Source: Acidimicrobiales bacterium
Lineage (GTDB): Bacteria; Actinomycetota; Acidimicrobiia; Acidimicrobiales; JAHWLA01
DNA length: 64,000 bases
NCBI GenBank assembly: GCA_036260075.1
Contig: DATAAM010000066.1
Location: 4,226 to 68,225, forward strand
Reading direction: 5' to 3'
In this document: one piece after another, positions 1 to 64,000 of the stretch
How positions within the stretch are numbered: the first letter of the stretch is position 1
Layout of the letters: every line of letters begins with the position of its first letter
Position numbers and translations under genes: made by a program
The notes under the pieces: generated by a model
What the model was told of the DNA's origin: nothing
The model's input: the letters and a program-made list of their open reading frames with translations, nothing else
Databases searched by the model: none

Positions 1-87
1 CTCGGGCGCGAGGTCGAGGCGGCACATGTGCACGGTCTCGCCCGTCGCGTACGTGCGCGTCTCGTAGTGACGGCAGTCGTGGCGCAT
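1..87 (-). CDS. 5' end of a small Cys/His-rich hypothetical protein; the gene runs off the window start
   Basis: ATG at 87 (minus) opens MRHDCRHYETRTYATGETVHMCRLDLAPE... It is GC3-rich with no stop before position 1. It is absent from the ORF track because it is partial. Confidence 0.4.
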   Translation of the reverse strand, partial: MRHDCRHYETRTYATGETVHMCRLDLAPE

Positions 88-111
88 GGGCACCTGCCCA
101 TGGTAGGAGCG

Positions 112-942
112 TCAGCGGGCTTTCGAGCCGTAGTCGCCGAAGGGATCGTCCCGCTCCCGCACGGCCTGCCGGAACCCCACGTCCTGGGCCCGGGCCACGA
201 AGTCGAGGCCCTCCTTGGTGTGGCGGGCGATGCCGTCGAACAGTGACCCGACCAGGCGGCTCGACGCCATGCCCATGTTCTCCGCCGTCTGGTTGCAGAG
301 CAGCTTGAGCATGACGAGCTGCGTGGTGGGAAGCAGCGCCATCCGCTTGGCGAACGCCATCGCGTGCTCCTGCAGCCGGTCGTCGGGCACCGCCTCCAGG
401 ATCAGCCCCACCCGGGCCGCCTCCGGCGCCGGGATCTCGTCACCGGTGAGCAGGTAGCGCTTGGCCTTCTCCAGCCCCAGCCGGTACACCCACATGGCCG
501 TGGTCGGCGTGCCCCACACCCGCGAGGGCGGATAGCCGAACGACGCCCCTTCCCCGGCGATCACGATGTCGGCGCACAGCACCATGTCGGTGCCGCCCGC
601 GATGCACCACCCCTGCACGGCCGCGATCGTGGGCTTGGCGCAGTACCAGAGCTTCATGTACGTGTCGACGAACCGGGAGATCATGCGGTAGTCGCGCACC
701 GAGTCCCAGTGCTGCTCCTGCGCCTGTGCCTCCGTCGACCAGTCGAGGCCGTAACCCGCGCAGAAGGCGGGCCCCTCCGCTCGCAGGAGAAGCACCCGCA
801 CGTCGTCGTCGGCCTCGGCCTCGTCGACGGCGGCGGCCAGCTCGTCGCGCAGGGCGGGAGTGATCGTGTTGTACTCCGCCGCTCTCGTCAGCACGATCGA
901 GCGGACGCCGTCCTCGGTCTCGGTGCGTAGCGTGGTCCCCAT
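112..942 (-). CDS. enoyl-CoA hydratase/isomerase (crotonase) family protein
   Basis: 276-aa ORF with crotonase-fold motifs LLLRAEGPAFCAGYGLDW and GWCIAGGTDMVLCADIVIAGE. Confidence 0.85.
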   Translation of the reverse strand: MGTTLRTETEDGVRSIVLTRAAEYNTITPALRDELAAAVDEAEADDDVRVLLLRAEGPAFCAGYGLDWSTEAQAQEQHWDSVRDYRMISRFVDTYMKLWYCAKPTIAAVQGWCIAGGTDMVLCADIVIAGEGASFGYPPSRVWGTPTTAMWVYRLGLEKAKRYLLTGDEIPAPEAARVGLILEAVPDDRLQEHAMAFAKRMALLPTTQLVMLKLLCNQTAENMGMASSRLVGSLFDGIARHTKEGLDFVARAQDVGFRQAVRERDDPFGDYGSKAR

Positions 943-962
943 GGGCGCACGCTAATCCGCGC

Positions 963-993
963 TTGACCTCAAGCCCACTTGAGGTCGTACGGT
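963..993 (+). promoter_or_regulatory. MerR-type promoter/operator: -35 TTGACC, 19-nt spacer with dyad, -10 TACGGT
   Basis: TTGACC lies at 963-968 and TACGGT at 988-993, separated by exactly 19 nt. The spacer contains a perfect 9-bp inverted repeat, GACCTCAAG (965-973) / CTTGAGGTC (978-986). The ATG at 1000 lies 7 nt after the -10, so the transcript is probably leaderless. A MerR regulator is encoded in the same operon. Confidence 0.55.
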
Positions 994-999
994 CACGAC

Positions 1000-1302
1000 A
1001 TGGACATCACCTGCAACCTGGTCGGAGCCGACGTCGACGCACAGCTCGGTGCCTGGCGCACCCTCGGTCCCTCGCTGCGGCGGTCGACCACCACCGACGC
1101 CGGGCTCAGCCTGTGGTTCGACGCGGGCGTGGAGTCGGAGCTGCGCGCCGTGGCCGCCAAGGAGGCCGACTGCTGCTCGTTCCTCAGGCTCGACGTGGTG
1201 CCCGACGGCGACGTCGTTCGCCTCGACATCACCACCGAGCTGTCGGACGCCCGCCCCGTGATCGACGCGCTGGGCGAGCTGGTCGGTGCTGTCGATCGGT
1301 GA
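1000..1302 (+). CDS. small Cys-containing hypothetical protein, first gene of the MerR operon
   Basis: Same frame as ORF-track 979..1302. The ATG at 1000 fits the promoter geometry. The product is 100 aa with Cys in ITCNL and ADCCSFL. The 3' end overlaps the merR-family start by 17 nt. Confidence 0.55.
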   Translation: MDITCNLVGADVDAQLGAWRTLGPSLRRSTTTDAGLSLWFDAGVESELRAVAAKEADCCSFLRLDVVPDGDVVRLDITTELSDARPVIDALGELVGAVDR

Positions 1303-1657
1303 GCTGGCGGCACGGTCGGGCGTGGCCGTGTCCGCCATCCGCTACTACGAGGAGCTCGGGCTGTTGCCGCCCGCCGAGCGGGTGAGCGGCCGCAGGCAGT
1401 TCGACGAGGCCGCCGTCGAGCGCCTGCGCGCCATCGGTGCCGCCCAGGAGGCGGGCTTCCAGCTCGCCGAGATCGCCATGCTCTTCGACGGCGCCCGACG
1501 CCACGACCTGGTGCAGGAGAAGCTGGCCGAGGTGCGAGCCCGCATCCGCCGGTTGGAGAAGGTGGCCGCCGCCTTGGAGCGGGCCGCCCAGTGCGGCTGC
1601 TCCTCGCTCGACCACTGCCCGATCGTGCTCAGGCGCCCAGTCCGACGGGGCAGCTGA
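1286..1657 (+). CDS. MerR family transcriptional regulator with a C-terminal CGCSSLDHC cysteine cluster
   Basis: The N-terminal [29 protein letters not shown] is typical of MerR. A coiled-coil region follows, then three Cys at the C-terminus. Confidence 0.85.
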
Positions 1658-2279
1658 CGCCCGTCCCCCCGAGCCCGCAGTACCCGTTGGGGTGCTTGTC
1701 GAGGTACTGCTGGTGGTAGTCCTCGGCGTAGTAGAAGGCGGGCGCCGGGCGGATCTCCGTGGTGACGTCGCCGTAGCCCGCCGCCTTCAGCCGCTCCTGG
1801 TACAGCGCCCGGCTCGCCTCGGCGGCGGCCTGCTGCTCCTCGGAGGACGTGTAGATCGCGGACCGGTACTGCGTGCCCACGTCGTTCCCCTGGCGCATGC
1901 CCTGCGTGGGGTCGTGCGCCTCCCAGAAGACGCGAAGCAGCTCTTCGTACGAGACCTCGGACGGGTCGAACACCACGAGCACCACCTCGGCGTGCCCCGT
2001 CAGCCCGCTGCACACCTCTTCGTACGTGGGGTTGGGGGTGAAGCCGCCCGCGTAGCCGACGGCGGTGGTCCACACGCCCGGCGTCTGCCAGAACCTCCGC
2101 TCGGCGCCCCAGAAGCAGCCGAGCCCGAACACCGCCTGCTCCAGCCCTTCGGGGAAGGGAGGTTGCAGCGGCGTGCCGAGCACGGTGTGGCGCTCAGGCA
2201 CGGGGATGGGCGTGTCGCGGCCGGCCAGGGCGGTGTCGGCGCTCGGCAGCTCGGCCTTCCGGTGGCCGAACAGGCTCAC
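1629..2279 (-). CDS. msrA: peptide-methionine (S)-S-oxide reductase MsrA
   Basis: Contains the GCFWGAE active-site motif and TGHAEVV. The product aligns from [27 protein letters not shown] with the E. coli MsrA N-terminus. I therefore chose the GTG at 2279 rather than the ORF-track start at 2321. The GTG overlaps the sufB TGA (GTGA). Confidence 0.9.
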
Positions 2280-3673
2280 CCGACCGAGCCCTCCATCTGG
2301 AGCTCGATGAGCCGGCTCCACTCCACCGCGTACTCCATGGGCAGCGTGCGGGTGACGGGTTCGATGAAGCCGTTGACGATCATGCTCATGGCCTGCTGCT
2401 CGGAGAGGCCGCGCGACATCAGGTAGAAGAGCTGGTCGTCACCGACCTTGGAGACGGTGGCCTCGTGGCCGATCTGGGCGTCCTTCTCCTCGATCTCCAT
2501 GTAGGGATAGGTGTCGGACCGGCTCTCGTCGTCGAGGATCAGCGCGTCGCAGCGCACGAAGCTCTTGCAGCGCTCGGCGCCCTCCTCCACCCGCACGAGG
2601 CCTCGGTACGAGGTGCGGCCGCCGTCCTTGGAGATCGACTTGGACACGATGGTCGAGGTGGTCTCCGGCGCGGCGTGCACCATCTTGGCGCCCGCGTCCT
2701 GGTGCTGGCCCGGGCCCGCGTAAGCCACGGACAGCACCTCGCCGGACGCCTTCGGCCCCATCAGGTAGACGGCCGGGTACTTCATCGTGAGGCGCGAGCC
2801 GATGTTGCCGTCGATCCACTCCATGTGGGCCTCGGCCTCGCAGCGGGCCCGCTTGGTGACGAGGTTGAAGACGTTGTTCGACCAGTTCTGGATGGTGGTG
2901 TACGTGCACCGCCCGCCCGGCTTCACGATGATCTCGACCACGGCCGAGTGCAGCGAGTCGGACGTGTACACCGGCGCCGAGCAGCCCTCGATGTTGTGCA
3001 CCTGAGCGCCCTCGTCGACGATGATCAGCGTGCGCTCGAACTGGCCCATGTTCTCGGCGTTGATGCGGAAGTAGGCCTGGAGCGGCATCTCCACCTTCAC
3101 GCCCGGCGGAACGTAGATGAACGACCCGCCCGACCACACCGCCGAGTTGAGCGCCGAGAACTTGTTGTCGTTGGGCGGGATCACCGTGCCGAAGTACGCC
3201 CGCACGATCTCGGGGTGCTCGCGGAGCGCGGTGTCCATGTCGGTGAACAGGACGCCTTGCGCCTCGAGGTCCTCGCGGTTGCGGTGGTAGACGACCTCGG
3301 ACTCGTACTGCGCGGTGACGCCGGCCAGGTACTTGCGCTCGGCCTCGGGGATGCCGAGCTTCTCGTAGGTGGCCTTCACCGAGTCGGGCAGCTCGTCCCA
3401 GCTGTTGACCTGCTTCTCGGTGGGCTTGATGTAGTAGTAGATGTCGTCGAAGTAGATCTCCGACATGTCGCCGCCCCAGTTGGGCATGGGCCGGCGCTCG
3501 AAGTGGCGCAGCGCCTTCAGGCGGAGCTCACGCATCCAGTCGGGCTCGCCCTTCATCCACGACATCTCCTTGACGATGTCGGCGGTGAGCCCTCGCTTGG
3601 GCTTGAAGACGTAGTCCTCGACGTCGCTCCAGCCCAGCTTGTAGCGCCCCAGATCGAGGTCGGTGGTGGCCAT
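2276..3673 (-). CDS. sufB: Fe-S cluster assembly protein SufB
   Basis: 465 aa with characteristic SufB sequence throughout, for example [39 protein letters not shown] and [22 protein letters not shown]. Confidence 0.95.
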
Positions 3674-3864
3674 GACGGCGATCAGCTCCCTGGCAGGCGC
3701 AGCACGCCCGGTCGGTGAATTTCTCCTACGCAGATAGTAACAATCCGGCTACGCTCCATCATCCCCGGCACCCTGCCGATGCAAGCAGCGTGGCGGGTGC
3801 CACACTTGGTTGACCGGCCGGCCGGCGGGGAACAGCGTCCCCACCGTTCGGCGTTGGAGAAGAC

Positions 3865-4125
3865 ATGCACGAGCTGCTCGACGAGATCGGAGCCTGGCGG
3901 AAGGCCCTCCGCACGGAGACCTACCTCAGCCCGTCCCGAGCGCAGGACCGCCTGTTCACCCTCTGGGGCGAGCTGCGCGACACGCCGGGGGCCGCCATGG
4001 TCGAGCGGTGGCTCAGCCTCACGATCGAGCGTGACCTGTTCTCGGCCGTCGAGCTGGTCGAGTTCCTCGACGAGCTGGAGGCCTACCTCAAGCTGCACCA
4101 CTCGTCGCAGCCTGCATCCCGTTAA
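3865..4125 (+). CDS. hypothetical small protein (86 aa) upstream of the methyltransferase
   Basis: The ATG is preceded by GGAGAAGAC, a good SD with good spacing. The composition is protein-like and acidic/helical. I recognise no family. Confidence 0.5.
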   Translation: MHELLDEIGAWRKALRTETYLSPSRAQDRLFTLWGELRDTPGAAMVERWLSLTIERDLFSAVELVEFLDELEAYLKLHHSSQPASR

Positions 4126-4155
4126 GCGTCACACCCCCTGCGTACGCTGTCCTTC

Positions 4156-5499
4156 GTGACCGTACGACGCCGCGCCACCGCCACCTCGGCCTTCGGCGTG
4201 GGCAAGCGCGAGAACCACGACGCTCGGGGCTTCTACGCCCGCTTCACGCCGCCCGCGGTCACCAAGGACGAAACGGTCAACCCGCCCGATCCCGCCTCGC
4301 TCGACCGCATCGTCTGCGGCGACGCCCGGTCCATGAAGGAGGTGGCCGACGCCTCCGTCGCCCTCGTCGTCACCTCGCCGCCCTACTTCGCGGGCAAGGA
4401 GTACGAGACCGCCCTCGGCCAAGGGCACGTGCCCGCCTCCTACTTGGAGTACCTGGAGATGCTCCACGACGTCTTCCTGGAGTGCCGGCGCGTGCTGGAG
4501 CCGGGCGGGCGCATCGCCGTCAACGTGGCCAACCTCGGGCGCAAGCCCTACCGGTCGCTGTCGGCCGACGTGATCTCGATCCTCCAAGACGACCTCGGCC
4601 TGCTGCTGCGGGGCGAGATCGTGTGGCACAAGGCGCGGGGGGCGTCTGGCAGCTGCGCCTGGGGGTCGTTCCAGAGCGCCTCCAACCCGGTGCTGCGCGA
4701 CCTCACCGAGCGCATCGTCGTGGCGGGCAAGGGACGGCTCGACCGGGCCGTCAAGCGGCCGGAGCGGGCCAAGCGGGGCCTCCCGGCGGTGGCCACCATC
4801 TCCACCGACGAGTTCATGGAGGCCACGCTCGACGTGTGGGAGATCCCGCCGGAGAGCGCCACCCGGGTGGGGCACCCGGCCCCGTTCCCGGTGGAGCTCC
4901 CCCGCCGGGTCATCGAGCTCTACACCTACGAGGGCGACCTCGTGCTCGACCCGTTCATGGGCTCGGGCAGCACCGCCGTGGCCGCCGTGCGCAGCGGTCG
5001 CCACTACGTGGGCTACGACACCGACCCCGAGTACGTGGCCGCCGCCGAAGCCCGGGTGGCACGGGAGGGCCGGGAGCCGTCTGTGCCTTCCGGGAGCGCG
5101 GTCGACGCCGCCAAGGCCCTGCTGCGCGAGGCGGGCCTCCACGTGCCCGATCCCCCACCGCGTCGCTCCGAGGCCGACCTCGTGGCCGTCGACCGCCAAG
5201 GCGGCGAGTGGCACGTGTTGGTGGCGGGCGGCTTCGGCACAGTGCGGGGCGGCCTGCGTCGGGCCGACGTGCTGTGGCGCACGTTGGGCCGGGCGGCCAC
5301 CTTGGCCCAGGCCGTGGGCGCCCAACGCGTGCTCGTGCTCACCACGGAGGCGCCGGTCCGCTCCACGGCGGGGGCCGCCGCCGTCCGCTCGTTGCAGGGG
5401 ATCGCCTTCGCCCACGTGCTGGTGCTGGGCGACCCGGCCGCCGTCGAGCAGCTGCAGGCACTCGTGCCCGCCGGCCGCGGGCGTCGCCGCCGCTCCTGA
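4156..5499 (+). CDS. site-specific DNA methyltransferase (beta-class N4/N6 type, SPPY motif) with an extra C-terminal domain
   Basis: Motif IV TSPPYFAGKEY precedes motif I DLVLDPFMGSGSTAVAA, which is the beta-class permutation. About 120 aa of unassigned C-terminal sequence follow. The start is GTG. Confidence 0.9.
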   Translation: MTVRRRATATSAFGVGKRENHDARGFYARFTPPAVTKDETVNPPDPASLDRIVCGDARSMKEVADASVALVVTSPPYFAGKEYETALGQGHVPASYLEYLEMLHDVFLECRRVLEPGGRIAVNVANLGRKPYRSLSADVISILQDDLGLLLRGEIVWHKARGASGSCAWGSFQSASNPVLRDLTERIVVAGKGRLDRAVKRPERAKRGLPAVATISTDEFMEATLDVWEIPPESATRVGHPAPFPVELPRRVIELYTYEGDLVLDPFMGSGSTAVAAVRSGRHYVGYDTDPEYVAAAEARVAREGREPSVPSGSAVDAAKALLREAGLHVPDPPPRRSEADLVAVDRQGGEWHVLVAGGFGTVRGGLRRADVLWRTLGRAATLAQAVGAQRVLVLTTEAPVRSTAGAAAVRSLQGIAFAHVLVLGDPAAVEQLQALVPAGRGRRRRS

Positions 5500-5503
5500 T
5501 CGC

Positions 5504-6515
5504 ATGCCGGCAGTGCGCACCGAGGTCACCGAGCTGGTGACGGGCCTCGGCATGCTCGGGCTGTCGTCGGTCGAGGCGGCGGTGGCGGCGCGCCCCGAGC
5601 AGCTCCACAACGTGCCAGGCGAGGTGTGGGACCGGGTGGTGGCGGGCGTGGCCGACCGCCGCTACCGCCAGGAGGTGGCCGCGGCCTGGGCCAACGGCCA
5701 GGCGTTCCTGGCCGCGGCACAGGGGCTGCGGGGGCGGCGGCCCCTGCTGGTGGAGTGGCGGGGGCCCACCAAGGCACCGGGCGACGAGGTGGTGCCCGCC
5801 GACCTGCGGGTCGACCACGTCTACCTGGTGAGCTGCAAGTACCTGTCGCGGGTGCTGGCCAACGCCTCGCCGTGGCACGTGTTCGAGCACCTGTTGCGGG
5901 GCGGGCCGCGGGCGCGGGCGGGCGACTGGTTCGCCGAGGTGGCCCCCGAGGCCTACCAGTCGCTGTACGCGGCGGCGCGGCTGGCGCTCCCGGGCGACCT
6001 CGGGCTGCCGCCGTACGCCGCCGACCTCACGCCTGCCCACCGAGCGGTGCTGCGGCAGGCGCTGGCGGCCCGGCAATGGCCTGCGGAGGTGCAGCCCGCG
6101 GCGCGGGCGTGGGCCTGCGAGGTGGCGCGGGCGTCGGCGGCGCGGTGGCGGGCGGCGCTCTCCTCCAAGGCCGAGAAGGAGGCGATGCTGTGGCGGCTGC
6201 TGCGCATCGGCAGCGGCCCCCTACTTCGTGCTGGGCACCGGCGACGAGCGGCCGCTGCGCCTCCGCATCGCCACGCCGTGGGACTGGCGCCAGGCTTGGG
6301 ACCTGCGCCGCTTCGACGTGTGGGGCGACGAGGCGGGCCAGCCGGTGGTGCGGTGGACGGCCGTGGTGCGCGACCGGCGCACGGCCGAGGACCACGGGGT
6401 GGAAGGCCACGTCGAGGTGCGCTGGAGCCACGGCCGCTTCGCGGGCCGGCCCGAGGCCAAGGTCTACCTCGACACCCCCCACCACCGCGTGCCCGGCTAC
6501 GTCACCATCGCCTGA
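5504..6515 (+). pseudogene. frameshifted partner gene of the methyltransferase; candidate restriction nuclease (PD-(D/E)XK-like VDHVYLVSCKY)
   Basis: The frame of ORF 5504.. is protein-like up to ...LWRLLRIGSGP, then turns into Arg/Pro-rich nonsense. The frame of ORF 6228..6515 continues protein-like (YFVLGTGDERPLRLRIATPWDW...). The switch occurs at a C5 run (6217-6221), and deleting one C joins the two parts. The start is 4 nt after the methyltransferase stop. Confidence 0.6.
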
Positions 6516-6554
6516 CCCCCCGCCCCCACTTTTCTCCGCAAATACGGGCCTAGG

Positions 6555-6579
6555 TGTACTGACCACGACCCTTGTTGAC
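6555..6579. repeat. left terminal inverted repeat of the IS481-family element
   Basis: TGTACTGACCACGACCCTTGTTGAC matches the reverse complement of 7573-7597 at 19 of 25 positions. The outer 10 and inner 8 positions are perfect. Confidence 0.8.
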
Positions 6580-6660
6580 AGGAAGGGTCCGCCGATGAGG
6601 TGAGCCCCCGCGGCGAGTGTGGAGCTGTCTAACGGCACCCACTCGCACACGGAGGCTCCC

Positions 6661-7602
6661 ATGCACGGTAACGCCCGACTCACCCCGCTCGGCCGACTGG
6701 CGCTCGTGATGCGCATCGAGTCGGGACGACCGGTCGCCCACGTCGCTGCCGAGATGGCCGTCTCGAGGCCCACGGCCTACAAGTGGTGGCGCCGCTGGCG
6801 CGTCGAGGGCGTGGCGGGGCTGGCAGATCGGCCCAGCCGGGCCCTCCGGTGCCCGCACAGGACGGACCCGGCCACCGAGGCGGCCGTCGCCCAGCTGCGC
6901 CGGGAGCTCAAGCTCGGCCCGGTGCGAATCGCCGCCCGCCTCGGCCTCGTCGCCTCCACCGTGCACCGCGTGCTGTGTCGGCTCGGTCTCAACAGGCTGT
7001 CGTGGCTCGACCGACCCACCGGTCGCGTGATCCGGCGCATCGAGACCACGCGCCCGGGCGAGTTGGTCCACGTCGACGTGAAGAAGCTGGGCCGCATCCC
7101 CGACGGTGGCGGCTGGCGTGTGCGCGGCCGCTCCGCGGAGACCCACCACAGGAACCACCGCGTCGGCTACGCCTACCTCCACAGCGCCGTCGACGCCCAC
7201 AGCCGCCTGGCCTACACCGAGGCCCTCGACGACGAGCGGGCGCCGACCTGCGCCGCCTTCTGGCGGCGGGCCGCCGGGTTCTTCGCAGGTCACGGGATCG
7301 CCGTCGAGGCCGTGCTCACCGACAACGCCTGGGCCTACCGGTTCCGTCGGTTCGCCGAGGCGCTCGACGGGGTCGAGCACCGCTTCATCCGGCCGCACCG
7401 GCCGCAGACCAACGGCAAGGTGGAGCGCTTCCATCGCACCCTGGCCGAGGAGTGGGCCTACGTCCGGCCCTACTCCTCGGAGGCCGAGCGGCTCGCCGCA
7501 CTGGACGAGTGGCTCCACGTCTACAACCATCACCGGCACCACACCGCCGTCGGCGGCCCGCCCATCAGCCGCGTCAACAACGCGGCGGGTCAGTACACCT
7601 AG
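6661..7602 (+). CDS. IS481 family transposase (DDE, integrase core)
   Basis: MHGNARLTPLGRLALV..., HTH region, HVDVKKLG, YLHSAVDAHSRLAY and RPQTNGKVERFHRTL are typical of IS481-family transposases. I prefer the ATG at 6661 to the GTG at 6619. The stop TAG lies in the CTAG junction. Confidence 0.9.
   Translation: MHGNARLTPLGRLALVMRIESGRPVAHVAAEMAVSRPTAYKWWRRWRVEGVAGLADRPSRALRCPHRTDPATEAAVAQLRRELKLGPVRIAARLGLVASTVHRVLCRLGLNRLSWLDRPTGRVIRRIETTRPGELVHVDVKKLGRIPDGGGWRVRGRSAETHHRNHRVGYAYLHSAVDAHSRLAYTEALDDERAPTCAAFWRRAAGFFAGHGIAVEAVLTDNAWAYRFRRFAEALDGVEHRFIRPHRPQTNGKVERFHRTLAEEWAYVRPYSSEAERLAALDEWLHVYNHHRHHTAVGGPPISRVNNAAGQYT
7573..7597. repeat. right terminal inverted repeat of the IS481-family element
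   Basis: GTCAACAACGCGGCGGGTCAGTACA is the reverse complement partner of 6555-6579. Confidence 0.8.
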
Positions 7603-7787
7603 GGCGCCGGATCCGCGAAGAAAACGGTGCCGTCAGGACCGAAGAGCTCGGCGGCCATGGCCTCGGCCGCCGGCCCTTCGTCGGGGCCGCCCACGAAGCC
7701 CGCCGCCCGCACCCCCTCGGTCCGCAATGCCGCCACCCGATCGGCCACGGCCTCCGCATCCGCACCCAGCACGACGACGCCGCTCAT
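7599..7787 (-). CDS. hypothetical small protein (62 aa), translationally coupled to the upstream gene
   Basis: The ATG at 7787 overlaps the TGA of the upstream gene (ATGA). The product is MSGVVVLGADAEAVADRVAALRTEGVRAAGF... Its stop TAG is the CTAG at the IS junction. Confidence 0.45.
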   Translation of the reverse strand: MSGVVVLGADAEAVADRVAALRTEGVRAAGFVGGPDEGPAAEAMAAELFGPDGTVFFADPAP

Positions 7788-8371
7788 TCCACCCCGGCTC
7801 GGCCTTCCACGGCGTCGGCCATCTCGCGCAGCACGAGGGCGGCCTCGGCGGTGGCCTCGGGCGAGCCCCACGTGCCGTCGGGGCGCTGCGTCTCACACAG
7901 CAGGTCGGCCACCCGCTCCGTCGTGGCCAGGAAGGCCTCGTCGCCGGTGACGCTGTAGAGCAGGGCGGCACCCCAGCCCACCCGCCACGCCTCCGGGCCG
8001 TCCCACACGTCGTCGCCCAGCGCCACCACCAGGTCGTGCAGCTCGACGGCGGCGTCGAGGTCGGCGTCGTCGCCCCACAGCTCGAAGGCCCGGGCCAGGA
8101 ACCCCACCGCCGTCCCCAACATGCCGAAGGGCTGCGGGCCCGCGTGCGCCGCCACCACCAGGCCGGGCGCCGCCGACACGCCGGGCACGTCGTCGGGCTG
8201 CGACTCCACCACCGAGCGGCACACCCGGGCCGCCTCGCGAGCCGTCGCCTCGTCGCCCGCGTCCAGCGCCGCCAGCCCGGCCACCGCCGAGCGCAGGTCG
8301 CCGTCCACCACCTTCGGGGCCGCCGAGCCGGCCCGGCGACGCCACTCCTCCGGCGTGGTGACCGCCCGCAC
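7784..8371 (-). CDS. prenyltransferase/terpene-cyclase-like (alpha-alpha toroid repeat) protein
   Basis: 195 aa. The segment AALLYSVTGDEAFLATTERVADLLCETQRPDGTWG resembles the squalene-cyclase/prenyltransferase repeat. The start is GTG. Confidence 0.6.
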   Translation of the reverse strand: MRAVTTPEEWRRRAGSAAPKVVDGDLRSAVAGLAALDAGDEATAREAARVCRSVVESQPDDVPGVSAAPGLVVAAHAGPQPFGMLGTAVGFLARAFELWGDDADLDAAVELHDLVVALGDDVWDGPEAWRVGWGAALLYSVTGDEAFLATTERVADLLCETQRPDGTWGSPEATAEAALVLREMADAVEGRAGVE

Positions 8372-8375
8372 GGCC

Positions 8376-8894
8376 TCAGCCCACCCGCCGCAGCTCGGCC
8401 CGGTAGCGGCGACCGTTCTCGACGTAGAGGGCGACCCCCCGGCGCACGAACCCCTCGGCCACCGCGTCCGTGCGCAGCGAGGCGGGGACGCCCAGCGCCA
8501 TGGCGAACGACGGCACCTCCATGCCGTTGGGCACCAACGCCCCCGCGCCGACCAGCGCGTGCGAGCGAACCACCGCCTCGTGCAGCACGACCGATCCCGA
8601 GCCCACCAGCGAGAACGGCTCGACGGTGCAGCCTTCGAGGTGGGCGACGTGCCCGACGATGCAGTCGCTCCCGATCACCGTGGCCAGCTCGGCGGTGGCG
8701 TGCACCACCGTGCCGTCCTGCACGGAGGTGCGCGGCCCCACCTCGATGCGCCCGTAGTCGCCGCGCAGCACGGCACCGGGCCACACCGACGCCTCGGGGC
8801 CGATCGACACGTCGCCGATGACGACGGCGTCGGGATGCACGAAGGCTTCGGCCGAGACCTCGGGTGTGCGGTCGCCGATCGCGTACAGCGGCAT
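8376..8894 (-). CDS. gamma carbonic anhydrase family protein (left-handed beta-helix, PaaY/YrdA-like)
   Basis: The ATG at 8894 gives MPLYAIGDRTPEVSAEAFVHPDAVVIGDVSIG... with hexapeptide repeats and the HLEGCTVE motif. The longer track ORF from 9068 has a non-protein-like N-terminus. Confidence 0.85.
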   Translation of the reverse strand: MPLYAIGDRTPEVSAEAFVHPDAVVIGDVSIGPEASVWPGAVLRGDYGRIEVGPRTSVQDGTVVHATAELATVIGSDCIVGHVAHLEGCTVEPFSLVGSGSVVLHEAVVRSHALVGAGALVPNGMEVPSFAMALGVPASLRTDAVAEGFVRRGVALYVENGRRYRAELRRVG

Positions 8895-8913
8895 GGGGTG
8901 ACAGGCTACGTGG

Positions 8914-10949
<2,036 letters not shown>

Positions 10950-10953
<4 letters not shown>

Positions 10954-12749
10954 AGCTCGGTCTCGGCCTCCACGACCACGCCTTCGCGCAGGTCGACCAC
11001 GTGCGGCTCGGCCTTCTGCAGCACGGCGATGATGTCCTCGCCGATGAGCTCGTCGTGCTCGAGCAGCGCGTCGCGCAGGGCCTCAACCAGGTGCCGGTTC
11101 TCCGACAGCATCTTGGTGACCTCGTCCTTCGCCGCCGCGAGGATCGACTCCACCGCGTCGCGGGTGCGGTCGTCGGAGAGCACCTTGGTGACGACGTTGG
11201 CCCCGGGCGGCCCCGCCGCCGCCTCCAGCGAGATGAGCGAGCCGGCCATGCCGAAGCTGCCGACCATCTGGGCCGCTGCCGACGTGGCCGCCTGGAGGTC
11301 GCCGCCGGGCCCGCTGCTCGACTCGCCGAAGAACAGCTCCTCGGCCACCATGCCACCGAAGGCGATCTGGATCAGCGACTCGATCTCCGACTTCGTGCGG
11401 GTGTAGCGCTCCTCCAGCTCGGAGTGCGCCAGGAGCCCGAGCGCTTGGCCCCGCTTGATGATCGAGAGGACCTCGAGCTTGCGGCCCTTGCCCACCAGGT
11501 AGGCGACGGTGGCATGGCCCGCCTCGTGGGTGGCGATCGTGCGCCGCTCGGCCTCGGTGTACTCCACCGGTTGCTTGAGGCCCAGCTCCTCGGTCATGCG
11601 GGCCTGCTGGATGTCGTCCCAGTTGAGGCGAGAGCCGCCGCGGCGCAGCGCCCACACCAGCGCTTCGTCGAGCAGGTGCTCGATCATCACCGGCGAGTAG
11701 CCGAACGTCATGGCGGCCAGCGTGTCGCGCGCCTCCGGCCGGTCGAGGTCGGCGTCGTGCGCCTTCTTGGCCAGGTAGTAGTCGATGATCTCCCGCCGTC
11801 CCGACCGGCTGGGCAGGTCGAAGTAGATCGAGCGGTCGAAGCGCCCCGGCCGCAGCAGCGCGGGGTCGAGGTCGTCCTTGCGGTTGGTGGCCCCGATGAC
11901 CAGGAGGTTGGCGGGCTCGGGGACCGGCTTGCGCAGCTGGCGGTGGGCGGGCAGCCAGCGGTTGAGCTGGTCGATGAACCACCCCTGGAAGCGCTGGCCG
12001 CCGGTGGGCTGGTCGAACGACTGGAGCTGGATGAGCAGCTCGTTCACCACGCCCGAGATGCCCTCGCGGCCGCCGCCCGATCCCATGCCTTGGCGGGCCG
12101 AGCCGATGGCGTCGATCTCCTCGATGAAGCCGACGGCGCCGCCCTCGCGGCGTGCCGCCGTGCGCATGGCCTTGAAGTAGTTGCGGATCTTGCGGTTGGT
12201 CTGGCCGTAGTACATCGACTGGAACGCCGACGACGACACGAAGAAGAACGGCACGCCCGCCTCGCGTGCCATGGCCTTGGCGAGGTAGGTCTTGCCGGTG
12301 CCGGGCGGCCCCTCGAAGAGGATGGCCCGCCGGGCCGTGCCGCCCATCCGCTCCTTGAACGTGCGGTGGGCGAGGAAGAGGTTGAGCGTCTTCACCACTT
12401 CCTCGACGACGACGGGCATGCCCTTCACGTCGTCGAAGGACGTCGTGAGCTCCGACGGCCGGTAGAGGACGTGGGGCGATCGGCCCGCCGCCAACAGCGG
12501 CACCAGCAGCACCGCGCCCAGCAGCACCACGAGGATCAGGGCGGGCATGAGCTCGACGGGCACGGGGTTGCGGATGCCGAACTTCACCGGGTTGCCTGTG
12601 GCGAAGCGCACCCACATCCACAGCGTGAGCGGCGTCAGGACGAAGGCCAACCGGGTCAAGCGCGACTGGCGGTTGCGCTCACGGGTGACGGCGACATCGG
12701 CCGCCGCGTCACGGAGCACTGCTGCCTGTCCGATCCGTTTGAGGTCCAT
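10950..12749 (-). CDS. FtsH-like AAA+ zinc metalloprotease paralogue
   Basis: Contains Walker A GPPGTGKT, Walker B IEEIDAIG, RPGRFDR and the M41 zinc motif HEAGHA. The ATG at 12749 is preceded by GGAG with 7-nt spacing. The track ORF extends to 13985, but that N-terminal part is Arg/Gly-rich shadow. Confidence 0.85.
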
Positions 12750-12860
12750 GGCCACGCTCCGTCCCGTTCCTTGGCCACTCATTGTGGCAAACGAACGAGG
12801 GCCGGGACAGCCCCAGTACGGGGGAATTCCGACCGGCTTGGTCGGGTTTACACTGGTGCC

Positions 12861-13592
12861 ATGCCCGGCACCCCGCCTCCCATCGACCCCCGGGGCCCCC
12901 GCTTCAACCAAGCGGTGCTCACGGCGGCGCTCGTCGCCGGGTTCCTGGCCGACGCCCGCTGGGTGGTGCCGGTGTGGGCCGGGGTCCTGTTCCTGGGCGC
13001 CGCCTTCGGGCCCCGCTACGGGCCGTTCCTCCGCCTCTACGCCGACGTGGTGCGCCCACGGCTGCGCCCGCCCGCCGACCTCGAGGATCCCCGCCCGCCC
13101 CGCTTCGCCGCCGCCGTGGGGGTGGCCTTCCTGGTGGCCGCCGCCGTGGCGTTCGCAGCGGGCGCTGTGGGCCTGGGTTGGGCGCTGGCCTTGGTGGTGG
13201 CCGCCTTGGCGGCGTTGGCCGCCGTCACCGGCATCTGCGTGGGTTGCGAGATCTACCTGTGGCTGGTGCTGGGACGGCGCAAGGCCACCGGGGCCGCGGC
13301 GCGGGTGCCCGCCCACATCGTCGACGGCGCCGAGCGCACGTGGGTGGTGTTCACCACGCCGTACTGCGCCTCGTGCGGGCCGGTCGCCGAACGGCTGCGG
13401 GCGGGCGACCCGGGCGCTCGGGTGGTGACCGTCGACGCCACCGAGGACCCCGACCTGGCCGACGCCTTCGCCGTGCGTCGGGCGCCCACCGTGCTGCTGG
13501 CCGACGCCGCGGGCGAGGTGCAGGCCCGCCTGGTGGGGCCGGCCGCGGTGGAAGGCTACGTGAAGGCGGGCCGCTCCACGGCCGCCCGCTGA
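12861..13592 (+). CDS. membrane DUF4395-like domain fused to a thioredoxin-like domain (CASC)
   Basis: The ATG at 12861 gives PRGPRFNQAVLTAALVAGFL..., four hydrophobic segments and the CVGCEIY motif. A C-terminal WVVFTTPYCASCGPV thioredoxin fold follows. The gene is embedded in a 1141-aa shadow ORF in the track. Confidence 0.7.
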   Translation: MPGTPPPIDPRGPRFNQAVLTAALVAGFLADARWVVPVWAGVLFLGAAFGPRYGPFLRLYADVVRPRLRPPADLEDPRPPRFAAAVGVAFLVAAAVAFAAGAVGLGWALALVVAALAALAAVTGICVGCEIYLWLVLGRRKATGAAARVPAHIVDGAERTWVVFTTPYCASCGPVAERLRAGDPGARVVTVDATEDPDLADAFAVRRAPTVLLADAAGEVQARLVGPAAVEGYVKAGRSTAAR

Positions 13593-14089
13593 GGCAGCGA
13601 GCGGTCGCGGCCCGACAGCACCGGGTCGGCCACGCCCCAGTCGGCGCCGACCTCGGGGTCGTCCCAGGCCACGCCCAGCTCGTCGTCGGGGTCGTAGTAG
13701 CCGTCCACGAGGTAGGTGAGCACCACGTCGGTGAGCGCGGCGAACCCGTGGCCTACGCCGGGCGGGATGTACAGCCCGGTGGGCTCCCCGCCGTCGAGGT
13801 CGAGCATGAGCGTCGCACCCTCGGTGGGCGACCCCACCCGCAGGTCGTGGAGGACGACCCGGGCCCGGCCCGACACCACGTGCCAGTAGTCGGCCTGGCG
13901 CCGGTGGAAGTGCAGGCCCACGACCGCGCCTGCCTGCTTCTCGGAGCGGTTCGCCTGCACCATCTCGCGAGCGCCCGGGACCCACTCGCGCCGGTACGTC
14001 TCCACGAACCGCCCACGAGCGTCGCCGTGGGCGTCGAGGCCGACGACGAAGACGCCCTCGATCGCCTCGGCCTTGTCGACGGTGGGCAC
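13556..14089 (-). CDS. rmlC: dTDP-4-dehydrorhamnose 3,5-epimerase-like cupin
   Basis: 177 aa. DARGRFVETYR, GLHFHRRQADYWHVVSGRARVVLHDLR and IPPGVGHGF are RmlC-type motifs. Confidence 0.8.
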   Translation of the reverse strand: MPTVDKAEAIEGVFVVGLDAHGDARGRFVETYRREWVPGAREMVQANRSEKQAGAVVGLHFHRRQADYWHVVSGRARVVLHDLRVGSPTEGATLMLDLDGGEPTGLYIPPGVGHGFAALTDVVLTYLVDGYYDPDDELGVAWDDPEVGADWGVADPVLSGRDRSLPQRAAVERPAFT

Positions 14090-14093
14090 GCGG

Positions 14094-14414
14094 TCATATG
14101 AGCATCCCGGCCACGGCCAGCGCCAACAGCGCGACGTTGCGAGCCACCGTCCGCCCGGTCACCGGCCGCCGCGAGAGCCGGCCGAAGCAGCCGCACGGCT
14201 CCCGGTCGCCCGCCCGCACCCGCCGCGCCACCACCACGGTGAAGGCGGCCAGCAGGACGGCCGCCGCGCCCGCCGTCCACCGCCCGCCCACGCCGGTGAC
14301 GAGCAGGGCGCCCAGCACGACCTCGGTGACGGCCATCGCCGGGTGGGACCGGTCGGCCAGCTTGGCCACGCCCGCCACCAGGAGCACGACGCCGACGGCG
14401 AGGCGGGCGGGCAT
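14094..14414 (-). CDS. MauE/DoxX-like redox-associated membrane protein
   Basis: 106 aa and hydrophobic, with the CGCFG motif typical of the MauE family. It is shorter than usual. Confidence 0.65.
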   Translation of the reverse strand: MPARLAVGVVLLVAGVAKLADRSHPAMAVTEVVLGALLVTGVGGRWTAGAAAVLLAAFTVVVARRVRAGDREPCGCFGRLSRRPVTGRTVARNVALLALAVAGMLI

Positions 14415-14927
14415 CTACGGCTCGAAGCGCCCGAAGCCGCCTCGGTAGAAGAGCAGCGGGGTGCCGTCGCGCTCGTGCAGCCCCAGGTCGAGCGCCCGGC
14501 CCACCACGATCGTGTGGTCGCCGCCGTCGTGCTCCGCGTCGAGCCGGCAGTCGATCCAGGCCAGCGCCCCCGACAGGACGGGCGAGCCCGTGCGCGGCGC
14601 GGGCGTCCATCCCACGCCCTCGAACTTCTCGCCGCCTCGTGCGGCGAAGGCGCGGCACAGCGCCTCCTGGCCCTCTTCGAGGATGTTGACGCAGAAGCCG
14701 TCGGCGACGCGCATGCGGGCCCAACTGGTGGACGACTTGGCCGGGCAGAACAGCACGAGCGGCGGGTCGAGCGACAGCGAGGTGAACGACTGCACGGTGA
14801 GCCCGACGGGTCGGCCCTCTTCGAGGCCGGTGACGACGGCGACGCCGCTGCAGAAGTGGCCCAGCACCTGCCGGAAGCGGGCCTCGTCGAACGTGTCGGC
14901 CCCCGCCGATTCGATGTCGTCGCTCAC
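14415..14927 (-). CDS. flavin reductase family protein (NAD(P)H-flavin oxidoreductase)
   Basis: The GTG at 14927 gives FRQVLGHFCSGVAVVTG...GLTVQSFTSLSLDPPLVLFC... These are flavin reductase domain motifs. Confidence 0.85.
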   Translation of the reverse strand: MSDDIESAGADTFDEARFRQVLGHFCSGVAVVTGLEEGRPVGLTVQSFTSLSLDPPLVLFCPAKSSTSWARMRVADGFCVNILEEGQEALCRAFAARGGEKFEGVGWTPAPRTGSPVLSGALAWIDCRLDAEHDGGDHTIVVGRALDLGLHERDGTPLLFYRGGFGRFEP

Positions 14928-14944
14928 GGGCCCGATGCTGCCGG

Positions 14945-15775
14945 CTAGAAGGTGAGCGTCATGCCCTCGTAGGCGGCGGTCACCTCGTCGACGCCGAGGC
15001 GGGCGCCGGTGCGGCGGGCTCCTTCGAGGAGCCGGTCCATCTGGTCGTCGCTGTGGGCGGGGTCGTGGTGGAAGAGGCACAACCGGCGCACGCCGGACTC
15101 GCGGGCCACGAGCACCGCGTAGTCGATCGTGCAGTGGCCCCAGTGCGACTTCTCGGCGAACTCCTCGGGCGTGTACTGCGCGTCGTGGATGAGCAGGTCG
15201 ACGCCCTCGCACAGCTCGACCACGGCGTCGGCGACGGTGTCGAGCCCGAGAGGGGCCTGGTGGTCGCTCACGTAGGCGATGCTCACGCCCTGCCAGTCGA
15301 CGCGGTACCCCAGCGTCGGCCCGCAGTGCGGCACGGGCCGGACCTTGACCTTGGCCGAGCCCACCTCGAAGTCGTCGTCGAGCACGTCGTGGAAGCGGAT
15401 GTCGCCGCGCAGGTCGGAGAACTGCACGGGGAAGTACGGCGGCCGCATGAAGTCGTCGAAGACCTCGGCCAGCGTGCCCCCTTCCTGGGCCGGGCCGTAC
15501 ACGTCGAGCCGGGCGCCGGGGCGGTCGACGGGGGGGAAGAAGGGGAGGCCCTGGACGTGGTCCCAGTGGATGTGGGTGAGGAGCGCAGTGCCGCGGAAGG
15601 TGCCGTCGTGCGGCTGCGAGGCCGCCAGCAGGCGGAGCCCCGTGCCGAGGTCGAAGAGGATCGGGGGCTCGCCCTCGACCTCCAGGGCAACGGACGCGGT
15701 GTTCCCCCCGTAGCGGCGATTTGCCTCACACGGGCAAGGGCACGAACCGCGAACTCCGTAGAACGTCAGCTTCAC
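14945..15775 (-). CDS. MBL-fold metallo-hydrolase
   Basis: The GTG at 15775 gives VKLTFYGVRGS...LTHIHWDHVQGLPFF (the HxHxDH-type motif) ...FHHDP. Confidence 0.8.
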   Translation of the reverse strand: MKLTFYGVRGSCPCPCEANRRYGGNTASVALEVEGEPPILFDLGTGLRLLAASQPHDGTFRGTALLTHIHWDHVQGLPFFPPVDRPGARLDVYGPAQEGGTLAEVFDDFMRPPYFPVQFSDLRGDIRFHDVLDDDFEVGSAKVKVRPVPHCGPTLGYRVDWQGVSIAYVSDHQAPLGLDTVADAVVELCEGVDLLIHDAQYTPEEFAEKSHWGHCTIDYAVLVARESGVRRLCLFHHDPAHSDDQMDRLLEGARRTGARLGVDEVTAAYEGMTLTF

Positions 15776-15846
15776 GCAGGTCCCCCCTGTCGTCACCGGC
15801 AGGTTACCTGCGGTCAGCGACCGACGGGCAGCGTGTGACCGAAGTC

Positions 15847-16956
15847 TCAGCGAGCCCCGGTACCCACCAACCCGCGCTGCTGGAGCATGACCTTGAGGTC
15901 GTGGGGGTTGGAGGCCGCCATCATGGCGCCGCGCAGGTCGATCTTGCCCTGCTCGTAGAGCTCGACCAGCGACTGGTCGAAGGTGAGCATGCCGTAGTAC
16001 TCGCCTTCCTGGATGATCTCGTGGATGTCGCCGGTCTTGTGCGGGTCGATGATGCACTGCTGGATGCGGCCGTTGACCACCATCACCTCCATGGCGGGCA
16101 CGCGGCCCTTGCCGTCGGCGGTGGGCACGAGCCGCTGGCAGATCGTCCCGCGCAACGCGCCCGCCAACGCCACCCGCACCTGGTTCTGCTGGTGGGGCGG
16201 GAAGAAGTCGACGATGCGGTTCACCGTCTCGGTGGCGTCGATGGTGTGGAGGGTCGAGAACACGAGGTGGCCGGTCTCGGCAGCCGACAGCGCGGCGGCG
16301 ACCGTCTCCTGGTCGCGCATCTCGCCCACGAGGATCACATCCGGGTCCTGACGCATGGCAGCGCGCATGGCGGAGGCGAAGTCCTGCGTGTCGAACCCGA
16401 TCTCCCGCTGGTTGATCTCGGCCAGCGAGTCGCGGTGCAGCACCTCGATGGGGTCCTCGATGGTGACGATGTGCACTTCGCGGTTCTGGTTGATGTGGTC
16501 GATCATCGCCGCCAGGGTGGTGGTCTTCCCCGAGCCGGTGGGGCCGGTGACGAGCACGAGGCCGCGGTGCTCCGAGGCGAGCCGGCCCACCACGTCGGGC
16601 AGGTTGAGCTCGTCGAAGGAGGCGGCGGACGTGCGCACCCGGCGGAACACCATCGCCACCGAGCCGCGCTGGCGGAACACGTTCACGCGGAACCGGCCGC
16701 AGCCGGGGATGGCATAGGCGAAGTCGGCTTCGTTGCGCACGGAGAACTGCTGGGCGACGTCGTCGCGCATGATGGCGGAGGCCATCTCCGCGGTTGTCTC
16801 GTTCGTCAGCCGTTCCTCGCCGTCGAGCTTCTGCAGGTCCCCGTGGACCCGGATGCGGGGCGGCGAGCCCGCCTTGATGTGGAGGTCGGACGCGTCCAGC
16901 GGCTCCATGGCGCGCAGCAATCGGTCGAGCCATTCGTGGGCCATGTAGCAGTTCAT
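15847..16956 (-). CDS. pilT: type IV pilus twitching-motility ATPase PilT
   Basis: 369 aa with Walker A GPTGSGKTTT, the IVTIEDPIE Asp box, GEMRD and the His box LVFSTLHT. Confidence 0.9.
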   Translation of the reverse strand: MNCYMAHEWLDRLLRAMEPLDASDLHIKAGSPPRIRVHGDLQKLDGEERLTNETTAEMASAIMRDDVAQQFSVRNEADFAYAIPGCGRFRVNVFRQRGSVAMVFRRVRTSAASFDELNLPDVVGRLASEHRGLVLVTGPTGSGKTTTLAAMIDHINQNREVHIVTIEDPIEVLHRDSLAEINQREIGFDTQDFASAMRAAMRQDPDVILVGEMRDQETVAAALSAAETGHLVFSTLHTIDATETVNRIVDFFPPHQQNQVRVALAGALRGTICQRLVPTADGKGRVPAMEVMVVNGRIQQCIIDPHKTGDIHEIIQEGEYYGMLTFDQSLVELYEQGKIDLRGAMMAASNPHDLKVMLQQRGLVGTGAR

Positions 16957-16998
16957 CGGCGCCCCGACGCGGCGAGTTGACCGATAACCTCACGCTCC

Positions 16999-17814
16999 GT
17001 GCACGAGGGGGAGGTGGTCGTCGGCGACCTGCGGGTCGCCTTCCTGGAGGAGGGACCCTCCGACGGTCCGCTGGCCGTGTGCCTGCACGGCTTCCCCGGC
17101 TGCGCGTGGACCTGGCGGTTCCTGCTCCCGGCGCTGGCCGAGGCGGGCTTCTGGGCCGTGGCGCCCTGGCTGCGCGGCTATGCGCCGACGGCTGTGCCCG
17201 CCGACGGCCGGTACGGCACGGCGGCCTTGGCGGCCGACGCCAACGGGCTGCACGAGGTGCTCGGCGGCGACGGGCGGGCCGTGCTGGTGGGCCACGACTG
17301 GGGCGCGGTCGCCGCCTACGGGGCTGCCACCACGGCGCCCGAGCGTTGGTCCCGCCTGGTGACGGCGGCGGTGCCCCGGCCGTCCACGTGGGGCACCCGC
17401 TTCCTCTCCTACGACCAGCTCCGGCGCAGCTGGTACATCTTCTTCTTCCAAAGCGGCTTCGCCGAGACGGCGGTGGCGGCCGACGACCTGGCCTTCGTCG
17501 ACCGGTTGTGGGCCGACTGGTCCCCCGGCTACGACGCCGCCGACGACCTGCCCCGGGTGAAGGAGGCGCTGCGGTCGCCCGAGCACCTGGCCGCCGCCGT
17601 CGGCTACTACCGGGCCATGTTCGACCCCGCCGCCGAGGGCGCGCCCGACGGGCCGTTCCCGCAGCCGTGGCTCTACCTGCACGGCGACGACGACGGCTGC
17701 CTGGGCGTCGAGCTGGCCCCGCCCGAGGCGGTGGTGCTGAAGGGCGCCGGCCACTTCCTCCACGTGGAGCAGCCGGAGGAGTTCAACCGGCGCGTGCTGG
17801 AGTTCCTCTCGTGA
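16999..17814 (+). CDS. alpha/beta hydrolase (epoxide-hydrolase-like)
   Basis: 271 aa with LHGFPGCAWTWRF and the nucleophile elbow VGHDWGA. The stop overlaps the next start (GTGA). Confidence 0.85.
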   Translation: MHEGEVVVGDLRVAFLEEGPSDGPLAVCLHGFPGCAWTWRFLLPALAEAGFWAVAPWLRGYAPTAVPADGRYGTAALAADANGLHEVLGGDGRAVLVGHDWGAVAAYGAATTAPERWSRLVTAAVPRPSTWGTRFLSYDQLRRSWYIFFFQSGFAETAVAADDLAFVDRLWADWSPGYDAADDLPRVKEALRSPEHLAAAVGYYRAMFDPAAEGAPDGPFPQPWLYLHGDDDGCLGVELAPPEAVVLKGAGHFLHVEQPEEFNRRVLEFLS

Positions 17815-19199
17815 CGGTGGCCCTGCCCGACGGCCTGGTGGCGGTGGTCAAGCACGACTGCCCCACGTGCCGCCTGGTGGCGCCGGTGCTGGCGTCCCTG
17901 GGCGCCCACCTGGTGTCGGAGGACACCGACGAGGGCCTGGAGACGTCCTTCCACTTGGGCGTGGAGGTGGTGCCCACGCTGCTGCGGGTGGAGGAGGGCT
18001 CGATCGTGGCCCGCACCGAGGGTTGGATGCGGGAGAAGTGGGAGGAGCTCACCGGGCAGTCGGGCCTCGCCCCCGAGCTGCCCGACTTCCGGCCCGGGTG
18101 CGGGTCCCGCACGCTCGACCCCAGCGTGGCCGAGGAGCTGGCCGTGCGCTTCGGCGGGTCGACTCTGCGGTCGCGGCGGGTGGAGATCGCGTCGCTCGAG
18201 GACGAGATGGAGGCCATGTTCGACCGGGGCTGGTCGGACGGCCTGCCGGTGGTGCCGCCCACCGAGGCGCGCGTGCTGCGGATGCTCGAGGGCACGTCAC
18301 GGCTGCCCGACGAGGTGGTGGCCGTGGTCCCGCCCGACCTGGTGGAGTGCACCGTCGAGAAGGTGGCGGTCAACGCCGTGCTGGCCGGGTGCAAGCCGGA
18401 GTACCTGCCGGTGGTGCTGGCCGCGGTGGAGGCCGCCTGCACCGAGGAGTTCAACGCCCACGGCTTGTTGTGCACCACCTGGTTCTCGGGGCCGGTGGTG
18501 GTGGTGAACGGGCCGATCGCCAAGGCCATCGGCATGAACAGCGGCTTCAACGCGCTGGGCCAGGGCAACCGGGCGAACGCCACCATCGGGCGGGCGTTGC
18601 AGTTGGTGATCCGCAACGTGGGCGGGGGGCGGCCGGGCGAGATCGACCGGGCCACCCTGGGTTCGCCGGGCAAGTACACGTTCTGCTTCGCCGAGGCCGA
18701 GGACGGCTCGCCGTTCGAGCCGCTGTCGGTGTCGCGGGGCCTGCGGGCCGGGACCTCGGCGGTCACGCTGTTCGCGGGCGGCGGCGTGCAGGGCGTGATC
18801 GACCAGCTGTCGCGCACGCCGGAGTCGTTGGCGCGCTCGCTGGCCCTGTCGTTGCGCACGGTGGCCCACGCCAAGCTGGCCATCGCCTTCGACGCCATGC
18901 TCGTGATCGCGCCCGAGCACGGCCGGGTGTTCAAGGAGGCGGGCTGGGACCGTGCTCGGCTGGTGGCCGAGCTGGAGGCGCTGTTGCAGCTTCCGGGCTC
19001 GGAGATCGTGCGGGGGGCGGGCGGCATCGCCGAGGGCGTGCCCGAGGTGTTCGCCGAGTCCACGCTGCCGAAGTTCCGCCCCGGCGGGCTCCTGTTGGTG
19101 CACGCGGGCGGCAGCGCCGGGCTGTTCTCCGGGATCATCGGCGGGTGGGCGAGCGGGAAGCTGGGCTCCGAGCCCGTCACCAGGGAGGTGCGTCCATGA
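17811..19199 (+). CDS. thioredoxin-fold (CPTC) N-terminal domain fused to a roughly 370-aa domain I cannot assign
   Basis: The GTG at 17811 gives VTVALPDGLVAVVKHDCPTCRLVAPVL... followed by GWSDGLPVVPPTEARVLRML... The sequence is clean GC3-rich coding. The stop overlaps the next ATG (ATGA). Confidence 0.75.
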   Translation: MTVALPDGLVAVVKHDCPTCRLVAPVLASLGAHLVSEDTDEGLETSFHLGVEVVPTLLRVEEGSIVARTEGWMREKWEELTGQSGLAPELPDFRPGCGSRTLDPSVAEELAVRFGGSTLRSRRVEIASLEDEMEAMFDRGWSDGLPVVPPTEARVLRMLEGTSRLPDEVVAVVPPDLVECTVEKVAVNAVLAGCKPEYLPVVLAAVEAACTEEFNAHGLLCTTWFSGPVVVVNGPIAKAIGMNSGFNALGQGNRANATIGRALQLVIRNVGGGRPGEIDRATLGSPGKYTFCFAEAEDGSPFEPLSVSRGLRAGTSAVTLFAGGGVQGVIDQLSRTPESLARSLALSLRTVAHAKLAIAFDAMLVIAPEHGRVFKEAGWDRARLVAELEALLQLPGSEIVRGAGGIAEGVPEVFAESTLPKFRPGGLLLVHAGGSAGLFSGIIGGWASGKLGSEPVTREVRP

Positions 19200-19708
19200 A
19201 GGTGCTCGACCCGACGGGGGAACGGTCGCCCGCCACCCGAGCCGCCGCTCCCCGGCCTGAGTCGCTCGACGGGCTGACTGTCGGGCTGCTCGACATCTCC
19301 AAGGCCCGGGGCGACGTGTTCCTCGACCGGCTGGAGGAGCGGCTTCGGGAGCGGGGGCTCACGACGGCCCGCTTCATGAAGCCCACGTTCACCAAGCCCG
19401 CGCCGGTCGACCTGCGCCACGAGATCGCCACACGATGCGACGTGGTGATCGAGGCACTGGCCGACTGAGGCTCGTGCACGTCGTGCAGTGTGCACGACAT
19501 CGTGGATCTCGAAGGGCGGGGCGTGCCGGGCGTGTTCGTGGCGTCCGACGAGTTCGCCGAGGCGGCCGAGACACAGTCACGCGCCCTCGGCTTCCGCCCG
19601 CAGTGGGTGCTCGTCCCCCACCCCATCCAGGACCGCACCGACGCCGAGGTGCAGGCCCTGGCAGACTCCGTGGTCGACGCGGTCCTCCGCGCCCTCTCTT
19701 CCCCCTGA
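19196..19708 (+). CDS. UGSC-motif selenoprotein; in-frame UGA (Sec) at 19466-19468
   Basis: Track ORFs ending at 19468 and starting at 19490 share one frame. Read-through gives ...EALAD-U-GSCTSCSVHDIVDLEG... A stem-loop begins 11 nt after the UGA. The ATG at 19196 is coupled to the upstream gene. Confidence 0.75.
19480..19498 (+). promoter_or_regulatory. candidate bacterial SECIS stem-loop for UGA 19466
   Basis: GTCGTGCA-GTG-TGCACGAC forms an 8-bp perfect stem. An alternative register pairs 19472-19479 with 19490-19497. The stem starts 11 nt 3' of the UGA and the apical region contains GU. Confidence 0.6.
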
Positions 19709-19716
19709 CCACCCCT

Positions 19717-19765
19717 GTTTTGGGCACGGTTACCCGCGCATACAGCGGCAAACCGTGCCCAAAAC
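19717..19765. repeat. 15-bp perfect inverted repeat (stem-loop) between the selenoprotein operon and the next gene
   Basis: GTTTTGGGCACGGTT (19717-19731) and AACCGTGCCCAAAAC (19751-19765) are separated by a 19-nt loop. There is no U-tract after the stem. Confidence 0.6.
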
Positions 19766-19781
19766 CGAGGAAGGAGGAGAG

Positions 19782-20678
19782 ATGAAGCAGATTGCACGCA
19801 GGGCACGGGTGCAGCACGGGCTCATCACCCGAGAGCAGGCGCTGGCCGCGGGCCTCGGCGAGGACGCGATCGACCGGTGGCTGGCCTGCGAGCGTTTGGA
19901 GCCTGTGCACAGCAGGGTCTATCGGGTGGCGGGAGTGCCGCAGACGTGGGAGCAGGACGTGATGGCGGCGGTGATGGCGGCCGACGGGGTGGCGTCGCAT
20001 CGTACGGCGGCGCGGCTGTGGGGCATCCACGACGCCGACGAGGTGGAGGTCACGGTGCCGCGCGGGCGGCGCTGCGAGGCGGTCGGCATGGTGACGCATC
20101 GGTCGCGTGACCTCACCCCGAAGCACGTCACGAGGCGGCTGGGCATCCCGGTGACGAACCCCATGCGCACCTTGGTCGACCTGGGCGCGGTGGTGCGGAG
20201 CGACGCCGCGGTGGCCGACGCGCTCGAACGGGCCGTCATCGCCCGCGTGTGCAGCGTCGTGGCAGTCGAGCGGGTGCTCGACGACGTCGCCCGGCGGGGC
20301 CGCCGCGGCGCGGGCGTCATCCGCCGCGTGCTCGACGACCGCGCCCTTGGGCGGGCCCGCCCCGACGGCCTGCTGGAGGCCCGCTTCGCCCGGGTGCTCC
20401 GGGAGCGCAACCTTCCACCGCCGGCCTTCCAGCACCCGGTCGGCCGCTACCGCGTCGACTTCGCCTACCCCGACCTCATGATCGCCATCGAGGTCGACGG
20501 CTTCGAGGTCCACTCCTCCCCCACGGCGATGCAAGCCGACGTCGAGCGCCAGAACCACCTCGTGGCCGCCGGCTGGACGGTCCTGCGCTTCACCTGGCGC
20601 GACGTCGTGCGCCGTCCCACATGGGTGGCGCGACAGGTGGAGCAGCTCCTACGGCAGCGCCAGCGCGCCGTCGCGTAG
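19782..20678 (+). CDS. DUF559 (Vsr-like endonuclease fold) protein with an AbiEi_4-like N-terminal domain
   Basis: A strong SD, AAGGAGGAGAG, precedes the ATG at 19782. The N-terminus reads GLITREQALAAGLGEDAIDRW...RVYRV. The C-terminus reads VDFAYPDLMIAIEVDGFEVH...GWTVLRFTW. Confidence 0.8.
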   Translation: MKQIARRARVQHGLITREQALAAGLGEDAIDRWLACERLEPVHSRVYRVAGVPQTWEQDVMAAVMAADGVASHRTAARLWGIHDADEVEVTVPRGRRCEAVGMVTHRSRDLTPKHVTRRLGIPVTNPMRTLVDLGAVVRSDAAVADALERAVIARVCSVVAVERVLDDVARRGRRGAGVIRRVLDDRALGRARPDGLLEARFARVLRERNLPPPAFQHPVGRYRVDFAYPDLMIAIEVDGFEVHSSPTAMQADVERQNHLVAAGWTVLRFTWRDVVRRPTWVARQVEQLLRQRQRAVA

Positions 20679-21461
20679 GACGGCCAAGCCGTCGGCCACG
20701 AGGGAGTCGGCGGCCCGGCGGGCGCGAGCCGGATCGTCGGGCCACCCGGCGGCCGCCCCCAGCTCCTGGAGCGGGACCGGCCCTCGCCGCATCGCGTCCA
20801 CCAACCGGCCGCGGCCCTGTCGGTCGGACCCCGCGAACGGCGACTGCCGGCCCGCCGGCGCTGCCGGGTCCGGCCCGCCCCGGGCCTGCCACCGGCACGC
20901 CCCCGCCAACGGGCACGCATCGCACCGGGGTGCCCGACGCGTGCAGACGGTGGCGCCCAGGTCCATGAGGGCCTGGTTCCACTGCCACGAGCGGCCTGGC
21001 GGCACGAGCGCGTCGGCCTCCGCCTGCGTGCGCACGCCGAACGCCCGGGCCAGCGGCCGGGCCGTGTTCACGTCGAGCGGGCACACCGGCTCCTCGTAGG
21101 CGAAGGCGAGCACGGCCCGCGCCGTGTACGGGCCGATCCCCGGCAGTGCCAGGAGGGCGGCCAGGTCGCAGGGCGGCGGTGCGCCCGCCAGCGCGACCGC
21201 GGCCCGGTGGAGGTTGACCGCCCGCCGGTTGTAGCCCAGGCCCGCCCACGCCTTGACGACCTCGCCCACGGGCGCCGCCGCGCACGCCGCCACCGTCGGG
21301 AACCGGCCCAGGAACGCCTCGTACTTCGGCACCACCCTGGGCACCTGCGTCTGCTGGAGCATGAGCTCGCTGACGAGCACGGCCCACGGGTCGCGCGTGC
21401 GCCGCCACGGCAGGTCGCGCCGCGAGCGGGCCGACCACTCCAACAAGGCACGCTGCTTCAC
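20649..21461 (-). CDS. mutY: A/G-specific adenine DNA glycosylase (MutY-like, HhH-GPD plus 4Fe-4S loop)
   Basis: Contains LPWRRTRDPWAVLVSELMLQQTQV, LPGIGPYTARAVLAFA and the cluster motif C-x6-C-x2-C-x5-C (CTRRAPRCDACPLAGAC). Confidence 0.85.
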   Translation of the reverse strand: MKQRALLEWSARSRRDLPWRRTRDPWAVLVSELMLQQTQVPRVVPKYEAFLGRFPTVAACAAAPVGEVVKAWAGLGYNRRAVNLHRAAVALAGAPPPCDLAALLALPGIGPYTARAVLAFAYEEPVCPLDVNTARPLARAFGVRTQAEADALVPPGRSWQWNQALMDLGATVCTRRAPRCDACPLAGACRWQARGGPDPAAPAGRQSPFAGSDRQGRGRLVDAMRRGPVPLQELGAAAGWPDDPARARRAADSLVADGLAVLRDGALALP

Positions 21462-21481
21462 CGGGTGCCTACGATGCCGGC

Positions 21482-22024
21482 ATGGCGGGTTGGCTGCGCG
21501 TTGCCGTGCGGTTGCGGGGGAAGCTGCTGCGCGTCCCCACCACCTGGCGCATCCTCGCTCGGCGGCCGCAGGTGCTGGCGGGCCTGTTCGCCATGGAAGG
21601 CGGGCTGTTCGCCGCCCGCTCGGTGCCGCTCGACCTCAAGATGCTGGCCGAGATGCGCACCGCCTCCCTCATCGGCTGTCCCTGGTGACTCGACTTCACC
21701 TCTGCGGTCGGCAGAGCAGCGGGAATCCCGGAAGCGAAGATGCGAGCGCTCCACTGCTGGCGTGACAGCGAGGCGTTCACCCCGCTCGAACGCCTCGTGC
21801 TCGAGCTGGCCGACGCCATCACCGCCACGCCCGCCACACCGCGCCCCGACCTGCTCGACCGGCTGCGGGAGCACCTGAAGGAGCGACAGGTCGTCGAGCT
21901 GGCGATGACGATCGCATACGAGGGATTACGCGCCCGCTTCAACCGGGCCTTCGACGTGCAGCCGCAGCGCTACAGCGCCGAGGGTGCCTACTGCGTGCTG
22001 CCCTCCCACACCTCGTCGCCGTAG
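21482..22024 (+). CDS. carboxymuconolactone decarboxylase (AhpD-like) family selenoprotein; in-frame UGA (Sec) at 21686-21688
   Basis: Track ORFs 21482..21688 and 21740..22024 share one frame. Read-through gives ...MRTASLIGCPW-U-LDFTSAV...WRDSEAFTPLERLVLELADAIT... The family CxxC redox motif therefore reads C-P-W-U. Confidence 0.75.
21700..21716 (+). promoter_or_regulatory. candidate bacterial SECIS stem-loop for UGA 21686
   Basis: CTCTGC-GGTCG-GCAGAG forms a 6-bp stem with a GGUC-containing apical loop, as in E. coli fdhF. It starts 11 nt 3' of the UGA. Confidence 0.6.
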
Positions 22025-22521
22025 GGGCGCATGCGGGGCGGGGCGGCCGCCCGCTTCCACACCATCACCTTGCGGCGGAAGTAGCAGACCTCCTCGCCGT
22101 GCTGGTTGAAGCCCTTGGTCTCGACCGTGACGACGCCGCGGTCGTCCTTCGAGGTGGACTCCTTCTTGTCGAGGACGCGCGTCTCCGCGTAGATCGTGTC
22201 GCCGTGGAACGTGGGCTTCTTGTGCGTGAGCGACTCCACCTCCAGGTTGGCGATCGCCGCCCCGCTCACGTCGGGCACGCTCATGCCGAGCACGAGGGAG
22301 TACACGAGGTTGCCGACGACAACGTTGCGCTTGTGCACGGTCTCGTTCTCGGCGAACCACTCGTTGGTGTGCAACGGGTGGTGGTTCATCGTGATCATGC
22401 AGAAGAGGTGGTCGTCGTACTCGGTGATCGTCTTGCCCGGCCAGTGCTTGTAGACGTCGCCCACCTCGAAATCCTCGAAGTAGCGGCCGAACGGGCGGTC
22501 GTGCACGGTCATGTGCGGCAT
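21988..22521 (-). CDS. MaoC family (R)-specific enoyl-CoA hydratase/dehydratase
   Basis: 177 aa hot-dog fold: FEDFEVGDVYKHWPGKTITEYDDHLFCMITMNHHPLHTN... Confidence 0.85.
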   Translation of the reverse strand: MPHMTVHDRPFGRYFEDFEVGDVYKHWPGKTITEYDDHLFCMITMNHHPLHTNEWFAENETVHKRNVVVGNLVYSLVLGMSVPDVSGAAIANLEVESLTHKKPTFHGDTIYAETRVLDKKESTSKDDRGVVTVETKGFNQHGEEVCYFRRKVMVWKRAAAPPRMRPYGDEVWEGSTQ

Positions 22522-22532
22522 CCTATGGGGCC

Positions 22533-23183
22533 GTGATCGAGCTCGGCCTGCGCAACGACGTGTACCGGCGGCCGCTGGCGACCGCGCTCGACCGGCTGGG
22601 GCTGCGCGAGGGGTGGCGGTGCGCCGACGTGGGCGCGGGCGGCGGCGACGTCACCGTGGCCTTGGCCGAGATCGTCGGCCGCGACGGACGCGTCTACGCG
22701 GTCGACAGCGACCCGCGGGCGCGCGACGAGGTAGCCAAGGCGGCGGCCGACAGCGGGCAGGCCCAGGTGATCGCCGTCACGCAGGCGGCCGAGGACCTGC
22801 TGCTGCCCGAGCTCCTCGACCTGGCGTTCTGCCGCTTCCTGCTGATGCACGTGCTGGAGCCCGTCGCCGTCCTCCGGCGCATGGCGGGTGCAGTGCGGCC
22901 GGGCGGCTGGGTCGTGGCGCAGGAGCCGATCACGTCGGCCGGACGGGTGGGCGGCTTGCCGCTCTCGATGCCCGACGCCCGCCATCCCGACGTGGGCGCC
23001 GTGCTTCCGGCGCTGGCTCGCGACGCCGGGTTGGACCTGGTCGACTCCTGGGCGGAGGCACCGGCGGGCGTGGGCGCCGGCCCGGTGCGCCGGTACCTCA
23101 CGCTGCTCACGGACGTGGATCCCGGAGAGGACCCCATCGTCCTGCCGCCGCTCGTCATGGTCGTGGCCCGGCGCACCGGTTGA
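22533..23183 (+). CDS. class I SAM-dependent methyltransferase
   Basis: Motif I is CADVGAGGGDVT, with RVYAVDSD after it and RPGGWVV further on. The start is GTG. Confidence 0.8.
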   Translation: MIELGLRNDVYRRPLATALDRLGLREGWRCADVGAGGGDVTVALAEIVGRDGRVYAVDSDPRARDEVAKAAADSGQAQVIAVTQAAEDLLLPELLDLAFCRFLLMHVLEPVAVLRRMAGAVRPGGWVVAQEPITSAGRVGGLPLSMPDARHPDVGAVLPALARDAGLDLVDSWAEAPAGVGAGPVRRYLTLLTDVDPGEDPIVLPPLVMVVARRTG

Positions 23184-23361
23184 CCGACTTCGTTTGAGGA
23201 GCCGCCGAGCCCCGCTGGGGGGGGTCGGCAGGGCCCGACGGCTCGTAATGAAATGTCGGCCCCGAGGGGGTGCAGTCTCAGAGGCGGACGGCCCCTTTCC
23301 GGGTGGTGCGCATGCACCAGGATGTGAGGCCCGCGGGTGCTCGTCGGTAGCCTCGTGGCCC

Positions 23362-24945
23362 ATGGCTGCTCCCGATCTCGATGCCGCGGCGCGAGTCGTC
23401 CAGCTGGCGAAGTCGGTCACCGACGGCGCCGCTCGGCACCTGGCCACGCTCGGCGACCTCGACGCCCACCAGGTGGTGGCCTACGACCTGGCCCACGCGG
23501 CGGCCGCGGTGGAGAACGCCCGTGCCATCCTCGACTACGGCGCCAAGGGCGAGGTGGAGGCGCGCATCGCCTGCGCCTTCGTGGCCGACGCCGTGTACGA
23601 CGTGGCCACCCGCGTGCTCGGCCGCGAGCCCGCGTGGGGCACCGCGCCGGGCGCGCTCGACGGCGCCCGCGACTTCCTCGCCACCTTCCGCTCGCCCGAG
23701 TTCCTGGCCTCGCTGGCCGGCGAGCAGGGGCCGCGCCACCTCGACGCCGACTTCGAGCTCGTGCAGGACACCTTCCGCCGCTTCGCCGAGGACGAGGTGC
23801 GGCCGGTGGCCGAGCACGTGCACCGCAGGAACGAGGACATCCCCGAGCGCATCATCGAAGGCCTGGCCGAGATCGGCACGTTCGGCTTGAGCATCCCCGA
23901 GGAGTACGGGGGCTTCGCAGCAAGCGGCGAGGGCGAGTACCTGGCCATGGTCGTGGCCACCGAGGAGCTGTCCCGAGGCTCGCTCGGCGTCGCGGGCTCC
24001 CTCATCACCCGGCCCGAGATCCTCACCCGGGCGTTGGTGAAGGGCGGCACGGAGGAGCAGAAGCACCACTGGCTGCCGCGGCTGGCGAGCGGCGAGATCA
24101 TGAACGCCGTCGCCGTCACGGAGCCCGACTTCGGCTCCGACGTGGCGGGCATCAAGGTGGCGGCCACGCGCGACGGCGACGGGTGGCGCATCAACGGCGT
24201 GAAGACGTGGTGCACGTTCGCGGCCCGAGCCGACGTGCTCATGCTGCTGGCCCGCACCGACCCCGACCGGTCCAAGGGCCACCGCGGCCTGAGCCTGTTC
24301 GTCGTGCCCAAGGAGCGAGGCGACGGCCACGGCTTCCTCCTGGCCCAGCCCGAGGGCGGCCGCCTCGAGGGCAGGCCCATCGACACCATCGGCTACCGCG
24401 GCATGCACTCCTACGAGCTGGCCTTCGAGAACTGGTACGTGCCGGGCGAGAACCTCATCGGCGGCGAGGCGGGCCAGGGCCAGGGCTTCTACCTCCAGAT
24501 GGCGGGCTTCGAGAACGGACGCCTCCAGACCGCGGCCCGCGCCGTGGGCGTGATGCAGGCGGCCTACGAGGCTGCCGTCGACTACGCCGCCAACCGCACG
24601 GTGTTCGGCAAGCCCGTCGCCGACTACCAGCTCACGCAGACGAAGCTGGCCCGGATGGCCGTCGTCATCCAGGCCAGCCGCCAGTTCGCCTACCAGGTGG
24701 CCCGCCTGATGGCCAAGGGCGAAGGGGCCATGGAGGCCTCGATGGTCAAGGCCTACGTCTGCCGCGCTGCCGAGTGGGTGACCCGGGAGGCCATGCAGGT
24801 CCATGGCGGCATGGGCTACGCCGAGGAGTTCCCGGTGAGCCGCTACTTCGTCGACGCCCGCGTGCTCTCGATCTTCGAGGGCGCGGACGAGACCCTGGCG
24901 TTGAAGGTCATCGCCCGCCGCCTCGTGGAGGGCGCCCGGGGCTGA
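23362..24945 (+). CDS. acyl-CoA dehydrogenase family protein with an N-terminal extension
   Basis: ATG at 23362. ACAD motifs are present: AVTEPDFGSDVAGIK, WINGVKTWCT-like, GFENGRLQTAARAVG and QVHGGMGYAEEFPVSRYFVDARV. Confidence 0.9.
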   Translation: MAAPDLDAAARVVQLAKSVTDGAARHLATLGDLDAHQVVAYDLAHAAAAVENARAILDYGAKGEVEARIACAFVADAVYDVATRVLGREPAWGTAPGALDGARDFLATFRSPEFLASLAGEQGPRHLDADFELVQDTFRRFAEDEVRPVAEHVHRRNEDIPERIIEGLAEIGTFGLSIPEEYGGFAASGEGEYLAMVVATEELSRGSLGVAGSLITRPEILTRALVKGGTEEQKHHWLPRLASGEIMNAVAVTEPDFGSDVAGIKVAATRDGDGWRINGVKTWCTFAARADVLMLLARTDPDRSKGHRGLSLFVVPKERGDGHGFLLAQPEGGRLEGRPIDTIGYRGMHSYELAFENWYVPGENLIGGEAGQGQGFYLQMAGFENGRLQTAARAVGVMQAAYEAAVDYAANRTVFGKPVADYQLTQTKLARMAVVIQASRQFAYQVARLMAKGEGAMEASMVKAYVCRAAEWVTREAMQVHGGMGYAEEFPVSRYFVDARVLSIFEGADETLALKVIARRLVEGARG

Positions 24946-24965
24946 CGGCCCCGAGCGCCCTGCTG

Positions 24966-26300
24966 CTACCGGCTTCGGGTGACCACGCCCGCCGGGAACC
25001 CGTCGGCCGACGGACGCACCGGGCGGGCCTTCCCGCCTGCGGCCAACACGCCGAGGTCGAGCGGGGGCGCGGTGGGCGCGATCCCCACGACGTCGTTCAC
25101 GCCTGTGATGCCGCTGCTGGGCAGGCTGCCGTGGAATGTGGCGTCGAAGGCGAAGATGCCGCCGTCCTGCGCCACCATCCAGTAGCCGTCGCCCAGCGGC
25201 GTGGACGCCATGCCTGTGATGGGCGAGTTCAGGCGGATGTTGCCGGTCGAGCCGTGGAAGTCGGCATCGCCGAAGGCGAAGATGCCGCCGTCGCGGGCCA
25301 CCAGCCAGTAGCCCTCGCCCGACGGCGTGGGCGTCATGCCCACGATCGGCTGGTTCAGCCGGATGTTGCCCGTGGAACCGTGGAAGCCCGCCTCGCCGAA
25401 GGCGAACACGCCGCCGTCGCGAGCGACGAGCCAGTAGCCCTCGTTCGACGGGTGCACGGCCATGCCGACGATCGGCTGGTTCAGCCGGATGTTGCCGGTC
25501 GAGCCGTGGAACTCGGCATCGCCCCAGGCGAAGATGCCGCCGTCGGCCGCCACCTGGTAGTAGCCCTCGGCGAAGGGATCGGGCAGGCCCGCCATGCCGA
25601 CGATCGGCTGGTTGAGCCGCACGCCTCCCATGGAGCCCGCGAAGTCCGCGTTGCCGAAGGCGAAGATGCCGCCGTCGCGGCCGGTGAGCCAGTAGCCGTC
25701 GCCGTCGGCCGTGGTGGCGATGCCCACGATCGGCGCGTTGAGGTCGAGCTCCGACAGGTCGCCGAAGTCGAGCGCGTCGCCGAAGGCGGCCACTTGGCCG
25801 AGTGTGCCGGCGATGTAGTAGCCGGTCGTGCCCTCGCCTGTGAGGCCGGCGGTGGGGTCGTTGGCGGCGTTGCTGTCGACGGCGAGCACCGCGTTGCGCG
25901 CCCCGAACCGTGTGGGCACGAAGATGAAGTCGACGACGCAGCGCTGCCCGGGCGCCAGCGTGACGTCTGTGTCGATGCCGTCGGCGGGATCTGTGTCGTA
26001 GCAGTACGTGGCGTCGGGGATGCCGTCGTCGTTCTCGTCGATGACGACCGGGAAGAAGTCGAGCTGCGCGTCGCCGCCGAGGAGGACGTCCTCGATGATC
26101 ACCGGCTCCCCTGTGGCGGTCACGGTGAAGCGCCTGACCTCGCCGAAGGTGGTGCCGACTCGTTCCTCGCCGAAGTCGGTCGAACCGGGGCTGATGGAGA
26201 GCGTCCCGGCGGCGTGGGCCGGCGTGGCGGGGACAAGCCACGCGGCCGTCGCGAGTAGTGCAGTGGCGACCAAACCCGCCCAGCGCTTGCGTCGTCGCAC
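24966..26300 (-). CDS. secreted protein: signal peptide, Ig-like N-domain and six copies of the roughly 42-aa GYW-DGG-F-FG repeat (propeller-like)
   Basis: The signal peptide is [30 protein letters not shown]. The repeats follow [35 protein letters not shown]. It is a paralogue of the repeat region at 51310-52071. Confidence 0.8.
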   Translation of the reverse strand: [444 protein letters not shown]

Positions 26301-26337
26301 CGTTCCTCCGCTTCGTCCGTCGAACAGGCCGGAGATG

Positions 26338-27033
26338 CTATGCCCGCTCTATGGTCAGATCACGCAGGTAGAACCAGTAAATGCGCAGCCGGACGACGCG
26401 GATGAGACCCATCAGTTGCCGGAACATGCGCCAGGTTCGGCGGTAGCCCTCGACCCTGCCGAACTTCTCGCGCTTGGTGCGGTGGGTCACGCCCTTCATC
26501 ACGCGGGCAACGGTGGGCAGCCGCGCTTCGGCGATCACCTCGTTGATCATGACCTCGATCGTGTAGCCGTCGAGCTTCTGCGGTGGCACCGCGTCGAAGA
26601 CCCAACGAGGGATCACGCGCTCGCCGGTCGTCGGCGGGAACCGCAGGACGAGCGAGTTCCAGATGCCGTAGTCGAACGTGCCGATCGACATGACGGCGCG
26701 GCCTTCGACGAACGGGCGGCAGATCTCGTCGAGGTGATGGCTGCGCAGGCCCAGGAGGTCGGCGTCGACGAAGAGGACGGCGTCGGCGTCGGTGGCGCGC
26801 ACGCCCGCCTCCATCGCGTGCGCCTTCGACCCGCCGTCGTGGCGGCGGACGACCCGGGCACCGTTGGCGGCGGCGATGTCGCCGGTGCCGTCGGTGGAGC
26901 CGTCGTCCACCACGATCACGTCGCGCGTGTACCGACAGCCCTGGCAGGCGAGGACGACGTCCGCCACGGTGCGCGCCTCGTCGCGGGCGGGGACGACGAT
27001 GTCGATCGTGGGGGCGTACCGCCGGCCCGCCAC
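26338..27033 (-). CDS. family 2 glycosyltransferase
   Basis: The GTG at 27033 gives IDIVVPARDEARTV...VIVVDDGSTDGT...FVDADL. The gene is embedded in a longer track ORF. Confidence 0.8.
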   Translation of the reverse strand: MAGRRYAPTIDIVVPARDEARTVADVVLACQGCRYTRDVIVVDDGSTDGTGDIAAANGARVVRRHDGGSKAHAMEAGVRATDADAVLFVDADLLGLRSHHLDEICRPFVEGRAVMSIGTFDYGIWNSLVLRFPPTTGERVIPRWVFDAVPPQKLDGYTIEVMINEVIAEARLPTVARVMKGVTHRTKREKFGRVEGYRRTWRMFRQLMGLIRVVRLRIYWFYLRDLTIERA

Positions 27034-27044
27034 GGAGCCGCCCG

Positions 27045-27986
27045 CTACGCCGGAGTGCTGCGCTTCAGGCCCGCGCGCTCGCCCCGCGTCACGACCTTCA
27101 CGGCCACCTTGCGCGACGCCTCGTCGATCATCTCGTCGCCGAACATCACTGCGCCCCTGCGCTCGCCCTCGGTGGCCTCCTTGTAGGCGTCGAGGACGGC
27201 CCAGGCCCGGTCGAACTGCTCCTGGGTGGGCGAGAACACCTCGTTGAGGATCGTCACCTGGTCGGGGTGCAGCGCCCACTTGCCGTCGTAGCCGAGGATC
27301 TGCGTGCGGGTGCAGAAGTCGCGGAAGCCCTCGGGGTCGCGCACTAACACGTAGGGGCCGTCGATGACCTGCAACCCGTTGGCCCGGCCCGCCATGAGGA
27401 TCTTCATGAACGGATAGTGGAAGTAGTCGCCGGGGTACTCGGGGATCTGCAGGCCGCCCGACAGCGACGGCATCTCCATCGAGGCGGAGAAGTCGACGGG
27501 ACCGAGGATGATCGTCTCCAGGCGGGGCGAGGCGGCGCAGATCTCCTCCACGTTGATGAGGCCGCGGGCGGTCTCGATCTGCGCCTCGATCCCGATGTGG
27601 CCGACAGGCAGCCCGCTGTTCTTCTCGACCTGCGTGAGGAGGAGGTCCATGGCCACCACCTCGGCCGCCGTCTGCACCTTCGGCAGCATGACCTCTTCGA
27701 GGCGCTCGCCCGCGTTGCCGACGATCTCGATGACGTCGCCGTAGGTCCAGGTGGTGTCCCACGCGTTGACCCGGACGCACAGGATCTTCTCCCCCCAGTC
27801 CTGGTTCTTGACGGCGTCGACGGCCTTGGCCCGGGCCGCCTCCTTCTCCAGCGGCGCCACGGAGTCCTCGAGGTCGAGGAACACCATGTCGGCCGGGATG
27901 CCGGGCGCCTTGGCCAGCATCTTCTCGCTCGACGCGGGCACCGACAGGCACGAGCGGCGAGGCAGGTCACGGGTGCGAGCGGACAT
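27045..27986 (-). CDS. HpcH/HpaI aldolase / citrate lyase beta (CitE)-like acyl-CoA lyase
   Basis: 313 aa with MVFLDLEDSVAP, LPKV, IEAQIETARGL and GYDGKWALHPDQV, which are typical of CitE/malyl-CoA lyase-like enzymes. Confidence 0.85.
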   Translation of the reverse strand: MSARTRDLPRRSCLSVPASSEKMLAKAPGIPADMVFLDLEDSVAPLEKEAARAKAVDAVKNQDWGEKILCVRVNAWDTTWTYGDVIEIVGNAGERLEEVMLPKVQTAAEVVAMDLLLTQVEKNSGLPVGHIGIEAQIETARGLINVEEICAASPRLETIILGPVDFSASMEMPSLSGGLQIPEYPGDYFHYPFMKILMAGRANGLQVIDGPYVLVRDPEGFRDFCTRTQILGYDGKWALHPDQVTILNEVFSPTQEQFDRAWAVLDAYKEATEGERRGAVMFGDEMIDEASRKVAVKVVTRGERAGLKRSTPA

Positions 27987-28028
27987 GGCGAAATGCTACG
28001 AGGGCTCCCGTTCGGTGCGCCAAAGCGG

Positions 28029-29360
28029 TCAGCCTGTTTGCAGTCGCTCGGCGAGATCGGGGACGGGCGAGAACACGTACTCCTTGCCACGCTTGCCACG
28101 AACGAGCAGACCGCGGCGAGCGAGATCGTGCAGGTCGGAGCGCGCCGATTGATGCGTGACGTTGTGACTGGCCGCATGGGAGCGGAACGTGTACCGGGCA
28201 TCGCCCGTGCGCAGTGCGTGCTGAAGCAACGCCAGTTGGCGATGGTTGTAGGTGTCCGATCGGCGAATGAGTGCTTCGACCTCGCGCAGCTCTGCCGTCT
28301 TGCGCCGCAGGTAGTCGTCGAGGTCGTCAATGGCTCGACAGATCACGGCCAGCTGGTACAGAACGAAATAGGTGGCATCGAGCTCGTCCGTCTCGACGTA
28401 GAGGAACGCACGGCCGTACTGGCCCGGCGCCTTGCGGAGGATGCGGGAGATGGAGAGGAACTCAGCCAGCCAGTACCGCCGGCGAAGCATCGACCAGTAG
28501 AACAACGCGCGTGCCGTCCGCCCGTTGCCATCGACGAACGGATGGTCGTACGCCAGCCACAGGTGGAGCAGGATCGACCGGACAACGGGGTGCATGAAAC
28601 CGCGCACACCATCCTCGCCGTTGGCGAACGCGCACATCGCCTCGAGGCGAGAGGGAAGTTGCTCGGCGGGTGGCGGCGCGTGCAGCACGTTGTTCTCGTC
28701 GTCCATGACACTGACGCGCTTCTCCTCGGGGAGCTGGAGTCGGCCTGCTGCGCTGGGATCGGCAAGCGTGCCCTCGGTCATGACGCGATGGATGGTCAAA
28801 ACGGCTTCGGGCGTGAGCGGTTCCTTGGCCAGCTCTCGTACGAGGTTGATTCCCTGGTAGTTGTTCACGATCATGCGCTCGCTGTGGTCGCGTGGCGGTC
28901 GGCCGCTGCGGATCATCTCCTTGGCCACCACGCGCGACGTGACTGCGCCCTCCAACTGGCTGGAGGTGATCGCCTCTTCCATCAGCGAGGTCACGATGTA
29001 GCGGGACCTCGTGTGCGTGTTGGTGACGACTTCAGCCGTTCCGATGCGGCCCGCCGTCTGTTGGTCGATCCGGTGTGCCATCTCCCAGGCGGCATCGGGC
29101 ATGCAGTACTGGAACGGTCGTCCGGCGGGGTCCGTCAAGGGCAGCGGGTTGAGCAGCCCTCTGCGTGCGAACTTCACCCCCATCCACCACTGCTCGACAT
29201 CGAGGCCGGCGGGCGGTGACAAGTGCCGGAGGGTGTCCCAGTGCCGGTACTTCCCGTCGTCGGTCCACGGCGGCACCGAGAGGAACGCTGCAAGAGCGGC
29301 GCTCCTGAGCTCCCGCACCTTGTCGAAGTCGAGCACAGGCGGCGTGCGGGGGATCCTCAC
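28029..29360 (-). CDS. Fic family protein (AMPylase-type) with a C-terminal winged-helix region
   Basis: The Fic motif HPFVDGNGRTARAL is present. The product is 443 aa with a GTG start preceded by GGAG. GC is visibly lower than in the neighbouring genes. Confidence 0.9.
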   Translation of the reverse strand: MRIPRTPPVLDFDKVRELRSAALAAFLSVPPWTDDGKYRHWDTLRHLSPPAGLDVEQWWMGVKFARRGLLNPLPLTDPAGRPFQYCMPDAAWEMAHRIDQQTAGRIGTAEVVTNTHTRSRYIVTSLMEEAITSSQLEGAVTSRVVAKEMIRSGRPPRDHSERMIVNNYQGINLVRELAKEPLTPEAVLTIHRVMTEGTLADPSAAGRLQLPEEKRVSVMDDENNVLHAPPPAEQLPSRLEAMCAFANGEDGVRGFMHPVVRSILLHLWLAYDHPFVDGNGRTARALFYWSMLRRRYWLAEFLSISRILRKAPGQYGRAFLYVETDELDATYFVLYQLAVICRAIDDLDDYLRRKTAELREVEALIRRSDTYNHRQLALLQHALRTGDARYTFRSHAASHNVTHQSARSDLHDLARRGLLVRGKRGKEYVFSPVPDLAERLQTG

Positions 29361-29462
29361 GGCAACTCCAAGCCAAGTACAAGCATGTCAACAAACTGTA
29401 GTTGTCATTCCGAGACTGCTCAAAGAGTTTGAGAAACTTTGAGAAAGCCTTGAAATCGCAGC

Positions 29463-30632
29463 TCACGCGGCCAGGTCGGCGGGCGTGAGCTGCTCGGTGA
29501 CGAGCCGCTCGAAGCGGGCGGGGTCGCCCGCCACGAAGCGGCGACAGAGCGGCAGCCCCTCCACGTAGCACGTCATGTACGCCCGCCACGTCGGGTCCGA
29601 GAGGAACTCGACGGTCTTGCGGGCCCGCGCTTCCGGCAGGAGCGCCCAACGGGCGAGGTAGTCGACGACGGCGTCGGGGTCGGCGCCGTCCTCGTGCAGG
29701 AGGAGGGCGGCGTTGCCGCGCACGGCGCCGAGGGCGGTGGCGGTGTCGGCCACGACCGCCACCTGTTCGGCCTCGTAGGGGATGCCGAGCGGCCGCAGGT
29801 GCTCGGCCACCACCGATTCGGGCCGCGGGCCGAGGACCACCTCGATGCCGAGGTCGGCCAGCCCTTCGGCGACGAGGCACTGCGGGGTGCCCACCAGGAA
29901 GACCGTCTCCTCGAGCTGCTGCCGGCGGCGGACGAGGCCGACCTCCTTGCGACAGTGCTCGGTGTGGTGCCCGGGGTAGGCCTCGTGCGCAACCAGCTGC
30001 GCCAGGTGGGGGCTCAGCACCGGCAGGTCCGTGTTGATCGCCACCCGGCTGCGCAGGTCGCCCAGGTAGTAGTTGAAGCCCGCCCACGGCTTGTCGGACA
30101 CGAGCTCGAAGTCGACGCGCTCGCCGTCGGGCAGCCCGAACAGGCGGGCCGTCCGCTCGCGCAGGTCCTCCGCCAGCGAGGCGACCGCTCGGGCCAGCGA
30201 GTCGACCGGCACCACCTGCGCCTCCCGCCATGCGATGTAGCGCTCGCGCACGTCGCCGGTGCCGGGCAGCACCTCGTCGAGGGCGCGGTGGGCGGCGGCG
30301 AGCTCGTCCTCGTCGACCCGCCGCGGGCGGACGCCGTAGCAGGCCTCCACCTCGTCGCTGTAGGAGATGGCCTCGCCCGCGAGCTTGCGGGCGGTGGTGT
30401 GCAGCCCCACCACCTGCGCCCGCAGCCAGTGGCGCCGGCGGGCGTCGAGGTCGGCGGCGTCGAGGTCGGCGAGGAGGCGGGCGGCCTCGGCCACCAGCGC
30501 GGGGGGCGGACGACGCGGCTGCTCGGCGAGCTCCGGCGGGCCGTAGTACGCGTCGACCAGGCCGTCGACGTGCCGCCCGAGCGCCAGGCCCAGCGTCAGG
30601 TAACGGCGGACGACGTCGGCGCCGTCAGCCAA
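29463..30632 (-). CDS. DUF885-like protein with a HEAYPGHH metallopeptidase-type motif
   Basis: 389 aa with a TTG start. The motif HEAYPGHHTEH is present. The family assignment is from memory. Confidence 0.65.
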   Translation of the reverse strand: MADGADVVRRYLTLGLALGRHVDGLVDAYYGPPELAEQPRRPPPALVAEAARLLADLDAADLDARRRHWLRAQVVGLHTTARKLAGEAISYSDEVEACYGVRPRRVDEDELAAAHRALDEVLPGTGDVRERYIAWREAQVVPVDSLARAVASLAEDLRERTARLFGLPDGERVDFELVSDKPWAGFNYYLGDLRSRVAINTDLPVLSPHLAQLVAHEAYPGHHTEHCRKEVGLVRRRQQLEETVFLVGTPQCLVAEGLADLGIEVVLGPRPESVVAEHLRPLGIPYEAEQVAVVADTATALGAVRGNAALLLHEDGADPDAVVDYLARWALLPEARARKTVEFLSDPTWRAYMTCYVEGLPLCRRFVAGDPARFERLVTEQLTPADLAA

Positions 30633-31305
30633 GCCGCTCGCGGAAGAAGGCGAGCGACCGCTCCCACGCCTGTCGGGACGCCTCGGGGTCGTGGACCTCG
30701 GGTCGGGTGTCGTTGAAGAACGCGTGCTGCGTACCGGGGTAGACGAACAGCTCGACCTCCTTGCCCAGCTCGCGCAGCTGTTGCTCCAGCGCGCGAGCGA
30801 GGTCGGGCGTGAAGAACTCGTCCTTCTCGGCGTAGTGGCCCTGCACGGCGGCGGCGAGCTTGGAGTAGTCGGGCTGCGCCTCGGGCCAGGGGATGAGGCC
30901 GTAGAACGGGGCCACCGCCTTCACCGCGTCGGGTCGCTGTGTGGCGAGCACGAGCGCCAAGCCGCCGCCCATGCAGAACCCGATCACGCCGACGCCCTCG
31001 CCGGTCGAGCGCTCGCGCACGAAGTCGACGGCGCCGCCCATGTCCTTGCCCGCCTGCGCCATGTTCATGGCCATCATCAGTAACCCGGCCTCGTCGGGCT
31101 CGCGCGTGGTCTCGCCGCGGTAGAGGTCGGGGGCCAGCGCCACGAAGCCTTCGGCCGCGAGGCGGTCGCACACCTCCTTGATGTGCGGCACCAACCCCCA
31201 CCACTCCTGGATGACCACCAAGCCGGGGCCGCTGCCCGACGCGGGGGTGGCCAGGTAGCCCTGCCCCGTGGCGCCGTTGCTCGGGAACTCCACCATCTCA
31301 CCCAT
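30625..31305 (-). CDS. dienelactone hydrolase family protein
   Basis: 226 aa with VVIQEWWGL, APDLY and the nucleophile motif GFCMGG. Confidence 0.9.
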   Translation of the reverse strand: MGEMVEFPSNGATGQGYLATPASGSGPGLVVIQEWWGLVPHIKEVCDRLAAEGFVALAPDLYRGETTREPDEAGLLMMAMNMAQAGKDMGGAVDFVRERSTGEGVGVIGFCMGGGLALVLATQRPDAVKAVAPFYGLIPWPEAQPDYSKLAAAVQGHYAEKDEFFTPDLARALEQQLRELGKEVELFVYPGTQHAFFNDTRPEVHDPEASRQAWERSLAFFRERLG

Positions 31306-31355
31306 GGCCGCGCACGCTACCGCGGCCTCGTCGTCGCGGCCCGACCCTCCAGGGG

Positions 31356-31814
31356 TCAGTAGGTGCCGACCAGCTTGGCGTGGTCCCAGGACACCACGCG
31401 AGCCACGTCGATGCGCACGGCAACGCGCTTGGCCCCCATCTGCTCGAGGGCCGGCAGCGCCGTCCCTTCGAACGGCCCGGTGTAGCGCTCGTGCACACTG
31501 CGGCCGACCGCCAGCACGCTCTCGCGGTCGTCGAGCACAGTCGCGCGGCCGACGATCTCGACGCCGCGCAGCTCGTGGTAGGCCTCACCGGTCTCCACCA
31601 GGCAGGTGATGCGCGGGTCGCGTCGGAGGTTGACGACCTTCTGCGACTTGCCGTACGTCCAGAACGCAGGCGACCCGTCGAGGAAGCCGTACCACATGGC
31701 CACCAGGTGCGGCTGCCCGTCGGGGCCGATCGTGGCCACGTTCATGGTGTGGCGGCCGTCGAGGAAGGCGTGGACCTCCTCGTCGGTCATCCTGATCAGG
31801 TCGCGACGGCTCAT
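31356..31814 (-). CDS. PPOX-class (pyridoxamine 5'-phosphate oxidase-like, probably F420-dependent) protein
   Basis: 152 aa: MTDEEVHAFLDGRHTMNVATIGPDGQPHLVAMWY... Confidence 0.85.
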   Translation of the reverse strand: MSRRDLIRMTDEEVHAFLDGRHTMNVATIGPDGQPHLVAMWYGFLDGSPAFWTYGKSQKVVNLRRDPRITCLVETGEAYHELRGVEIVGRATVLDDRESVLAVGRSVHERYTGPFEGTALPALEQMGAKRVAVRIDVARVVSWDHAKLVGTY

Positions 31815-31818
31815 GTCG

Positions 31819-32598
31819 TCAGTCGAGCGGCTTCAACAGCTCGGGCGCCACTCCGCAGGTGGGCTCGGTGCCGCCCGCGCCGACCACCTCGTCGACCACG
31901 TCGAGGGGCACCACCTCCTCCGGCCGGTCCCACGGCTCTCCCCCGTCCGCCGACAGCCGATCGAGCAACGCCTCCCACAACGCGGCGGGGAGCATTCGAC
32001 CCACGCCGGCCACCAACCAGACGGCTGTTCCTGTCTGCCGCGCCACCGAGGCGGCCGCCCGCGCCCCGGCAGCGGCCACGAAGCCGTCGGGCCCGATCGC
32101 CGACGCTTCCAGCAGCACGAGGTCGGACTCGGCCGCCGCCGCCCCCACGCCACTGTCGGGCACGTCGAGGGCGTCGACGCCCGCATTGCGGAGCCGTCGC
32201 GAGAACGAGCGACCTTCGCCGCCCGCATCGACCACCAGCAGCTCCAAGTCGGCCCGTCGGCGCACCGCCTCGCCCGCCAGCTCGGGCCAGCCGAACACGA
32301 GGACGCTGGCGTCGTCCGGCAGGCGGGCCACCAGCACCTGGGCCGAGCCGTCGGCGTCGAGCTGGTCGGCGGACCGCCAGGCTTCGGCCACCGGCTCGGA
32401 GGCGGTGAGCATCCGTGACGCCAGCCACCACATCGGCCCGGACGTGGGATGGCGTTCGACCAGCCGACGGCAGGCCGTGACCAGGCCGGGTGGATCGTCC
32501 GCGAAGGAGGCCAGCGCGCCGGCCGCTTCCCGGACCAGGAGGGCGTGCCCGACGCCGTCCGACCGAGCGACGTGACGGAGGCGCTCGATCGGGTGCAC
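31819..32598 (-). CDS. eIF-2B alpha/beta/delta-like family protein (hypothetical)
   Basis: 259 aa. The pattern VVDAGGEGRSFSRRLRNAGVDALDVPDSGVGAAAAESDLVLLEASAIGPDG resembles the IF-2B/MtnA fold. The start is GTG. Confidence 0.45.
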   Translation of the reverse strand: MHPIERLRHVARSDGVGHALLVREAAGALASFADDPPGLVTACRRLVERHPTSGPMWWLASRMLTASEPVAEAWRSADQLDADGSAQVLVARLPDDASVLVFGWPELAGEAVRRRADLELLVVDAGGEGRSFSRRLRNAGVDALDVPDSGVGAAAAESDLVLLEASAIGPDGFVAAAGARAAASVARQTGTAVWLVAGVGRMLPAALWEALLDRLSADGGEPWDRPEEVVPLDVVDEVVGAGGTEPTCGVAPELLKPLD

Positions 32599-33114
32599 CT
32601 ACACAGGTTTCCAGATCATCAAGGCCAGGATCACCACGACGGTCAGGTTGAGGACGGCGCCGACGACGGCCACCGTCCTGCCCCGCTGCTCCAGCTCCAC
32701 CGCCTGGGGCGGCGGGCCCGCAGTGGCGCCCTGGGGCGGCGGGGGGCCCATGTCGACGAGCTCGGCCATCAGCACGCGCATGCGCTTGACGGCAGGCTGG
32801 AGCAGCCCGTGCGAAAGGCCGACGGCGATCACGAACAGCCCCATCGACAGCGAGACCCACAGGTCGCCGAAGGACCAGGCGTCGTCGCCGGCCACGACCA
32901 GCAGCACGCCGAAGACGAACACGAGGTAGATGAAGAGCTCGGCCACCCGGCTCACGAAGACGGTGGCGTCGGTGATCGCCAGGGCCTCGGCACCGCGGCG
33001 CTTCTTCGCCTCGTTGCCGTACAGTCCGTTGAGCATCACCGCGCCGAAACCCACCACCGCGGACAGGATGTGGAGCACGAGAAGCGTCTTGTAGATCCCG
33101 CTGTCGATGCCCAC
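32599..33114 (-). CDS. integral membrane protein (DUF2269-like)
   Basis: GTG at 33114, with four hydrophobic helices. The stop abuts the start of the next gene. Confidence 0.6.
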   Translation of the reverse strand: MGIDSGIYKTLLVLHILSAVVGFGAVMLNGLYGNEAKKRRGAEALAITDATVFVSRVAELFIYLVFVFGVLLVVAGDDAWSFGDLWVSLSMGLFVIAVGLSHGLLQPAVKRMRVLMAELVDMGPPPPQGATAGPPPQAVELEQRGRTVAVVGAVLNLTVVVILALMIWKPV

Positions 33115-33182
33115 GGGTGGCCCCTTTCTGCGGCGTCGGCTGCTTCGCACGTGCGAGGGTAGTGCGGCTACCTTCTGCCGCC

Positions 33183-33671
33183 GTGGCAAGCAACCCCCCT
33201 CCCGATCTGACGCTCGCGCCACTGGACGGGCCGCCTCGCTCGGTCGAGCACCTCCTCACGCTGTTCGACCTCTGCTTCGTCGCGCTCGACCCGTTCACGC
33301 ACGAGAGCGCGTGGATCCTGGAGACAGCGGGTCGCATCCTCTCGACGTTCGACCAGGCCGACGTGCGGGTGGCCATCGTCTGCACCGGCACGCCCGAGGA
33401 GTGCCGCATGTTCCTCGGCCCGTGGGCCAAGAGCATCCTCACGTTCGCCGATGCCGACCGCACGGTGGTGAAGTCCTTCGGCCTCGAACGACTTCCCGCG
33501 CTGGTGCACCTCGGCATCGACGGCACGGTGCTCGGCGTCGCCGAGGGCTGGCGCCCCGCCGAGTGGAAGGCCATCACCGACAACCTGGCCAAGCGCATGG
33601 CGTGGACCGCCCCCGTGATCCCCGTGGCGGGCGATCCCGCCCCCTTCGAGGGCACTCCCGCGCTCGGCTAG
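33183..33671 (+). CDS. thioredoxin-fold (TlpA/AhpC-like) protein lacking the CXXC motif
   Basis: LTLAPLDGPPRSVEHLL...FVALDPFTHES...VAIVCTG...PALVHLGIDGTV matches the fold pattern. The start is uncertain: GTG at 33183 or at 33117. Confidence 0.5.
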   Translation: MASNPPPDLTLAPLDGPPRSVEHLLTLFDLCFVALDPFTHESAWILETAGRILSTFDQADVRVAIVCTGTPEECRMFLGPWAKSILTFADADRTVVKSFGLERLPALVHLGIDGTVLGVAEGWRPAEWKAITDNLAKRMAWTAPVIPVAGDPAPFEGTPALG

Positions 33672-33747
33672 TAGCGGCGAGGCGGACTACTCGACGACCC
33701 GCCCCCTTCGAGGGGACGCCGGCGCTCGGCCGGCGCGGCGTGCCGGC

Positions 33748-35130
33748 CTACTTGACGATCCCGCCCTTCGTCATCGAGAGCGTGTCGAGGGCCTTGTCGA
33801 GCTCGGCGTCGGTCATCCACCCGCGCTCGAGCACCAGCTCACGGATGGAGCGGCCCGTCTTGGTCGACTCCTTGATGACCTCGGCCGCCTTCTCGTAGCC
33901 GATGTAGGGGTTGAGTGACGTGCCGATGGACGGCGACGACTCGGCGTACTGCTTGCACCGCTCCACATCGGCCTCGATGCCGACGATGCACTTGTCGGCG
34001 AACACCCGGCTCACCGACGCCAGCAACCGGATCGACTCGAGCAGGTTGCGGGCGATGACCGGCAGCATGACGTTGAGCTCGAGGTTGCCCGCCGCTCCGC
34101 CGAAGGCGACGGCGGCGTCGTTGCCGATCACCTGCGACACGACCTGGCACACGGCCTCGGGCACCACCGGGTTGACCTTGCCCGGCATGATCGACGAGCC
34201 CGGCTGGAGGTCGGGGATGCGGATCTCGGCCAGCCCGGTGCGCGGGCCGCTGCCCATCCAACGCAGGTCGTTGGCGATCTTGTAAAGCGACACGGCGATC
34301 GTGCGCAACACGCCGCTGCACTCGACGAGCGCGTCGCGAGCGCCCTGGGCCTCGAAGTGGTCGCGCGCTTCCGTGAGCGGCAGGCCGGTGGTCTCGGCCA
34401 AGCGGGCGATGACGCCCTTGGCGAACGTCTTCGGCGCGTTGATGCCGGTGCCGACAGCCGTGCCGCCGAGTGGAAGCTCGCCCACGCGGGGCAGCGCGGC
34501 GCGGATGCGCTCGATGCCGATCTCGATCGCCTGGGCGTAGCCGCCGAACTCCTGGCCCAACGTGACCGGCGTGGCGTCCATGAGGTGCGTGCGCCCCGAC
34601 TTCACGACCGCCTTGAACTCACGCTGCTTCTTCCGCAACGCCTTCGCCAGGTGCTCGAGCGCCGGGACGAGGTCGTGCACGAGGCCCTGGCAGGCGGCGA
34701 TGTGGATGGCGGACGGGAACACGTCGTTCGACGACTGTGAGGCGTTCACGTGGTCGTTGGGATGGACCTTCCCGCCGAGCTTCTCCGACGCCAGCGTGGC
34801 CAGGACCTCGTTGGCGTTCATGTTGGAGGACGTGCCCGAGCCCGTCTGATAGACGTCGATGGGGAACTGGTCGTCCCACCGACCGTCCGCCACTTCGCGA
34901 GCCGCTTCGTGTATCGCGTTCGCGATGTCCTTGTCGAGCACTCGGAGGCGGGCGTTGACGAGCGCGGCGGCCCCTTTGATCTCGGCGAGCGCCCTGATCA
35001 GCAGGCGGTCGATGGTGAGGCCGGAGATCGGGAAGTTCTCGACGGCCCGCTGGGTCTGGGCCGCCCACTTGGCGTCGGCGGGCACCTGGACCTCGCCCAT
35101 GGAGTCGTGCTCGATGCGAACGTCCGTCAT
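33748..35130 (-). CDS. fumC: class II fumarate hydratase
   Basis: The ATG at 35130 gives [29 protein letters not shown] (the signature motif) and [14 protein letters not shown]. Confidence 0.95.
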
Positions 35131-35155
35131 ACGGCCGACGGTAGCGTGGGGTCTC

Positions 35156-36295
35156 GTGACCCGTCCCATCCGGGCCGTCGGTCTCCTCGTCGCCTGCCTC
35201 GTGGCCACCGCGACCGCCCCGCTGCCCGCCTCCGCCGACACCGTCGCCGAGAAGCGGGCGGAGGCCGAACGCATCGCGGCCGAGCTCGAGGAGCAGGGCA
35301 GGCGCATCAGCGTCCTGGCCGAGCAGGTGAACAACGCCCGCCTCGAAGCCGAGCGCGTGGAGGCGGCGGCGGCCGCGGCGGCGGCCGACCTGGCGCAGGC
35401 CGAGCGCGAGGTGGAGGCGTCCCAGGCGCGGCTGAAGGTCCAGGCCGTAAACGCCTACGTCCGCGGCGGCCGGCTTCCCACCGTGCAGGAGATCGTCGGC
35501 GGCAACCCCGAGGAGATGGGCGTGCGCAACACGTACGTGCGCACGGTGCTGCGGCAGGAGCGGGACGCGTTGGAGGCGCTGCGGTCGGCGCGCGAGGAGC
35601 GCAGTGCACGGAAGGCCGCGTTGGAGGACACCCGGCGTGCCGCGCGGGACGCGTTGGCTGCCGTGGAGTCGAGTCGTCGGGAAGCCGCAACCGCCGAGGC
35701 GCAACAGCGGGCGACGTTGGGCCGGGTGCAGGGCGAGCTGGCGGCGCTCGTCGAGGCCGACCGCAGGCGGCGCGAGGAGGAGGCCGCCCGCCGGGCACGC
35801 GAGGAGCTGGCCCGACGACAGGCGGCCGAGGAGGCCGAGCGGCGGCGGCGGGCCGCCGAGGAGGAGGCCCGCCGGGCCCGCACGCCGAGCACCACCCCGA
35901 GCACCGCGCCGGGCGGCGAGGCGAGCGCGCCCGCACGGCCGCCCGCGGCCGGGGCCGACGCGGCCGTGGCCGAGGCCAAGCGCCAGCTCGGCAAGCCCTA
36001 CCAATGGGGCGCCGCCGGGCCCGACAGCTTCGACTGCTCCGGCCTCACGCAGTGGGCGTGGAAGGCAGGCGGTCGCTCGTTGCCCCATTCGTCGCAGGCG
36101 CAGTACAGCGCCACCAGCCGGGTCGCCTTGAACGACCTGCAACCGGGCGACCTCGTCTTCTACGGCAGCCCGATCCACCACGTCGGCATCTACGTGGGCA
36201 ACGGCCAGATGGTCGAGGCGTCGGAGACCGGCACGCCGGTTCGCTACGCCTCGATCTTCCGACGCGACTACGTGGGCGCGGGCCGCGTGGGCTGA
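35156..36295 (+). CDS. secreted NlpC/P60 peptidoglycan endopeptidase with a long coiled-coil N-domain (RipA-like)
   Basis: GTG at 35156 and signal peptide [18 protein letters not shown]. An Ala/Glu/Arg coiled coil follows. The C-terminus carries [19 protein letters not shown]...HHVGIY. Confidence 0.85.
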
Positions 36296-36537
36296 TCGAC
36301 CAAGTCGTCGAGCAGGGCGCCCGGCCGCACGCCGAGGCCTCGCGCCAACCGCAGAATCGTCACCAGCGTGGGACTCGTCTCGCCCTTCTCCATGTGTGTG
36401 ATGAAGGTACGGTGCAGGCCGGCCAGCTCGCCCAGTCGCTCCTGGGTCAGCCCGGCCGCTCGCCGCAACGAACGCAGCCGGCGACCGAACTTGCGCTTGG
36501 CGTCGGCGTCGGCGTCGCCGGGCGGCCCGTCCCCCAC
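36268..36537 (-). CDS. XRE family helix-turn-helix transcriptional regulator
   Basis: 89 aa: FGRRLRSLRRAAGLTQERLGELAGLHRTFITHMEKGE. Confidence 0.8.
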   Translation of the reverse strand: MGDGPPGDADADAKRKFGRRLRSLRRAAGLTQERLGELAGLHRTFITHMEKGETSPTLVTILRLARGLGVRPGALLDDLVDQPTRPAPT

Positions 36538-36603
36538 GGCTCGTCATTGCATGAAATTGGGGCCGAAAGGTCTACTGCATACTCCTAGCAATCGGAGGTT
36601 TTT

Positions 36604-37551
36604 TTGCGAGCAGCAACGATTCGCGACGGCGCGGTCGTCGTCGCCGAGCACCCCGAACCCGTGCCGGGCGTCGGCGAGGTGCTCGTGCGGGTGCGGGCCG
36701 CGGGCGTCAACAACGCCGACCTCCTGCAGGCCAAGGGGTTCTATCCCGCGCCTCCCGGGAGCCCGCCCGACATCCCTGGCCTGGAGCTGGCGGGTGAGGT
36801 GGTGGCCGTGGGCCCGGAGGCCCGTCGCTTCGCCGTCGGTGACCGGGTGATGGCAGTGGTCGGCGGCGGCGGGCAGGCCGAGCTGGCCGTGGTGCACGAG
36901 CGGGCAGCCATGCCCGTGCCGGGCGGATTGTCGTGGGAGGAGGCGGGCGGGCTGCCCGAGGCCTACACCACGGCGCACGACGCCCTGTTCACCCAGTGCG
37001 GCCTGTCCGTGGGCGAGCGCGTCTGCATCCACGGTGCAGCCGGCGGGGTGGGGTCGGCGGCCGTGCACCTGGCATCGGCGGCCGGGGCGCGGGTGGTGGC
37101 CACGGTGCGGAACCCGCAGCTGCGCGAGGCAGTGGCGACGTTGGGCAAGGGCGTGGTCGTCGTCGACCCCGACGGGTTCGGCGACCACGGGCCGTTCGAC
37201 GTGGTGCTCGAGCTGATCGGCGCACCCAACCTGCCCGCCGACGTCGGCTCGCTGGCCGAGGGCGGGCGCATCGCGGTGATCGGGGTCGGCGCCGGTGCGA
37301 GCGCCCAGCTCGACCTCCTGACGCTGATGGCCCGCCGCGGCCGCATCTTCGCCTCCACCCTGCGGGCTCGTCCGCTGGAGGGCAAGGCGAGCGCCGCCCG
37401 CTTGGTGGAGCGTCACGTGCTGCCCCTGTTCGAGGACGGCCGGGCCCGGGTGCCGGTGGCCGCCACGTTCCCGCTCGACGAGGTAGCCGCCGCCTACGAG
37501 CGCTTCGCCGCAGGCGGCAAGCTGGGCAAGCTCGTGCTCACGACGGGTTGA
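36604..37551 (+). CDS. NAD(P)H:quinone oxidoreductase (zeta-crystallin/MDR family)
   Basis: 315 aa with a TTG start after GGAGG. Contains GVNNADLLQAKGFYP, GLELAGEVVAVG and the HGAAGGVGSAAV Rossmann motif. Confidence 0.9.
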   Translation: MRAATIRDGAVVVAEHPEPVPGVGEVLVRVRAAGVNNADLLQAKGFYPAPPGSPPDIPGLELAGEVVAVGPEARRFAVGDRVMAVVGGGGQAELAVVHERAAMPVPGGLSWEEAGGLPEAYTTAHDALFTQCGLSVGERVCIHGAAGGVGSAAVHLASAAGARVVATVRNPQLREAVATLGKGVVVVDPDGFGDHGPFDVVLELIGAPNLPADVGSLAEGGRIAVIGVGAGASAQLDLLTLMARRGRIFASTLRARPLEGKASAARLVERHVLPLFEDGRARVPVAATFPLDEVAAAYERFAAGGKLGKLVLTTG

Positions 37552-38584
37552 GCAGCGACAGCTGCGCAGCCTGAGGCTCCACCGCGGGCGCCGGTGTCCG
37601 AGGCGGTCGGGCCGACCGCAGTGGCGGGGCGACGACGCCGCCCGCGGCTCGGACGATCTCGCGCACGGCTTCGGCCAGCGCGTCCTGTTCCTTCCGGGGC
37701 AGGTAGGACCGACGGTACCGGCGCTCGTAGTCGTCGACGAGCTCGGGGTGGGCACCGCGCAGCCAGCCCATGAAGTGGTCGCGCACGCCGGGGCGCAGGT
37801 GCAGCGCGATCGGCGTGACGGAGACGGCGCCGGCGGCGACGCCGGCCTGCACCACCGCCTCCAGCTGCTCCGGCCGGTCGGAGAGCCCCGGCAGCACGGG
37901 AGCGACCAGCACGCCGCACGGGATGCCCGCCTCGTTGAGCCTTCGCACCGCCTCGACGCGGCGGCGCGGGTGGGGGGTGCCCGGCTCGCTCGCCTTCCAC
38001 ACGGCCTCGTCGAGCGTGCTGATCGAGAGGTTGACGCGGACATCGGTGTGGCGAGCGGCCTCGAGGAGCACGTCGAGGTCGCGGAGGATCAGCGTGGACT
38101 TGGTGAGGATGGAGAACGGGTTGCCCGCCTCGCCCAGCACGCGGACGATGCCCCGGGTGAGGTGGTACTTGCCCTCCGCCCGTTGGTAGGGGTCGGTGTT
38201 GGTGCCCATCGCGATGTGGTCGCCGTGCCGGCGCGGGGAGCGCAGCTCGGCCCGGAGCCGCTCCACGGCGTTGACCTTGACGACGAGCTTGCGCTCGAAG
38301 TCGTCGCCGATGTCGAGGCCGAGGTATTCGTGGGTGGGACGGGCGAAGCAGTAGGTACAGGCGTGGCTGCAACCTCGGTAGGCGTTGATCGTGTAGCGGA
38401 AGGGCACGCGGGAGGCGGCGGGCACCTCGTTGACGATCCGCTTGGCGTTGACGTGGAGGAACTCGAGCCCGCGGAGCTCCCCTGTGCCCACATGCCGCTC
38501 GACCAGCTCCTCGTCGCGGAAGAGCGCGGCCTGGCCTTCGCTGTCGTCGGCGAGCTTCCAGCGCAGCTCGGTGATCCCGGGCAT
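37538..38584 (-). CDS. radical SAM protein (Rv2578c/SplB-like family)
   Basis: ATG at 38584 and the CSHACTYC CxxxCxxC motif. Confidence 0.85.
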   Translation of the reverse strand: MPGITELRWKLADDSEGQAALFRDEELVERHVGTGELRGLEFLHVNAKRIVNEVPAASRVPFRYTINAYRGCSHACTYCFARPTHEYLGLDIGDDFERKLVVKVNAVERLRAELRSPRRHGDHIAMGTNTDPYQRAEGKYHLTRGIVRVLGEAGNPFSILTKSTLILRDLDVLLEAARHTDVRVNLSISTLDEAVWKASEPGTPHPRRRVEAVRRLNEAGIPCGVLVAPVLPGLSDRPEQLEAVVQAGVAAGAVSVTPIALHLRPGVRDHFMGWLRGAHPELVDDYERRYRRSYLPRKEQDALAEAVREIVRAAGGVVAPPLRSARPPRTPAPAVEPQAAQLSLLNPS

Positions 38585-38616
38585 GAGGATCGCGAGTATA
38601 GCGAACGTGTGTTCGT

Positions 38617-39150
38617 CTAGCGGTGGGCCCAGAGGTCCCGCAGCAGCGCGACCTCGGCGCCGTGGTGGCTGAGCTCGTCCTGGCAGTGCAGGAGCATCGC
38701 CGCGTACGTGCTGTCGGCGAAGGGGCCGAAGGCGGGACCGAGGCTGCGCCACAGCCCCTCGTCGCCGAGGGAGGCGCAGCCGTCGCGGAAGGACGACCAC
38801 GCCCGGTCGAGCGCCTCGCGGGCCTCGCCCGCGGTCAGGTACCACTCGCCGTCGCCGAGGTCGAGGCCCTTCGTGTCGAAGGCCCGGTGCGCGTAGTCGT
38901 CGAGGCACTCGACGGCGATGTGCCACGTGCGCCAGGCGATGGTCGTGACCGGCGCGGGCGTGGGGTCGGGCACCACTCGGTCGACCGTCGGCGGCGTGCC
39001 CGGCCGCACCGACCAGCACCCGGCGACGGGCTCCCAGAGGTACTCGTCGTCGCCCAGGTCGTCGAGCCTGCTTCGCACGCGGTCCCACACGAACTCGAGG
39101 CTCTCGGTGAAGTCGGCGAGGGCTCGGCCGGCCGGCACGTCGATCAGCAT
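38617..39150 (-). CDS. DinB family protein
   Basis: ATG at 39150 and 177 aa. Conserved His positions (WRTWHIA and HCQDELSHHGAE) are typical of the DinB_2 four-helix bundle. Confidence 0.75.
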   Translation of the reverse strand: MLIDVPAGRALADFTESLEFVWDRVRSRLDDLGDDEYLWEPVAGCWSVRPGTPPTVDRVVPDPTPAPVTTIAWRTWHIAVECLDDYAHRAFDTKGLDLGDGEWYLTAGEAREALDRAWSSFRDGCASLGDEGLWRSLGPAFGPFADSTYAAMLLHCQDELSHHGAEVALLRDLWAHR

Positions 39151-39755
39151 GCCGGCACGTTCGCCCACGCCCGCACCATCGGCGGGATCGAGCGCGCCAC
39201 CAGCTCGACCAGCTCGTCGTCGCGGTCGGCGGTGCCTTCCTCCAGCCAGTGCAGGACGGCGTCGACCAGCCAGGACACGAGCAGGGAGGCGGCCCACCGC
39301 CGTCGGGCCGGGTCCGCCATCCCCGCGATCGCGGGCATCGCCTCCGCCACCTGGACCGCTTGGCGCCGGATGCGCAGCGCGTGCTCCGCGAATGTGGGCT
39401 CACGTTCGGCATGGCGCCACAGCAGGACGAAGCCGTCGGGCTCCTCCCGGGCCACGGTGAGCATGGCCTTGATGCCGAGCCGGGGCGGCGGCTCCCGTTC
39501 GAGCAGGGACACGAACGCCTCGGCCAAGCGGGTGGACACCTGTTCGAGGACGCCGTCGTAGAGCGCCTCCTTGGAGGCGAAGTGGCGGTAGACGATGAGC
39601 TTGGTGATGCCCGCGGCGGCGGCCACCTCTTCCATCGACGTCCCCGCGAAGCCCCGCTGGGCGAAAGCCCGGGCGGCGGCCCGCAGGATGGCAGCCCGTC
39701 GCTCGGCCCGGCCGAGGAGGCGGCGGCCGGAGGGGTTGGCCGTGGCGGAGGTCAC
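39144..39755 (-). CDS. TetR/AcrR family transcriptional regulator
   Basis: ILRAAARAFAQRGFAGTSMEEVAAAAGITKLIVYRHFASKEALY. Confidence 0.9.
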   Translation of the reverse strand: MTSATANPSGRRLLGRAERRAAILRAAARAFAQRGFAGTSMEEVAAAAGITKLIVYRHFASKEALYDGVLEQVSTRLAEAFVSLLEREPPPRLGIKAMLTVAREEPDGFVLLWRHAEREPTFAEHALRIRRQAVQVAEAMPAIAGMADPARRRWAASLLVSWLVDAVLHWLEEGTADRDDELVELVARSIPPMVRAWANVPAC

Positions 39756-39764
39756 GTTGTCACC

Positions 39765-39784
39765 TGTATACGCATGAGTTTACA
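39765..39784. promoter_or_regulatory. candidate TetR operator (20-bp imperfect palindrome)
   Basis: TGTATACGCA|TGAGTTTACA has 8 of 10 symmetric positions. It lies in the 37-bp gap between the divergent tetR-family gene and the 39793 gene. Confidence 0.35.
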
Positions 39785-39792
39785 CTTTCCCC

Positions 39793-40878
39793 ATGACGAC
39801 CCTTCGGACCGAATGGACGCGCGAGGAGCTCCTCGAGAGCCGCCCCGTGGCCGAGCCGCTCATCGCCGGAGGCGTGCGCTGCCACGGCGGGTTCGACGAC
39901 GACGGGTCCTACGTGTCGCCGCGCACGGCCAACCGATGGGACGCCATCCGCAGCTGGCAGGCGCAGCACACAGCCCAGTTCGGCACCGAGCTGCTCGACA
40001 TCCCGCTCGACAGCTGGCCCGAGGCCTATCCCAACGTGGCGCAGGCCCGGTTCCTCCTCGAACACGGCGTGCGCGAGCCCATCGTGGCCTCCCTCACCCG
40101 CATCGGTACGGTCGAGGGGTTCGGCTCGATGATCCGCTACTCGCTCATCCCCGACTTCCAGGCCTGCTTCGACGAGGAGGTGCGGGGGACCGCCGTCGCC
40201 CACCTCGACGGCGGGCTGTTCGAGGCGCACGCCCGCGACGAGGCGGGCTACGGCGACGAGGGCGGGCACAAGCAGATGTGGTTCGCGGCGCGCGACGTGG
40301 CCTTCGAGCACCCGGTGACGGAGGACCAGACGCAGGTGATGCTCCAGCGCATGGGCATCACCGACTCGAGCGGTGCCCGCGGGTCGATGATCCCCGACCC
40401 GATCTTCCCCGACATCGACACGAACCTGGAGATCCTCATCGCCCGCATGGCGAGCCTCTTGCTGATCGAGATCAGCGCCCACCACGTGTTCGCGTGGGCC
40501 GAGGAGGTGCTGGCCGACACCGAGCTGGTGGCAGGCGACGGGGAGGCGGCCCGGCTCGTGTCGTTCATCCGGGCCGACGAGGCGCCGCACGTTGCCTACC
40601 TCGCCACCGTGCTGTCGGAGATGCGCGACCGCACCTTCGTCACGGCATCGGGACGCACGGTGCCGGGCACCGAGATCGTGGGCACGCTCTGGGACCGGGC
40701 CGTGGCCGAGTCGCTGGGCGTGCGGCGCGAACAGAACCTGCGGCTCACGCTTCGCGAGGTCGAACACGCGCTGGCCGCTCGGCGCGACGGCGCCGACCTG
40801 CTCGAGGAGTTCCACGGGCGGGGGTCGATCCGGCCGAGCGCCGAGGGGGCGTGGGAGCCGGTCGGGGCGGGCTACTGA
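39793..40878 (+). CDS. hypothetical protein, possibly a ferritin-like diiron oxygenase (two E-x-x-H motifs)
   Basis: 361 aa of clean coding. EAHARDE...H and RADEAPHVAYL resemble diiron-carboxylate ligand motifs. The function is tentative. Confidence 0.55.
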   Translation: MTTLRTEWTREELLESRPVAEPLIAGGVRCHGGFDDDGSYVSPRTANRWDAIRSWQAQHTAQFGTELLDIPLDSWPEAYPNVAQARFLLEHGVREPIVASLTRIGTVEGFGSMIRYSLIPDFQACFDEEVRGTAVAHLDGGLFEAHARDEAGYGDEGGHKQMWFAARDVAFEHPVTEDQTQVMLQRMGITDSSGARGSMIPDPIFPDIDTNLEILIARMASLLLIEISAHHVFAWAEEVLADTELVAGDGEAARLVSFIRADEAPHVAYLATVLSEMRDRTFVTASGRTVPGTEIVGTLWDRAVAESLGVRREQNLRLTLREVEHALAARRDGADLLEEFHGRGSIRPSAEGAWEPVGAGY

Positions 40879-41231
40879 GCATCGACGTCGAGCAAGTCGA
40901 GGACGCGCTCGGGCGGCCGGGCGATCACGGCGCGGTCCCCTCGGATAACGATGGGGCGCTCGATCAGGATGGGATGCGCAGCCATGGCTTCGAGCAGCCG
41001 GTCGCGGTCGGCGTCGCCCAGGCCCAGCTCCTTGTAGACGGGCTCGCCGGTGCGCATCATCTGCCGCGGGTCGTCGATCCCGAGCAGCTCCATGACCCGC
41101 TCCAGCTCTGCTCGGCTGGGGGCGCGGTCGAGGTAGCGCACGTACTCGGCCTCGACGCCCCGCTCGGCCAGGATCCCCTGGGTCGTCCTGCACTTCGAGC
41201 AGTGGGGGTTGAAATACACCGTCGTGTCCAT
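40872..41231 (-). CDS. arsC: ArsC/Spx-family arsenate reductase-like protein
   Basis: The ATG at 41231 gives VYFNPHCSKCRTTQGILAERGVEAEYVRYL...HPILIERPIV. Confidence 0.8.
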   Translation of the reverse strand: MDTTVYFNPHCSKCRTTQGILAERGVEAEYVRYLDRAPSRAELERVMELLGIDDPRQMMRTGEPVYKELGLGDADRDRLLEAMAAHPILIERPIVIRGDRAVIARPPERVLDLLDVDAQ

Positions 41232-41252
41232 GGGTGGCGAGCGTAGGGTCGG

Positions 41253-42455
41253 GTGATGGGGAGTCGGGAGCGCGGCCAGTTCGTCCTCCTGTGCGCGGCG
41301 ACGCTGTTCGAGTTCACCGCCCTGGGGATCTACTTCTCGGCGCTGCCGTTGTTCGTGACCGACGAGCTGGCGGGCTCCCGGGCCGACGTGGGCTTGGCCA
41401 TGGGGGCGTTCGCCGTCACCGCCGTCCTCCTGCGGCCCTTCGTGGGGCAGGGCCTCGACCGTCGCGGCCGGCGGCCGTTCCTCGTGGCCGCCCCCGCCAT
41501 CCTGCTGGTGACGTCGACCGCGTTCGCTGCCGTGGGCTCGGTGCCCGCGGTGGTGGGCCTGCGGCTCCTCCAAGGCGTGACCGGGGCGTTCTTCTACACG
41601 GCGGCGGCGACGGTGGCCACCGACCTGGCACCGGTCGAGAAGCGGGCGGACTACCTGGCCCGCTTCAGCCTCTTCCTCTACGGCGGGTTCGCCATCGGGC
41701 CCAGCCTGGGCGAAGCGCTGGTGCGGCATGCCTTCGACTGGGCGTGGGCAGCAGCGGGCGCCACTGCCCTCGCCTCGTTCGTGGTCACCCTGTTCGTGCA
41801 GGAGACGACGCCGACCGAGGCTCGGTCCGAGGTGGGCGCCCGTCCGCCGTTGCGGTTCCTCCACCCGGCGGCGATCTGGCCGGGGGCCGTGATCCTCACC
41901 GCCGCCACCGGCTACACCGCCATCACGGCGTTCTCCGCCCTCTACGCCCGCCGCATCGGCATGGGTTCCTCCGGGCCCCTGTACGCCACCTTCGCGCTGA
42001 GCATCCTGGTGGTGCGGCTGGTCGCCGGTCGCCTGGCCGATCGCCACGGACGCGTCACCGTGGCGCTGCCGGGCATGGCGTTGGCGGCCGCCGCCATGGT
42101 GCTGCTGGCGGTGGAGCCGCCGCCGCCGGTCGCCTTGGTCGGCGTGGGGGCGTTCGGAGCGGGCTTCGCCTTGGTCTTCCCGGCCCTGCTGGCCCTCACC
42201 GTCGACCGAGTGCCCGACAGCGAGCGGGGCGCCGCCGTCGGCTCCTTCACCGCCTTCTTCGACATCGGGGCGTCCGGGGGCGGCTACGCCGTGGGGGCGG
42301 TGGCCGACCGAGTGGGGTTCGCGGGCGGGTTCGGCCTGCCCGGGGCGCTGTGCATGGGCGGGTTCGTGATCCTGGCCCGCCTGGGGCGTCACGTGCGCGC
42401 CGAGGCGGCGGCCGCCGCCGACGAGTCGGCGTTGCCCGAGCCCGCAGGCGCCTGA
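41253..42455 (+). CDS. MFS transporter
   Basis: 400 aa with about 12 hydrophobic segments. The GQGLDRRGRRP loop motif lies between TM2 and TM3. Confidence 0.85.
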   Translation: MMGSRERGQFVLLCAATLFEFTALGIYFSALPLFVTDELAGSRADVGLAMGAFAVTAVLLRPFVGQGLDRRGRRPFLVAAPAILLVTSTAFAAVGSVPAVVGLRLLQGVTGAFFYTAAATVATDLAPVEKRADYLARFSLFLYGGFAIGPSLGEALVRHAFDWAWAAAGATALASFVVTLFVQETTPTEARSEVGARPPLRFLHPAAIWPGAVILTAATGYTAITAFSALYARRIGMGSSGPLYATFALSILVVRLVAGRLADRHGRVTVALPGMALAAAAMVLLAVEPPPPVALVGVGAFGAGFALVFPALLALTVDRVPDSERGAAVGSFTAFFDIGASGGGYAVGAVADRVGFAGGFGLPGALCMGGFVILARLGRHVRAEAAAAADESALPEPAGA

Positions 42456-42572
42456 CTAGTCCGTGTCGGCGTCCCATTTGACGCGTTCGGGCTATTCCTC
42501 CGCGGCGCGATTGGGTCGACACTGCATCCAACGGTCGCAATCGGGCAGGCCGACGCCGCAGGAGGCACGCGG

Positions 42573-42740
42573 ATGAAGACCACCACCGCAGCAGCACGGG
42601 CCACCACCACCCCGGCGAACATGTGGGCTGTGCTCGACCGCAACGGCGGCGTCGTCGTCCTCTTCGGCGGCCAAGAGGCCGAAGCCGAGGCCCGAGACTG
42701 GCGCGGCCGCGGCTATCGCATCGCCCAGCTGACCGACTGA
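42573..42740 (+). CDS. small hypothetical protein (55 aa); too short for the ORF track
   Basis: The ATG is preceded by AGGAGG with 7-nt spacing. The product is MKTTTAAARATTTPANMWAVLDRNGGVVVLFGGQEAEAEARDWRGRGYRIAQLTD. Confidence 0.4.
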   Translation: MKTTTAAARATTTPANMWAVLDRNGGVVVLFGGQEAEAEARDWRGRGYRIAQLTD

Positions 42741-42904
42741 TTCGCGGGAGGGACATCGGCACGGCAGGACCGGGGCGCCCGCGCCCGCGGCTACAGCCCC
42801 GGCCTGCTGCTGCCGAGTTTCCGACCATGGACGTCGCCGTCTCCCTCGCACTCGCCGTGGTCGTCCTGGCCGGCTTCGGGACCGTAGGCCCCCGGCCGCG
42901 CTGA

Positions 42905-43377
42905 GCCCGATCCGAGGACGTTCGCCCGGCGCGTGAGCTCGGGCACCGGCACCGACCCGCGCCGGGGCGCGCCGGGACCTCGCCCGGTCGTACAGGCGGC
43001 GTGCTGTCCCCATCCACGGCGTCGTGTGCAGCACGACGCGCACGGCCCGGCCCGCGCGCACGCGCCACACACGCCGCCACGAGCCCGATCCCACGCCGCG
43101 GCCCTGGGCGGCAGGGTCGACCGCCGGCATGCGGAGGCGGCCTCGCCCGGTCCGAGGGCTCCGCATGCGGCGACGTGGGTCGGTCACGCAGGTGGCCGTC
43201 CCCGAGGACACGTCCGAGGTCGACGGCCACGATCACTGGGCGCCTCGTGCCCGGCTCGACACGTCCTCCGGCTCGCGGGCGTAGCCGTCGGACACGTGCG
43301 CGCCGGACAGGGCGCGAGAGGCGGCACGGGTGACGGCCCCGGCCGCGAGGTGCTCACGAGGCGAACGTCGCGCACTT
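42905..43377 (-). pseudogene. degraded GNAT N-acetyltransferase gene (several frameshifts and an internal TGA)
   Basis: GNAT motif A (AVDPAAQGRGVG) and motif B (VVLHTTPWMGTARRLYDRA) are in one frame. Other family-like pieces (PVIVAVDLGRVLG, SPHAEPSD) are in another frame. There is a TGA at 43233-43235 and the C-terminus is disrupted. Confidence 0.45.
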
Positions 43378-43380
43378 CCC

Positions 43381-43704
43381 CTAGGCCGCCGCCAGGACCT
43401 CCGGAAGCACGGCGCTGCGAAGCGCCAACCGCCACCCCTCGGCCTCCCGCCCGCGAAGGCCGTTGGCGACGATCACGCCGTCCACCAAGTCGGCCAGCAC
43501 GTCGTCGACCGAGCGGCCTCGGACGCTGACCGAGATCATGAGCCCGCCCCCGCGCAGCCGCCGAACCGTCCGCCTGGCGCCGGCAAGCCGCGGCGGGCTG
43601 GAGAACGACGGGAGCACGAGGCCGTGTCGCCGGACTTCGGCGCCGAGGGACCGGGCCAGGGCGCTGAAGGCCAGGGAGCACGACAACGAGTTCACGTTGC
43701 CCAT
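43381..43704 (-). CDS. hypothetical protein (107 aa)
   Basis: ATG at 43704 and GC3-rich coding: MGNVNSLSCSLAFSALARSLGAEVRRHGL... There is no clear SD. Confidence 0.45.
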   Translation of the reverse strand: MGNVNSLSCSLAFSALARSLGAEVRRHGLVLPSFSSPPRLAGARRTVRRLRGGGLMISVSVRGRSVDDVLADLVDGVIVANGLRGREAEGWRLALRSAVLPEVLAAA

Positions 43705-43755
43705 TGTGACGGAGGGGTGTGACAACGAGCCTCCGAGCGGCAAGGCTGGGCGACC

Positions 43756-44430
43756 ATGGACCAGACCAACGAGCAGGGGGACACGGGCGCCGAGCCCGTG
43801 GCCGAGGGTTCGAGGCCGAGAGCGAGAGGGAGCCGCCGTGCTCCCGACCCGCTGGTGGAGGGGGCGCCGGTGGCGTCCGAGGGGGCGGTCGACGAGGCAG
43901 CCGACGAGGCGGACGCCGGCATCCCCACCGGGGCCGGGACCCGGCCCTTCACCTGGGTGGGCGTGGTCACGACCGCTGCGGTCGCCCTGGTCGCCGTGCA
44001 GGTGCTCGTCTTCCTGGGGGCGATCACCCAGGGACTGTCGGTGGATCGGCTCGACGGCGACATCTTCCACAAGCTGGGCGTCGCCTTCCTCAGCAACCTC
44101 GGGGCCGTGAACGGGCTCTCCATCGTGCTCGCCTCGCTGCTGGCCGGGCTGCCCGCCCTGCTGCGCGCCGAGGTGCCCGACATCCACGACCGGCGGCGGT
44201 CGCTGGCGTTGAGCGCCGGGAGCCTCCTGGCGCTCGCCCTCATCCTGGCCACGCCGATCGCCGTGCGGGCCCGGCTGCGAGTGCTCGACATCGGGAACCA
44301 GGAGGTCGACGCGCTCGCTCGCTGGGTGCTCGTCACCTACACGGTGTCGACGCTCGGCACGGCCGCGGTGGCGCTGGCATCGTGCCTGGGGTTCGCCCGC
44401 ATCAACCGAACTGTCACACCCCCTTCCTAA
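43756..44430 (+). CDS. hypothetical membrane protein with an acidic N-terminal tail
   Basis: 224 aa with four or five hydrophobic helices after a roughly 60-aa charged N-terminus. Confidence 0.6.
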   Translation: MDQTNEQGDTGAEPVAEGSRPRARGSRRAPDPLVEGAPVASEGAVDEAADEADAGIPTGAGTRPFTWVGVVTTAAVALVAVQVLVFLGAITQGLSVDRLDGDIFHKLGVAFLSNLGAVNGLSIVLASLLAGLPALLRAEVPDIHDRRRSLALSAGSLLALALILATPIAVRARLRVLDIGNQEVDALARWVLVTYTVSTLGTAAVALASCLGFARINRTVTPPS

Positions 44431-44440
44431 GGTACGGAGG

Positions 44441-45406
44441 GTGGACGACACGCCCTCTGCCCGACCAACGGAGCTCACCCCGACCCAGCGCCGGGTGCTC
44501 GAGGAGCTGATGGCGGCCGGGCGCTCGCGCCCGTCGTTCCGCGAGTCGCTCGCCGACGACCTTCGTGGCGCGCTGGAGACGGGCCTGGCCGGCTTGGTGC
44601 CCCACCTCCCGGCGGAGGGGCTGCGCGTCCGCAAGGCCGACTTGGCCCAGGTGCACGCCTGCGAGACGCACCACTTGGCGGAGACCGGCGTGCCGTTCGA
44701 CTGGCATGCCCGCAACGCCCGGGGCGTGGTGGCCCACAAGGCCATCGAGCTGTCGGTCAGCCTCGACCCGAGCCCGCCTGCCGTGGAGCTCGTCGACCTC
44801 GCCTTGGAGCGGCTGGTGGAGGACGACTGGGAGTGGGGACCGGGGCGATGGTTGTCGGAGGCTCCGGCCGTCGAGCTGGCGGAGCTGCGGACGTTCGCCG
44901 CCGACGTCGTGCACAAGTTCCAGGACGAGTTCCCCCCGCTCAAGCGGTCGTGGCGACCCCGCCTCGAGTCTTCGCTGGCCGCCGTGCTGTGCGACGGGCT
45001 CGTCACCTTGCGAGGCAAGGTCGACCTGGCGTTGGGGCAGGCGCAGGGCACCGAGGCACGGGTGATGATCGTCGACTTCAAGACGGGGCAGCCCGCCGCC
45101 ACCCACGTGGACGACCTGCGCTACTACGCCGTGCTGGAGACGCTCCGCGTGGGCGTGCCGCCCTTCCGGGTGGCCAGCTGGTACCTCGACGCGGGCCACT
45201 GGCACCACGAAGACGTCGATGAGGACGTCCTCTTCGCGGCAGTGCGCCGCATCGTCGACGGCGTCGTGAAGCTCGTCGAGCTTCAGGTCGACCGCCGTCC
45301 TCCGCAGGTCTCGCCCGGGCCGGCCTGCGGCTATTGCGTCCTGCGGGCGGAGTGCAGCGGCGCCTTGGCTTGGTCGGAACAGCGAGCCGAGGTGGGGCTC
45401 GCCTGA
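44441..45406 (+). CDS. PD-(D/E)XK nuclease family protein with Cas4/AddB-type 4-Cys motif
   Basis: Contains IVDFKTG (the D/E-x-K motif) and YY. The Cys pattern is C(HACE)...C-x2-C-x5-C (CGYCVLRAEC). The start is GTG. Confidence 0.75.
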   Translation: MDDTPSARPTELTPTQRRVLEELMAAGRSRPSFRESLADDLRGALETGLAGLVPHLPAEGLRVRKADLAQVHACETHHLAETGVPFDWHARNARGVVAHKAIELSVSLDPSPPAVELVDLALERLVEDDWEWGPGRWLSEAPAVELAELRTFAADVVHKFQDEFPPLKRSWRPRLESSLAAVLCDGLVTLRGKVDLALGQAQGTEARVMIVDFKTGQPAATHVDDLRYYAVLETLRVGVPPFRVASWYLDAGHWHHEDVDEDVLFAAVRRIVDGVVKLVELQVDRRPPQVSPGPACGYCVLRAECSGALAWSEQRAEVGLA

Positions 45407-45674
45407 CCCACGGAAGGGAGGTGGTGCGACCCGCAGGGGCCTGAAGGGACGGGTGCGAGGAACCGCCGGCTCCGGGCGGCGGGGTCGGGGCCGCGGCATG
45501 CCAGCGGCTGTCGACGCGACTCCGGGGGCCACGCGCAGCCGCGGGTTGGCGCGCTCGAAGACGAGCACGGTCGTCGACGTTCCTCGACGCGCGACCGGGT
45601 GCACCGACGAGGGCGACGACGGGGCGGGACCGCCGGTCCTGAACCGATGGCGGGCGCCCTAGGATCGACGGCCG

Positions 45675-46553
45675 ATGGAGGCGGAGCGCCAACCCCAGCT
45701 ACGCGAGGTCGCGGGTGGCGGCGCGCTCGTCCACCTCCCCCGGCCCGCGCCGGCCCTCCCCGAACCCCGCCTGTCCGACGTCGACGAGTGGGGGCGGTCC
45801 GAGCGAATGCGGGCGCTGGTGCGCCGTCTCTACGACCCGATCTACCGCCGCTGGTTCCGGGTGGAGTGGGAGGGCCTGGAGAAGATCCCCCGCGACGGCG
45901 GCGCCCTGCTCATCGCCAACCACGCCGCGGCGGTCCCCAGCGACGCCCCGGTGATCATGCACGGCATCGAGGAGGAGTTGGGGCGCCCCGTGTACGGCCT
46001 GGCCGACCACCTCTTCAAGTCGGTGCCGGTGATCGGCACGCTGTGGGCCCGGACCGGCGGGGTGGTGGCCCATCCGGAGAACGCCTATCGCCTGCTGCGG
46101 GAGCAGCAGCAGCTGGTGCTCGTGTTCCCCGAGGGCGACAAGGGGCCGGGCAAGACATACCAGGAGCGGTATCGGCTGCGGCGGTTCGGGCGGGGCGGGT
46201 TCGTGGAGATCGCCATGCGGGCGGGCGTGCCGGTGGTGCCGATCGCTGTGGTGGGCGCCGAGGAGTCGATGCCCATCGTGTTCCGGTTCCCGACCCTCGC
46301 CCGGTGGGCGGGGCTCCCGTACGTGCCGATCACGGCCAACCAGCTCGTGTTCGGCCCGGTGCTCGGCTACCTCGCCTACTTCCCGGCCAAGTTCAAGCTG
46401 CGGGTGCTCGACCCCGTCACCTTCGACGTGCCGCCCGACCAGGAGCGCTACTCCAAGAGCCGGATCATGGACGAAGCGGAGGCGATACGCGTGCGACTGC
46501 AGGAGACGCTCTACGAGATGCTGGCCGCCCGCAAGAGCGTGTGGTTCGGCTGA
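45675..46553 (+). CDS. lysophospholipid/1-acyl-sn-glycerol-3-phosphate acyltransferase family protein
   Basis: 292 aa with LLIANHAAAVPSD (the H-x4-D block) and the FPEGDKG block. Confidence 0.85.
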   Translation: MEAERQPQLREVAGGGALVHLPRPAPALPEPRLSDVDEWGRSERMRALVRRLYDPIYRRWFRVEWEGLEKIPRDGGALLIANHAAAVPSDAPVIMHGIEEELGRPVYGLADHLFKSVPVIGTLWARTGGVVAHPENAYRLLREQQQLVLVFPEGDKGPGKTYQERYRLRRFGRGGFVEIAMRAGVPVVPIAVVGAEESMPIVFRFPTLARWAGLPYVPITANQLVFGPVLGYLAYFPAKFKLRVLDPVTFDVPPDQERYSKSRIMDEAEAIRVRLQETLYEMLAARKSVWFG

Positions 46554-47596
46554 TGGGCAGGCGCGTCCTCGTCACCGGCCTCGGCACGTTCTGGGGCGGG
46601 CGCCTGGCCCAGGCGTTGGAGGGCGACCCCAACGTCGAGGTCATCGTCGGCCTCGACCGGTCGGCACCGAAGGTGCCCTTGGAGCGCACCGAGTTCGTGC
46701 GGGCCGACCAGAGCTACTCGATCCTCTCCCGGATCGTGGAGGCAACCCAGGTCGACACCATCCTCCACACCTTCCTGGTCGTGGACTCCACCCGCATGAC
46801 GGGGCGCACGCTCCACGAGATCAACGTCATCGGCACCATGAACCTGCTGGCGGCCGCGGGGGCCGCCGACAGCCCGGTGCGCAAGATCGTGGTGAAGTCG
46901 TCGAGCCTCGTGTACGGCAGCTCCCACCAGGACCCGGCCTGGTTCCGGGAGGAGACTCCCCGGTCGCGTTCGCCGCGCACGCGGGTGGAGCGATCGCTGC
47001 TCGAGGTGGAGGACTACCTGCGGAACTTCGCGGAGGACAACCCGCACGTGACCGTCTCGCTGCTGCGCTTCGCCAACGTGCTGGGCACCGACATCGTCAC
47101 GCCGCTCACGCGGGCGCTCGACCTCCCCCTCGTCCCGTCGATCTTCGGGTTCGACCCGCTGGTCCAGTTCGTGGAGGAGGACGACGTCATCCGCTCCATC
47201 GAGTTCGCCATGCGCGAGGAGGTGCCGGGGATCTACAACGTGGCGGGCGACGGACGCCTCCCGTGGAGCGAGGTCGCCGCCATCTGCAACAAGCGCCTGC
47301 TGCCGCTGCCTCCGGTGTTCACGGGCTACGCGGCGGCGCCGTTCGGGCTCCTGCGCATCTGCGACCTGCCGCCCGAGACGCTCGACCTCCTGCGCTACGG
47401 CCGGGGCATCGACAACCGGCGCTTCAAGCAGGCGGGCTTCGAGTACCGCTACACCTCGGCCGGCGCCGTCGAGAGCTTCGCCCGGGCGCAACGCCTGCGG
47501 CGCACCGTCGGCGAGCGGCGACCGGCGTACACCTACGAGCCCGACGTCGAGGCGTTCTTCCGCCACTCCCCCGCCGTGGTGCGGGCGACCGACTAG
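46553..47596 (+). CDS. NAD-dependent epimerase/dehydratase family protein
   Basis: The ATG overlaps the upstream TGA (TGATG). Contains the VLVTGLGTFWGGRLA Rossmann motif and VKSSSLVYG. Confidence 0.85.
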   Translation: MGRRVLVTGLGTFWGGRLAQALEGDPNVEVIVGLDRSAPKVPLERTEFVRADQSYSILSRIVEATQVDTILHTFLVVDSTRMTGRTLHEINVIGTMNLLAAAGAADSPVRKIVVKSSSLVYGSSHQDPAWFREETPRSRSPRTRVERSLLEVEDYLRNFAEDNPHVTVSLLRFANVLGTDIVTPLTRALDLPLVPSIFGFDPLVQFVEEDDVIRSIEFAMREEVPGIYNVAGDGRLPWSEVAAICNKRLLPLPPVFTGYAAAPFGLLRICDLPPETLDLLRYGRGIDNRRFKQAGFEYRYTSAGAVESFARAQRLRRTVGERRPAYTYEPDVEAFFRHSPAVVRATD

Positions 47597-48198
47597 AGCC
47601 ACTCCTTCACGAGCGCGTCGCCTCGCTCCTCCCACTCCTCCACGGTGATGCCGTAGCGGATGTGGTCCTCCCACACGCCGTTGATCTGGAGGAAGCGCTC
47701 GGCCAGGCCCTCGTCGCGGATGCCGAGCTTCTCCACCACCCGACGGCTGGCCTGGTTGCGGGGGATGATGCCGACCTCCACCCGGTGCAGGCCGAGGTCC
47801 TCGAAGGCGAACCGCAGGGCGGCGACCAGCGCCTCCGGCACATAGCCGCGGCCCGCCAGCTCCTCGTCGATCCAGTAGCCGACCGTGCAGCTCTGCATGG
47901 CGCCGCGTGAGACGTTCGAGAGGTTCATCTCGCCCGCGAAGCGGTCGACCACGAAGATCCCGAACGCGTAGCCGGTGCCCAGCTGGCGCTCTCGCTCGCG
48001 GGCGCCGCAACGGGCGGCGAACGCCTTCGGGTCCTCCACCACGTCGGGGGCACCGGGCGAGGCGATCGGCTCCCACTTGGTGAGCCAGTCGCGGTTGCGC
48101 CGTCGCACCGCCTGCCACTCCGCGAAGTCGGTCGTGGCCAACGGGCGCAGCAGCACCCGCCGCCCGTGCAGCTCCAGGGGCAACGCCCGGATCACCAC
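47593..48198 (-). CDS. GNAT family N-acetyltransferase (RimJ/RimL-like)
   Basis: The GTG at 48198 gives LRPLATTDFAEWQAVRRRN...GYWIDEELAGRGYVPEALVAALRFAFEDLGLHRVE. Confidence 0.85.
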   Translation of the reverse strand: MVIRALPLELHGRRVLLRPLATTDFAEWQAVRRRNRDWLTKWEPIASPGAPDVVEDPKAFAARCGARERERQLGTGYAFGIFVVDRFAGEMNLSNVSRGAMQSCTVGYWIDEELAGRGYVPEALVAALRFAFEDLGLHRVEVGIIPRNQASRRVVEKLGIRDEGLAERFLQINGVWEDHIRYGITVEEWEERGDALVKEWL

Positions 48199-48205
48199 GC
48201 AACTC

Positions 48206-50092
48206 TCATCGGGCTGCCCGCACCGCCTCGATGGTGGCCGGGTCCTCCAACGACGAGAGGTCGCCCGGATCGCGACCGGTGGCGACCGCCCGCACGGCGC
48301 GGCGCAGCACCTTGGCGTTGCGCGTCTTGGGCAGGGCGTCGGTGAACAGCACGGCCGACGGCCTGAAGGACTTGCCGAGGGTGTCGGCCACCACGCCCGC
48401 CAGCTCCCCCCGCAGCTCGTCGCTCTCCGCCGCCCCCGGGAGCAGCACCACATAGACCCACAGCGACTCGCCCTTCACCTCGTCGGGGATGCCCACCGCA
48501 GCCGCCTCCTGCACCGCCGGGTGGCCGACAAGCACGGACTCCACCTCCGCCGGCCCCAGGCGCTTGCCCGCCACCTTGATGGTGTCGTCGCTGCGCCCGT
48601 GGAGGAACCAGTCGCCGTCGGCGTCGACCGAGGCCCAGTCGCCGTGCACCCACACGTCGGGCCAGCGGCTCCAGTACGTCTCGACGAAGCGCTCGGGGTC
48701 CCGGTACAGGCCCCGGGTCATGCCCGGCCACGGCTTCGTGCACACGAGCTCGCCGACGGCCTCGCGCAGGGGCTTGCCGTCGTCGTCGAACACGTCGACG
48801 GCCATGCCGAGCGCAGGCCCGCCGAGCGACATCGGCTTCAGCGGCGTCACCGGGTGCGGCGAGAGGAAGCAGGCGCCCACCTCGGTGCCGCCGGAGAAGT
48901 TGACGACAGGGCACCGGCCGCCGCCCACGACGCCGAAGTACCACTCCCACGGCGCCAGGTTCCACGGCTCGCCGGTGGAGCCGAGGATGCGGAGCGCCGA
49001 CAGGTCGTGCCTGCGCACGGGCTCGTCGCCGTGCGGCATGAGCCCCCGCACCAGCGTGGGGCTGATGCCGAGGACGGTGATGCGGTGGCGGGCCAGGAAC
49101 GCCCACAGCCGGTCGACCTCGGGCCAGTCGGGGGCGCCTTCGTACAGCGCCAGCGTGGCGCCGTTGGCCAGGGCGGCCGTGATCTCCCACGGCCCCATGA
49201 TCCAACCCATGTCGGTGAACCAGAACAGGGTGTCGTCGGCTCGGCAGTCGGTCTGGAAGGCGCCTTCCTCCGCCACCTTGGGCAGCCACCCGCCGTGCAC
49301 GTGCACCGAGCCCTTCGGCCGTCCGGTGGTGCCGGAGGTGTACGCCACGAACAGCATGTGCTCGCTGTCGAACGCCTCGAAGGGGCGCCGCTCCGACGCC
49401 GGCGCGGGCCACGGGACGCCGCCCCCACGGCCGAGTCGCGGCACCACCACCGTCGTCTCCACGGTGGGGCACTGCGCCACCGCCTCCTCGGCCACGGCCA
49501 GCATGTCGACGACCTTGCCGCGGCGATGGGCGCCGTCGGCCGTGATCAGCGCCTTGGCCTCGGCGTCCTGCAACCGGGTGGCCACCGCGGCGGCGCCGTA
49601 CCCACTGAACAGCGGCAGGAAGACGGCGCCCAGCTTCGCCACCGCCAGGACCGCCGCCACCGTCTCGGGGATCATCGGCATGAAGATGCCGACCCGGTCC
49701 CCGACCCCCACGCCTCGGGACGCCAGCAGCGCGCACGCCCCGTCGACCTGGGCGTGCAGCTCGTCGTACGTCCACGTGCGCACCTCGCCGTCCTCGCCCT
49801 CCCACAGCAGGGCGGTGCGCCCGCCGGGGTGGCGCAGGCAGGCCTCGGCGAAGTTGAGGCGACCGCCTGTGAACCAGGTGGTCCAGGCGATCCCCTTGCT
49901 GTCGTCGAGCACGGTGTCCCACCGGCGGGAGAAGGGGATCCCGAGGAAGTCGACGACCGATCCCCAGAACCATTCGAGGTCGTGGACAGATCGTTCGACG
50001 AGCTCGTCGAAGGATGCGATGCCGTGGGCGGCCATGAAGCGCCCCACGTTCGTGCCCGCCGGATCGGCGGGGTGCCACACCGGGTCGCTCAC
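48206..50092 (-). CDS. AMP-forming acyl-CoA synthetase (acetyl-/acetoacetyl-CoA synthetase-like)
   Basis: The GTG at 50092 overlaps the upstream TGA. Contains AYTSGTTGRPKG, GRSDDTIKVAGKRLGPAEVE and PKTRNAKVLRR. Confidence 0.9.
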   Translation of the reverse strand: MSDPVWHPADPAGTNVGRFMAAHGIASFDELVERSVHDLEWFWGSVVDFLGIPFSRRWDTVLDDSKGIAWTTWFTGGRLNFAEACLRHPGGRTALLWEGEDGEVRTWTYDELHAQVDGACALLASRGVGVGDRVGIFMPMIPETVAAVLAVAKLGAVFLPLFSGYGAAAVATRLQDAEAKALITADGAHRRGKVVDMLAVAEEAVAQCPTVETTVVVPRLGRGGGVPWPAPASERRPFEAFDSEHMLFVAYTSGTTGRPKGSVHVHGGWLPKVAEEGAFQTDCRADDTLFWFTDMGWIMGPWEITAALANGATLALYEGAPDWPEVDRLWAFLARHRITVLGISPTLVRGLMPHGDEPVRRHDLSALRILGSTGEPWNLAPWEWYFGVVGGGRCPVVNFSGGTEVGACFLSPHPVTPLKPMSLGGPALGMAVDVFDDDGKPLREAVGELVCTKPWPGMTRGLYRDPERFVETYWSRWPDVWVHGDWASVDADGDWFLHGRSDDTIKVAGKRLGPAEVESVLVGHPAVQEAAAVGIPDEVKGESLWVYVVLLPGAAESDELRGELAGVVADTLGKSFRPSAVLFTDALPKTRNAKVLRRAVRAVATGRDPGDLSSLEDPATIEAVRAAR

Positions 50093-51180
50093 GACTGCAA
50101 CACCTCTTCGACGGCCGCCAACAACAACGTGACGTTCCTCGCCCGGGCCGTGTGGCCCATGCACCCGATGCGCCACACCTTTCCCGCCACCGGCCCCAAC
50201 CCGCCGCCCACCTCGATGCCGTGGCGCTCGAGCAGTGCCCGCCGCACCGCCGCCTCGTCCACCCCTTCCGGCACCCGCACCGACGTCAGCTGCGGCAGTC
50301 GAGAGCCCTCGCGGGCGAACAGCCCGAAGCCCAGCTTCTCCATGCCCGCCTGGAGCCGCTCGCCGCACTCGGCATGCCGGGCCCACCCCGCCTCCAAGCC
50401 CTCGTCGAGCACCACCCCCAACCCCGCGTGCAGCGCGTACACCATGGAGATCGGAGCGGTGTGGTGGTACGTGCGGGCCTGGCCCGCGGTGGTGTACTGC
50501 CCGATCAGGCCCACGTCGAGGTACCACGACTGCGGGCGTTCGACCCGCCGTTGGCGCGCCCGGTCGCTCATCGTGAACGGCGCCAGGCCCGGGGGCACGC
50601 CGAGGCACTTCTGGGTGCCCGCGTAGGCCACGTCGATCCCCCAGCCGTCGACGTCCACCTCGATGCCGCCCAGCGACGTGACGCAGTCGACCAACAGCAG
50701 GGCGTCGCCCTTGCCGGCGCCGAGCGGCGCCACGTCGTTGCGCACTCCGGTGGACGTCTCCGCGTGCACCACCGCGATCACCTTCGGGGACGGGTGCGCG
50801 TCGAGCAGGCGGTCGGGCTCGACGGGCTCGCCCCACGGCGCCTCCACCCGCACGACCTGCCCGCCGCAGCGTGCGGCCACCTCGCACATGCGCTCGCCGA
50901 ACACGCCGTTGACGCCCACGACCACCACGTCGCCGGGCGACACCGTGTTGACGAACGCCGCCTCCATGCCCGCCGACCCCGTGCCGCTGACGGGGAACGT
51001 GAGCGCGTTGCGCGTGCGGAACACGGCCCGGAGCCGGTCGCACGTCTCGTCGAGGAGGCGCAGGAACTCCGGGTCGAGGTGCCCGAGCACGGGCCGCGCC
51101 ATGGCGGCCGTCACCTCGGGGTACGGGTTGCCGGGGCCCGGGCCCATGAGGATGCGATCGGCGAACGCCACGGGGTGCAC
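50089..51180 (-). CDS. class V aminotransferase (serine-pyruvate/alanine-glyoxylate type)
   Basis: The GTG at 51180 gives RILMGPGPGNPYPEV...VHAETSTGV...AGTQKCLGVPPGLAP, which contains the PLP lysine. Confidence 0.85.
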   Translation of the reverse strand: MHPVAFADRILMGPGPGNPYPEVTAAMARPVLGHLDPEFLRLLDETCDRLRAVFRTRNALTFPVSGTGSAGMEAAFVNTVSPGDVVVVGVNGVFGERMCEVAARCGGQVVRVEAPWGEPVEPDRLLDAHPSPKVIAVVHAETSTGVRNDVAPLGAGKGDALLLVDCVTSLGGIEVDVDGWGIDVAYAGTQKCLGVPPGLAPFTMSDRARQRRVERPQSWYLDVGLIGQYTTAGQARTYHHTAPISMVYALHAGLGVVLDEGLEAGWARHAECGERLQAGMEKLGFGLFAREGSRLPQLTSVRVPEGVDEAAVRRALLERHGIEVGGGLGPVAGKVWRIGCMGHTARARNVTLLLAAVEEVLQS

Positions 51181-51216
51181 TCTACGGCGCGGAGGAAGCC
51201 CGCTACCGTCCACTGG

Positions 51217-53088
51217 ATGCGATGCGTGCGGCCGTTCCTGCTCGCCTCGGCCGTCGCCTTGGTCGCCGCGACTGCGCCGCCCACGCCGCCGGGCCACGCC
51301 GACACCGGCGGCGCCCGGTTCTTCGGCTCGACCGGTGGCATCCGGCTGAACTCGCCGGTCATCGGGATGGCCCGCACGCCCACCGGCGACGGCTACTGGC
51401 TCACGGCCGCCGACGGCGGGGTGTTCGCCTTCGGCAACGCCAGGTTCCACGGCTCCATGGGCGGGACGCGGCTGAACGCGCCGATCGTCGGCACGGCCGC
51501 CCACCCCAGCGGCGCCGGTTACTGGCTGGTCGCGTCAGACGGTGGCGTCTTCGCCTTCGGCAACGCGAGGTTCCACGGCTCCATGGGTGGGACACGGCTC
51601 AACGCGCCGATCGTCGGCATGGCCGCCCACCCCGGCGGCGCGGGCTACTGGCTGGTCGCCTCCGACGGTGGCGTCTTCGCCTTCGGCAACGCCAGGTTCC
51701 ACGGCTCCGTGGGCGGGACGCGGCTCAACGCGCCGATCGTCGGCATGGCCGCCCACCCCAGCGGCGCGGGCTACTGGCTGGCGGCCTCGGACGGCGGCGC
51801 CTTCTCCTTCGGCGCCTCGCGCTTCCACGGCTCCATGGGCGGCACCAGCCTCAACCGGCCCGTGGTCGGCACGGCGGGCACGCCCACGGGCAGCGGGTAC
51901 TGGCTGGTGGCCTCCGACGGCGGCATCTTCTCGTTCGGCGACGCCGTGTTCCACGGGAGCACCGGCGGGACGCCCCTCAACCGGCCGGTGGTCGGCATGG
52001 CGGCCACGCCCACCGGCGGCGGGTACTGGCTGGTGGCCTCCGACGGCGGGGTGTTCGCCTTCCCGTCCTCGGCCCCCACGCTGTCGGTGTCGGTGGTGGC
52101 GTCGGGGCTCGTCATCCCGTGGGACGTGGCGTTCACGCCCGACGGCGTGCTGCTGTTCACCGAACGGCCGGGGCGCATCGGCGCGATCGTCGGCGGCAAC
52201 CGCCGCCTTCTCGCCCAGCCGGGCGACGTGTACGTCAACAGCGAAGGCGGCCTGCTGGGGATGGCGGTCGACCCCGAGTTCGCCTCCAACCGGCGCATCT
52301 ACGTGTGCCAGAGCTGGACCGACGGCACCAACCGCGACGTGCGGCTGTACGCGTACACGGTCGACACCGGCTACACCGCCGCCATCCGCGCGGGCGGGCC
52401 GCTGTTCAGCGGGGCGCCCGCGGGAAGCGGCAGGCACAACGGGTGCCGGCCCCGCTTCGGCCCCGACGGCCGGCTGTGGGTCGGCACCGGCGACGCCGCC
52501 GTCGGCACCGTGCCGCAGGACCTCGGCTCGCTGGGCGGAAAGGTCCTCCGCATCGACAAGCACACGGGAGCGAGGGTGCCCGGCAACATCGGCGGCTCCC
52601 GAATCCACACGTACGGTCACCGCAACGTGCAGGGCATCGCCGTGCGGCCGGGGAGCGACCAGGTGTACGCAGTGGAGCACGGGCCGGTGGGCGACGACGA
52701 GATCACCCTCCTGCGGGCGGGCGGCAACAGCGGCTGGCACCCGGTGCCCGGCTACAACGAGACCGTCCCGATGACCGACACGGCTCGGTTCCCCGATGCC
52801 ATGCGCCCGTCGTGGAGCTCGGGCGACGAGCGGCTGGCGCCGTCGGGCGCCGCCTTCGTGACCGGCTCGAACTGGAGGTCGTGGAGCGGCGCGCTGGCTG
52901 TGGCCCTCCTGCGCGGCCAGCAGCTGCGCATGCTGTTCCTCGACGCCGAAGGCGGCCTGCTCGGCCAAGAGGTCGTGCACCGCGGCACCGACCGGCTGCG
53001 GACGGCCGTGCTCGGCCCCGACGGCAGCCTCTACGTCACCACGTCGAACGGCTCGAACGACCGCATCCTGCGCTTCACGCCGAGCTGA
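51217..53088 (+). CDS. secreted fusion: six GYW-DGG-F-FG repeats plus a PQQ-dependent (soluble glucose/sorbosone) dehydrogenase-like beta-propeller
   Basis: The signal peptide is MRCVRPFLLASAVALVAATAPP. The repeats span 51310-52071. The C-terminal part carries PWDVAFTPDGVLLFTERPGRI, GGLLGMAVDPEF, GRHNGCR and HTYGHRNVQGIA, which are typical of the GSDH family. Confidence 0.85.
   Translation: MRCVRPFLLASAVALVAATAPPTPPGHADTGGARFFGSTGGIRLNSPVIGMARTPTGDGYWLTAADGGVFAFGNARFHGSMGGTRLNAPIVGTAAHPSGAGYWLVASDGGVFAFGNARFHGSMGGTRLNAPIVGMAAHPGGAGYWLVASDGGVFAFGNARFHGSVGGTRLNAPIVGMAAHPSGAGYWLAASDGGAFSFGASRFHGSMGGTSLNRPVVGTAGTPTGSGYWLVASDGGIFSFGDAVFHGSTGGTPLNRPVVGMAATPTGGGYWLVASDGGVFAFPSSAPTLSVSVVASGLVIPWDVAFTPDGVLLFTERPGRIGAIVGGNRRLLAQPGDVYVNSEGGLLGMAVDPEFASNRRIYVCQSWTDGTNRDVRLYAYTVDTGYTAAIRAGGPLFSGAPAGSGRHNGCRPRFGPDGRLWVGTGDAAVGTVPQDLGSLGGKVLRIDKHTGARVPGNIGGSRIHTYGHRNVQGIAVRPGSDQVYAVEHGPVGDDEITLLRAGGNSGWHPVPGYNETVPMTDTARFPDAMRPSWSSGDERLAPSGAAFVTGSNWRSWSGALAVALLRGQQLRMLFLDAEGGLLGQEVVHRGTDRLRTAVLGPDGSLYVTTSNGSNDRILRFTPS
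51310..52071 (+). repeat. in-frame tandem repeat, 126-bp period, about six units
   Basis: Units start at 51391, 51517, 51643, 51769, 51895 and 52021, with a partial unit before 51391. Units 2 and 3 are over 90% identical at the DNA level by eye. Confidence 0.85.
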
Positions 53089-54004
53089 GCATCGACATCA
53101 CGAGGCCGTCGAGGATGTCGGACTCCGACACCAGGCACTCGTCGAAGTCGAAGTGGCGCATCACGCTGACCAACACCACGGCGCCGCCCACGATCACCTC
53201 GGCCCGGCCCGGCTCGAGGCCCGGGTTGTGGCGACGATCCTCCAGGGCTTCGGTGGCAAGCGTGCGGAACACGTCCTCGGCGGCAGCGCGGGTCAGGACG
53301 AAGTGGTGGATGCGGTCGCGGTCGTACGCCGGCAACCCGATCTCGACAGCCGCCATCGTCGACACCGTCCCCGCCAGCCCCACCAGCCGTCGCGCCTGCT
53401 TGACGGCGGGGATCTCGCGGGCCACGTCCTCCAAGTGGTCGCGCACCACGGAGACGGCCTGCGACAGCTCCTCGGGGGCAGGTGGATCGTGATGCAGGAA
53501 CTTCTCCGTGACGCGCACGCACCCGACGTCGACGGACACCACGCCCTCCGGCTCGGTGGCCCCGACCACGAACTCGCTCGACCCGCCGCCGATGTCGACC
53601 ACGAGGAACGGGCCGTCGGCGGGGTCGAGCTCGGCGGTGGCGCCGAGGAACGACAGGCGGCCTTCCTCGGCACCGGGGAGCAGCTCGGGACGGACGCCGA
53701 CGACGGCTTCGGCGACGTCGAAGAGCTCGTCGCGGTTCTCGGCATCGCGCGCCGCCGAGGTGGCGGTGATGCGCACCTGCTCGACCCCGAACCGGTCCAT
53801 CACGGCGCGGTACTCGCGGAGCACGGCGGCGGTGCGCTCGACGGCGTCGGGAGCAAGGCGCCCGGTGGCATCGACCCCTTGCCCGAGCCGCGTGATCCGC
53901 ATGAGCCGTTCGAGCGTGCGGGTGCCGTCCTCGCTCACCAGCAGCCGGGTGGAGTTCGTCCCGCAGTCGACGGCGGCGACGATCACAGGTGCTCCGCCAC
54001 CCAT
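53075..54004 (-). CDS. ppx: exopolyphosphatase / Ppx-GppA family phosphatase
   Basis: The ATG at 54004 gives AAVDCGTNSTRLLV, VVDIGGGSSEF and GLAGTV. Confidence 0.9.
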   Translation of the reverse strand: MGGGAPVIVAAVDCGTNSTRLLVSEDGTRTLERLMRITRLGQGVDATGRLAPDAVERTAAVLREYRAVMDRFGVEQVRITATSAARDAENRDELFDVAEAVVGVRPELLPGAEEGRLSFLGATAELDPADGPFLVVDIGGGSSEFVVGATEPEGVVSVDVGCVRVTEKFLHHDPPAPEELSQAVSVVRDHLEDVAREIPAVKQARRLVGLAGTVSTMAAVEIGLPAYDRDRIHHFVLTRAAAEDVFRTLATEALEDRRHNPGLEPGRAEVIVGGAVVLVSVMRHFDFDECLVSESDILDGLVMSMLSSA

Positions 54005-54414
54005 CGGCCGACGGGGTCGTCGCCCCCGGCCAGGTACCAGGCGTAGTGGGCGTGCAGGCACTTCACGCCCTGGCGGGTGCCGCCCACGCCGCCCGTCGGC
54101 CGCGGCCCTCGGTGGTCCGGCGGGAGCAGCCCGTCGCGCTCGGCTGCGTAGCGGGCGTGCGCGGCCGCCAGCTCGTCGGGGTCGACGGCAGCCTCGGCCG
54201 CCTTCACCCCACCCGCCGCCTCCAAGCGGCTCACGGCCTCGCGCTCCTCCTCGCCCACGAGCCAGTACAGCGTGGGCATGGGCGTGGCGTCGGCCAGCAG
54301 CGGGCGGTTGCGGATCACCACCGGGTCGCCCGCCTCGTTGCGCACCACCACCTCGTAGCCGCCCCTCGGCTCGCGGCCGAGGAGCGTGACGACGCGGACG
54401 TGCTCGTCGCTCAT
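53983..54414 (-). CDS. DUF501 domain protein
   Basis: The ATG at 54414 overlaps the upstream TGA. Contains PMPTLYWL and GVKCLHAHYAWYLAGG. Confidence 0.8.
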   Translation of the reverse strand: MSDEHVRVVTLLGREPRGGYEVVVRNEAGDPVVIRNRPLLADATPMPTLYWLVGEEEREAVSRLEAAGGVKAAEAAVDPDELAAAHARYAAERDGLLPPDHRGPRPTGGVGGTRQGVKCLHAHYAWYLAGGDDPVGRWVAEHL

Positions 54415-55205
54415 CCCCGACGAGAGCGACGGCGCCGCACGAACACCCACAGCAGGAACAGGACGGCGCCCACTGCCGGGCCGACCCGCTTGGCCACCGA
54501 GCCGCCCGCGGTGCCGATCAGGTCGACCGGCTGCGCCGGCACAGGCTCGATGCGACGGACCGACGGCGGCGCGGGCTCGTCGGTGCCCGGGCCCGGTCCA
54601 CCGGGCTTCGGCTCGGACGCCTCGCTCGAGGAGCCCGCCGGCTCGGAAAGCGGTGCCGACCCGTCTCCGTTGCCCGACGGCGCCACCTCCTCGGCGGCGA
54701 CGGCAGGCGCAGCGGGCGCCCACGCGGGCTCCTCCGTGGCGGCCTCCTTCGTCCCCTCGGCACCGCGCAGCACGTCGGCCTCGAGCCGCTCCACGAACTG
54801 GCCGAGCAGCTTGGCACTCACGTCGGCGAGCACCCCTCGGCCGAACTGCGCCACCTTCCCGGTGACCGCGAGGTCGGTCACGACCTCGACCCGGGTGCCG
54901 TCGCCGTCGGGCTGGAGGGTGGCCGTGATGGTGGCGTTGGCGTTGCCCTGGCCCCGCGTGTCGCGGCCCTCGGCGCGCAGCACAGCGCGCCGGCCGGTGT
55001 CGTCGCGCTCCACGAAGGTGGCGCTGCCCTTGTACTGCGCGGTGATCGGCCCCACCTTCACCTTCACGACGCCGCGGTACTCGTCGCCTTCCACCTCGTG
55101 CAGCTCGGCCCCGGGCATGCACGGTGCGATCCGCTCCACGTCGGTCAGCACGGCCCACGCCCGTTCCACCGGCACGCTCACGCGGAACTCGTTGGTCAGC
55201 TCCAT
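54411..55205 (-). CDS. SRPBCC / CoxG-like protein with a low-complexity linker and C-terminal membrane anchor
   Basis: The ATG at 55205 gives MELTNEFRVSVPVERAWAVLTDVERIAPCMPGAEL. The tail is VGAVLFLLWVFVRRRRSRRG. Confidence 0.85.
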   Translation of the reverse strand: MELTNEFRVSVPVERAWAVLTDVERIAPCMPGAELHEVEGDEYRGVVKVKVGPITAQYKGSATFVERDDTGRRAVLRAEGRDTRGQGNANATITATLQPDGDGTRVEVVTDLAVTGKVAQFGRGVLADVSAKLLGQFVERLEADVLRGAEGTKEAATEEPAWAPAAPAVAAEEVAPSGNGDGSAPLSEPAGSSSEASEPKPGGPGPGTDEPAPPSVRRIEPVPAQPVDLIGTAGGSVAKRVGPAVGAVLFLLWVFVRRRRSRRG

Positions 55206-55732
55206 GCCTGCAGGTCCTCCACGGTGTCGACGTCCGCCGGCTCGCCCTCGCACGCTACTTCCACCACGAGGTCGGGCCGCTCTCGCATCACCACCCGCGC
55301 CCCCTCGTCGCCCGTGGTCGGCAACAGCGGCCACACCTCACGGGAGAGGCGCACGGGGTTGCGCCGCCTGCCGCCGTAGGTGGCCACGGCGATCGGTGCG
55401 CCCTCGGCCGACGCCACCGCCTGCCAGGCGGACGGGGGGACCAGCGGCTGGTCGGCCAGGCCGACCACCACGGCGTCGTGGCCGCCGGCCTCGGCGGCGG
55501 CCAAGCCGACCTGGAGCGACGTGGCCATGCCCTCGCGCCAGCGTTCGTTGTGCACGGCTCCGTCGAGGGGCACGGCGCCGCTCACGACGATCACGTCGAG
55601 CCCAGCCTCCCGAGCGGCGTCGACAGCCCAGCGCCACAGCGGCTTGCCGCGGAACGACGTGAGCAGCTTGTGCTCCTCGCCACCGAACCGGGAGCCGCCG
55701 CCCGCCGCCAGCACCACGGCGGCCGCGCTCAA
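55196..55732 (-). CDS. MobA/MocA-like nucleotidyltransferase (molybdenum cofactor cytidylyltransferase-like)
   Basis: The TTG at 55732 overlaps the upstream TGA (TTGA). Contains VVLAAGGGSRFGG and GLADQP. Confidence 0.8.
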   Translation of the reverse strand: MSAAAVVLAAGGGSRFGGEEHKLLTSFRGKPLWRWAVDAAREAGLDVIVVSGAVPLDGAVHNERWREGMATSLQVGLAAAEAGGHDAVVVGLADQPLVPPSAWQAVASAEGAPIAVATYGGRRRNPVRLSREVWPLLPTTGDEGARVVMRERPDLVVEVACEGEPADVDTVEDLQAWS

Positions 55733-56904
55733 TGCCAGAGGACGGGGTGCAGCACGTGCACGCCCTGCAACCCCTTCAGCTCCACCGTGCGGGGCGGGCC
55801 GAAGTCGAACTCGCCGCTCGACTCCACCAGCTCCTTCAGCAACGAGGACACCAGCACGGTGTCGCCGTCGGCTTCGTCGGCGATGCGCGCCGCCAGGATG
55901 ACGCTGCGGCCGAACAGGTCGTTCTCCTCGCGGATGACCTCGCCGGTGTGCAGGCCGATCCGCACCCTGATGGCCTGGTCGGGGTGCTTCTCGGACCACT
56001 CGGCGATCGCCCGCTGGATGCCGATGGCACAGCGCACGCCGCGCCGGGCGCCCGCGAACGCGACCATGAAGCTGTCGCCCTGCGACTTGACCTCGCGGCC
56101 GCCGCAGGCGGCGATCTGGGCGCGCACCAGCTCGTTGTGGGCACGCAGCAGCTCCTGGGCCTTGAGGTCGCCCAGCTTCTCGGTGAGGACGGTGAAGTCC
56201 TCGATGTCGCTGAAGAGGACGGTGACGGTGCCGTCGGGCGCCGTCTGCTCTTCCAGCGCGGGCGGGTCGGCGGCCACGGCGTCGGCCATCTGCTCGAGCC
56301 CGAGGTCGCTCGACGCGTCGCGTGCCTCCTTGCGCCGGCTGGGCCTGCTACGCACGACCACGCCGCCCCAGAAGGCGACCGCCTTGACCTTGATGACGGG
56401 CGTGCCCGGCAGGATCGGGACGTCGTTCACCCGCCGGTCGACGCCGCCCATGATCGGTGTTCCCTCGACCTCGACGCGCACGCCCTCGGGCACGACGATG
56501 TCGATGCCGCCCATGATCGCCACCGCCTTGACGTTGACGACGGGACCCGACCACTCGGCGGCCCGGAAGTCGAGGTGCACGCCGCCCCAGAAGGCGACCG
56601 CCTTCACCTTGTCGCCGGGGCGCCAGCGGCCACGGCGGACGCCGCCGCACATGATGCCGAGGACCATGGTGCACTTCGGCGATCGATCGGGAACGGCCGG
56701 CCCGGGGACGCCCAGCTCTGTGGCGATGGCGTCGAGCTCCTTGGTCGACCTCGCCTTCAGCACGAGCGAGACCCGGTCGGAGAACTCGTCGAGCGTGAGG
56801 AGGCCATCGGCGCACTGTGTGCGGAGCAGCGCGACCAAGCGGTCGCGGTCGGCGTCCGTAGGGCGCTCCGCCGGAGGCACTCCCTCCCTGTGCCGTTCGA
56901 GCAT
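55729..56904 (-). CDS. DUF1707 + LiaF-C-like repeat region + class III adenylate/guanylate cyclase
   Basis: The N-terminus is DADRDRLVALLRTQCADGLLTLDEFSDRV. KVKAVAFWGG blocks are repeated in the middle. The C-terminus carries VLFSDIEDFT...GDSFMVAF...GLHTGEV. Confidence 0.85.
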   Translation of the reverse strand: MLERHREGVPPAERPTDADRDRLVALLRTQCADGLLTLDEFSDRVSLVLKARSTKELDAIATELGVPGPAVPDRSPKCTMVLGIMCGGVRRGRWRPGDKVKAVAFWGGVHLDFRAAEWSGPVVNVKAVAIMGGIDIVVPEGVRVEVEGTPIMGGVDRRVNDVPILPGTPVIKVKAVAFWGGVVVRSRPSRRKEARDASSDLGLEQMADAVAADPPALEEQTAPDGTVTVLFSDIEDFTVLTEKLGDLKAQELLRAHNELVRAQIAACGGREVKSQGDSFMVAFAGARRGVRCAIGIQRAIAEWSEKHPDQAIRVRIGLHTGEVIREENDLFGRSVILAARIADEADGDTVLVSSLLKELVESSGEFDFGPPRTVELKGLQGVHVLHPVLWH

Positions 56905-56930
56905 CGTCCGGCCAGTCTCCCAGATGCCGG

Positions 56931-58061
56931 TCAGCCCGCGCCTGCAACGTGACGATCGTCACGTCCGCCCGGGTGGAGGGGGCCGTCCCGGTCACGCAGC
57001 GACGGGGCGGCCCGGCCGGTGCGCAAGGCGATGATCTCGGCGCAGATCGACACGGCCGTCTCCTCCGGGGTGCGGGCACCCACGTCGAGGCCGATGGGGG
57101 CCATGAGCCGGGCCAGCCCCGCGTCGTCGACCCCGGCCTCCCGCAGCCGCTCCACTCGGGTGGCGTGCGTGCGGCGCGAGCCCATGGCTCCGAGGTAGCC
57201 GACGTCGGTCTCCAGCGCGGCGAGGATGGCGGGCACGTCGAACTTGGGGTCGTGGGTGAGCACGCACACCGCGTCGCGACGGCCGAGCGACGGCCCCACC
57301 TCGGCCAGGTGGCGGTCGGGCCATTCCACCACCACCTCGTCGGCCATGGGGAACCGGGCGGCGGTGGCGAACACGGGCCGGGCGTCGCAGACGGTGACGC
57401 GGTAGCCGAGCAGCTTGGCCAGGCTCGCCAGCGCGGCGGTGAAGTCGACAGCGCCGAAGATCACCATGCGGGGTGGCGGGCCGAACGACTCCACGAAGGC
57501 GGCCACCTCCGACTGGCGAGCCTCGCCGTGGGGGCCGTAGTGGCGGATGACGGTGAGGCCCGAGGCCAACTCGCCGAGGGCGTCGCGGGCCACCACCCGG
57601 TCGAGGTCGGGGTCGCCCAGGGTGCCGATCGGCTCGGCGTCGGGGCGCACGAGCAATGTGGCGCCCACGTTGGGCCCTGCCACCTCGGTGACCAGCGCCA
57701 CCGGCTCCTCGGCGCGCAGGGCGTCGCGCAGTGGCTCGTAGACGGCCGGCCAGTCGAGCGGCTCCACGAACAGGGTGACGGTGCCGCCGCACGTGAGCCC
57801 CACGGCGAAGGCTTCGTCGTCGGAGTAGCCGAAGCTGACCAGGCGGGGCCTGTCGGTCCCGAGGACGTCGAGCGCCTCGGCGACCACTGCCCCCTCGACG
57901 CAGCCGCCCGACACGGAGCCCGCCACCTCGCCTGTGTCGTCGACCACCATCGCCGCCCCCGGGTCGCGCGGTCCGGATCCTTCGAGGCCGACGACGCGCG
58001 CCAGCGCAAGCCGACGGCCGCTCGACCGCCGCCGCTCGATGTCGTCGAGGAGCTCTCTCAT
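56931..58061 (-). CDS. XdhC/CoxF-like molybdoenzyme maturation protein
   Basis: The ATG at 58061 overlaps the upstream TGA. Contains GSVSGGCVE, the FGAVDF Rossmann motif and YLGAMGSRRT. Confidence 0.85.
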   Translation of the reverse strand: MRELLDDIERRRSSGRRLALARVVGLEGSGPRDPGAAMVVDDTGEVAGSVSGGCVEGAVVAEALDVLGTDRPRLVSFGYSDDEAFAVGLTCGGTVTLFVEPLDWPAVYEPLRDALRAEEPVALVTEVAGPNVGATLLVRPDAEPIGTLGDPDLDRVVARDALGELASGLTVIRHYGPHGEARQSEVAAFVESFGPPPRMVIFGAVDFTAALASLAKLLGYRVTVCDARPVFATAARFPMADEVVVEWPDRHLAEVGPSLGRRDAVCVLTHDPKFDVPAILAALETDVGYLGAMGSRRTHATRVERLREAGVDDAGLARLMAPIGLDVGARTPEETAVSICAEIIALRTGRAAPSLRDRDGPLHPGGRDDRHVAGAG

Positions 58062-59146
58062 CGGGCGATCACCCGGGACAGTGCTTCGAGCGAGGCGAGC
58101 GAGTGCCCTTCCACCAGCTCGTCGACATAGGGCAGCGCCGCGGCCATGCCCCGGGCCAGGGGCGCGTAGCCGGGCGTCGCCTTCAGCGGGTTGACCCACA
58201 CGATCCGGTGCGCCACCCGGCGCAACCGGGCCATCTCCTGGGCCAGGCGGCCCGGGTCGCCGCGGTCCCACCCGTCGGAGAGGACGACCACCACCGCGCC
58301 TCGGGCCAGGCCGCGCACGCCCCACTCGTCGTTGAACCGGCGCAGTCCCTCGCCCAAGCGGGTGCCGCCCGACCAGTCGACGACGGCGCGGGCGGCTGCG
58401 GCCAAGGCGGCGTCGGGGTCGCGGGTCGACAGCTCGCGCGTGAGCCGGGTGAGGCGCGTGCCCACGGCGAACGCCTCGACGCGGCGGCCGCCTGCCACCG
58501 CCGTGTGCAGGAAGCGGGCGAGCGCTCGGGCGTAGGGGTCCATCGAGCCGCTGACGTCGCACAGCAGGACGATCCGGCGGGGCCGTTGCGACGTCGCCTT
58601 GCGGGGCCGGCGCACCACCTCTCCCCCGGTCGCGAAGGCGGCGCGCACGGTGGCCCGCACGTCGGGCCTGCCGCCGCGGCGGCTGGGTCGCAGCCGGCGC
58701 GACCGACGCAGCGCGCCCGCCAGCCGGAGGTCGGCCATCAGACGACGGGCCTCGGCCAGCTCGTCGTGCGAGTACGCGGCGAAGTCCTTGTGGCGGAGCA
58801 CCTCCCGGGGGCTGAAGCGGACGACGAGCGAGGGGACACCGGGCTCCGCCTGCGTGCCGGCCTTGTCGCCGTCCGCGTCGAGGCCGAGCTCCGGCTCCTC
58901 TGCGCCGAGGGAGACGACCGGCATCTCGTCGCCCTCCTCGCCGGTCCAGAACGCAGAGAAGGCCCGGTCGTAGGCGGGCGCGTCCTCGGGGCGCCGCACG
59001 AGCGCGGCCCGCCCAGCCCAGTACACCCCGTCGCGTCGTTCGAGGCCCACGGCGTCGAGCGCCTCGGCCAACAGCACGACGCTGCCCACCGGCACGTCGA
59101 CCCCGTGGCGCCGCACCGCCGCCGCGAAGGCGACGGCGACGTTCAC
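58058..59146 (-). CDS. VWA domain protein (CoxE-like)
   Basis: The GTG at 59146 overlaps the upstream TGA. The MIDAS-type motif LLCDVSGSM is present. The overall pattern matches the CoxE family. Confidence 0.85.
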   Translation of the reverse strand: MNVAVAFAAAVRRHGVDVPVGSVVLLAEALDAVGLERRDGVYWAGRAALVRRPEDAPAYDRAFSAFWTGEEGDEMPVVSLGAEEPELGLDADGDKAGTQAEPGVPSLVVRFSPREVLRHKDFAAYSHDELAEARRLMADLRLAGALRRSRRLRPSRRGGRPDVRATVRAAFATGGEVVRRPRKATSQRPRRIVLLCDVSGSMDPYARALARFLHTAVAGGRRVEAFAVGTRLTRLTRELSTRDPDAALAAAARAVVDWSGGTRLGEGLRRFNDEWGVRGLARGAVVVVLSDGWDRGDPGRLAQEMARLRRVAHRIVWVNPLKATPGYAPLARGMAAALPYVDELVEGHSLASLEALSRVIAR

Positions 59147-60030
59147 CGCACCTCCGCGAGCAGCTCCCGCAGGCCGACGGCCCGAACGCGCTCCTGGTCC
59201 TCGCGGTACTTCACGACGGCGCCCAGGGTGGCGGCGACGGTAGCCTCGTCGAGCGCGGCTCGCCCGAGCGCGGCCAGCGCCTCCGCCCAGTCGATCGTCT
59301 CCGCCACGCCGGGCGGCTTGTACAGGTCGAGGGCGCGCAGCCGCTCGACTGCCGCCGCCACCTGCCGGGCCAGCGACTCGGCCACCTCCGGCACCCGGCG
59401 GCGCACGATGGCGACCTCGCGCTCGAGGTCGGGGTGTTCCACCCAGTGGTACAGGCAGCGGCGCTTCAGCGCGTCGTGCACGTCGCGCGTGCGGTTCGAG
59501 GTGATCACCACCACGGGGGGCACGATCGCCCGGAACGTGCCCAGCTCGGGGACGGTGATCGCGTAGTCGGACAGGATCTCCAGCAGGAAGGCCTCGAACT
59601 CGTCGTCGGCCCGGTCGAGCTCGTCGATGAGCAGGACCGGAGGCGGCCCCTCGCCGTCGTGGGCAATGGCCCGAAGGAGCGGACGGCGGACGAGGAACCG
59701 CTCCGAGTAGAGCTCGTCCTCCACGTCGACGCCACGACCCTCGGCCGCCCGCAGGTGGAGGAGCTGTCGCGAGTAGTCCCACTCGTACACGGCCTGTGAG
59801 ACGTCGACGCCCTCGTAGCACTGGAGCCGGAGCAGCTCGCCGCCGGTCCATCGGGCGAGCACCTTGGCCAGCTCCGTCTTGCCCACGCCTGCCTCGCCCT
59901 CCAACAGGAGCGGCCGGCGGAGCCGCACGGCGAGGAAGACGGCAGTCGCCAGCCCTTCGTCGGCGAGGTAGTCGTGGTCGGCCAACGCCCGGTGGACGAC
60001 GTCGACCGAGAGCTCCTCCCCCGTCGTCAC
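59143..60030 (-). CDS. MoxR-type AAA+ ATPase (CoxD-like)
   Basis: The GTG at 60030 overlaps the upstream TGA. Contains Walker A EGEAGVGKT, Walker B LLIDELDRA and VITSNR. Confidence 0.9.
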   Translation of the reverse strand: MTTGEELSVDVVHRALADHDYLADEGLATAVFLAVRLRRPLLLEGEAGVGKTELAKVLARWTGGELLRLQCYEGVDVSQAVYEWDYSRQLLHLRAAEGRGVDVEDELYSERFLVRRPLLRAIAHDGEGPPPVLLIDELDRADDEFEAFLLEILSDYAITVPELGTFRAIVPPVVVITSNRTRDVHDALKRRCLYHWVEHPDLEREVAIVRRRVPEVAESLARQVAAAVERLRALDLYKPPGVAETIDWAEALAALGRAALDEATVAATLGAVVKYREDQERVRAVGLRELLAEVR

Positions 60031-60983
60031 GGTGTCGACGGAGGCGTGGACGAGGTGGTGGTGGACGACGTGGTGGGAGCCGTGGTCGTGCTCGTGGCGA
60101 CGGTGGTGGTCGTGGTGGGCGCGGTCGTGGTGGTGCTCGTGCTGGTGGTCGTCGTCGGCCCCTCGCCGGGGGCCTGCTCGTCGAACGGCACGGGCGCCCG
60201 CTTGCCGCCGAGGACGTACACGGGCGTGCCCCGGTCGACTGTGTCGTGGAACCACGGCGAGGAGGGCATGGGGATGCGCACGCAGCCGTGGGAGGCCGGG
60301 TAGGCAGGCACCGACGGCGCGCCGTGGATGGCGATGCCGCCGTTGAAGTAGAGCGGGTTGTAGAGCTTGCCGAGCCGGCTCACCCGCAGGCCCTTGATCT
60401 TGCGGTTCACCTTGAACGACCCGCCCGGGGTGACCGCTGTGGCGCACTGGCCGTCCACGCAGTAGCGCTTGTTGTTGCCCGTGGACACGGGGAGGATGCG
60501 CGTGAGCTCGCCGCCCTTGTAGAGGAACAGCACCTGGCGCTTGAGGTCGACCTCGACCCTGGTGCCCCCGCCGTCGGGCATCATCGGCGGCGGCGGCGTG
60601 GCCGTCTGCAGCGCCTTCACCACGTCGTCGGTGGCCCGACCGGTGCGCGGCAGGCCGTGGACCTTCTGGAAGGCGGTCACCGCGTGCTGCGTCATGGCGT
60701 CGAAGGCGTCGTTCACGATGCCGGTGTCGTACTTCAGCGCCGCCAGCCGCTCCTCCAACGCCTGCACCTCGGGGCCCTTGGCGCCGCGCCCGAGGCCGGG
60801 CGGGATCGGCTTGGCCGTCGTCGTGGTCGTCGGGGGCGCCGTGGTCGTGGTGGTGGTCGACGTGGTGGTGGTGCTGGTGGTGGTCGCGGCGTCCTCCGCC
60901 GACGAGCCGGTGCACGCGCTGAGGCCTGCCGCCACGAGGACGGCCGCCGTGACGCCGGTGAAGGTGCGCGCGCTCGGGTGCAA
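60027..60983 (-). CDS. L,D-transpeptidase lipoprotein with a peptidoglycan-binding domain and Thr-rich linkers
   Basis: The TTG at 60983 gives LHPSARTFTGVTAAVLVAAGLSAC, which carries a lipobox. A PG_binding-like segment (GPEVQALEERLAAL) follows. The YkuD active site HGCVR is present. The C-terminal tail is poly-Thr/Ser. Confidence 0.8.
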   Translation of the reverse strand: MHPSARTFTGVTAAVLVAAGLSACTGSSAEDAATTTSTTTTSTTTTTTAPPTTTTTAKPIPPGLGRGAKGPEVQALEERLAALKYDTGIVNDAFDAMTQHAVTAFQKVHGLPRTGRATDDVVKALQTATPPPPMMPDGGGTRVEVDLKRQVLFLYKGGELTRILPVSTGNNKRYCVDGQCATAVTPGGSFKVNRKIKGLRVSRLGKLYNPLYFNGGIAIHGAPSVPAYPASHGCVRIPMPSSPWFHDTVDRGTPVYVLGGKRAPVPFDEQAPGEGPTTTTSTSTTTTAPTTTTTVATSTTTAPTTSSTTTSSTPPSTP

Positions 60984-61065
60984 AGAGGTCTCTCGGCTCG
61001 GGGAAGTGCCGTCATGATACGGCCGGCTTGACCGCACGGTCAGGTTACGATCCGACGCAGCGTCG

Positions 61066-61117
61066 GGTTCTGGGGGAGGAATGCCGACGCAGGCGCCGGG
61101 ATCCCTCCCCCAGAACC
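61066..61117 (+). promoter_or_regulatory. 5'-UTR hairpin with an anti-SD arm upstream of the LLM oxidoreductase gene
   Basis: This is a perfect 14-bp inverted repeat: GGTTCTGGGGGAGG (61066-61079) and CCTCCCCCAGAACC (61104-61117), with a 24-nt loop. The 3' arm could alternatively pair with the SD GAGGGAGGGAG (61124-61134). Confidence 0.45.
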
Positions 61118-61134
61118 GCAGACGAGGGAGGGAG

Positions 61135-62265
61135 ATGCGCATCTTCAGCTTCCACCTCATGCCCTATCCGGCGCTCCCGCCCGACTACGACGGGCCCGCG
61201 TGGGTGACGGTCCCCAACCGCCTGTACGACCCGCGCGTCGGCCACGAGGTCTACAACCGGTACCTCGACGAGCTCGTCGCCGCCGAGGAGCTCGGCTTCG
61301 ACGGCGTGTGCGTCAACGAGCACCACCAGAACGCCTACGGGCTCATGCCCAGCCCCAACCTGATGGCGTCGATCCTGGCCCGGCAGACGACACGGGTGAA
61401 GATCGCCGTCGTCGGCAACGCGCTCCCCTTGTACGACCCGCCCACCCGGGTCGCGGAGGAGCTCGCCATGATCGACAACATCAGCGGCGGACGGCTCATC
61501 GCGGGGTTCGTGGTGGGCGGCGGCCCCGAGTACTACTCGTTCTCGATCAACCCGGCGTTCGCCCGTGAGCGCTTCTCCGAGGCCCACGACGTCGTCATGA
61601 AGGCGTGGACAGAGGACGGGCCGTGGGAGCACATCGGCAAGCACTACCGGCTGCGGTTCGGCAACACCTGGCCCAAGCCCCTTCAGCAGCCGCACCCGGA
61701 GGTCTGGATCCCGGGTGCCGGATCGTTGGAGACGCTGGAGTTCGTGGCCAAGCGCCGCTACGCGTACATGGGCATCCCCTACTTCCACATCGACGTGTTC
61801 GACCGTCAGTTCCGCCTGTTCCGCGAGGCGTGCGAGCGCGAGGGCTATGCCTGCGACCCGTTGCAGGCGGGCTGGCTCACACCGATCTACGTGGCCGAGA
61901 CCGACGCCGAGGCCCGGGCGCAGTACGAGGAGCACTGGTGGTACTTCGTCCGTCGCCTGCTCCCTGGCATCGACATCAGCCCGCCCGGCTACACCTCGGT
62001 GCGCAGCGTGGAGAACATCCTCAAGGGCATGAAGACGTTCGCCTCCCGGCTCACAAGCTGGGACGAGGTCGTCGAAGGGTCCTACGCCGTGGTCGGGTCG
62101 CCCGACACCGTCGCCGAACGGTTGGCCGAGAACGTCCGGCGGCTGGGGACCGGCAACCTCCTCGGGCTGTTCCAGTTGGGCACGCTCCCCGCCGACCTCA
62201 CCCGCCGCAACCTCGAGCTGTTCGCCGCCGAGGTCATGCCCAAGCTCCGGGCGCTCACGCTGTGA
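61135..62265 (+). CDS. LLM-class (luciferase-like) flavin-dependent oxidoreductase
   Basis: The ATG at 61135 follows a strong SD. Contains MRIFSFHLMPYP, GFDGVCVNEHHQN and GGRLIAGF. I prefer this start to the track start at 61081. Confidence 0.9.
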   Translation: MRIFSFHLMPYPALPPDYDGPAWVTVPNRLYDPRVGHEVYNRYLDELVAAEELGFDGVCVNEHHQNAYGLMPSPNLMASILARQTTRVKIAVVGNALPLYDPPTRVAEELAMIDNISGGRLIAGFVVGGGPEYYSFSINPAFARERFSEAHDVVMKAWTEDGPWEHIGKHYRLRFGNTWPKPLQQPHPEVWIPGAGSLETLEFVAKRRYAYMGIPYFHIDVFDRQFRLFREACEREGYACDPLQAGWLTPIYVAETDAEARAQYEEHWWYFVRRLLPGIDISPPGYTSVRSVENILKGMKTFASRLTSWDEVVEGSYAVVGSPDTVAERLAENVRRLGTGNLLGLFQLGTLPADLTRRNLELFAAEVMPKLRALTL

Positions 62266-63056
62266 CAACCACCGTCGGGGAGATCGAGCTTCGCCGCCTG
62301 GGGAGCGGGCCGCCGCTGGTTTACCTGCACTCCGCGGTGGGCGAGGGCGAGGGCTTCGTGCTGCTCGACAGGCTGGCGCAGCACGTCGACGTGGTGGCGC
62401 CGATGTTCCCCGGCTACGGCGAGTCCGAGGGCATCGAGCGCATCGACGACATGGAGGACGTGGCCTTCCACCTCCTCGACGTGTGGGATCGCCTCGGCCT
62501 CGACGCGCCCGCAGTGGTGGGCAACTCCCTCGGCGGGTGGATGGCACTGGAGCTGGCCGTGCGCCACCCCGAGCGGGTGTCGGCGCTGGTGCTCGTCAAT
62601 CCCGTGGGCCTCCACATCGAGGGGGCGCCGATCAAGGACGTGTTCGGTCGCAGCCCCGCCGAGCTGGCGGGCGACTTCTTCGCCGACCCGGAGCACCCCA
62701 TGGCCCAGACGATGCGCATGCTGTCGGAACTGCGAAGCAGCGACGTGCCGTTCGACGTGGTGCGACCGCTGTACCAGACGATGTCGGCCACGGCTCGGCT
62801 GGCGTGGGACCCGTACCTCCACAACCCCAAGCTGGCGAAGCGGCTGCACCGGGTGAACGCTCCCACGCTGATCGTGCGGGGCGCACAGGACACGCTCGTG
62901 CCCCGTGCCCATGCCGAGGCGTACGCCTCAGCGATCGCGGGCGCCCGCCTCGTCGAGGTCGAGCGGGCCGCCCACCTGCTCGCCGTCGAGCGCCCCGACG
63001 AGCTGGCGCGTCTCGTCGTCGACTTCCTCGGGATCGTCGAGGGCGCGCAGCAGTGA
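62262..63056 (+). CDS. alpha/beta hydrolase
   Basis: The GTG overlaps the upstream TGA (GTGA). The nucleophile elbow is VGNSLGG. The C-terminus carries RAAHLLAVERPDE. Confidence 0.85.
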   Translation: MTTTVGEIELRRLGSGPPLVYLHSAVGEGEGFVLLDRLAQHVDVVAPMFPGYGESEGIERIDDMEDVAFHLLDVWDRLGLDAPAVVGNSLGGWMALELAVRHPERVSALVLVNPVGLHIEGAPIKDVFGRSPAELAGDFFADPEHPMAQTMRMLSELRSSDVPFDVVRPLYQTMSATARLAWDPYLHNPKLAKRLHRVNAPTLIVRGAQDTLVPRAHAEAYASAIAGARLVEVERAAHLLAVERPDELARLVVDFLGIVEGAQQ

Positions 63057-64000
63057 CGGGCGCGTGAGCGCGACGAAGAGCACGAACGCCACGAACGCGG
63101 CCGCCGCCACCACCGTGGTCTCGTCGAGCCCGATGCGATCGGCCACCGCACCCTGCACGAGCGCGCCGATCGGGTAGATCGACCCGAGAGCCACGAAGTA
63201 GAGGCTGAGGATGCGGGCCCGGAACTCGACGGGCGCCCGCAGCTGCACCACGGTGTTGAGCCCCGACAGGATGCCGATGTACAGCCCGCCGACCACCACC
63301 AAGGCGAGCAACGCGAGCGCCACCCCACCCGCGGCGGCGTAGGCGACCAGCGCGATGGCCGTGCCCACCATGTAGACGACGAGCATGCGCCGACGACCGA
63401 AGCGCAGCGCGAGCGGAGCGATGAGGAGCGCGCCGACCACGGCGCCCACGCCTTGGGCGGTCGTGAGCGCGCCGGTGGCCGAGGCGGTGGCCTTCTCACC
63501 GCCCGCGACGAGGATCGACGCCTTCGCCGGGATGAGGGCGATGAACGGGGCGAGCAGGAAGGCGGCCACGGAGATGAAGAAGACCGCCGCGCGGCAACCG
63601 GGCTCGGCCCAGGTGGCGCGGGCGCCCGCCCTGATGCGCTCGAAGAGCCCCTCGCCGTCGTCGCTCGGGCGGTGGGGCGGCAGGCGGACGAGCAGGAGCG
63701 CGCCGATGAAGACGAAGAAGGAGACGGCGTTGACGGCGAACGCCCACGTGAACGACGTGGCGGCGATGACGACGCCCGCCAGCGCGGGGCCCACCACGCG
63801 GCCGAGGTTGTACTGGGCCGAGCCGAGGGAGGCGGCGGCGAGCAGGTGCTCGCGGGGCACGAGGTCGGGGACCATCGCCTGGTAGAAGGGCATCGTCAGG
63901 GCGAAGACGCACCCGTGGCCGAGCACGACCGCGGTGACGAGGCCGGGCGAGGCGCGGTCGGTGGCGCTCAGCAGGGCGAGCACGGTGGCCAGGCCCGCGC
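62928..64000 (-). CDS. MFS transporter (EntS/MFS_3-like); the N-terminus lies beyond the window end
   Basis: Hydrophobic helices run throughout, and LGSAQYNLGRVVGPALAG is typical of the family. The frame is open to the window edge. The 3' end overlaps the convergent hydrolase gene by 129 nt. Confidence 0.8.
   Translation of the reverse strand, partial: AGLATVLALLSATDRASPGLVTAVVLGHGCVFALTMPFYQAMVPDLVPREHLLAAASLGSAQYNLGRVVGPALAGVVIAATSFTWAFAVNAVSFFVFIGALLLVRLPPHRPSDDGEGLFERIRAGARATWAEPGCRAAVFFISVAAFLLAPFIALIPAKASILVAGGEKATASATGALTTAQGVGAVVGALLIAPLALRFGRRRMLVVYMVGTAIALVAYAAAGGVALALLALVVVGGLYIGILSGLNTVVQLRAPVEFRARILSLYFVALGSIYPIGALVQGAVADRIGLDETTVVAAAAFVAFVLFVALTRPSLLRALDDPEEVDDETRQLVGALDGEQVGGPLDLDEAGARDR

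Follow-up and report, generated by a model that had tools for sequence, protein, structure and literature searches.

A predicted UGSC-family selenoprotein gene with a thioredoxin-fusion partner in a 64-kb metagenomic window

The best explanation of positions 19196-19708 (forward strand) of the window, by which we mean the whole 64-kb stretch of DNA analysed, is a single gene for a UGSC-family selenoprotein in which selenocysteine (Sec) is inserted at the UGA at 19466, a reading that we regard as very probable. The gene consists of 170 codons plus a stop. It starts at the ATG at 19196-19198, which forms an ATGA overlap with the TGA of the upstream partner gene (19197-19199), and is preceded at a distance of 7 nt by a Shine-Dalgarno-like GGGAGG that was located by sequence inspection (19183-19188, forward strand). 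Its terminal stop is the TGA at 19706-19708. The in-frame TGA at 19466-19468 (forward strand), the predicted Sec codon, is codon 91; it follows the residues ...CDVVIEALAD and opens the motif U-G-S-C-T-S-C.

An earlier note on this DNA had proposed that the two ORFs flanking this TGA are one gene, and the details bear it out. The ORF starting at GTG 19490 is in frame with the upstream ORF and no stop intervenes, no Shine-Dalgarno sequence lies upstream of that GTG, and both halves carry a coding signal (GC3 0.92 and 0.90). TGA and GTG are separated by 21 nt (7 codons) that encode G-S-C-T-S-C-S, and read-through from 19196 to 19708 yields a 170-aa protein. Gene callers break the gene at the TGA in every database copy seen, which points to a systematic gene-calling error; in the annotation, the 90-aa and 72-aa fragments should be joined as one 170-aa selenoprotein. 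Eight nucleotides past the stop lies a strong stem-loop with a 15-bp outer stem (19717-19765, forward strand); the fold of 19700-19785 has an energy of -42.1 kcal/mol (z = -6.9), and the element probably acts as a terminator or marks the edge of an insertion.

The family assignment, which the note had proposed, is confirmed by full-length matches of the read-through product to two curated models of the 'UGSC family (seleno)protein', both spanning the TGA: NCBIfam NF041046 (157.7 bits, cutoff 125) and Pfam PF24696 (162.3 bits, cutoff 25; residues 2-168 on profile positions 1-171 of 172). The call is a correct recognition of an already known family, described as the 'UGSC-containing protein' by Zhang and Gladyshev in 2008 (PMC2398784). 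Sec forms predominate in this family in the GOS data, with 255 Sec against 21 Cys (PMC2398784), and Sec insertion has, according to reviews, never been shown experimentally for it (PMC13188914). The relatives come mostly from Actinomycetota MAGs, many of them Acidimicrobiia.

Comparison with these relatives supports translation across the TGA. The triplet is present at the Sec codon in all 84 related loci fetched (85/85 sequences), and the frame stays open beyond it in all 85 sequences. Homologues that stop at the ALAD position ahead of an independent gene, an outcome that the note had named as a possible refutation, were not seen. Diverse full-length homologues are colinear across the TGA, a check that the note had proposed, and 56 of 65 have Cys at the Sec position within D-C-G-S-C. 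A Cys-form relative at the nucleotide level, L085, has TGT at this codon. Between the TGA and the internal GTG, codon +2 remains a Ser codon, written sometimes as TCN and sometimes as AGY, which indicates that the stretch is translated.

The hairpin that the note had placed 11 nt past the UGA, GTCGTGCA-GTG-TGCACGAC at 19480-19498 (forward strand), is present as claimed. It is a bacterial SECIS-like hairpin with an 8-bp stem, GUCGUGCA/UGCACGAC, and a GUG loop. The single-sequence fold is no better than chance (60 nt, -21.6 kcal/mol; mean of shuffled sequences -20.7, z = -0.35), and it is the comparison with relatives alone that gives the hairpin its significance. Across 83 sequences the synonymous codon entropy is close to 0 at codons +4 to +10, with AGT, GTG and GAC each invariant (83/83), whereas equally conserved residues elsewhere in the gene have codon entropies of 1.3-2.2 bits. 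Across relatives 97.5% of the cells are paired. The covariation amounts to one base pair, the sole variable compensatory pair (GC:61, AU:7, GU:2, no broken cells there), in which G-C changes to A-U in 7 distinct sequences; an A-A mismatch occurs at hairpin pair 16-32 in thirteen distinct sequences. The Cys-form relative L085 is without the hairpin. Suppressed synonymous variation and the compensatory pair together support the SECIS claim for this primary hairpin. The alternative register also offered, 19472-19479 with 19490-19497, does pair in the window sequence but is not conserved in relatives, and we rejected it: only 73.6% of its cells pair, most sequences break the three outer pairs, and covariation is absent. 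A search of the whole window at Rfam gathering thresholds gave neither a SECIS nor any other family, and at E <= 10 over 19380-19620 nothing matched the hairpin.

No tRNA and no selA, selB or selD gene (tblastn) was found in the window, which covers most of the 71.9-kb contig. In 5 of the 84 loci (L017, L031, L032, L034 and L064), selD, selA, selB and tRNA-Sec adjoin the UGSC operon; 13 tRNAs were found in the flanks in all, and these tRNA-Sec genes account for 5 of them. SelD, SelA and SelB are all above curated cutoffs in L017, as are SelD and SelB in L031, and tblastn places all three proteins in each of the five loci. Such clusters, along with the second selenoprotein gene described below, lend indirect support to the presence of Sec machinery in this lineage.

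These observations bear on how the TGA is to be read. Translation might instead stop at UGA 19466 and restart at GTG 19490, so that chains of 90 and 72 aa assemble and the hairpin serves termination-reinitiation. Such a split protein agrees with the division made by gene callers in every database copy and with the conservation of GTG 19490, although the latter (Val, GTG 83/83) follows from its place as codon +8 within the constrained stretch. It is at odds with the intervening G-S-C-T-S-C-S codons, which carry the defining motif of the family and are kept as amino acids while varying synonymously, with Ser written as TCN and AGY, and with the Cys-form homologues, which are single chains with Cys exactly at the TGA position. 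Together with the missing Shine-Dalgarno sequence before the GTG and the tRNA-Sec and sel genes beside the operon in five genomes, this makes a split protein very improbable. We give just as little credence to a UGA read as Trp, Cys or Gly, by near-cognate suppression or under a reassigned code. Some database homologues do have W, G or R at the position, and the homologue L086 has a real TGG codon, but L086 retains an intact hairpin on a contig of 930 bp, so that its TGG is better explained by a read error or by a mutation of very recent date. The partner gene ordinarily stops with TGA (52 of 69 loci), which shows that the code is not reassigned, and the UGSC gene itself does so in 36 of 83; the window copies of the two genes also have TGA as their stop. 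Suppression would also leave the conserved hairpin at canonical spacing and the adjacent sel clusters unexplained. A pseudogene or a sequencing error (TGC to TGA) might be suspected in a single metagenomic contig without resequencing, and the note had likewise raised a misread TGC or TGG. The recurrence of the same TGA in 84 of 84 independent loci shows that it is not a sequencing error, and both halves keep their coding signal and remain under purifying selection; the comparative data effectively refute this explanation. From the sequence comparisons, TGA 19466 most likely encodes selenocysteine.

Independent support for Sec decoding here comes from a second predicted selenoprotein gene, located 2 kb downstream (21482-22024, forward strand), which is CMD/AhpD-like and has the motif C-P-W-U with an in-frame TGA at 21686-21688. 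Folding places its own SECIS-like hairpin, CUCUGC-GGUCG-GCAGAG, at 21700-21716 on the forward strand, 11 nt after its UGA. Its product matches PF02627 with 34.4 bits (cutoff 23) across the TGA, and NF053654, 'YciW-related (seleno)protein', with E = 7e-26. By tblastn alignment, the eight distinct closest homologues have TGA at the position and 38 distant ones have TGC or TGT; the hairpin is kept in the TGA forms and missing from the Cys forms. The fragment pair annotated at 21482-22024 should likewise be joined. A strict GC3-based scan for further in-frame TGAs recovered the UGSC site alone, and the CMD-like gene was found by eye.

The UGSC gene has a regular companion. The partner gene (17811-19199, forward strand) encodes 462 aa, comprising an N-terminal domain with similarity to thioredoxin (C-P-T-C) and a conserved C-terminal domain of about 320 aa, for which no known relative was found; a fold search with the partner returned thioredoxins only. 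One relative of the partner, P0271, is also 462 aa long and 100% identical. The partner lies upstream of the UGSC gene in 82 of 85 loci, with the 4-nt overlap in 35 of 69, and Cys-form UGSC homologues keep it. In six natural proteins its C-terminal domain is fused to a Cys-form UGSC domain; a further apparent partner-UGSC fusion, P0123, proved to be a frameshifted gene call. The operon may begin with an alpha/beta-hydrolase gene (16999-17814, forward strand; Pfam Abhydrolase_1/6), the stop of which forms a GTGA overlap with the GTG start of the partner. This hydrolase gene occurs in 13 loci, and in 12 of these the partner follows it directly. The neighbouring genes of the UGSC locus point to no substrate.

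For the structure we relied on an AlphaFold2 model of a natural Cys homologue, P0002, which is 66-68% identical to the window protein. This model (pLDDT 93.7) has a five-strand beta-alpha repeat, and a PDB fold search with it gave generic flavodoxin-like folds as best matches, with TM <= 0.5. A thioredoxin-like fold had been proposed earlier for UGSC (PMC2398784). The P0002 model argues against a thioredoxin fold for the UGSC domain and for a flavodoxin-like one, and no thioredoxin appears among the 50 PDB matches listed for the UGSC model; a PDB sequence search with the UGSC protein gave no match. At the profile level, the GrdB model is matched by 32 of 52 UGSC family members (best E = 2.9e-10). 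The window protein scores 16.2 bits against the GrdB/PrdB model, with residues 77-168 on profile positions 333-421 of 431; with a cutoff of 602.2 bits and a match that is only partial, it is remotely homologous to the GrdB/PrdB module without belonging to that family.

A mechanism can be outlined from these results. The ribosome would reach UGA 19466, where a SelB-Sec-tRNA(Sec) complex held on the hairpin at 19480-19498 would insert selenocysteine, and translation would then run on to the stop at 19706-19708; strong comparative evidence argues for both steps. The homologue structure model would place Sec where a beta-strand ends and a helix begins within an alpha/beta domain of flavodoxin-like fold, and U-x-x-C (here U-x-x-C-x-x-C) would form a redox centre there. 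Gene order, gene fusions and remote homology suggest that the protein works with its translationally coupled partner: the selenol may attack or reduce a substrate held by the partner's C-terminal domain, a selenenyl-sulfide may form with a neighbouring Cys, and the thioredoxin-like domain of the partner may re-reduce it. Such a cycle would resemble that of the GrdB/PrdB Sec module, of which UGSC is a remote homologue.

On this basis we tentatively propose, as possible rather than probable, that the UGSC protein together with its thioredoxin-fusion partner constitutes a selenium-dependent reductase of two proteins, not characterised before, in Actinomycetota (many of them Acidimicrobiia). It would be built on a free-standing Sec module of the GrdB/PrdB (Stickland) type and would be a principal client of the Sec machinery, clustered in some genomes with selD-selA-selB-selC, and the partner's domain of about 320 aa would have a new fold that serves substrate binding or catalysis. 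Alternatively, with Sec still inserted, the task of the pair would be the handling of selenium as such, through delivery of selenide to SelD, for instance, or through storage, which would explain its place beside selD-selA-selB-selC. The operon does directly abut the complete sel cluster in the five loci named above, and in the related genomes sampled it turns up repeatedly as a candidate client of the Sec machinery. Because this adjacency is confined to 5 of 84 loci, because Cys-form homologues retain the partner, and because the homology points to the module that carries the catalytic Sec in GrdB/PrdB reductases, we consider selenium handling unlikely. The hypotheses offered here are the obligatory partner, the fusions, the homology to the GrdB/PrdB module and the flavodoxin-like model. 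The obligatory thioredoxin-fusion partner (17811-19199) may be a new point, as may the homology to the GrdB/PrdB Sec module suggested by the profile matches and the predicted fold, flavodoxin-like in the model instead of thioredoxin-like.

Set beside known systems, the window copy has nothing that distinguishes it from the known UGSC family, with which it shares the motif and the Sec/Cys correspondence. In the SECIS of E. coli fdhF, the UGA is followed by 11 nt and then by an upper stem-loop with the apex UGCA-GGUC-UGCA. The resemblance to this element that the earlier note had seen holds for the 11-nt spacing, the four identical apical pairs (UGCA/UGCA) and the G and U in the loop, and fails for the loop itself, which has 3 nt (GUG) as opposed to GGUC, for the bulged U, which the window hairpin lacks, and for Rfam, which does not match it. 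The CMD-like product resembles the CMD/AhpD-like CxxU selenoproteins (PF02627, TIGR01926, NF053654) in that its Sec aligns to the second Cys of the CxxC that Cys-form homologues have and a hairpin follows the UGA; it differs from NF053654 in scoring 91 bits against an equivalog cutoff of 310, and so represents a related subfamily, not that exact family. With GrdB, GrdF, GrdH and PrdB (TIGR01917, TIGR01918, TIGR04483) the UGSC protein shares a remote but recurrent homology, located in the C-terminal portion of their profile. Compared as a motif, its U-G-S-C-T-S-C has the U-x-x-C-x-x-C spacing of the GrdB Sec motif, UxxCxxC (PMC13188914). Unlike GrdB, it is a free-standing 170-aa domain without the roughly 330 N-terminal GrdB residues, and neither the called genes of L001, L002 and L085 nor the annotated neighbours at 13.5-26.3 kb of the window include a GrdA, GrdE, GrdC or PrdA. 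Whereas the GrdB/PrdB reductases have been studied in amino-acid-fermenting clostridia, the hosts of UGSC are mostly Actinomycetota known from MAGs.

The UGSC gene occupies positions 19196–19708 (+) and encodes a 170-aa product, with an ATG start that shares ATGA with the stop of the upstream gene, the motif GGGAGG read in the sequence 5' of that start (19183–19188, +), an in-frame TGA at 19466–19468 and a terminal TGA at 19706–19708. The residues CDVVIEALAD precede the internal TGA and G-S-C-T-S-C-S follow it, with no further stop until the terminal one; the restart chosen by the ORF finder, a GTG at 19490, lies inside the read-through frame. With Cys put in place of the TGA for family scoring, the 170-aa product scores 157.7 bits against NCBIfam NF041046, "UGSC family (seleno)protein" (cutoff 125), and 162.3 bits against Pfam PF24696 (profile positions 1–171 of 172), both matches spanning the TGA. 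The earlier note had read this ORF pair as one gene across the TGA and assigned it to the U-G-S-C selenoprotein family; the shared frame and the two family matches bear out both claims. In the GOS metagenomes a UGSC-containing protein was among the most abundant selenoprotein families, with 255 Sec versus 21 Cys forms (Zhang & Gladyshev 2008, PMC2398784), and a 2026 review places UGSC under NF041046 and describes the function of such proteins as uncharacterised (PMC13188914). The gene at 19196–19708 is a further, wrongly split member of a family described back in 2008; its interest is low as a discovery and moderate as a lead to the function of an abundant, uncharacterised selenoprotein.

A search of 5.8 billion proteins returned 6,883 matches, the nearest of which (75–82% identity) are 93–100-aa fragments, every one ending in EALAD. 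DNA was fetched for 84 related loci: exact look-ups gave 4, and GTDB species genomes, chiefly MAGs of Acidimicrobiia and other Actinomycetota, gave the other 80. In all 84, as in the window, TGA stands at the Sec codon and the frame continues. When 1.8 billion cluster representatives were searched with a profile, 2,560 relatives came up; in 56 of 65 diverse full-length ones the residue aligned to the TGA is Cys, within D-C-G-S-C. At one Cys-form locus (L085) the codon is TGT. Diverse full-length homologues are thus colinear with the read-through product over the TGA, a check that the earlier note had proposed. TGA also serves as an ordinary stop in these genomes, closing the partner gene directly upstream at 52 of 69 loci and UGSC at 36 of 83, and has therefore not been reassigned. 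On a 930-bp contig (L086, protein P0001) the Sec position carries a real TGG (Trp) but the SECIS hairpin is entirely preserved, so that the TGG is either a read error or a mutation of very recent date; at the protein level, other homologues have R (P0003) or G (P0009, P0010) there.

The stem-loop GTCGTGCA-GTG-TGCACGAC at 19480–19498 (+) starts 11 nt past the UGA. Folded on the window sequence alone, it shows no gain in stability over shuffled controls (z = -0.35), and its significance must therefore rest on comparison with relatives. Synonymous codon entropy, taken over 83 distinct coding sequences, is ~0 at codons +4 to +10 counted from the TGA (Thr ACG 78/79, Cys TGC 82/83, Ser AGT 83/83, Val GTG 83/83, Asp GAC 83/83); at equally conserved residues elsewhere it is 1.3–2.2 bits. 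The AGT kept at this Ser is revealing, since GC-rich genomes seldom use that codon. Just two changes are frequent, TCG to TCA and CAC to CAT; both fall at paired positions, and each TCA is accompanied by CAT. Across a 48-column alignment 97.5% of hairpin cells are paired; at pair 18–30, which is intact throughout, 61 distinct sequences have G-C, 7 have A-U and 2 have G-U. In 13 sequences, which have Thr for Ser, pair 16–32 is mismatched (A-A), and the core of the hairpin is therefore the 6-bp upper stem. At L085 the site reads TCC-TGC-GCA-ATT-CAT, and the stem cannot form. The stem-loop described in the earlier note is thus supported by suppressed synonymous variation and one compensatory pair. 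Its proposed alternative register, pairing 19472–19479 with 19490–19497, is window-specific and was rejected: most relatives cannot form its three outer pairs, and covariation is absent.

No tRNA and no selA, selB or selD was found in the 64-kb window, which is part of a 71,920-bp contig. Indirect evidence for Sec decoding comes instead from sel genes beside the operon in relatives and from a second predicted selenoprotein gene in the window, described below. In five related genomes (L017, L031, L032, L034 and L064) the partner–UGSC operon directly adjoins a complete selD–selA–selB–tRNA-Sec cluster, all three protein genes being found by tblastn and the tRNA-Sec by ARAGORN, ~25 nt past the UGSC stop in L031 and ~1.5 kb upstream in the other four; these five are among the 13 tRNAs found in all locus flanks. 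The order in L017 (4362–10510) is selD, selA, selB, tRNA-Sec, partner, UGSC, with scores of 336.8 bits for SelD (cutoff 125), 384.3 for SelA (cutoff 267.9) and 315.3 for SelB (cutoff 242.25). In L031, selA lies across two overlapping frames (10742–11893 and 11148–11957), which points to a frameshift or to misassembly of that MAG.

At both ends the partner gene (17811–19199, +; 462 aa) overlaps a neighbour, an alpha/beta-hydrolase stop at its GTG start and the UGSC start at its end, which makes a three-gene chain at 16999–19708 with 4-nt overlaps (GTGA, 17811–17814; ATGA, 19196–19199). Of 85 loci, 82 have a partner homologue directly 5' of UGSC, L085 included, and the 4-nt overlap is present in 35 of 69; the hydrolase is present in 13 related loci, directly upstream of the partner in 12. 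The partner matches nothing in Pfam and NCBIfam above threshold. Its N-terminus has weak thioredoxin similarity and carries C-P-T-C, and NCBI names its homologues "thioredoxin family protein". In an AlphaFold2 model (pLDDT 82.9) a flexible linker connects the thioredoxin-like domain to a confidently modelled C-terminal domain, and a fold search with this model found relatives for the thioredoxin part only. Six natural fusions (P0210, P0226, P0234, P0238, P0239 and P0262) join an N-terminal Cys-form UGSC domain to a domain 40–50% identical to partner residues ~123–380 (E 1e-49 to 1e-67), the UGSC domain replacing the thioredoxin-like domain of the window's partner. They may correspond to the fusion that the 2008 paper calls "UGSC/Unknown_1". 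In a partner alignment that includes three of the fusions, Cys292 of the domain of unknown family is invariant and Cys194 nearly so.

Taken at the level of sequence comparison, the evidence strongly supports SelB-dependent Sec insertion at UGA 19466, which the hairpin would direct. A very unlikely alternative is that the UGA terminates one protein and a separate chain starts at GTG 19490. Codon +2, between the TGA and that GTG, is kept as Ser through both TCN and AGY, so the intervening codons are translated, and this counts against two chains. Given Sec insertion, the selenol may work together with the Cys three residues downstream as a redox pair on a target bound by the partner's domain of unknown family, and the partner's thioredoxin-like domain would recycle the pair. 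The sel cluster adjoining the operon in 5 of 84 loci suggests, as an alternative to this redox role, that UGSC and its partner handle selenium itself.

A second predicted selenoprotein gene, CMD/AhpD-like and likewise split as an ORF pair, lies at 21482–22024 (+), with ATG at 21482, an in-frame TGA at 21686–21688 and a stop at 22022–22024. The context ASLIGCPW-TGA-LDFTSAVG forms a CxxU motif (C-P-W-U). Its read-through product matches Pfam CMD across the TGA (34.4 bits, cutoff 23) and NF053654, "YciW-related (seleno)protein", with E = 7e-26, under the equivalog cutoff; CMD-like/AhpD-like CxxU proteins are known selenoprotein families. A SECIS-like hairpin, CUCUGC-GGUCG-GCAGAG (21700–21716, +; loop GGUCG), begins 11 nt past the UGA. 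The 8 distinct closest metagenomic homologues retain TGA and hairpin; further away, 38 distinct sequences carry TGC or TGT and lack the hairpin.

Downstream of UGSC, a HhH-GPD glycosylase gene is syntenic with 37 related loci and a MaoC-like hydratase gene with 25. A strong stem-loop after the UGSC stop (19717–19765; 15-bp outer stem, -42 kcal/mol, z = -6.9) and a DUF559/REase-like gene (19782–20678; REase_MTES_1575-like, with an AbiEi-like N-terminus) stand between UGSC and the glycosylase in the window only; in the 37 syntenic loci the glycosylase follows UGSC without the DUF559/REase-like gene, which suggests that hairpin and gene are an insertion. The window (14094–14414, -) and 15 related loci share a MauE-like membrane protein gene, located 2–5 kb upstream of the operon.

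The fold was modelled on a Cys-form homologue (P0002) 66–68% identical to the window protein, using 52 sequences. The model (pLDDT 93.7, pTM 0.87) is a five-fold beta-alpha repeat with the U/C residue between strand 3 and the next helix. Its PDB matches are generic flavodoxin-like folds (TM <= 0.5), with no thioredoxin among those listed; the "likely Trx-like fold" stated for UGSC in 2008 (PMC2398784) is therefore not supported. The GrdB model TIGR01917 is matched by 32 of 52 diverse UGSC members (best E = 2.9e-10), TIGR01918 and GrdF by 19 each, GrdH by 10 and PrdB by 9. For the window protein and P0002 the GrdB match covers profile positions ~333–421 of 431, which puts the window's Sec near position 347; the Sec of GrdB lies at about residue 350. 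UGSC falls outside the GrdB family itself, scoring 16 bits where the cutoff is 602, and no Grd or Prd partner genes were found among its annotated neighbours in the window (13.5–26.3 kb) or the called genes of three related loci (L001, L002 and L085). The GrdB Sec motif, UxxCxxC, has the same spacing as U-G-S-C-T-S-C, and on these profile matches UGSC appears to share its Sec module with the GrdB/PrdB family.

Follow-up and report, generated by a model that had tools for sequence, protein, structure and literature searches.

The whole stretch of DNA analysed here, 64 kb in length and hereafter referred to as the window, carries at 21482-22024 of its forward strand a coding region that the list of open reading frames splits in two, 21482..21688 (68 aa) and 21740..22024 (94 aa), both in the same frame. 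Translation of 21482-22024 showed that its sole internal stop is TGA 21686-21688, located inside G-C-P-W-[TGA]-L-D, with the surrounding residues reading ...MRTASLIGCPW-TGA-LDFTSAVGRAAG... An earlier sequence-only reading had stated that the two ORFs share a frame, and re-translation indeed gave one frame with one internal TGA. Judged from its sequence and that of its relatives, the region is with high probability one genuine selenocysteine (Sec)-encoding gene of the AhpD/carboxymuconolactone decarboxylase (CMD) superfamily. The features of this predicted gene, of its flanks and of a second predicted selenoprotein gene upstream are as follows.

19196..19708, forward strand: predicted UGSC family selenoprotein gene; 170 residues, with Sec92 at TGA 19466-19468 in the motif U-G-S-C
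19480..19498, forward strand: SECIS-like hairpin of the UGSC gene; 8-bp stem GUCGUGCA/UGCACGAC, loop GUG, 11 nt after the UGA
20649..21461, reverse strand: flanking HhH-GPD DNA glycosylase gene; divergent, 20 nt from the AhpD-like gene
21482..22024, forward strand: predicted AhpD/CMD-superfamily selenoprotein gene (the AhpD-like gene); 180 residues including Sec69, stop codon TAG 22022-22024
21677..21688, forward strand: predicted redox motif Cys66-Pro-Trp-Sec69; Sec codon UGA 21686-21688
21700..21716, forward strand: SECIS-like hairpin CTCTGC-GGTCG-GCAGAG; 6-bp stem CUCUGC/GCAGAG, 5-nt loop GGUCG
21988..22521, reverse strand: flanking MaoC/mesaconyl-CoA-hydratase-like gene; convergent, with a 37-nt overlap with the 3' end of the AhpD-like gene

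Clustering of the ORFs within 4.5 kb of the AhpD-like gene in about 85 loci revealed no partner that is conserved across phyla; apart from the AhpD-like gene itself and its antisense shadow, the biggest neighbour clusters comprised at most 11 loci. Compared to its 83%-identical counterpart at the related locus L001, the AhpD-like gene exhibited a dN/dS of 0.29 over the 68 codons that precede the TGA and of 0.28 over the 111 codons that follow it, at a dS of 0.3-0.5. This equal purifying selection on both sides of TGA 21686 shows that both halves are kept as protein.

All profile scoring of the AhpD-like product was done with the TGA replaced by Cys. The read-through product matched the CMD family PF02627 with 34.4 bits (cut-off 23), its residues 29-111 corresponding to profile positions 1-83 of 84. 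The match crosses the TGA, in line with the CMD/AhpD-like character that had been assigned to the fused 180-aa product from the sequence alone. The best NCBIfam model was NF053654, 'GroundWater_YciW, YciW-related (seleno)protein' (E = 7e-26, 91 bits, residues 24-163 of 180), which is likewise a (seleno)protein family of YciW/AhpD type. As the 91 bits stay below the equivalog cut-off of 310, the product belongs to a sister clade of NF053654 and is not a member of it. The product also remained below the cut-off of TIGR01926, 'peroxidase-related enzyme' (28.1 bits vs. 81.8), and the NCBIfam scan gave no match to NF041047 or NF041238.

With a family profile, the solved structures of PA0269 (2O4D/2IJC/7XW1), Atu0492 (2GMY) and Bmp8 (6OHI) were found, in all of which G-C-x-[YF]-C falls on the same columns as G-C-P-W-[TGA]. 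The closest solved structures by sequence are Mycobacterium tuberculosis AhpD, PA0269 (2O4D/2IJC) and Atu0492 (2GMY), at an E-value of about 1e-18 with the family profile and with G-C-x-[YFW]-C in register with G-C-P-W-U of the window protein. The tetrabromopyrrole debrominase Bmp8 (6OHI/6OHJ) is a further member of this superfamily, found with the profile at E = 2e-13; here G-C-M-Y-C aligns with G-C-P-W-U. The alignments to the solved AhpD-like structures thus place TGA 21686 at the second Cys position of the catalytic CxxC. That the TGA replaces this cysteine had been proposed in the sequence-only reading, together with the suggestion to look for Cys at the U column in homologues; such a Cys occurs in 68 Cys-form proteins and three Cys-form genome loci, in agreement with the structural alignments. 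Since the gamma-carboxymuconolactone decarboxylase family has no CxxC (PMC3141380), the predicted CxxU pair argues for the AhpD-like branch of the superfamily rather than for the decarboxylase branch.

In PA0269, the CxxC pair sits in helix H4 of a conserved two-helix motif that forms the active-site unit. Both in PA0269 and in the AhpD of M. tuberculosis, the cysteines act together with a proton relay of Glu, His and water; its Glu is Glu118/Glu36, and its His (His137/His55), located four residues past the second Cys, has been reported to be invariant in the AhpD-like family (PMC3141380). Cys66-x-x-Sec69 aligns at the position of the helix H4 pair, so that the catalytic pair of AhpD has its equivalent in the window protein. 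Unlike M. tuberculosis AhpD and PA0269, however, the clade to which this protein belongs has Sec in place of the second Cys and lacks the conserved relay His and Glu. At the relay His position, the window protein has Thr73, and of the 85 Sec-form sequences 59 have Gly, 17 have Asn and four have His. The position of the relay Glu, which precedes the first Cys by 12 residues, holds Met54 in the window protein and varies across the clade (Ala 27, Glu 16, Thr 9). With the relay His missing, the window protein is not a canonical AhpD. The sampled Cys forms likewise have Gly at the relay His position, which indicates that the loss of this residue is a property of the clade and not only of Sec use. 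None of the 85 Sec forms deviates from G65, C66 or D71, and all of them have TGA at the U column. Further residues that are invariant or near-invariant in the clade are Glu39, Lys53, Asp71, Glu103, Glu139 and the stretch W-E-N-x-R-A-R-F-N at 146-154; the window protein departs from two near-invariant ones, with Tyr146 for Trp and Gly148 for Asn.

The in-frame TGA recurs in the relatives of the gene. The nine nearest database proteins, found among 5.8 billion clusters, are fragments of 99-107 residues that start just past the TGA column and share 43-83% identity with the product. On the contigs of these nine metagenomic relatives, the reading frame in every case continues upstream through an in-frame TGA, as GC[PVT][WF]-TGA-[LMI]D, and in L001-L003 and L006-L010 the similarity extends over the full length on both sides of the TGA. 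A genome survey with one genome per bacterial species yielded 465 loci encoding relatives, the best 80 of which were examined. Among these best 80, the codon at the U column is TGA in 77 and Cys in three (L057, L060 and L063). Across the best 80 genome loci and the nine metagenome loci, a stop at this column is never TAA or TAG. The hosts belong to at least six phyla, namely Actinomycetota, Acidobacteriota, Myxococcota, Gemmatimonadota, Chloroflexota, Planctomycetota and others, and include the isolate Pseudonocardia acaciae DSM 45401; the top match in the genome collection is from Acidimicrobiia MAGs and shares 56% identity. A HMMER search with the C-terminal part of the protein recovered 1005 relatives at E ≤ 0.001. 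Among the top 150 cluster representatives of these, 58 are similarly short fragments, and C-x-x-C occupies the homologous site in 68 proteins. Such an alternation of Sec and Cys at the redox motif in independent assemblies leaves virtually no room for a nonsense mutation private to this sequence, for an error in sequencing or for a two-gene layout. A two-gene arrangement in the homologues, raised in the sequence-only reading as the layout that would speak against its own proposal, is excluded by the TGA in 77 of the best 80 genome loci and in all of the metagenome loci.

The SECIS-like hairpin at 21700-21716 comprises 17 nt, starts exactly 11 nt after TGA 21686-21688 and sits in coding sequence, where it falls within codons 73-79 (T-S-A-V-G-R-A). 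Folded alone, it has an energy of -9.5 kcal/mol (z = -2.2), and the 65 nt that follow the UGA are of ordinary stability (z = 0.18). In view of the latter value, the fold energy alone is no evidence for the hairpin; it is the comparative data that single it out. These were obtained from a gap-free alignment of 48 nt from the TGA onwards in 85 Sec-form sequences, in which the six column pairs 15-20/26-31 form standard base pairs in nearly all sequences. The pair 15-31 occurs as CG (57), UA (14), GC (2) and AU (1), the pair 16-30 as UA (68) and UG (13) and also as AU, GC and GU, and the pair 18-28 as UA (80) and GC (3). Changes on both sides were found at three stem pairs, and the covariation score was reached by none of 500 shuffles. 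When the partner was shifted by 1-3 columns, pairing dropped from 88% to 31-52%. A seventh pair, 14-32, was not supported (25 of the 85 sequences). At least 90% of the 85 sequences have G-U at loop positions 2-3, the loops being CGUGG, CGUCG, CGUGA and GGUCG. The SECIS analysis that had been suggested for this site thus returned a SECIS-like hairpin that is conserved with covariation.

The constraint on this region is also visible at the codon level. The Ser codon in the stem is UCU in 81 of 86 Sec forms and the Arg codon in the stem is AGA or AGG in 82 of 86; among the window's own genes, UCU accounts for 1.4% of the Ser codons and AGA for 0.9% of the Arg codons. The hairpin-encoded peptide S-A-V-[GS]-R is present in 73 of 86 Sec forms, compared to none of 68 Cys forms, in which these positions are free to vary. 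That both the peptide and the rare codons are specific to the Sec forms is the signature expected of an RNA-level constraint tied to the UGA. Among the Cys-form loci, L063 is without the hairpin, and L057 has the stem but the G-U of the loop is gone.

The sequence-only reading had further likened the hairpin to the Escherichia coli fdhF SECIS element on account of the loop core GGUC, and had placed it 11 nt past the UGA. The position and the spacing were confirmed on the window sequence, the loop core on that of K-12 fdhF. In the K-12 sequence, the upper stem-loop of fdhF, GGUUGCA-GGUC-UGCACC, likewise starts 11 nt past its UGA and also has G-U at loop positions 2-3, in the loop GGUC as compared to GGUCG at 21700-21716. 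At such spacing, the E. coli fdhF upper stem-loop is the minimal SelB-binding element, and the G-U of its loop are critical bases. Unlike the fdhF SECIS, the hairpin at 21700-21716 is a bare 6-bp stem, with no bulged U and no evident conserved lower stem. Of all in-frame TGAs in the window whose two flanks have a coding-like composition, 21686 and 19466 alone are followed by a hairpin of at least 6 bp that starts exactly 11 nt downstream, and both sites belong to known selenoprotein families. Rfam gave no match across the whole window at gathering thresholds; on 19400-21800 at E-values up to 10, it returned only chance miRNA and snoRNA matches, and neither hairpin was matched.

The second of these sites belongs to the predicted UGSC gene, which lies about 2.2 kb upstream of the AhpD-like gene and reads ...EALAD-U-G-S-C-T-S-C... 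around TGA 19466. Its read-through product matched PF24696 with 162.3 bits (cut-off 25) over profile positions 1-171 of 172, and the product ending at the TGA scored 64 bits over positions 1-92. The read-through product also matched NF041046, 'UGSC family (seleno)protein', with 157.7 bits and thus above the cut-off of 125. The hairpin at 19480..19498 folds with -12.4 kcal/mol (z = -2.8). In the other loci, no UGSC gene was found beside the orthologues of the AhpD-like gene, which indicates that the proximity of the two genes does not reflect a conserved operon. A wider scan of the in-frame TGA sites in the window revealed no third convincing selenoprotein gene.

Components of the Sec decoding machinery were searched for in the window and around the orthologues. 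ARAGORN identified no tRNA, tRNA-Sec included, in the 64-kb window and no tRNA-Sec in 60 related loci (L011-L070), and tblastn with E. coli SelA, SelB and SelD gave no selA, selB or selD in the window. In five other genomes (L037, L072, L074, L081 and L089), selD or selB is located 2-7 kb from the orthologue. Given the second known selenoprotein gene nearby, the UGSC gene with its own hairpin, the source genome very probably decodes Sec. UGA is at the same time the commonest ordinary stop in the window, terminating 28 of the 41 predicted genes. A change of the genetic code, with UGA reassigned, was therefore rejected: as UGA ends most ordinary genes here, it appears to be recoded locally.

Three other explanations of the in-frame TGA have to be weighed against a Sec-encoding gene. 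TGA and TGC are one base apart, Cys forms of the family exist and the Sec machinery was not found in the 64-kb window, as would fit a pseudogene or a sequencing or assembly error in which an ancestral TGC (Cys) reads TGA in the window sequence only. We regard this as extremely unlikely, as the TGA is shared by 77 of the best 80 genome loci and by nine of nine metagenome loci, which were assembled independently and represent many phyla, and as the hairpin specific to Sec forms is present in the window, where the codons that compose it (the UCU and AGA mentioned above) are rare. Moreover, the dN/dS of 0.28 past the TGA was obtained against a locus, L001, that has the TGA itself. The chance that the region instead represents two small genes, the first for a 68-aa protein terminated by the TGA and the second for a 94-aa protein starting at ATG 21740, appears virtually nil. 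An ATG does stand at 21740, and gene callers annotate every relative in this way; however, the starts called in the relatives are GTG or ATG at differing positions, with no consistent start among them, and all relatives preserve the protein sequence encoded by the 17 codons between the TGA and ATG 21740 (LD[FI]xSAVGRAAG...). In addition, one CMD domain crosses the junction with a gap-free alignment to single-chain PDB proteins, and the full-length Cys forms are single proteins.

It is also conceivable that read-through of UGA 21686 yields, exclusively or in part, residues other than Sec, with insertion of Cys via tRNA-Sec at low selenium or of Trp or Cys by hairpin-aided near-cognate decoding. 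Sec at residue 69 is a prediction from sequence, and one database homologue (P0093) has Trp at the U column (GCPFWLD), which most likely stems from a gene caller using a code in which UGA is Trp. Still, the 11-nt spacing and the G-U of the loop correspond to the geometry of SelB-dependent SECIS elements, the alternation of Sec and Cys at a CxxC redox site is a selenoprotein signature, genes of the Sec machinery occur near the orthologues in five genomes and the UGSC selenoprotein gene is close by. We therefore consider decoding other than as Sec very unlikely.

With the locus taken as a Sec-encoding gene, the established bacterial Sec pathway suggests that the hairpin at 21700-21716 would recruit SelB·GTP·Sec-tRNA(Sec) to the ribosome, so that UGA 21686 would be read as Sec69 and not as a stop. 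By analogy with AhpD, Sec69 would stand in for the attacking second cysteine and cycle with Cys66 via a selenenylsulfide, and the protein may act as a thiol/selenol-dependent reductase of peroxides, of oxidised peroxiredoxin or of another electrophilic substrate. A selenol is ionised at neutral pH and needs no general base. This may be why the loss of the AhpD His/Glu relay is tolerated in the clade. Peroxidase-type chemistry is suggested for the clade by its distant CxxC relatives, one of which, PA0269, has weak peroxidase activity (PMC3141380). Bmp8 illustrates that the scaffold is capable of thiol-based reductive chemistry beyond peroxide reduction; it is, however, only distantly similar to the window protein, and no sign of genes for halogenated substrates was seen near the window gene.

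AhpD-like selenoproteins with CxxU had been described in the sequence-only reading as a known class, and they have indeed been in the literature since 2005. In the Sargasso Sea study of that year (Zhang and Gladyshev), a CxxU 'AhpD-like protein' (COG2128) and a 'CMD domain-containing protein' (PF02627) were reported, followed by 'AhpD-like 1' (COG2128) and 'AhpD-like 2' (pfam02627) in the GOS survey of 2008 (Zhang and Gladyshev). AhpD-like/CMD-like selenoproteins are also included in a 2026 review, which gives TIGR01926 as the model for 'AhpD-like protein' selenoproteins, and in a 2026 selenoprotein database. By their published description, the Zhang and Gladyshev proteins resemble the window protein in belonging to the same superfamily and in their C-x-x-U with Sec for the second Cys. 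They likewise have a bacterial SECIS hairpin right downstream, whose small apical loop contains a G, and coexist with Cys homologues. In the 2008 survey, 'AhpD-like 2' was commoner in non-marine samples, which fits the MAG taxa of the window clade. Accordingly, the window gene adds a member to a selenoprotein kind that is already described. Of the models that the 2026 review assigns to these classes, TIGR01926 scores the window product below its cut-off, and NF041047 and NF041238 give no match. Beyond the catalogue, the clade is matched by no NCBIfam selenoprotein model at its cut-off, is almost wholly Sec-containing among the best 80 species genomes of the 465 loci and is without the AhpD relay His, and public gene calls systematically truncate its members. 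Tentatively, and with the odds rather against it, these relatives may form a distinct selenoprotein clade of the CMD superfamily, overwhelmingly Sec-containing, distributed over multiple phyla, without the His/Glu relay, with a near-invariant 17-nt minimal SECIS and covered by no curated model. The signature of this proposed clade is G-C-x-[WF]-U-x-D ... W-E-N-x-R-A-R-F-N.

In gene calls, all members of the clade appear as two fragments, and the nine nearest database proteins are all stubs of about 100 aa. As the members are called as such stubs, the size of the family and its dependence on selenium are hidden in protein databases. For the organism, two predicted selenoprotein genes lying within 2.3 kb mark a genome of 72% G+C as a selenium user. 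For the field, the clade offers a well-sampled minimal in-frame SECIS (about 85 sequences from several phyla), whose codon constraints are readable against Cys-form controls, and an AhpD-like scaffold in which the use of Sec goes along with the loss of the proton-relay His. If the clade is indeed distinct, its substrate and chemistry could differ from AhpD-type peroxide defence, and its hairpin would represent a compact natural SECIS that is recognised by very divergent SelB proteins.

The window holds a second selenoprotein gene, of the UGSC family, with the following features in its surroundings:

about 17814-19199, + strand: ORF of roughly 460 residues, ending at 19199
19196-19708, + strand: UGSC family selenoprotein gene, 170 residues, in-frame TGA at 19466-19468
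19480-19498, + strand: hairpin of the UGSC gene, 8-bp stem and GUG loop, starting 11 nt 3' of the UGA
19488-20678, + strand: DUF559/MTES_1575 endonuclease-like ORF, located between the UGSC and CMD selenoprotein genes

The UGSC gene product carries the motif D-U-G-S-C-T-S-C, and its read-through form matched PF24696 over the full length (162 bits) and scored above the cut-off of NF041046 (157.7 bits versus 125). The last 4 nt of the upstream ORF (ATGA) include the start codon of the UGSC gene, which suggests that the two are translationally coupled. The N-terminal part of this ORF is thioredoxin-like and includes a C-P-T-C motif; its TIGR01068 score, 22.7 bits, falls far short of the cut-off. 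The remainder matched no Pfam family. The UGSC selenoprotein may have its redox partner in the product of this ORF. The endonuclease-like ORF likely starts at MKQIARRARV..., far 3' of the earliest start codon in its frame, and therefore need not overlap the UGSC gene.

The CMD selenoprotein gene itself is flanked by genes on both sides. A divergent HhH-GPD glycosylase gene (20649..21461, - strand) is separated from its start by only 20 nt (21462-21481), a gap without much space for a Shine-Dalgarno sequence or leader. At the other end, the 3' end of a convergent MaoC-like hydratase gene (21988..22521, - strand) overlaps its last 37 nt (21988-22024).

Five related loci from other genomes, hosted by Spirochaetales, Myxococcota/'Deltaproteobacteria' and Acidobacteriota MAGs, carry Sec-machinery genes at a distance of 2-7 kb from their orthologue of the CMD selenoprotein gene:

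L037, L072, L074 and L081: selD
L089, 6304-8202: selB
L089, 17258-17899: weaker selD-like match

Three loci have Cys (TGC) in place of the Sec codon:

L057, 3621-3654
L063, 10193-10226
L060, about 10190

selD is also found at the edge of L063. The sequence of the hairpin, which encodes S-A-V-G-R, is gone in L063 and L060; L057, from Dehalococcoidia, retains a 7-bp stem with the loop GCUGA, lacking the G-U, which would fit a recent Sec-to-Cys conversion.

The database homologue P0093 (175 aa) shows Trp at the Sec position (G-C-P-F-W-L-D-L-G-S-A-V-G-R), most likely a TGA translated by a gene caller using a UGA=Trp code. Such translation represents a further route to mis-annotation of the CMD selenoprotein family.
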